This document shows, piece by piece, positions 1-32,836 of a stretch of 32,836 nt of DNA. The notes beneath the pieces are model-generated. The model ran no database searches and was not told where the DNA came from. It worked only from the letters and a program-made list of their open reading frames with translations. The stretch is from Octopus bimaculoides (taxonomy: Eukaryota), in NCBI RefSeq assembly GCF_001194135.2, contig NC_068989.1, forward strand, positions 58,848,659-58,881,494, written 5' to 3'. A program made the position numbers and the translations under genes. How positions within the stretch are numbered: the first letter of the stretch is position 1; each line of letters opens with the position of its first letter.

Positions 1-1
1 A

Positions 2-64
<63 letters not shown>

Positions 65-80
65 ACACACACACACACAC
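1..80. repeat. (AC)n microsatellite
   Basis: Near-perfect AC dinucleotide run at the window start. Confidence 0.95.
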
Positions 81-2094
81 GACTATACAAATATGTTAGT
101 AATAATGGACAAATGAAAAAGTTCTTGATACTGCAGTGTATGAATAATGATACTGTAGTGTATTCAGTTGAAGGTCATAACGTTACTTTTTAAATCAAAC
201 TGAATTTTGGTCTTAATCACCTCTACTGGTATTACAGTTCGAATTGAGGTTTATAAAATGTTCATTCATATTAGATAAACGCTGCAGCTCTTCTGTGAAA
301 TGAATTTAGGACAAAAATAATATGGCAAGGCGTCGGATGGAAGCTTTTTCTCTCATTAGCTCAAGTTTTGTTTTGATCTCGCATTATAACAAACGTTAAT
401 TAGCATTAAATTCTGAGTTTCATATGACTGAGAACAAAAAAAATCTCTCTCTCTCTGTAAATCTCTCTCTCTCTGTATTAGATTTAGAAGGTAAGTGATT
501 GCAAGAACCTGTCTACAAGAAGTAAGAAAAAAGCAAAGGGACTATGTGGAATTATATGAACGGAGTTCCAACGAAAAGCTGATGCTAATTTAATACAATT
601 TTACTTGATGAGTCAATATAGAGGGAATACTACGCTGGGTGGGGGAAAAGTAAGGCACTAGTACTACCAGAGGCAGTCTCCTTGGCTTACTGTTTCCTTA
701 TTTGTTTTCTAAATAGATACCTTATGATTTTGAAACTGTGTTGGAGTATTAAATAAAGGCACTGTGTGTTAGTATAAAGAGGTGCTTTCAATGGACGGTT
801 CTGGGAGTATATACGCCAGTCAAATTTCACGAAGGGCTGTGCTAATATCGTATTCTTTTAGTCCAGTAAAAGATTTATAACAGCTAACATTTACATCCAA
901 CCTCGAATGCACATGTATCGGCAAGTAACGACATCTTAGGTGGGATCAGTTTCCTGTTAGCAGATCCTAGATTATATGAAATTCTCGATTTAATTAAGTT
1001 TTGGGATAACGCTGAAGAAAACGAGATGTAATAATATAATAAGAAGGCATTCATTCGTTACCTTGCGGACTGTGATCTTAAGAGACATGTGATCTGTGGA
1101 AACGCGCTTAGCAATGCATTAAAATATTTATAAATTCCATCCAAGGATTATTGTTATTATTGCTATATTTATCCTATATTATATCGGTACAGCTCGATGC
1201 AACCCCCAAAAAACTGGTTCACCGGTCAGCATCATTAAACTGTGGCCGGCACAATCAAATAGGAGCTTTATTTGCATATTCAAAACGTTTCACATAAACA
1301 AATTTAAACGATATATATATATATGTCATGATGGATATTTGAGACGAAAAGATCCTCCCTCTTTAGTATTCTGTCAATGGAAATAGGGAGAAATAGGGAG
1401 AAAAAACCTCTGCATCAACTCATTGCTGGATCAGATCTTCTGTGCCCAAAGACTATTGCACTACAACCATAACGATTGTGGTGTAGTCAATACAAAGGCT
1501 GCTAGCTGTTTGGGGTACAAAATCGTAAGGATCATCTATGATGTGGCTTTACAAATTGAAAAGAAAGATAATTATATCTAATACCTCGTGAAAGAAAAAA
1601 AACAAAAAATCAAAAAAGAGAAAGAAACTATTCTTCCGATTTTTAAGCAATCATGGCTTGGAAATGAAAATCATGGAAGTGTGAGAACTGAAACAAAAAT
1701 AATCATTAGTGCATGTTCTTTCAAGATCTAACAGACAAAAATCACTTGAGATGTCTGAGAAAAGATTTCAAAGACTTCTTCACATACAAAGCGGATATTC
1801 TTAAGCACAGCATACATCCTCTGAAGGTTGTTGACTATTCTGTAAATATTCTAAAATGAAGCCTCATGTAAGCAAAAAACCTCACAAAATACTTTAAATG
1901 AAATCCTACAAAAATACCGTAGTATCATGAAACAAGAAAAACGTAACTCAAAACCTCACACACCCAAATCGTACAATGTTGAAGCTCGGTGGTACACGGA
2001 AAACCTACACAAGTTTTATAATGCTAAAGATAACATAACATGTATATATGCCGATACGACCACTTTAAACTTTGCCTTGTATTCATATATTCAA

Positions 2095-2097
<3 letters not shown>

Positions 2098-2165
<68 letters not shown>
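2098..2165. repeat. (AC)n(AT)n microsatellite abutting an assembly gap (N 2166-2455)
   Basis: Direct reading. Confidence 0.9.
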
Positions 2166-2455
2166 NNNNNNNNNNNNNNNNNNNNNNNNNNNNNNNNNNN
2201 NNNNNNNNNNNNNNNNNNNNNNNNNNNNNNNNNNNNNNNNNNNNNNNNNNNNNNNNNNNNNNNNNNNNNNNNNNNNNNNNNNNNNNNNNNNNNNNNNNNN
2301 NNNNNNNNNNNNNNNNNNNNNNNNNNNNNNNNNNNNNNNNNNNNNNNNNNNNNNNNNNNNNNNNNNNNNNNNNNNNNNNNNNNNNNNNNNNNNNNNNNNN
2401 NNNNNNNNNNNNNNNNNNNNNNNNNNNNNNNNNNNNNNNNNNNNNNNNNNNNNNN

Positions 2456-2578
2456 TATATACTCAAGTACAACGGTCTTCTTTCAGCTTTCGTCTGCAAA
2501 CCCGCTCTTAAAGCATTCGTCGGACAAGGCCTGTAGTAACTGATATACTCAGAAGTGCACTTGGAGCAAGTGTTTTCT
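2456..2578 (-). mobile_element. Fragment of a tRNA-derived SINE (same family as 18379-18720)
   Basis: Reverse complement (..ggccttgtccgacgaatgctttaagagcgggtttgcagacgaaagctgaaagaagaccgttgta..) aligns by eye to 18480-18545 (cctcgggccgaccaaagccttgcgagtggatttggtagacggaaactgaaagaaaaccgtcgta). Confidence 0.7.
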
Positions 2579-2602
2579 ATTACATATATATATTCATACA
2601 TA

Positions 2603-2656
<54 letters not shown>

Positions 2657-3262
2657 ATACACTTCGGAGACGTCTTTCTTCTCTAGCATGTGATTTGATC
2701 TGAGTCCGTGTGTTGAAACTAAAGCCATTACAGCGTGGAAGGAACATAGAAATTCAAACACACAAAGACTGCTAACTTCACTTCAGCATTTATTATTTAG
2801 TGTCAAACGTCAAAACTTACTTCCTTTGCTCATTGATAAGATTCTAATGTTCTCAATATCCTTTAGGAATGCATCTTTAAGCAGGAAATTTATGCGAGTG
2901 CTTCATAAACCGGATTTCTAGGGGGGGGGGTCTGTCTGTCTGTCTGTCTGTCTGTCTGTATATACTAAACTAAGATGTCATACTGGAACACAGATGCGCT
3001 TCTGCAAATGTGCTTTCTTCCTAGAAGTAAAACCCAAAGCATTGTTACAGGGCAGTCGAATTACTTCGCCCCAGCGTAGCAGCACACTGACGCTGCATTC
3101 CTCCTCCTTTTAAAAGCTAGCAGCGGATGAATACACATGCCAACTTCCGCCCAGCCGAAGGGCGCGAAAACTTAGAATACAACCAGTTGCTGCTGAGCTA
3201 TTCAATGGTCAGTCAATGGTCAGTCAATTGAAGACCTCGACGCACACCATCTAGTTTATAGA

Positions 3263-4470
3263 AAGATACAATATAGATTTACTTGGGCTATAATACACTC
3301 GGGTACCCCGTATCAATGCCAACACTCCATATGCGGACTCTGCTTAAAAGAAGCCCTCAAAGTTTTAACCCATAACTCACCACAGTTGTTCAATAAACAC
3401 AACGAAGCCTTCACTGCATGTAAGCTCAAATTCTTCCGCACTTTTAAACTCTTTCATTAATCTAAATATAAGTTCACCCACCACGAATAACAACCACATA
3501 CAAACGTCCATGATCATTAGCACATAACCCCCTATATCTCTTCTACCTCTCCTATATCTCTGTATCTCTTCTATCTATCTTATCTCTTATATCGCTTCTA
3601 TCTACCTTACCTCATCACTTTATAAGATAAATATTAATTCTTTAATCTATCTTTAATTTATTTTTAAACCTTAACCTAATAAATTCCCTAATGTTTAAAT
3701 CTATCTCCTACTCCTAAATAATTTAACGTTCAACTAGTTCCTCTATTCTCGAATACCTACACACCCATAACCCCATTGTTAAAATTAACTCTACAGCCAC
3801 TGAACTTAACCAGAACGGACACAGATATTTACTTCTAGATTTCCTCCTCAAACCCTATAGACTAGAAGAATACCATTGGCACCTACTATCCTCTTTAAAT
3901 TCCTTTCATTTTGCCCTGTTTTAATTATTTATTTTTTCTTCCTTTACCTCCTCATTCTCTCTCTTATTTTCTCGGCTATCTTTGTACAATATATTCTTAT
4001 TGATGATTATATGATGATTATATACCTTACTCTATCCTAAAGCTAATCCTTAACTTCCCCCCTCACTCTATCCACCTCTCTATTTGCTTTACTCTCCTTT
4101 TACCACTTAATAACCACCTCCGCTACCATTCTGTTATTGAACGTTGATAAGTTGGCGTCTTTTTTTTTTTTCTTTTTTTGAATGTTTACAATATCAGGAC
4201 TTTAACCCACATGGATTGCGCCAAAGGACTTGTGGACTTATATCTACAACATCGGAAAGTTGAACTGCGAACTTTTATGCTTCTTTTTTCTTCTCTCTCT
4301 CTCTCTCTCTCTCTCTCTTCATCTCCTCATTCCTTTACTCCTGTCTTCTTTGTCGTCATTTTATTAATCTGTACCTTTCTTATTTTCCTTATTTGTCTCT
4401 GATGACGGAATATCCCATACTTTGGGACATCCCAGAAATAGCTGCAAGACTGAATTTTTTTCAAATAATA
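3263..4470 (+). mobile_element. Penelope-like element (PLE) 3' portion: C-terminus of a GIY-YIG endonuclease, pyrimidine-rich tail and hammerhead-like motif
   Basis: Open frame 3263-3460 KIQYRFTWAIIHSGTPYQCQHSICGLCLKEALKVLTHNSPQLFNKHNEAFTACKLKFFRTFKLFH* carries the W-x-I..Y..CxLCLxE..LxNKxxE..C pattern I associate with PLE GIY-YIG C-termini; followed by about 930 nt of C/T-rich sequence and a CTGATGA...GAAA motif. Confidence 0.7.
4395..4450 (+). ncRNA. Degenerate type I hammerhead ribozyme motif in the PLE terminal region
   Basis: Stem I GTCT/AGAC, CTGATGA at 4399-4405, stem II GGAATATCCCA/TGGGACATCCC (2 mismatches), GAAA at 4435-4438, palindromic AGCT in stem III; the cleavage region reads GCA instead of GUH. 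Confidence 0.6.
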
Positions 4471-4589
4471 ATAATGTATATGACTTGAGATGTTTGCCTT
4501 ACCTTAACGTTTGTTGTCCTTTTTAACAATTATATGTATATACATATATATGTATCATTTTATATGCTTATTGCAGACACATATGCATC

Positions 4590-4790
4590 CAAACATGCAC
4601 ACGCATACAATCTCACACTTCCGCACACGCATAACACACACACATCACACACACACACGACTCACACACGACACACACACACAAACACGACATACATACG
4701 ACACACACACATGCACACACACACATACACACACACACACACACACAAACACGACATACATACGACACACACACACACACACACACACCT
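4590..4790. repeat. Degenerate AC-rich compound microsatellite
   Basis: (AC)n interspersed with acacgac/catac units. Confidence 0.85.
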
Positions 4791-6432
4791 TACACTATTC
4801 GTCTTAAATTGTCGGCCATAGGAACTACTGTCAAAACTTTGACATGAATACCTACAAAATGCACAATGACGACCTCTTACTCTACAATACCACCCGACAC
4901 AGTGAATCATATTTGCACCCTTATACTATCTATACATTTCCAAACTACTGACTAATGATGAAAGGATGTTCAGCAGCAACTATTGCTAGTCATCTCAATT
5001 CCTCTGCTTTTCTCAACGGATTCTTTTACAGCTTTATCTCTCGTCTGTTTACAAATATTTCACTTTCTTTTTTCGTGACTCCCTTTAGTAACTTTTGCAG
5101 TCTTAACATTCAAAGTGTCAAATTATCGTATTTTCAAAGATTGTCAGCGTTGCATTTTTAAAGTCACATTTTGCTTTCTTTCCACACCCTTAAACACTAG
5201 AATACTTTTGTAATATATCTAAAACAAGATTTTACAAACGCAGATTAATATAATTTTTTCTTGGTGAATTTTTACATTCTTCAACGAACTCTTGTCTGCG
5301 TTAATAGTTAACAAAAAGGAAAACAAGTAACACGAAGAAAAAAAATGTATTTTCAAGGAGTGTTTGGAATATTTTCTATTAGCTGTAACTTGCTGCTTAA
5401 AATCTAGTGTCACCGATTATACTTGTGGTACATGGAACATTTCAATCATCAATTTCGAAAAGAACAGAACTTACCTATTTTGAAACCATGTTCTGCCTAA
5501 ATGTGTTTTCCTTTATTTTAGAATCAACTGTAAGGAAGCAGTTTTCAAATAAAATTAACTGACTCATTATCGAGATTTATGTTGTATCTATAGCCTTTAC
5601 GTGCTTAGAGAACCACTTCCAAAGAAGAATCACTCCACGTTCTCTGGAAAGTTTATAAATTCTTATGACGTCAACAACATATAATTCTCGCTGGTAAGAA
5701 TTGGATAAAGAAATTCACAAGATTGCTTTGGTGCAATAAAAGAATTTTTGTCACGTCAACAGGAGACGTAGCCTCGTGTCTCACCGATGCCCTTCAGCTT
5801 TTTTCTATCTAAAAGATGTTTTCAACACAATATTTAAATGCTATTATTTATAGCATTCTAATTCCCAAAAGAAATTTTTTTTGTTGCTTTTCACAACAAA
5901 ATTATTTAACTCGTAAACACTATTTTCCTCTATTTTACAAATTCCTTTGATTTCATTATTTTCTGAAACAAGCGTCAACGAAGAAAATTCAGTTGAAATT
6001 TCTACATATTTATTTAAAAAGTATCCTAGTTTTATACGTTAACTCATACATTCTAAAATACTTTGATGTTGATCAACAAATATTACCATTCACATTACAA
6101 TAATCTTAATTTGACTTAGAAATAATCAGACACTGTCAATTCCGCTTAATTGCATGATCTGCATGAGTGAATATGTTAGGTAAATAATTAGAATATGCAG
6201 TCAACAGAATTTGCAGAATGGGCAATAAATTAGTAGTAAGATATAGTAGATATTAGTAGCAAGAGTCGTTTGCAGTTAGATAGAGTAGATATGTTACACA
6301 TATGCACGCCACCTAATCAATGTTAACTTATCTATGTTACCCATAAGCAACTGCACCACATGGGTTATACATTCAGACAAGAATTTTATTTCTGCATACG
6401 TTATGTTTTGTATTATTTTATTATTTAAATAC

Positions 6433-6676
6433 AACGTATATGTTTAATGTTGAGCACTTCACAGACAAGGGTAACCTTAACATAATTCTCAGGGAGGTTC
6501 AGCGTGATACAGTGTGTGACAAGGCTGGCCATTTGAAATACAGGTGCAATCCGTTTTTGCCAAGTGAGTGAACTGGAACAACGGGAAATAATGCGCCTTG
6601 CTGAAGGACACAATGTCCCGCCTCGTATCGAACAACATTACAATTGCGAGACGAATACCTGTAAACACTACGCCAC
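6433..6676 (-). mobile_element. tRNA-derived SINE, decayed copy
   Basis: Minus strand starts gtggcgtagtg.. (A-box-like), then ..ttcgatac.. (B-box remnant) and tgtgtccttcagcaag.., followed by a conserved-looking body; the same head recurs at 12743-12830. Confidence 0.65.
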
Positions 6677-7409
6677 TTGTGTTTAATTTATGAGATTTTC
6701 ATCACAGATCAACTTGCCCCCCCCCCCCACCAATGATAGATTCGTTTGGTTTCCAACAATTTCCTTTGATGGAAACTAATCAGAAGCTAATTGATTTGTT
6801 CTAATGTTTTCTAGAGAAGAATGTGTCGTTTCCTCACACCTATTTCCGGAACTCAATTCAACAATTAATATATTAGAACGATAGATTTGTAGTTTAAATG
6901 CAGAAGTATGAAATCTGAAATGTCGCTATGACAGTTGGTAAATTGTGTATTTTTTCACTGTCTACCATTTCTAATTGCTGCTTTTTTATAAGAATCTCTC
7001 TCTGTTGACAGAAAGAGTATGATGTCTGTTGATGAGACAGTTAATAGTTACATCTTCGCCATCATCATCATAATTGTCGTTATGATTATCTGTTCTTGCA
7101 TCATCATTTATGAGCCAGGAAAGAAGAAATTTCCATTTATTGAGATGTTGTAATACATCAAAATACCAGCTTGACTCACATACAAAATGTTCTTCTATCT
7201 TCATTGCTGTAAAATCAGCCCCATTAATCTTTAAGTAACGTCCCTTGCTACACAATATGTATCTCATCATATGGCCTTTTTAAATTCGAACCATAGCACA
7301 TGCACACGCGTTCACATATGTGCGCACGCACGAGCACACATACATATAAGTTATGCATACTGTATAAGCGTGTATATGAGTATGTACATATGTATATATG
7401 TTTGTGTAT

Positions 7410-7844
7410 CCTTAGTCATTGCACGGTGATCGCCATAAGCTTTAATCTTATATGAAATACCATTATCATTATTTACAGAATTGTAAAAACGGCGCCGTAT
7501 AAAAAAACCATTCGCACCGAAAGCATATAGAAAGTTTGTTTACATATAAACACGAACTATCATAGTTCTTAAATTTGATAGAAACCGGTAGGCTGGTTCG
7601 CTGGCGTAAAGGTAACAAACCTAGTCGCGTTAACAAAAGAACGTGGGTTCGACTCCCACGCGGTTAGGAAAGCCTTCTTTTTTTTTTCTGTCGAGGGCTT
7701 ATATGCCCCCTTTATTAGACTATTTTCCTTATTCATTGTACGGTGATCGCCATAAGATTTAAGCTTATATAAAATACCATTATTATTTTGTACGGGATTG
7801 TAAAAACGGCGCCGTATAAAAACCATTCGCACCGAAAGTATATA
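7410..7844 (+). mobile_element. Repeat unit with about 120-bp direct repeats (7410-7529, 7727-7844) enclosing a tRNA-like Pol III cassette
   Basis: Both repeats contain cggtgatcgccataag...aaaaacggcgccgtataaaa..ccattcgcaccgaaag; offset 317 nt. Confidence 0.75.
7591..7687 (+). ncRNA. tRNA-like / SINE-head Pol III cassette (A box, B box, oligo-T); anticodon arm not foldable
   Basis: A box TGGCGTAAAGG 7602-7612; perfect T-arm GTGGG-TTCGACT-CCCAC 7643-7659; T-run 7678-7687. Not a canonical tRNA. Confidence 0.6.
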
Positions 7845-10185
7845 TATATATATATATATAAATATGAATGTGTGTGCGTGCACGCGTATGTATACGTATC
7901 ATAGCGATTTGCTTTAGCTGTTCTCGTGGACACAAGAATGAGGGTGTACATGGCCTTTTATATGTGCCTAAAGAACCGCGAAGCATGTCAAGAGAAACTC
8001 CTTCATTTTTCTGTGTACAAAGAGATTATGAAGACTGCGATATATCTCTATGTTATTCACGCGTCCTTCAAATCTCCTTCTGTTACATTACCTATAGAAC
8101 TCTAGCACCTTCATCCTTCATTTTCACTTCCATAACTGTCTATTTCATCATCTATGGGAGCTAGTCACTATTTGGGAGAAAAAGAACGGGGAGTGGTTCA
8201 TCATGATAGAATAATATACGTTGAATACTGCACTACACCAGTTCAATATTCTGGAAAATATAAACTCGAGAAGACAATCCTCGTGAAAAAGTCCAATCAT
8301 ACTAACACTAGAAAAATCATAATCAAAATAATACCTTTGTTCTCTCTATATTACGAGTAAAGCTAAAAGCATTGATTCTTCTAGCAATCCACTTACTCAA
8401 ACAGATTCGATGTGACGACCACTGCTTCTCATAGTAGATTATATAACAAACAAATTTCATTTGGCATATTTTCATAAGATCTTTTGTAGTAATTTGCTAT
8501 GTTTTTGTTGTAAAAGTACCACAATTATAGCAGCAATGTCTAGAATATATTTTTCATTCACGGATCATCATAGTTAATCAGCAACAATTTTAGTAAATGT
8601 TCTGAAAATATTAAATATTCCAGATATAACTAGTGAAAAATAGTTTGCCTTATCTTAAAACTAAGTTTTACTTCTCTACCAATGGCATTTTTGAAATCAA
8701 CGTCTCAAAAATTATTTCAGATCCATCAAAAAATCCTTTCAGGTGCAAATTCCTTGTCGACAAATTCTGTTTGACTACGACTTTATTAAAGTAAACTAAC
8801 TATTTACGTCTAACTTCATAATACATCATCTTAAAAGGAGCAACATATACATTACTCGAGCTTGTTCCTGTATAGTACATAAGATATTTCATTAACAGCA
8901 ATATGGCACGTTACCCTACCTTATCTCTGTTTCATAAAGAACGACATGTTTCCACTCCAGATGCACAAAGTAGGAGTCATGTGATATCCCGCCTGTCTTT
9001 TCATAAGATGATACTATAAAAAAGCATTCTGTTTTATAAATCAATTTATGATATAATGCTTAACTGTATAAAGTAGGACATCGTTGATTTGCTTGTTCCC
9101 TATTTATACGTATTTTATGAAATCCAAGACTGTGTGAAGGAATGATTATATTTTTCGTGTCTCCGTAAAGTGGATAAAATTTGTTGTTAGTTACTGGCGT
9201 AAATGAAGTTTGGTGTAGCAAACATATTTTGTTGGAAGACTGCATACAAGGCTAGAGTGTCATTAATTAATTACTAATATATAAGACTGACAATTAAATT
9301 TGATATTTGATCTTAATGGATTGGTATAGATTGTAAATCCGAAAGTGACACTTGACATTGAAGAATAGGTGTTAAATATTGGATGAACTCTAAAAAAAAA
9401 TGTATAACAACCAAGTAAATGCTGACATCCAGGGTTTTCGATTTCTGATCTGGCGTTGACACTTTCTTAATTTATCCTTCACTCAAATTTAATACTAAAA
9501 TATTTAACATGAAGAGAGATACCACAGTCTGAAATATCATTCAAAATATAAACACCATTTTCCCTTAACTATACAATAGTGCGTGTAGCATTAGGATTTT
9601 TTATTCCCATTCACTAGCCAACCTACTCTTTTATTATCAGGAATTTAACAGCACTGAACAATGTACTTTCGATATATATAAAACTCTTGAACCTAATATT
9701 CATTAAAATTGTGTGTCAGTAATTTTGATATTTTAGTATAAATCTAACATGTCCAACGCAATTCATTGACTATATTTGCATTTAAAGATCGAAACAAGTC
9801 AAAACATAAATCAGAAGGTACTTTGAAATTAATATTTGTCCAGGAAGCTTTTGTAATCAAGAGATAGATCCATCTAAAAAAGTGTAGTCATGTAATGACA
9901 ATCAGCCAGTTTCAAAAAAAGCCAATGCTTTGTTGAGATGGTTGAGGACACATTCTGTCTTCTTCAAAGCTGAAGAATATTTTTCTTAATTAAATTTTGT
10001 TTAGTTACATTATTTGATTGTAGGAAGAAGGTCAACTTCAGGTTAAAACAGAGAATAACAAAGACGTTTCTCATTGAGATTTAACCCAAACTTACATTAT
10101 GGTGTGTAGAATTTCTTAACCACACAGCTCTGCTCTGTTGAACAAATAAATTTGTTTAATGTATAACAGCAAGACATAGACATTA

Positions 10186-10791
10186 ATATTAGTTTCAAAT
10201 TTTGATATCAGACCAACAACTTCGGGTTAGGGGTAAGTCAGTTACATCGACCCCAGTACTCCGACAGGATGAAAGGAAAAGGGGACACTGGTAGAATTTG
10301 AACACAGAACGTAAAGACGGACGAAATATCGCTAACGATTCTGCCAGCTCACCGCTTTAACATTAACATGAATATTGGTTTCAAATTTTGGCAGAGGGCC
10401 AAGTTCGGGGGAGGGATTAAGTGGATTATATCGACACTAGTGTTCAACTGGTACTTATTCTATCGACCCCGAAAGAATGAAAAGCAAAGTCGATCTCAGT
10501 AGAATTTGAACTCAGAACGTAAAGACGAACGAAATGCCAGTAAGCATTTTACCCGAAGTCTTAACGATCCTGCCAGCTCGCTGCCTTAACATTAACATGA
10601 ATATTAGTTTCGAATTTTGGCACAAGGCCAGCAATTTCAATAGAAAGGGTTAAGTCAGTCACATCGATCCCAATGCTCAACTGGTACTTATTTGATCGAA
10701 TCTCGGAGGAATTTGATCTCAGAACGTAAGGGCGGATGAAATGCCACTAAGCACTTTGCCCGAGTGCGAACGATTCTGCCAGCTCACCGCC
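10186..10791 (-). mobile_element. Three head-to-tail tRNA-derived SINE copies (about 10186-10355, 10373-10585, 10602-10791)
   Basis: Each runs from tatt(a/g)gtttc.aattttg to ctgccagctc..cgc and carries parts of the core ..ggtcgac(t)ttgcttttcattctttcggggtcgata..aagtaccag (minus strand), resembling the Meta/Sauria-type SINE central domain (family name from memory). Confidence 0.8.
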
Positions 10792-11089
10792 TTAATTAAC
10801 ATGAATATTCACAAACAAAATAATTTTTTTTATTTCCATTGTCTTATGGCCACGTGATTAGATATCTACCATTTGTGTTTGGTCACATGATACTATCTAC
10901 TGTTTTCTCCGGTAAAACTTTTCTTCCTTTTTGAGATTGCTCTTATAAATATATATCCCATCTCGTTTGCACCAGCTGTTATGAATGCTGAAAATACTCT
11001 AAGTAACCAAAATTACGCTGTAACGTCCCCTTTTAACTTCTGTTCCACATAAACCAATAAACTCCTCTCTTACTTTCTTTCTCTCTCAC

Positions 11090-11420
11090 ATCCCCGTACG
11101 AAATTGCCATCCTCTTACAATTTTTCCAAGACAGTCACTTTTTTCTTCCCATGCAGTCACCTACACTTGAAGTGGATGCAGTCCTCTGCCTAGCTCAAGG
11201 CACCATTTGGACTGCTTAACGCCTGTCTCGTATTCGCTTGCCAGGAGACCAGGTTCCCTCCCCTCCCTTTCGTCGACACGGCTGCTTGAACAGTCTGTCC
11301 TCTACAAATTTCAGATTAGAGCAATTAAACTTCCTAACCACTCCAGTATTTACCCACATTCCATCCAACTTTTTTAAAAGGGACAAAATCTACACAGCCA
11401 TCTAATCAGGAACTCAGTTG
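11090..11420 (+). mobile_element. Possible decayed L1/Tx1-type LINE ORF2 3' fragment
   Basis: Translates ..AVLCLAQGTIWTA*RL.., reminiscent of the L1/Tx1 C-terminal LAKxxIWxxR motif; stops and frameshifts present. Confidence 0.25.
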
Positions 11421-12398
11421 TCCCTAGCCACGTTCAACTTGTAATCTATATCTTTGCTGTCCCCGATGATTCTATATCTCCGGAACCACAGTTCTACAAG
11501 GCTGCAAGTTTACGTGTTTTGGGGCGTGTCACCGTACGATCTTCAGACGAGAGATATAAAAAGACTTCTGGGCCTTGCAGGAGTGTAAATGAAAGGGGGT
11601 AATGAAGTAGGACATTGTATAAAGAGGGCTCTAAATCACACTGAATGCCAAACAGCTCAGAGTTTAATCTATTGAATGAAATATGTTATGAAATACCATG
11701 AGATTGATTAGAACATCTGAGGAGGTAAGGTACAAAGTGTTCATAATCAGCCAAATTGACAGGAATATCAAATATCCTTGTAAGGTCCACAAAAGTAAAA
11801 TACATAAACTTCTGGTGTGTCACACATTTCTATTCTATTGCAGATTACAAACTGAGGTTTGCTAGGGTAGAACATGCACTAATTCTCAAGAAAATTTCCA
11901 TTAAAACTATTGAACCCTTTTAGATCAGTATCAGTGAATGAAATAATGTAATGAGCACATTAAAAAAATGACGAAGGGCGATTGTTCAAGAGAAAACATT
12001 TGCGACATCTGATCAATGCTGGTTTTCATGGCATTGTGATGTTTCAAGCAATTTTCTTCAGTATTGACACTATTCTGGGGAAATGCTATTAACTCTGGAT
12101 TATTGAAAAAATGAGCTTCTTTTTGTAATATACTCTTCTACCAGGCGAAATGAGTATATTATTCAAAGAGAAAGGTACATAAATTGTTAATGCTTGATGA
12201 ACTATTTGACTTAGTGAACTGAAAAATACCGATGCAATAATCGATTTTCAGATTATCTTATTCTGTTAGATTACAGCAGTGGAAATTGTAGCTTGATAGC
12301 TACGATCAGTATACACGCACACTGCACTACAACCTAGCTTTATTGAGCTGATATTATTGCCATCGTACTTCCTATTACTAATATATCGATTGAAAGAA

Positions 12399-12548
12399 GG
12401 CGATGGGCTGATAGAATCGCTAGCACGCCAGGCAAAATACTTAGCGGCATTTCGTCCGCTCGTGATTTCAAATTTTCTTTCAAGGCTAGCAAAATCGAGG
12501 AAGAGATAAGTCGATTACGTCGAACCTTGGATTCAACTGGTATTTATT
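12399..12548. mobile_element. SINE with + strand head fused to an inverted (- strand) 3' part
   Basis: 12399-12460 matches the reverse complement of the 10741-10791 head; about 12466-12548 matches the forward reading of 10606-10692 (tail/core). Confidence 0.65.
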
Positions 12549-12742
12549 ATATATATATGTGTGTGTATATATATATGTATATANNNNNNNNNNNNNNNNN
12601 NNNNNNNNNNNNNNNNNNNNNNNNNNNNNNNNNNNNNNNNNNNNNNNNNNNNNNNNNNNNNNNNNNNNNNNNNNNNNNNNNNNNNNNNNNNNNNNNNNNN
12701 NNNNNNNNNNNNNNNNNNNNNNNNNNNNNNNNNNNNNNNNNN

Positions 12743-12830
12743 TATATATGTTTGCTCAAGCACACGACGCACCACTGGGAATAGAACACACGATCGTAAA
12801 GCGAATACCCTAACCACTAAACCACACGTG
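12743..12830 (-). mobile_element. SINE head fragment (family of 6433-6676)
   Basis: ttgctcaagcacac..gaatagaacacacgatcg..gcgaataccctaaccactaaaccac parallels 6597-6676. Confidence 0.6.
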
Positions 12831-13187
12831 ATGAATTAAATACAAATAACCCCTTTTACTGTTGGTTAGTCCCAGATCGATTTGGATCAAGTAAATCTAT
12901 GATAAAACACGTTCTAGCCATGACTATCTCATCGTACTTTCAAATACACCGTACAGAGAACTATATTATCGACTGTACGTCCTTTAAATGGTAGAGTGTA
13001 ATATGAAGGTGATGTAGTTACATATTGTAGTGGTTTAACGATTGAGTCGAAAGTAAAAGTGATAAAGTGTGATGTGAGGAAGATTTGGCTGTTATTACTA
13101 GTAGGTATAGGGATTGTGTACAAGCATCTCATTCGGAGGTAACCTTTATATCTAAATTATGTATGCATATATATAAATATATATACC

Positions 13188-13231
<44 letters not shown>

Positions 13232-13341
13232 GTAACTACGTATAATATATACATAAAAATGTCTGTGCATATATGTGTATGAATATATATTTGTATGCAT
13301 GTGTATAAACATATTTGTATATACATACACGCGCACTCACT

Positions 13342-13374
<33 letters not shown>

Positions 13375-14319
13375 GGATGTACGTATACTCTCCTATGCGT
13401 ATGTTTTAATTTGTGTGAGATGGATTTTGTCTGTGTATGTATGAGTTAAAATTATCTCTCGGAAAATGTTTTTTAATGAGCCGTTTCTTTTTTCCTTTTT
13501 CAACTATTAATCGCAAGCACAGCCTATGTCCCCCACCCCTCCACCAGTGACATGACTCATTCTCAATTGGGAATGAAACTGTCGCCTTTAAGTCTGCCTA
13601 TCATTCTATTTGTCGTTCAGCCTCTCTTTTATGTAAATCTTTTACACATTCTGCCTAAATCTTTTACATGTAATTACATATATAGTTCAGCATGTATAGA
13701 ATCATCCACACATGTGCGTGTACACATATTCTTAAATGTATATGTATGCATCTCTCTCTCATATATATATATATATAATTATGTTGTTTTCCGTTAGTAA
13801 CGTGTTAGAGTACAGTATAGAGCACGTGCACCTTTAGAATAACCCAGTAGTATAGGTAGCATCATTATATTCTTCGAACCCTAAAATTGCTCATTCGACG
13901 TGTGTCAATATAAAATTGAAGAAATTGGAGTGAGGAAGAGGGAGTACGGTTGGACATTTGTTTATTATTCGCTACAGTTGATTATGCAACTGTTTGTTTG
14001 CATAATGAGATCTAGTTGTGTTTCCTCAGGCGATATACAAGTGTTGTCTCCATTAGTTTGAAATCTTCGACTTCAAGGCCGTCCTCTCTCTTTGTAGTAG
14101 TTTGAATCTGGTGGTGGCTGAAATCCTCACGCTGCGAGTTGTGAGAGCGCGTTTGTCCGACTATTATGGAAGATAGTGTGTGTATACATGTACATACACA
14201 TGTATACATACATACACACATACATACAACATACATACATACAACATAGACACAGACAAACAGACAGACACACACATATATATTAGATTTCAATTGTAGA
14301 GAATAATAAACAAATGTCC

Positions 14320-14613
14320 AACCGTATTCTCTTCCTGACTCCCGACCCCTCCCCTCCTTCAAATGAGCCCACAACCTACAAGACCTATTGTTCCACAGCT
14401 TCTTCCCTAAGCCAACCTCCCAACCCGGCTCGTTCCCCTGCTCCCGTCCACGCTGCCGCACTTGCCCTTACCTCTCCAACACCACCCTCCTCAACGGCAC
14501 CCACCATCGCCCCTTTCGCATCACCGATTCCTTCACCTGCACTTCTACCAATGTCATCTACTGCATCTCCTGCTCTCTCTGGCCGTCTGTATACATCGTG
14601 CAAACGGGACGCC
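14320..14613 (+). mobile_element. Penelope-like element (Neptune-type) linker and GIY-YIG N-terminal half, pseudogenised and cut by a gap
   Basis: RPLPSFK*AHNLQDLLFHS..GSFPCSRPRCRTCPY..FRITDSFTCTSTNVIYCISCSLWPSVYIVQTGR: Cys-rich linker plus a VIY..YIxQT GIY-YIG motif. Confidence 0.85.
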
Positions 14614-15079
14614 NNNNNNNNNNNNNNNNNNNNNNNNNNNNNNNNNNNNNNNNNNNNNNNNNNNNNNNNNNNNNNNNNNNNNNNNNNNNNNNNNNNNNNN
14701 NNNNNNNNNNNNNNNNNNNNNNNNNNNNNNNNNNNNNNNNNNNNNNNNNNNNNNNNNNNNNNNNNNNNNNNNNNNNNNNNNNNNNNNNNNNNNNNNNNNN
14801 NNNNNNNNNNNNNNNNNNNNNNNNNNNNNNNNNNNNNNNNNNNNNNNNNNNNNNNNNNNNNNNNNNNNNNNNNNNNNNNNNNNNNNNNNNNNNNNNNNNN
14901 NNNNNNNNNNNNNNNNNNNNNNNNNNNCTCCCCTCTCCTCTCTCCCCTCTCCTCTCTCTCCCTCACACCTACTTCCTCCCACCCACCCACCTCTCCTCTT
15001 TTGCTCCGACTCCTACTTCTCTTCACTCCTACTCTCCTTCTTTCTTCTCTTCACTCCTACCCACCCTCTCCCTTCCTCC

Positions 15080-16490
15080 GTCAGCGTCAACCCGTTTTGG
15101 AAGGTTTGGAGGAGCGGTCCTATGTAGGACATTGGGATTGTCCACAGGAAAAATCAAAACTGCAACGACTGTGAGTATAGAAAAAACACTCAAAAATATT
15201 AAACACCTGACGATTTTTGTAACAAGAAGTCAGAAGTTCGGAGTGGTAGAAGCTAGGTTCGCATCTGAAGAAATAGCAGCAGAGCATGCAGTAGACGCGA
15301 TTAGGAATGACGAGTGGGCTTTCCTACCGAGCTACTGCGGGAAAAGAATGGCGAGAGTAAGGGTGGGTAAAATCCCACCCGAATACGACGAGACGTGGAT
15401 TATGGTGGCAGTCTTGTTTCACATGAAACAGAGTCCGAAAACATTAAAGGCAACAAGAACTCAAAAGTTGGACTTCTGGGGGTACGGGCTAGAAGTAAAA
15501 ATTCAAGCCACCCTGGAAGATCTTAATTCCATAATTGAAGAAATAGTACTGGCCGAAGGAAACAAGTTGAAAGTGGCGGTAGAGGGCAGGCCTTTGAAAC
15601 GTTTTTTGTGTAGCAAAAGAGGACACAAAAAAGCGGACTGCCCTCAAAGCAAGGAAAAAGGGAGGGAGGAGAGTTCGACGCAAAGAGAGAGAGAAACGTG
15701 GTGGAATGTGCAGAAGGAACTGAAACAGTGGATACAGAAGAGGAATTCGTGGAGGTGAAACCGCGGAAAAGAAAAAGTAGAAGGGGTTCTCCACCGAAGA
15801 AGTTGAAAAAGAGAAAGAGGGAATGGGAAGTAACGGAGAAAAAATGATGACAAGAAAACAGAAGAGGAAAGTTTGAAAGTTTTTCCTCTGGAGGTGAGAT
15901 TGAAGAGAGGTGAAGAGATGGTATTATGTAGAGTATCAAAAGAGTATACATACAAGTCAGTAATACGGGTAAAATTACCTAAGGATTACGACAAGGATGG
16001 GACTAAAGCAATAATAATAGAGCTGAACTGCTATGAGGAGTTGAAAAAAAGGTGAGACATGGGAATGGTACAGTTTGAAGTCGAGTTTGAAAAGGTGGAA
16101 CCAGTAACCGACTGGGATGACGTGACACCGCTAATAAAGGACTGTCCTTCAGATAGCCCTCAGTCAATGGATAGCGAGTAAGAAGACTGTTTTTATTGGA
16201 AAGACAATGCGTCAAGAATCTGATGTGGACTGCCGGATAATACACGGATTGGTGGCTTGCAATGGTATGTCATATGTTAGTTAATTGTTATTTAAACATC
16301 CGATAATAAGTGACTGTAAACAAAATTAATGGTACTGCGTATGATGAGGGGCGCATGCAGCCATTCATAATTTCATTGTTATCTAACCATTTCATTCATA
16401 TTTGTTCTATGTATTGTCCCCTCTGCGGTGTCTTGTATGTCCTTGTTTGTCCCCCTCTATGTTGAGCCCTTGTGGCTATAATAAAGAAAC
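15080..16490 (+). mobile_element. L1/Tx1-type non-LTR element: ORF1 (gag-like, zinc knuckle) plus 3' UTR and polyA signal; no ORF2
   Basis: Open frame about 15080-15758 ending in GRPLKRFLCSKRGHKKADCP (CX2CX4HX4C with first Cys>Arg, 15600-15641); frameshifted K/E-rich continuation to TAA 16179-16181; AATAAA at 16480-16485. Confidence 0.75.
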
Positions 16491-16775
16491 AGGAGCCGTG
16501 GGTAGGAGTCGTCAGAGAGTGTTGGAGTTAATTTTTGTGAGTTACATTGTTAATTGACTGTGAATGAATTATTACTGCATGTTGAAGGCTTTCCCTGCGC
16601 GGGTGTGCCTGTATATTTCTGTTGTTTGTGATTCAATTGTATAACAGAGAATTTGAATATCTCGAGCCAGAGCTATGCAGCGGCGGCAAAAGGTAGTAAC
16701 AATATTGCCTCGTTAACAGTGATGGACTTAAAGTAGAAACAGACAGAATTAAAGAATGTGTTTTTTCTTGTGTCG
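16491..16775 (+). mobile_element. Putative 5' UTR and ORF1 N-terminus of the same L1/Tx1-type family
   Basis: 16659 onward reads ISSQSYAAAAKGSNNIASLTVMD.., frameshifting to VETDRIKE; SYAxxxK is typical near L1/Tx1 ORF1 starts (recalled, not searched). Confidence 0.4.
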
Positions 16776-17786
16776 TTTTCTTCTATAATATCTTTCGAAG
16801 TTGGCTGGTGTCATGCTTCCTTTACTTTCAACTCACTAATCATTCATTTCTACTTCTCTCATCACTCTAGCTACTCCAATCCTCACAAATAAACCACTAC
16901 GCATTATTCTGTGTCTCTGGAACGTTGATTCTCTGGAAGCTTCTCTCTGCTCTTGCTTTTCCTGCAGATTTTGTCTTACAATAGTTTTTTTTTTTGTGGT
17001 ACATTAATGGCATCAATTTCACTAGTCTTGGAGGGCTTGCGAAGACAATGAGACAACCCTTTCCTTTGATTCAGCTAGTAGAAATATATCTAACATTAGT
17101 CTATTTTTAAAGTCTTACTCACGGGACCATATAACAGCTCGAAGAAACTCGAGACCCTAAATAAGAGATACGTTTAAATCTATTGACTTATTATTTTCAA
17201 ATGTGTCTCAGATTTTGATTTACAGATATGTCACAGTTTGTATAATTAATCATACATATGGAGAATAGCGTTTCTTTTTTGCACATTTCATTTCATAAAC
17301 AATTATATTCAAACTTTATCTTTCTTATTGCATATTGTTTCATATTTTCTTATTGGCTTTTTGCAGCTGATTTGGAGCAATAAAGTTCATAAATCCATAT
17401 CCAACGTTTCCACTTTCACAGTCTCATTTTCAAGGAGTGAATATATTTGGCCTTTGTGTTGTTACCATATAGTGGTTGAATTCATGTAGAGTTTTCCCTC
17501 CCCACCCAGAGGTTTTTTGACTTTACGTACATATGAACATACGTATATATATACATATATGTACATATGTACACATATATGTGCTAAAATTCACTTACAC
17601 ACACATGTGCACACACGCATGCGCGCGCACGCACACACGCATACACACTCACACACATACATACACATTGTGAACTCTGAGTCAATTTCATCTTCAAAAT
17701 AATTTTCCCTCTTCTCTCAGTAACAGTCATACTATCGGTAAATGCTAAGTTGATATTTTTGAAAGCACTTTAAAATGATTTTCTCT

Positions 17787-17912
17787 AAGTTTTGGCACAA
17801 GACCAACAATTTTGTGGGGATGCGGAAGTAGATTGCATCGACCCAAGTGCTCAAATTTTGTTTATTTTATCGGCCCCGAAAGAACGAAAGGCAAAATCTA
17901 CCTCTGCAAAAT
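17787..17912 (-). mobile_element. SINE fragment (family of 10186-10791)
   Basis: ttttggcacaagaccaacaatt..catcgacccaagtgctcaa..tatcggccccgaaagaacgaaaggcaaaatctacc matches those copies. Confidence 0.7.
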
Positions 17913-17941
17913 AATACTAATAGTTTAACATCTACAGCACA

Positions 17942-17970
<29 letters not shown>

Positions 17971-17972
<2 letters not shown>

Positions 17973-18146
17973 GTCTAGACATGCAGCTATATGCCTGAGA
18001 ATATATACATAAAACAAAACATACAGATCTGCACATGCACTAACTCCAAATACTGCACATATGCATGAAAAAATACCCTATTCATGTTGGTGAAATTCCA
18101 ATGAAGGAGTATTTCTCTATTGGCAAGAAATCTTGAAATAAAACTG
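17971..18146 (+). mobile_element. 3' UTR fragment of the R4/Dong-like family seen at 31932-32455
   Basis: atgtctaga.atgca.ctat.tgc.tgagaat and gaaattc..atgaaggag..tttctctattg.caagaaatcttgaaataaa are shared with 32204-32440. Confidence 0.7.
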
Positions 18147-18192
<46 letters not shown>

Positions 18193-18206
18193 TGTATGTA
18201 TGTATG

Positions 18207-18293
<87 letters not shown>

Positions 18294-18334
18294 TTAGATA
18301 GATAGATAGAAAGATAGATAGATAGATATATAGT

Positions 18335-18376
<42 letters not shown>

Positions 18377-18378
18377 TA
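18147..18378. repeat. Compound microsatellite (TA)n(TATG)n(TA)n(GA)n(GATA)n
   Basis: Direct reading. Confidence 0.95.
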
Positions 18379-18720
18379 GGCGCAGGAGTGGCTGTGTGGT
18401 AAGAAGATCGCTTCCCAGCCACATGGTTCCGAGTTCAGTCTCACTATGTGGTACCTTGGGCAAGTGTCTTCTAGTATCGCCTCGGGCCGACCAAAGCCTT
18501 GCGAGTGGATTTGGTAGACGGAAACTGAAAGAAAACCGTCGTATGTATATTTGTGTCTGTGTTTGACCCCCCGCTTCGTAACTTAGTCGTTCGGCAATAG
18601 AGACCGATAGAATAAGTACTAGGCTTACAAAGAATAAGTCCTGGGGTCGATTTCTTTGACTAAAAACACTTTAAGGTGGTGCTGCAGCATGGTCGCAGTC
18701 TGAAACAAGTTAAAAAATAA
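18379..18720 (+). mobile_element. Near full-length tRNA-derived SINE (CORE-like central domain)
   Basis: ggcgcaggagtggctgtgtggtaag (A box), ggttccgagttcagtc (B-box remnant), ccttgggcaagtgtctt core, 3' tail ..ctgaaacaagttaaaaaataa. Confidence 0.8.
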
Positions 18721-18791
18721 ATGAATATATTTGTGTGTGTGTGTGTATCTGTGTGTGTGTGTGCGTGCGTGCGTGCATGTGCACACACACA

Positions 18792-18842
<51 letters not shown>

Positions 18843-20216
18843 GCATTATGTATGTATGTATGTATGTATCTATTCACATGTAACTGTACTCTTTTCGATC
18901 GAATATTTCGTGCAAACGGATTTTTTACATTTACATTTTTTAATATTTACATTTCAGTTTCAAGACAGTAAATAATAGGAAAAAAGGAATTTCAAGTTTT
19001 AATTTTTTTGCATTTTCCCCATCCCTCTTTCTACATTTTCTGCTTATCTTTGTACAAATTATTTATATTCATTTTCATTTTATTTTATTGAAAACGTAAC
19101 TACTAAAACTATGTTTCACTTAGACATATATGCACATAAGAATTCTTCACCTCACCCTATGCGCCCATCATTCTTACACCCGCCATTACATTTCCTGGCG
19201 ATAAATTTGTTTTGTTGTCCTTTGTTAACTGTCCTGTGTGTGTGTGTACATTAATATGTGTCTACCGTTGAATATATGTATATATGTTGTGCATGTATGT
19301 CAGGTCAGAAATAAGTATCACAAGTAACGTAATCCAGTATAATCTGTTTTCATGGTCGGGTCGTCTGCGATGAAATCAGCTAGTGTCTAACGGAATATCT
19401 AGTGATAAAGTTGCCAGAAATCTAATAAAAAATTAAGAATAAAAGACTTTGTAAAGGCAGATGAACCCAGCATAGAATCAGTGTCTGTCCAGTAACAAAG
19501 TGCGATAACAATAGGTATATTGGAATGCGAAATAAGTGTCGACTAAGACCATTTTCCGTAAGACGCTTTAGTTCTCGTCAATCTAGAACTGGAGGGTCTT
19601 TCTAAAATATATAAAACGCTGAAGTTTAAACCCCACTGTTTTGTAGATTGCCTTGGTGAAGACCAAGATAAAGAAACTCTTATATATAACATTCGCTTAA
19701 TTCTCTCACTAATCATTTTCTAATCATTGGGACATGATAGTCGATACTGAAAGAGTAGTATTTGTGTTGCTCCTGCGTCTGTTATTATAATCTCCACGAG
19801 GTACATGTACTTTCAAACACTTTAGTACATTATGTCTCACATGACTAATAATATTTAGCATCGAAGTATTTTATGAGTAATATGAACAAAATAACTAATT
19901 TTATCTATACTAGTTTCTCGAAGTCTTTTGGCAATGGATGTATGATAATTTTTAGAGACTTGACGAGGTGGAAATAAATTAGGCAGTATAGGCTTTTAAC
20001 TTGGATTTTTGTTTTTGTTCAATCTTGGCAATTAGAAGAATTAGATGAAATCTCCTGTGACTGAGCTCGCCCAGTTACTGGAAATGAATTAGAAAAGATA
20101 TACCAAACATTGCCTGCTCCACAACTAACGGTAGTTCATTTCAACGGGAACAACAAATGTAAAAGCGTTCAAATAAAGTGTTAAAACATAAACAAGCAAA
20201 AGACATCATCAACAGA

Positions 20217-20480
20217 CTCGCTGTTGGAATGTGTGAGCCTATTAGATGATTATAAATCTAGCAAACTTGAGCGCAATAATTCACTTGTTTCAGCAGAACT
20301 TGATTGATACAAGATTGATAGTGTTACCCTTTCAGAAACACTTTTGTCTGGGAAATTGGCTACAGTTTCTTTTGAGTTATCAAACTAACAAATGAGAAAC
20401 GAGAGAGAGGAGTTGACTTTGCGATCGAGAAGAAGCTCTCTGATATCTAAATGGAACATAGTTACCGTAAATGCAGACTG
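20217..20480 (+). mobile_element. RTE-clade LINE apurinic endonuclease N-terminal fragment (decayed)
   Basis: Translates approximately LAxWNV*..LLDD..LERNNSLVSAELD*YKIDSVTLSET..GYSFF..RERGVDFAI, matching the RTE/BovB APE pattern WNVRTL..ERRTALVxxEL..YxxDIxALSET..GYTFFW..GVGFAI. Confidence 0.7.
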
Positions 20481-20752
20481 CTACTATTCATTTGAAATAT
20501 TGAAAAGCATCCCAAGCTAGATTACATATTGCAGTCATCAACTTTCTGGGCATTAAAACCCCTAAATTGCATTATTTTATCACCTGTCGGTTTGGAAAGG
20601 ATGGCATTTCTAAGATGCCCGTTGAAAAGTAACTGTTTCCTCCTTTGAGTTAAGAGACGATGCATACACAGACCAAAGAATGTTACATGACAACCATAAG
20701 AGAGTGGCGAATAGGCAAAATATTTAGCTTATATATATATATATATATATAT

Positions 20753-20920
20753 GGGAGAATTTACGAAAAAAACAACAACAACAGACGAGGACAGGTGGTG
20801 TAAACAACAAAAGGATGTATTAGTTTAACGCTCGGGAATACAGAAAGTCTTTAACGTTTCGAGCTACGCTCTTCAACAGAAAGAATATGGAGAAAACAAG
20901 GAGAAAAACACGGAGAAAAG

Positions 20921-20924
<4 letters not shown>
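20753..20924 (-). mobile_element. Penelope-type pseudo-LTR fragment inserted in (TA)n
   Basis: Carries a minimal hammerhead-like motif and a C/T-rich minus strand; flanked on both sides by (TA)n. Confidence 0.6.
20848..20884 (-). ncRNA. Minimal type I hammerhead-like motif with variant core CUGUUGA
   Basis: Minus strand TCTTT CTGTTGA A GAGC GTA GCTC GAAA CG TT AAAGA: 5-bp stem I, 4-bp stem II, ACGT palindromic stem III. Confidence 0.55.
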
Positions 20925-20951
<27 letters not shown>

Positions 20952-21694
20952 CAGTGAACATATACATGTACACATACATGCAAGCATGCGCGCGTACACA
21001 GAGACACAGAAAAATTTACAAAGGACTTGGACAGAGTATTCCACTTTGAAACAGTGCAGTGTTAGCGAAGAAATCAATGATAACTTTAATATGCAGGAAG
21101 TCGAACGCTGTTATCCGCATCCTAAACATACCCATTTTTGCACCATTCTATCACACCCTTTTAAAGTATAAGTAAATAATGACATCTTAGACACATCTAG
21201 TCATGCACTGGGCTCAGTGAGACCGAGTGACATAAAGTCACTCACCTACCCTACCCAGCCTCTCATACAAACATGCTTTCTTCTCTCTCGCCTCTTTCTA
21301 CGTCAACTAAAATAGTATATGTTTCTTGGAATCGGTTGATTTCGTACTACCTAATATCGGATATTCTCTACATATGTTTCGCTCCTCCATCCTCAACAGT
21401 TTTCTGTATAACACCATCAGGCTCCGCACTAAACACTATGCCTAATCTGTCTCCCCAGAATGTTAACCTTCTGGAATTCTTCACCCACGCCTTTCCATCA
21501 TATTTTTTCTGCAGTCGTTTACTTGCAGAATTTCCTATAGATCGTTAACGATGTCAGAATCCTTATAAAGCAATGAGCACTGCCGTTACCGCCAGATTTG
21601 GCAATTAAAAGAATGTGAAAGTTTTAACCTTTCTGTTTTAGCGACTCCCCACCGGCGAACAACCCAGTGCTGGTAAAACTTCGAAGTCGCAGTC

Positions 21695-21695
<1 letters not shown>

Positions 21696-21778
<83 letters not shown>
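21696..21778. repeat. (TA)n(GT)n microsatellite
   Basis: Direct reading. Confidence 0.9.
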
Positions 21779-21780
<2 letters not shown>

Positions 21781-22275
21781 TGTTAGGGTCACCTCTTTTG
21801 TGTATAAATGTACACTAATTTTATATGAAAAATATGTCGTCTATTGACTGTTTTATGCAGAAAAATTATGGTAGAAACTTTCTCTAATTTTTTTACCCTA
21901 CATATATTTTCTTAATATGATATTCATAATTTTGAAGAAAGTCGGCACATATATTTTCATTTACTGCCGACTGTAACTGCGCTTGCGCGGTGGATTTGAA
22001 AAGTTATAATGTATAAAGATGAGATATGTGCTGTCTATTTGTCCCATAGTTATATGTTAATTGTAGCACCATTGCTGATGAGAACACGGATAGCAAATTA
22101 TTTTATTTGTTCATTGATGTTCGAAACCTAGGTACAAGTGATAACTACTGAAAATGTTTTTATTTTTCATCGTCTTCGAAATTACTCTTAACCGTGGTTT
22201 GGGCTTTGACTGCTCCTTTTAGCATGTAAGGTGTCCTGTTAGGGTCACCTCTTTTGTGTATACATGTACATTAAT
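21775..22275 (+). mobile_element. Non-coding hammerhead-containing element with 45-bp terminal direct repeats (retrozyme-like)
   Basis: Direct repeats 21775-21819 and 22231-22275 (43/45 identical, offset 456); internal hammerhead; no ORF of 60 aa or more inside the unit; microsatellite on both flanks. Confidence 0.65.
22067..22140 (+). ncRNA. Type I hammerhead ribozyme, canonical core
   Basis: CAC-ca-TTG / CTGATGA (22075-81) / GAAC..GTTC stem II / GAAA (22123-26) / C-CTAG-G / TA, cleavage after A22134 / CAA-GTG. Confidence 0.85.
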
Positions 22276-22279
22276 ATGA

Positions 22280-22428
22280 TATATATGTGAGTGTGTGTGT
22301 ATATGTGTGTGTGTGTGTGTATACATACATACATGCATACACACATACACACATACACACACATATACATATGAATATATAAACGTATGTATATTCATAT
22401 ACGTACAAATATATATCTTATACACACA

Positions 22429-22468
<40 letters not shown>

Positions 22469-22530
22469 TATATGTGCAAATGTGGATGTGTATATGTATA
22501 TACACATACAGAAACACACACACACGTACT
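22280..22530. repeat. Compound TA/GT/AC/CATA microsatellite
   Basis: Direct reading. Confidence 0.85.
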
Positions 22531-23537
22531 TATATATTCGGCCATCAAGTTCATTTCACATTAATATGACTGTTCTTTCCCATTAACTTAATTCAGAAAG
22601 AAAATAATGTTTCCGTTCTTACCAGATTAGTTTAAATTGTTGCTATTAAAATTCTATAAACATGTGTGTTGTCAAAATGTTTAAGGATCTGTCATATTGA
22701 CACCAGCTGATTTCATCGAATCTTGCCTTGCAGATCATAGAACTCTTGGGATTTGTCGCTTCGTTGAACATTTCTAAAGTTTTCTTTTGATAGAAATCTA
22801 AATCTTCATAATGTGTAGACAATTTGGTTCATTATAAAATCCTTAAGTTTTATAATCACAAAGCAGTCTTTTCTAGCTAGAATCTACCGATGTGTTCTGT
22901 AACATTAATTCTATTCCAATTCCCAGGCGTATTTTTATTTATCTGTTTGTTCAGCCTTATAGTTTCATTACAGTTTAATTCGGTCTTTCATTCTTTTCAA
23001 GAATTCAATAATGTTTCCCTAGTAACTATTTAATGGTTTTTAAAATAGATTCTCTATTCTTCTCAGTTACTTATATTGCATGCAATTCTATGAGTTCTTT
23101 TGGTCAAATTTCAGACAAAGTACTATATAAATATTTTGAAATATAACTACATATATAAGCATTTCTTTATATACCTGCATATCTTTTTTCCCAAGCGCAG
23201 AAATCGTAGCGATTCTAAAATAGAAGTTGGCAGATGAAATGGTTTTGTCCATGTCTTTATTTTATTCATTCTGTTTATTGCCGTATACGTCCTTCACCAT
23301 TATTTTGAATACAAGCATTGATATATGCATTACACGAGTAACAATGCACCAATGTATTTATTCTCTTCTAAATTCTAACTCAGTAAGTGATTAAAGTTAT
23401 GAAATAATTAAATAGAAGCAATACATCTTAACTACTTAATCGTAATAATAACGGATGTTCAGGATTACGATAAGTTACGCGCACAGACAGACACACTCAT
23501 ATAGAAACACATATACCACATATATACACATATATTT

Positions 23538-23544
<7 letters not shown>

Positions 23545-23610
<66 letters not shown>

Positions 23611-23974
23611 NNNNNNNNNNNNNNNNNNNNNNNNNNNNNNNNNNNNNNNNNNNNNNNNNNNNNNNNNNNNNNNNNNNNNNNNNNNNNNNNNNNNNNNNNN
23701 NNNNNNNNNNNNNNNNNNNNNNNNNNNNNNNNNNNNNNNNNNNNNNNNNNNNNNNNNNNNNNNNNNNNNNNNNNNNNNNNNNNNNNNNNNNNNNNNNNNN
23801 NNNNNNNNNNNNNNNNNNNNNNNNNNNNNNNNNNNNNNNNNNNNNNNNNNNNNNNNNNNNNNNNNNNNNNNNNNNNNNNNNNNNNNNNNNNNNNNNNNNN
23901 NNNNNNNNNNNNNNNNNNNNNNNNNNNNNNNNNNNNNNNNNNNNNNNNNNNNNNNNNNNNNNNNNNNNNNNNNN

Positions 23975-24030
<56 letters not shown>
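23545..24030. repeat. (TA)n(TG)n - N gap 23611-23974 - (AG)n
   Basis: Direct reading. Confidence 0.9.
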
Positions 24031-24034
<4 letters not shown>

Positions 24035-25709
24035 GTACAGTCCTTTGAACGTCTGTGCAGGAATAGAAAGATGGTCCCTTTCTACACACATCTATTGGTA
24101 GTTGTTAAACAAAGTTCTAAGCATTATTTTATCGATCTCGATTATAGACACCTGCAACAAAAAGAGAAAGCACTTTCGTTGTGGTTGTTGATGTATTTCG
24201 CGGTTTGATACGGTGACTCAATTTAGAAGACCTGATATTCTCCGAAGTTCTATCGAATTTTCATTTGTTGTAACCTTATATACATGTGTGTGTATGTGTA
24301 TGCGGGCATTACGAAAATACCTCACTGAATGACGATCGTTCCCTGTTTATTTACGGGCTGTCCTTTGGCAACGCACAGCGCCCGTTCAGCCACCCTGCCA
24401 GGGAAACGCGATCTCATGGGGCTGCAGCATGGCGGATTGGAAAGAGGTAGCGGAAGAGCTCAATGAAAGAGTTTCCATTGATGCTGAGCGGTGGAATTTA
24501 AAGATCAACGGAACGGTCAAGACCACCAAGCTTTATCAAGAGAGTAACTGCAACGCATCCTAAAGGGACGGCATCCATAGTTGCATTATGACTCAAGCTC
24601 CCAATTTAAATTCATAATAATGGAATTCGATGATGACAGTGAGTCATGAGAATCAGCGAAAGCAGCGAAAAGGAAAAAAAATATGGAATTGATAGGGATA
24701 ACAGATCCAAGCAGGTACCGTTCAAGCAATTTGATATAATCCAATACTGGCTAACTGCACTGAATGATATGGAATAACCTGGGACTATTTAAGATAAACA
24801 ATTCCAATGCGTTTCACCCGAAAGGTAAATCCTAAGTTCGCTTCGTTGGATTATAAACACCTTGCTAAGTGTATATGCAAGACGATTCAAATAAGGAGAA
24901 TTATACATCTGCACAGTTTTAATTACAGTCATTTATACAGTATATTCTCTTTAAACATCTGTCCGACATATGTTTTTGCTGCATGGTTTTTATTTGTACC
25001 CTGTTGGTTCACCTGCATCCAGATTTCATCCTCTTTAAAAACGTATTCATATAGCTTTATTCAAGGTGTTGCCACTATTAAAGATTGAAGCGAACTGGAG
25101 TATATTGGTTTAGACAGCCTTATATTTTTGGTAGGGGAGAATGTTGAGTGTAAAGAATAAGAGAGGAAGAAGTGAGCAATCTGATATAGCTATAAAGTCT
25201 GTTATCAGATCGACTCTCGGATGACCCTAAGGTTTACATGTAGAATCCGGAAAGCCAAGCATTAAACTAGGTCACAATATATTTCATCCAAAAGCCTTAA
25301 GCTAAATAGATAGAAACAGTTTCTGTGAGAGATGTATACAGTAAAGATCACTAAATGAAATAGAATTTTAAAAGTATGATACGCAGAAATTACTTGTATG
25401 GCCAAGGTTTTGTTCGCAAAATGGTACATAACTTCCATCTACAGTGAAATTAGAATTTTTAACTATGCAATGAACCTTAGATCTATATGTAGAAAACATC
25501 TTCCACGATATATAAAATATATAATAGAGTGAGCAACAGGATAGAAATAAGAATTACATAACAGGATATCTATACAGTAGAAACATATGTCGGAAGAGGT
25601 TTAAAGAGAATATACTGTAAAAATGATTGTAATAATAAAAAGTGTGTAGAGGTATAAATAATCCTCCATATTCATTTGAATTGTTATATATATATATATA
25701 CATTACGTC

Positions 25710-26420
25710 GGCGTTAACATGTATCCGAGTAGTAGATCGGTAGCCAGTGATTGCGCTACTTCATCTTGATGGATGTAAAGCGTGTTGCTGCTCGGAGTAC
25801 CATGATTTTCGTTTGGATGGTAAGGTTGTGGTTTAGGAAAACTCGTTTTCAGAGTCTTCCGAAAGCAATACGGGCTGCGCTGTTTCTATTCTCGATGTCT
25901 TTCTGAATGGTGGAATTGCTGGACAGATAGCGTCTGTGATATAAAAATGCCTCCACATTTTCCAGAACAATGTTACATAGCCTTATGTCACTGGTGTTAG
26001 GGGGAGGTTGGCTGAGAGAGAGCTCCTTATGAAAGGATTTTCATCTTCATTCCGCTTGTGACCAAACCAATTCGGGTATACAAATTTCCGAAAAGATTCA
26101 CAGCTTCCTGTAGATTGGAAACCGAGTGCGCGGGAGTGGCATTGACATCAACGTACTGCAGCTCCTGCATCATGGCCAAAGTAGTAAGATGACGGACTCT
26201 GAAGTGGTCGGTGTTGAAAAATCCTCCGTCCATTCTGTAGCTGATTAGGGATCTCGTGGATCGTGGCACCGAGGTAGAGGAATAACAGAGTGGGAGCAAG
26301 GATGCATCCTTGCTTTAGGCTAGTTGCAATTGAGAAGGAATCGGAGAGAACGTTCTTGGTAATGAACCGGCCAGACATTTTCTAGTGTAGGACCTGGATG
26401 AGGTTCGTAAATCTATTAGT
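25710..26420 (-). mobile_element. RTE-clade LINE reverse transcriptase fragment (pseudogenised)
   Basis: SDSFSIATSLKQGCILAPTLLFLYL (GxKQGCxLAPxLF motif), QELQYVDVNA (degenerate YADD), then ..IENR..AARIAFGRL; frameshifts and stops. Confidence 0.85.
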
Positions 26421-26441
26421 GTATACATACATACATACATA

Positions 26442-27718
26442 TTGGGTCATCCCATAAATAATGCAGTTTTTTCAATTGCATAACAAAACGTCAGATGGGG
26501 ACGGGATAAACTATCTGCATCAATTTGCTATAAAATCAAGTATTAATTTTACCTTGTCCTTATTCTTTGTGCAAGTTTTGAAGAGTGCAATTCGATTTTA
26601 ACAGTTATTTTTCAAAGCTATAAAGGAAGTGACAAAGGAACATATTCGGCATATATTCCTTTATGAGTTCAATAAAAGCAACAACGCAACGGAAAGTGCG
26701 ATGAATATTAATGCAGTATATTGGGCTCGGACAATAAGCATAATCCAGAGACAACGGTGATTCCAGAAATTCGGAGACGGAAACTACAGCCTAGAAGACG
26801 AGCCTCGTCCTGGAAGATCTGTAGAGCTCGACGAAGACGCAAACCCTGGTAGGACAAAATCCTATCGTAACTGTGGAAGAACTAGCAGAGAAGCTTGGAT
26901 TTGGTCATTCAACCATTCATCGACACCTGCGTGTCATCGGAAAAATCAGCAAATTGGGTCAATGGGTTCCTCAAAAACTTTCCGAGTCCATTCGCGCGCA
27001 GAGAGTGAATGTGTGTTCTTCTTTGCTGTCACGTCTCAAAAATGAACCATTTTTGGAACGAATTGTGACTGGTGACGAGAAATGAGTTATCTATAAAAAT
27101 GTCAAGCGCCGAAGACCACTGTCTTCGGCGCTTGACATTTTTATGGAAATGGTAAGAAAAGGAGAAACGCCCCAGGCTAAAGAAGATCTTCATCCACGTA
27201 AGGTGTTGTTATCTGTTTGGTGGGATATGAAAGGTTTAGTCTCCACTTTGAACCTTTAAACCCAAACCAAACAATAACAAAGAGATCTACTGCGAACAAC
27301 TTGAGCGGCTTAAGTCAACGCTAGTAGAAAAACGAAAGGTGTTCTATCAGGATAATGGTCGGTCATATACAGCGAGGATGACATTCTAAAGGCTGCAGCA
27401 GTTTCAATGGGAAACGTTGTCCCACCCACCATATTCGCCGGACATTGCCCCATCTGATCATCATTTATTCCGCAGTCTTCAAAATCATTTGGACGGAAAA
27501 AGTATAAATTTTTCTAGACTTGGTCAGGACAGTACTGGAGGAGTATCTTTTGTCACGGACAATTTAATTTTGGAAGAGGGGCCTTGCAAGTCTACCAGAT
27601 AGATGGAAGAGCATTGTAGAGAATGAAGGAGAATATATTTTAGAGTAAAAATGAACTTTGTCTATCTTAATTTTGAAAAATAAAAGTATTAAAAAAACCG
27701 CATTATTTATGGGATGAC

Positions 27719-27722
<4 letters not shown>
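26442..27722 (+). mobile_element. Full-length mariner (Tc1/mariner, DD34D) DNA transposon, 1281 bp, inactive
   Basis: About 31-bp TIRs ttgggtcatcccataaataatgc(a/g)gtttttt with one mismatch; TA on both sides (26440-41, 27723-24). Confidence 0.95.
26623..27648 (+). pseudogene. Mariner transposase pseudogene
   Basis: EHIRHIFLYEF.., EDEPRPGR, WVPQKL, IVTGDEK*, HPPYSPDIAPSDHHLFRSLQNHL; start codon apparently mutated to AAG, internal stops and frameshifts. Confidence 0.9.
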
Positions 27723-27752
<30 letters not shown>

Positions 27753-27779
27753 NNNNNNNNNNNNNNNNNNNNNNNNNNN

Positions 27780-27835
<56 letters not shown>

Positions 27836-27944
27836 AGTGAGAGAGATCAGGCAAGCAGGGGATGATGAGACTCAGGCTTTAACTGTGACAGAGATATAAA
27901 CAATGATAGGGAAAATTTCGAGCTCGAGCCAGTGACGATGCCAT

Positions 27945-28120
27945 TATGTGGTCGCTCAACTTGCTAGATATGGCTGCAAAGTTTCCATACTGTCTTGGTA
28001 AAAGCCTACATTGGATAATGTAGCCCCAGACATAGATTGGATGGACATGGTTGAAGTACCTTAGACACTAGGTCTGGTCAATTTTAGTCAATGTGAAGAC
28101 CAACATCATCAATAACAACG
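27945..28120 (+). mobile_element. Decayed SINE/LINE-tail-like repeat ending in an (AAC)-like tail
   Basis: gtggtcgctcaacttgctag..acattggataatgtag.. resembles a repeat family recalled from octopus genomes; ends caataacaac. Confidence 0.35.
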
Positions 28121-29832
28121 TAAGTTATAGAGTTATCAAAAAACAATCACATAGACAGACACGAAGGCAGACACACAAAGACGAACATAAACACAGAAAC
28201 ATTTGATTTCAATGTCGAATCCTTTAATTCCTCAGACCAATGGTCTGTTCTAAAACAGACATTTGTTTATCTCTAATAGTATGGCGTTTATAAGTTTTGA
28301 AATTCCAAGTACTCTTTGTTTACAGCCAAACTCCACAGAGAATATCTATACGCTTGGTCTTTACAAAGACTGGGAGACGCCGTACTGAATGACTTCCTAT
28401 TAAATTAGTTGAATATGAGACATTTTATTGCCACGAATGACTGGTTTACCCATCATTGCACCCAGGATACCTCTTCTCTATGTCGACTTGTGTTCACACC
28501 TTTCGTGTCATTTTTAGTGTTTTATGTGTGTGGATGTTTGTATGTGTGTGTTTGTATGTGTGTGAAAAAGATACAGTGACACGAGGTTTCAACTGTGTCA
28601 CTAAGTACTTCTTGAGTCGTAAACCTACCTGTTACTCTGTACGATATGTATTTTACTGTCTAGCCTACTTTAATAGAATTACTATTTGAATCCGCCATGA
28701 ACGACACAGTCGTGCATGAATCCTGCAAGAAAATGAACTACAAAGTACATCAAACAGCGGACTGTGCATAATCGTTGTATATACACAAGCCACACACACA
28801 CCACTTATACAAAGAAGTAAAAATGCTTAAGCTGAAAAACTACCTAGACATGCAAAGACAAGCTTAAAACCCTACAGTTTCTGCCACTACATAAAAAAAC
28901 ATACCTACAAACATCTAGCTGCGTATATTGCACTCTAGAATATCTTACCAAAATAGCGCCCTATAACAAATGCCACTCCAGACAAACATGAAAGAAAATA
29001 CAGAAACTGGAGCGGTATCAATTACCTCATTGGTCTCAAACACTGAACTGGGATAGATTAAGAAGTACAGAGGAAGAGAAACTTTCTTGTGAGACCACCA
29101 CACAAGGATCTACGGGAATTCAGAAATAGACTGAACAAGTAAGAGACTGTAAAATATCAAGACTACCATACTGCACCTCATACTTTTCATCAAAGAGTGG
29201 TGTGACATGGCCCTCAGCTAGGCAGAGATATGGTACAAGTGGAAAAAGTGAAATGTGGATCAAATTCTGCAGTATCACTGTCAATCTCAATGCTTTAGGA
29301 TTTCTGGATCAGAGCTGATACTCTGTACTGTATGAACCTAGACTGTTGGTAAGGCAACGATGATCCTACCTCGAAGGAAAGAATAATACAGTAAATGGCT
29401 CATCTAACTGGTACCTAATTATTTTTCTAACTGCAATATATAAATTGCTTTCAAAAATATTATCCAAGAATATCATTATATGTTTACACAAAAACCAATA
29501 ACAAAAAAAAAAACAGCCTAACTGCTGGCATGTATCTATGTAATGCATTATTTTGTGTGCATCTATTTTCACATCAGTGGATGGACAAGCTTATGCAGAG
29601 CTCTTCTACATAAGCCTGGTCACCTAATTTCAACCCCTCTATAATGAATTCTCTCGTTTACTTGTGAACCTTCGTCTGTCTTAGAAAATAAAAATAGATA
29701 CACACAAAATGAGAACAGCAAGATATCTCTTATTGATCGAATTCAATATACACATTGGTAAGGTAACAACATTGGTTGCTCAACATCAGAGCTGGATGTA
29801 GTAGAATATTTTTACGAATTACCAGAACAGTA

Positions 29833-30379
29833 TACTAAATCTACCAGTTCTGCGTACCCTCCACTTTAGTGTTTGACAGTGAATTATGGACACCATACTC
29901 ACACAAGGACTGCCGACAGAAGGCTTTATATTTGCACAACTTGAGATGCATTCTGGGTATCAAATAACAGTACTGACCTTAAAGAACGGAAATCCCCACT
30001 CTACTTGCTATTCTTACACAAAATGACATTGTACTGCTTGTTCAGTTCGCTCGAATGGATGGTAGCCGAATTGAAGATGTCCGATATCAACTTAGCAAGC
30101 TGGAAAATCTTGACAGTAGACGCAGCAAATATAGATATATGATAGATATGTTAAGGAGCGATAAGAAGATACTTGAACAGTAGGAGGAAAATAATCGCAG
30201 ACGTCAAAAACTGACACAGAAACCACCACAGCCATTCACGACTTTAACCAGCAAAAGCTGTCACAAAGCATGTCACTGTAGGATTAACTTATACTGTCAC
30301 ATCGAGTGTTGCAGCTCAAAATTCTGACAGAGTTGTGACTCAGATCTCCATCGCCTCTCGAGACGGATGTCAACAAAAC
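29833..30379 (+). mobile_element. RTE-clade LINE 3' end (decayed)
   Basis: Frameshifted remnants of TKxxxYxxxVLPTLxxxSExW, LRCILGIK and a C-terminal C2H2-like CHKACHCRINLYCHIECC, then the RTE-type end ccatcgcctctcgagac..caacaa. Confidence 0.7.
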
Positions 30380-30756
30380 TTGGAGTCCTTAAATAATGAA
30401 GCGAAAAATAAGTAAAATAGATTTTTAAACGGATTAAATTTTATCCCATCAAGGATTTACGGAATTATGTTTTCTAATGTTAGCTCATTTTCTTTATACT
30501 TTATTTTATTTATAAACTTCAACAGAACCGTTACTAAAGCATTACTACGTATCCTTACTTTAATAACAACTAATATATAAAATGCGACTTGTTATTCAAC
30601 AGATATATAAGGAATATAGGCCAAAGTCTGTTTACCAATGAGATAGCCAAGTTTTTACGTTAAGTAAAATATTTTCGCCGTTTAGTTCTTAAGAGCATGG
30701 TGTTTGATATTCGTTAGGAGAGTTAAGAGATTTATATACATGCCTTTTCTTTCCCC

Positions 30757-30960
30757 TTTTTACTTGTTCGGTCATTCAGGAATTGGTTTGCAGTCATGCT
30801 GGGGCCCAGCCTTGAAGAACTTTTAGTCGAATGAATTGACACCACTACTTACTTTTTAGCCCTGATATTTGTTCTGTCGGTCTCTTTTGCCGTACCACGA
30901 AGTTACGGAGATGTAAACAAACACAACAATCAAGTGGGGGACAAACATAAAGACAAACAC
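30757..30960 (-). mobile_element. SINE 3' half (family of 18379-18720), followed by an AC-rich microsatellite
   Basis: Reverse complement matches 18555-18720 (..aagagaccga.agaa.aa.ta.cagg.., cagcatgactgca). Confidence 0.7.
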
Positions 30961-31871
30961 ACAAACACACACACACACACACACACACATACACACACAC
31001 AGATACACACACACGTAGATACACACACACACACATAGATACACACACGCACACATGTACATATACTCAGATATTTACATACATATATCAATACGTAATA
31101 AGTACATACATCTATGTATGTATTTAATTACTAAAGCACCAGTTTCTAGGACTGTCCACATGAGTTTCTCTCTTTAGTTACTCGGGTCTATGACCAACAT
31201 ACGACCTCTCCAACAATCTTGAAGTTCATTTCATATATTTTAACCAAGTCTGTGCGTATCCACTAATGTTCATCTCCCAACATCCATCTGCAGAACACAG
31301 CCCCTCAAAATCACTAATTAAGTTAAACGGTCACATCTCAATATTGGTAGCAAAATGGATTCCGTTTTGACTCACTCGATCTGTTAAGGGAGTGCTCGGA
31401 AACATTCCCCAGCCCACAAAACTAAAATTCTCACATGGATCATTCGTAACTACATACAGAGGACAATGATTATACCCCCTGGAAGAACTCTCCCGATCTT
31501 CCAACCTTTTAAGTTGATGGAAACAGTCGTAACTAACGATTTCTCTCATCATTTTGAAACAATTCCTCGAATTACTCGGAGATTTATACTCGAAAATCAC
31601 ATAAGTTTCTTACCCTTGAGAAATATGTCAAAAGAAATGATTTCATCCCTTGAATATCAATAAAGCTTAACCCCGTATCTTACATGAGAAACATCTTTGC
31701 GAAATAACAAATGCGCTGTTTTGCTTTATTGCATCCACTGCTACTACAAATACAACTACTTCCCCAGAACTGCTGCTATTTGTAAATATTATACCCCAAT
31801 CTTATGAACTCTGCAAGTCATGGTCCCTTTCTCCTTTCACTGCCTCCAAAATACACATACAAACACGCGCA

Positions 31872-31932
31872 CATACATACATACATACATACATACATAC
31901 ATACATACATACATACATACATACATACATAC
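31872..31932. repeat. (CATA)n microsatellite
   Basis: Direct reading. Confidence 0.95.
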
Positions 31933-32455
31933 TAAAACTGGAGATCAGTGAAAAAGAGAAAACCAATGCTGAACTATTGAGAAATCTGCAGTTACTCTAT
32001 CCAGATTACAAGTTCAGGTTTATACTTGTAATTATTGGGGCCCTGGGATGTGTAACACACTACCTAAATACCAATCTTGAGAAACTGGTTTTCTCAGGAC
32101 CAGAAAGGAGAAAGTTAATTCGAAGACTACAGATCCACTCCATCACTGGAACTGTAAAAATCTGTAAAACTTTCCAGAAGTTTATCCTTTAAATATATAT
32201 AGGCATGTCTAGATATGCAACTATTTGCATGAGAATACATACTTAAAGCATACAAATCTGTACATACGTACATACAAACGTATATACATACATACATACA
32301 TACATACATACAACAAACAAACAAACAAACAAACAAACAAAAATACTCTGTAGTTGATGTTGAAATTCATATGAAGGAGCCTTGGATCTAGGTTAGAAAC
32401 CGGTTCTTTCTCTATTGACAAGAAATCTTGAAATAAACTGGGTAATGACAGACAT
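31932..32455 (+). mobile_element. 5'-truncated R4/Dong-like (RLE-type) non-LTR element: ORF C-terminus and 3' UTR
   Basis: AELLRNLQLLYPDYKFRFILVIIGALGCVTHYLNTNLEKL..LQIHSITGTVKICKTFQKFIL* (stop 32190-32192) matches the post-endonuclease xPVxIGALG..L..L..LQ..T..I motif of R4/Dong-type elements. Confidence 0.75.
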
Positions 32456-32779
32456 ACATATGATATTTTTTAATATAACGGAATGTATATTTTTATGAGC
32501 TACTATTAGGTTCGTGCGATGAAAACAGCTCTGACAGTATTTTTTTAACGCGTCTGGTTTCCTCACGTAATTCTAAGGTTGTGCTCACATGGCATAAGAA
32601 GCTAAAATCAGGACGATAGGATGAGAGAAAAAACAAGAAAAGGTGAGAAGGATGTAGTTGTAAAAAGTGGAAGGTTGAAAACCCGGAAAACGAGAAAAAA
32701 GAAAACAGAAAAAAAGAAAAAAATGAAAGAAAACGGTAAGAAAGCAAGGAGAGATTTAGAGTTATACACAATACGTTAT

Positions 32780-32794
32780 TCATACATACATACA

Positions 32795-32827
<33 letters not shown>

Positions 32828-32836
32828 GTATATATA
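32780..32836. repeat. (CATA)n microsatellite
   Basis: Direct reading. Confidence 0.9.

What the first reader, a model, noticed from the sequence alone, without database searches (positions are those of the whole stretch)
21775..22275. Retrozyme-like element: 456-nt non-coding ribozyme unit with 45-nt terminal redundancy
Seen: a 45-nt direct repeat (43/45 identical) 456 nt apart; one canonical hammerhead inside; additional pairings (AGTCGGCA 21940-47 with TGCCGACT 21965-72; GCGC-tt-GCGC; GCACATAT with ATATGTGC 22024-31); no protein ORF; microsatellite on both sides. Established: metazoan non-LTR retrozymes are small hammerhead-bearing units that yield circular RNAs and are proposed to be mobilised by PLE reverse transcriptase; PLEs favour microsatellites, and PLE pieces occur in this window. 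Inference: this is about 1.1 turns of cDNA from a 456-nt circular RNA, integrated in permuted form, possibly an undescribed cephalopod retrozyme family somewhat larger than those I recall. A single hammerhead cannot release a monomer here, so source arrays should exist elsewhere. Alternative: a solo PLE pseudo-LTR remnant.
Basis: partly seen in the sequence, partly recalled or inferred. Interest (0 to 1): 0.85.

Follow-up and report, generated by a model that had tools for sequence, protein, structure and literature searches.

The report
Lone hammerhead-ribozyme retroelement copy in microsatellite
This is one stranded copy of a small non-coding jumping element that carries a self-cutting RNA motif, a kind already known from many animals, so it is real but fairly ordinary.

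Summary
A 41-52 nt direct repeat spaced 456 nt apart brackets an AT-rich (32% GC) non-coding block at 21779-22275/22282. The block sits between TA/TG microsatellites and holds the only hammerhead motif in the window (22062-22148, + strand). The core is fully canonical. Helix III is a short palindrome (ACCUAGGU) of the dimer-dependent type usual in animal and Penelope-like-element (PLE) hammerheads. A relaxed descriptor found none in 20 Mb of random sequence, although no Rfam hammerhead model matched.

The best reading is a dead-end 1.1-unit copy of a hammerhead-bearing, non-autonomous, PLE-mobilised retroelement (an animal non-LTR retrozyme monomer), inserted into a compound microsatellite.

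PLE reverse transcriptase starts inside multimeric RNA and leaves a 30-40 bp "tail", which would give the same structure.

Copy number, host species and any autonomous partner could not be tested, because no collection searched returned any relative of the unit. A unit of 456 nt is within the published range (51-972 bp).

I rate it a new member of a known kind, of modest interest.

The parts
21698..21778 (.). Left flank and presumed target: (TA)20 followed by (TG)20. The last GTGT is also the sequence that precedes the unit junction inside the element (4-nt microhomology).
21779..21819 (+). Left copy of the terminal redundancy. It is 41 nt counted from CCTG, 45 nt with the shared GTGT, and up to 48 nt (to 21826) at lower identity. 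It contains a 6-bp GU/AC hairpin, GUGUAU-AAAU-GUACAC.
21779..22234 (+). One full 456-nt unit. It is non-coding, 32% GC, and folds more stably than shuffles as a circle (z = -2.7, 66% paired).
22062..22148 (+). Type I hammerhead ribozyme.
- Helix I: 5' strand GUAGCACCAUUG (22063-22074) with 3' strand CAAGUGAUAACUAC (22135-22148), forming 3+3+4 bp with two bulges.
- Core: CUGAUGA at 22075-22081.
- Helix II: 22082-22122, with GAACA/UGUUC closing an extended stem-loop.
- GAAA: 22123-22126.
- Helix III: A:U plus CC/GG around a 2-nt UA, which makes the palindrome ACCUAGGU (22126-22133).
- Cleavage: after A22134.
22235..22282 (+). Right copy of the terminal redundancy (the 'tail'). It starts 100 nt downstream of the hammerhead cleavage site and ends 141-148 nt downstream. 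It differs from the left copy at two positions within the 41-nt core. One is in the hairpin loop and the other changes a G-C pair to G-U.
22283..22530 (.). Right flank: an imperfect compound microsatellite of (TA), (TG), (ATAC), (CA) and (TA)21. Its (CA)n(TA)n part is an inverted match to the left flank (51 nt, 96% complementary).

Best explanation
The block 21779-22275/22282 is a single retrotransposed copy, about 1.1 units long, of a small non-autonomous retroelement that carries a type I hammerhead ribozyme. In current terms it is a monomer of an animal non-LTR retrozyme, a class now argued to derive from the pseudo-LTR region of Penelope-like elements (PLEs).

Proposed mechanism (inferred, not shown):
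1. A source elsewhere in the genome, with a 456-nt period, was transcribed. It was either a tandem array or a circle made by hammerhead cleavage and ligation.
2. A PLE-type enzyme (reverse transcriptase plus GIY-YIG endonuclease) nicked a TA/TG compound microsatellite.
3. Reverse transcription started at an internal site about 141-148 nt downstream of the hammerhead cleavage site.
4. Copying ran through slightly more than one period.
5. The 5' junction formed where the cDNA reached an internal GGUGU that matches the (TG)n target.

The result is a unit plus a 41-48 nt terminal redundancy, comparable to the PLE 'tail'.

As assembled, the copy has one hammerhead whose helix III needs a partner copy. 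It can therefore neither cut efficiently nor release a monomer, and it is probably an inert descendant.
For: Shown by tools:
- The repeat is spaced 456 nt.
- There is one hammerhead with every core nucleotide canonical, where chance predicts fewer than 0.01.
- Two copies of the hammerhead region co-fold through an 8-bp intermolecular ACCUAGGU helix.
- The unit is non-coding.
- GC is 32%, and the circular fold has z = -2.7 with 66% of bases paired.
- Both outer edges of the repeated block coincide with microsatellite edges.
- The hammerhead site is internal and intact, so the template was not a hammerhead-cleaved linear monomer.

From the literature:
- Animal type I hammerheads lie in 150-450 bp, low-GC, non-coding repeats called non-LTR retrozymes (PMC7229834).
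- Consensus lengths run from 51 to 972 bp, monomers are common, and the elements are related to PLE pseudo-LTRs (bioRxiv 10.64898/2026.07.22.740005).
- PLE hammerheads have a large helix II and a small palindromic helix III, and mostly occur as single dispersed motifs (PMC4209133).
- PLEs prefer microsatellite targets (PMC8557442).
- In the one PLE studied in vitro, reverse transcription starts at two adjacent internal sites about 85-92 nt past the hammerhead cut. This gives an optional 30-40 bp tail (PMC11167929).

Motif reading only: a PLE-like endonuclease fragment lies at 14367-14613, next to another microsatellite.
Against: - No second copy of the unit was found in the window or in any searchable collection. 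Multi-copy status, which defines a transposable element, is therefore unproven.
- No Rfam hammerhead model matches, even at E<=10.
- The redundancy (41-48 nt) is somewhat longer than the published 30-40 bp tail.
- The hairpin at the presumed start site is not more stable than shuffles.
- Pfam does not recognise the PLE-like fragment, and nothing links it to this unit.
- The assembly has five N gaps, all at microsatellites, so the true number of units at this locus may be larger.
Confidence: 0.62

Rival explanations
1. The unit is a deletion derivative or remnant of one specific autonomous PLE. On this reading it is pseudo-LTR sequence plus tail from a family that still has, or once had, an RT-EN reading frame, and not a separate retrozyme family with its own arrays and circular RNAs.
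For: - The hammerhead has the PLE style: an extended helix II and a small palindromic helix III (PMC4209133).
- Most PLE hammerheads are dispersed single motifs attributed to truncated PLEs (PMC4209133).
- The redundancy is tail-like (PMC11167929).
- Non-autonomous PLE derivatives that form pseudo-LTRs are known (PMC8557442).
- A PLE-like endonuclease fragment lies in the same window.
Against: - A simple 5'-truncated copy of a multi-kb PLE would not carry a redundancy with a 456-nt period.
- No RT or EN reading frame lies within about 4 kb of the unit on either side.
- No similarity was found between the unit and the sequence around the PLE-like fragment. That fragment's 3' end is lost in an N gap.
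Confidence: 0.2
2. The 41-45 nt repeat is a long target-site duplication of host DNA. It would flank a roughly 411-nt hammerhead-bearing insertion at 21820-22234.
For: Animal retrozyme target-site duplications, when present, are longer than 4 bp (PMC7229834). Two differences in 45 nt fit a duplication made at the time of insertion.
Against: The left copy starts exactly at the end of (TG)n, and the right copy ends exactly where TA/TG repeats resume. This would require staggered cuts at both edges of a 41-nt unique island. Insertion of the whole block into one compound microsatellite needs fewer coincidences.
Confidence: 0.08
3. The locus is, or was, a longer tandem array of the 456-nt unit. It now appears as 1.1 units either because the draft assembly collapsed it or because unequal recombination shrank it.
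For: There are five N gaps in 32.8 kb, all abutting microsatellites, which points to a short-read draft assembly. Retrozymes typically occur as dimers up to large multimers (PMC7229834).
Against: The two copies of the redundancy differ at two positions, so they were assembled as distinct sequences. No N gap or other break lies inside the unit.
Confidence: 0.08
4. The hammerhead-like motif and the repeat are coincidental features of AT-rich intergenic DNA and have no mobile-element origin.
For: There is no Rfam hit and no relatives were found anywhere.
Against: The descriptor found 0 matches in 20 Mb of random sequence. A 43/45 repeat at 456 nt has E of about 1e-15. The collections searched are not built from animal genomes and returned no relative of any sequence from this window, so the absence of relatives is uninformative.
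Confidence: 0.02

Closest known systems
Metazoan non-LTR retrozymes (Cervera and de la Pena 2020, PMC7229834; Li, Clavereau and Pollet 2026 preprint, 10.64898/2026.07.22.740005), including the 300-400 nt mussel (Mytilus galloprovincialis) elements
   Same: - Type I hammerhead.
- Non-coding unit of a few hundred nt with low GC (32%).
- No LTR, primer-binding site or polypurine tract.
- Predicted self-paired RNA.
- Occurrence of monomeric copies.
- PLE debris in the same stretch of genome.
   Different: - Only 1.1 units here instead of a tandem array.
- The unit sits at the upper edge of the 150-450 bp range given in 2020, though well inside the 51-972 bp range of 2026.
- Helix II is much longer than the canonical 4 bp.
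- Copy number and circular RNA are unknown.
- A microsatellite target was not reported in those papers.
Hammerheads in the pseudo-LTRs of Penelope-like elements (Cervera and de la Pena 2014, PMC4209133) and the PLE 'tail' signature (Frangieh et al. 2024, PMC11167929)
   Same: - Large helix II, and a small palindromic helix III that implies dimeric action.
- Mostly single dispersed copies.
- Element boundary a short distance downstream of the hammerhead cut: about 85-92 nt in the Anolis Poseidon element, and 100 and 141-148 nt here.
- Short terminal extension.
- AT-rich or microsatellite target (PMC8557442).
   Different: - No RT-EN reading frame is attached.
- The period is 456 nt, not several kb.
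- The redundancy of 41-48 nt is longer than the 30-40 bp tail.
- Sequence relationship to any PLE is untested.
Older hammerhead repeats: Schistosoma Sm-alpha SINE-like elements, newt satellite 2 and cave-cricket pDo500
   Same: Short non-coding repeats with type I hammerheads whose weak helix III favours dimeric cleavage. This comparison rests on my own knowledge and on PMC7229834.
   Different: Those are highly repeated and experimentally shown to be transcribed and cleaved. Nothing of the kind is known for this unit.
Plant LTR retrozymes (PMC4918200)
   Same: Non-autonomous hammerhead-bearing retroelements thought to spread through circular RNA.
   Different: The plant elements have type III hammerheads inside roughly 350-bp LTRs, a PBS and PPT, 4-bp target-site duplications and GC above 55%. 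Here the hammerhead is type I and lies outside the 45-nt repeat, and GC is 32%.

Membership tests
Hammerhead ribozyme, type I | Conserved core: C3 U4 G5 A6 N7 G8 A9, G12 A13 A14, the A15.1-U16.1 pair, and H17 not G. Three helices, with helix I open. | tested here: met
   All core positions are canonical, G10.1-C11.1 closes helix II, and H17 is A. A descriptor scan gave 1 hit in the window and 0 in 20 Mb of random sequence.
Hammerhead ribozyme, type I | Match to a curated covariance model (the Rfam hammerhead families) | tested here: not met
   There was no hammerhead hit at gathering score or at E<=10 over 21700-22350. The likely causes are the 41-nt helix II and the 2-nt helix III 'loop', but that explanation is my inference.
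Hammerhead ribozyme, type I | Self-cleavage activity | not testable with these tools
   This needs in vitro transcription of monomeric and dimeric constructs.
Metazoan non-LTR retrozyme | Short non-coding unit (150-450 bp; 51-972 bp in the 2026 survey) with low GC (<45-50%) | tested here: met
   The unit is 456 nt with 32% GC. Its longest ORF is 40 aa, and the six-frame translation has no protein relatives.
Metazoan non-LTR retrozyme | Head-to-tail tandem arrangement (dimer or larger), so that two hammerheads flank a monomer | tested here: not met
   Only 1.1 units and one hammerhead are present at this locus. Published surveys class such copies as 'monomers' of a family (10.64898/2026.07.22.740005). 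Assembly collapse cannot be excluded.
Metazoan non-LTR retrozyme | Multi-copy dispersed family in the genome | not testable with these tools
   There is no other copy in the window. The collections reachable here returned nothing related.
Metazoan non-LTR retrozyme | Expressed as linear and circular RNA of unit length | not testable with these tools
   No transcriptome data are available.
Metazoan non-LTR retrozyme | Highly self-paired predicted RNA | tested here: inconclusive
   The circular minimum free energy is -100.9 kcal/mol, z = -2.7 against dinucleotide shuffles, with 66% of bases paired. The minus strand also gives z = -2.2.
Penelope-like element (autonomous copy or its pseudo-LTR) | An RT plus GIY-YIG reading frame adjoining the hammerhead-bearing repeat | tested here: not met
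   No RT- or EN-like frame lies within several kb of the unit. The nearest PLE-like EN motif is at 14367-14613, 7 kb away, and Pfam does not recognise it.
Penelope-like element (autonomous copy or its pseudo-LTR) | Hammerhead with a small palindromic helix III and an enlarged helix II | tested here: met
   compared with the description in PMC4209133.
Penelope-like element (autonomous copy or its pseudo-LTR) | An optional 30-40 bp 'tail' at one end, produced by two adjacent internal RT start sites | tested here: inconclusive
   A 41-48 nt redundancy is present, with boundaries 100 and 141-148 nt past the hammerhead cut. This is similar in layout to the published tail but longer, and a single copy cannot show that the ends are fixed.
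Penelope-like element (autonomous copy or its pseudo-LTR) | Insertion into microsatellite or AT-rich DNA | tested here: met
   (TA)20(TG)20 lies on the left and TA/TG repeats on the right. The preference is described in PMC8557442 and PMC11167929.
Penelope-like element (autonomous copy or its pseudo-LTR) | Sequence similarity of the unit to the termini of an autonomous PLE of the same genome | not testable with these tools
   No source genome or repeat library is available.
Plant-type LTR retrozyme | Type III hammerheads inside long terminal repeats, plus a PBS and PPT | tested here: not met
   The hammerhead is type I and lies outside the 45-nt repeats.

The most novel reading that the evidence does not exclude
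The ends of this 1.1-unit copy are not accidental. On this reading they mark PLE-style internal start sites for reverse transcription on retrozyme RNA, about 100 and 141-148 nt past the hammerhead cut and next to a GU/AC hairpin. This copy would then show the PLE 'tail' signature on a retrozyme. That would be direct structural evidence that retrozymes are mobilised by PLE enzymes from uncleaved multimeric RNA and not from circles, in a lineage (possibly cephalopods) where no retrozyme has been described.
Probability: 0.25. Interest if true: 0.5.

Novelty: new member of a known kind. Interest (0 to 1): 0.3.

Why it matters
On its own this is one inert copy of a known class of element.

Its value is as a seed. 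Suppose the source genome holds many copies. Comparing their end points would then test how animal retrozymes are copied.
- Fixed 3' ends with an optional tail would point to PLE-type internal initiation on multimeric RNA.
- Scattered permutation points would point to rolling-circle copying of circular RNA.

That question is still open in the literature (PMC7229834, PMC11167929, 10.64898/2026.07.22.740005). It would also add a lineage and a microsatellite target preference to the retrozyme record.

Tried and rejected
- **Rfam.** The gathering-threshold scan of the whole window found nothing. The E<=10 scan of 21700-22350 gave only sub-threshold miRNA and snoRNA matches on the microsatellite hairpins, which are artefacts.
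- **Other copies in the window.** Blastn with word size 7 found none.
- **Six-frame translation of the unit.** Searching it against the 5.8-billion-protein collection, hoping for spurious ORF calls on other copies, found nothing.
- **Neighbouring TE-like proteins.** The PLE-like EN fragment and a gag-like ORF were searched to reach related loci or name the organism. Both found nothing.
- **Exact-protein contig look-ups.** Three ORFs near the element were not on record.
- **DNA pattern scans.** The hammerhead and terminal-repeat patterns found nothing in metagenome, prokaryote-genome or viral collections. One search gave two 17-18-mer chance matches, and one search showed them to be unrelated.
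- **Full-text search for the sequence strings.** Nothing was found.
- **Pfam on TE-like fragments.** There was no match even at E<=10, so those identifications rest on motif reading alone.
- **tRNA scan for a SINE head.** None was found.
- **Hairpin at the presumed RT start.** It is not more stable than shuffles, so I do not use it as evidence.
- **Plant-type LTR retrozyme.** Rejected, because the hammerhead is type I and lies outside the repeats.
- **Organism.** I could not confirm that the window comes from a cephalopod.

Full report
**1. The observation**

The repeat finder reports one two-copy family, 21775-21826 and 22231-22282, 52 nt at 92% identity and spaced 456 nt. Blastn of the block against the window gives 45 nt at 95.6% with E about 1e-15.

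A base-by-base alignment shows three things:
- The match begins at GTGT, which on the left is simply the end of the (TG)n tract.
- It is perfect for 32 nt, then has two substitutions (A/C and C/T).
- It decays after TTAAT into AT-rich sequence.

The real redundancy is therefore 41 nt for certain and up to about 48-52 nt.

On the left lie (TA)20 and (TG)20. On the right lie imperfect TA, TG, ATAC and CA repeats.

Two of them share bases, so they exclude each other. The centroid fold uses one and the minimum-energy fold uses the other.

No reading frame inside the unit exceeds 40 aa.

**2. The hammerhead**

A regular-expression scan for CUGANGA...GAAA on both strands gave seven candidates. Only one has a paired helix II of at least 4 bp, the one at 22075-22126 on the + strand.

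Its parts are:

| Part | Coordinates | Sequence or structure |
|---|---|---|
| Helix I, 5' strand | 22063-22074 | GUAGCACCAUUG |
| Core | 22075-22081 | CUGAUGA |
| Helix II | 22082-22122 | GAACA/UGUUC closing a longer imperfect stem-loop |
| GAAA | 22123-22126 | GAAA |
| Helix III | 22126-22133 | A15.1:U16.1 plus CC/GG around UA |
| H17 | 22134 | A, with cleavage after it |
| Helix I, 3' strand | 22135-22148 | CAAGUGAUAACUAC |

The two helix I strands pair as 3+3+4 bp with two bulges.

A 2-nt 'loop' cannot close a hairpin. However, ACCUAGGU is a palindrome, and two copies of the region co-fold through an 8-bp intermolecular helix. This is the dimer-dependent design described for most animal type I hammerheads, and for PLE hammerheads with a large helix II and a small palindromic helix III (PMC4209133).

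A relaxed structural descriptor gave one hit in the window and none in 20 Mb of first-order Markov sequence. Chance expectation for the window is therefore below about 0.01.

Against this, no Rfam hammerhead model matched, either at gathering score or at E<=10. I attribute that to the 41-nt helix II and the minimal helix III, but this is inference.

**3. Properties of the unit**

The 456-nt unit has 32% GC. Folded as a circle it reaches -100.9 kcal/mol, with z = -2.7 against dinucleotide shuffles and 66% of bases paired. The minus strand gives z = -2.2, so strand specificity is weak.

The unit occurs once in the window.

**4. Surroundings**

The window looks like a microsatellite-rich, AT-rich draft animal assembly. 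TRF reports 55 rows, and five N gaps all abut microsatellites.

By motif reading it contains:
- a PLE-like endonuclease fragment at 14367-14613, with a CX4CX2C linker followed by NVIYCISC...YIVQTGR;
- a gag-like CCHC frame at about 15060-15755;
- a LINE-like RT fragment at about 26030-26381 on the minus strand;
- mariner-like pieces at 26761-27599.

Pfam recognised none of these, even at E<=10. They are leads, not findings.

No RT or EN frame adjoins the unit.

**5. Attempts to reach relatives**

All attempts failed:
- the six-frame translation of the unit against the protein collection;
- the PLE-like and gag-like proteins;
- exact-protein contig look-ups;
- DNA pattern scans of viral, metagenome and prokaryote-genome collections, where the only matches were chance 17-18-mers;
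- full-text searches for the sequence strings.

None of these searches returned a relative of any sequence from this window, and none of the collections is built from animal genomes. The silence therefore says nothing about copy number.

**6. Mechanism**

A redundancy with a 456-nt period means the template had that period. A plain 5'-truncated copy of a multi-kb PLE would not show it.

The hammerhead site is internal and intact, 100 nt upstream of the unit junction. The template was therefore not a hammerhead-cleaved linear monomer. It was either an uncleaved multimer or a re-ligated circle. The product does not distinguish between these two.

Published work offers a ready explanation that needs no circle. 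In the Anolis Poseidon element:
- reverse transcription starts at two adjacent sites inside the RNA, about 85-92 nt past the hammerhead cut;
- the stretch between the two sites is the optional 30-40 bp 'tail' seen in genomic copies;
- hammerhead mutants do not affect insertion in vitro (PMC11167929).

Here the two boundaries lie 100 and 141-148 nt past the cut. The layout is similar and the extension is somewhat longer.

The 5' junction coincides with an internal GGUGU that matches the (TG)n target. This fits microhomology-assisted joining, which is inference.

PLEs and their non-autonomous derivatives are known to favour microsatellites and to form pseudo-LTRs (PMC8557442).

Both outer edges of the repeated block coincide with microsatellite edges. 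That favours insertion of the whole block into one compound microsatellite. The alternative, a 411-nt insertion with a 41-45 bp target-site duplication, would need cuts at both edges of a small unique island.

**7. Comparison with known elements**

The closest class is the animal non-LTR retrozyme: type I hammerhead, units of 150-450 bp, low GC, no LTR, PBS or PPT, and expression as circles of about 170-400 nt (PMC7229834).

A 2026 preprint extends consensus lengths to 51-972 bp and reports monomer fractions from 0 to 1. It places retrozymes as sisters of PLE pseudo-LTRs (10.64898/2026.07.22.740005).

This element meets the tests for hammerhead, size, GC and non-coding status. It fails the tandem-array test at this locus. 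It cannot be tested for copy number or circular RNA.

It fails the test for an autonomous PLE because no reading frame is attached. It meets the tests for PLE-style hammerhead and target.

I therefore call it a retrozyme-type, PLE-derived non-autonomous monomer.

The only papers in the library that contain both 'retrozyme' and 'octopus' mention them in passing. A cephalopod family, if that is what this is, would be new to the record.

**8. Verdict**

The feature is real.

It is a new member of a known kind. I score interest at 0.3. The main residual value is that genome-wide end-point mapping of this family could test whether retrozymes use PLE-style internal initiation.

Noticed in passing
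window 14281-14613 (+): A frame reading ...GSFPCSRPRCRTCPYL...FTCTSTNVIYCISCSLWPSVYIVQTGR looks like the CX2-5CxxC linker plus GIY-YIG motif of a Neptune-type Penelope-like element. The non-repetitive sequence that carries it (the open frame starts at 14367) begins right after an (ATAC)n/(CA)n-type microsatellite (14181-14280) and is cut off by an N gap (14614-14927). Pfam and the protein collection gave no match.
   Followed up: partly
window 15060-15755 (+): An open frame of about 220 aa ends in a CCHC-like knuckle (CSKRGHKKADC). It may be a retroelement gag or ORF1. It has no relatives in Pfam or in the protein collection.
   Followed up: partly
window 26030-26381 (-) and 26761-27599 (+): A degenerate LINE-type reverse transcriptase fragment (KQGCILAPTL..., YVDV in place of the YxDD box) lies next to mariner-like transposase pieces (PPYSPDIAPSDHHLF). 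These are identified by motif reading only, and Pfam did not match them.
   Followed up: partly
window 2166-2455, 12584-12742, 14614-14927, 23611-23974, 27753-27779: There are five runs of N. At least four of them directly abut a microsatellite; I did not check the flanks of 12584-12742. The window comes from a draft assembly in which repeat copy numbers, including the number of 456-nt units, may be understated.
   Followed up: partly
window 21698-21748 and 22422-22472: The (TA)n(TG)n tract left of the element and a (CA)n(TA)n tract to its right form a 51-nt, 96% complementary inverted repeat 673 nt apart. The hammerhead unit therefore sits in the loop of a potential long microsatellite stem. 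The significance is unknown, and it may simply reflect the local microsatellite layout.
   Followed up: no
window 22281-22349: There are sub-threshold Rfam matches to mir-297, mir-466 and similar families (63 bits against a gathering score of 90). They fall on TG/CA microsatellite hairpins and are low-complexity artefacts.
   Followed up: yes
window 31950-32189 (+): A frame ending ...YKFRFILVIIGALGCVTHYLNTNLEKL...IHSITGTVKICKTFQKF resembles the conserved C-terminal tail seen after the RT domain of some invertebrate retroelement proteins. This rests on my recollection. It had no Pfam match.
   Followed up: no
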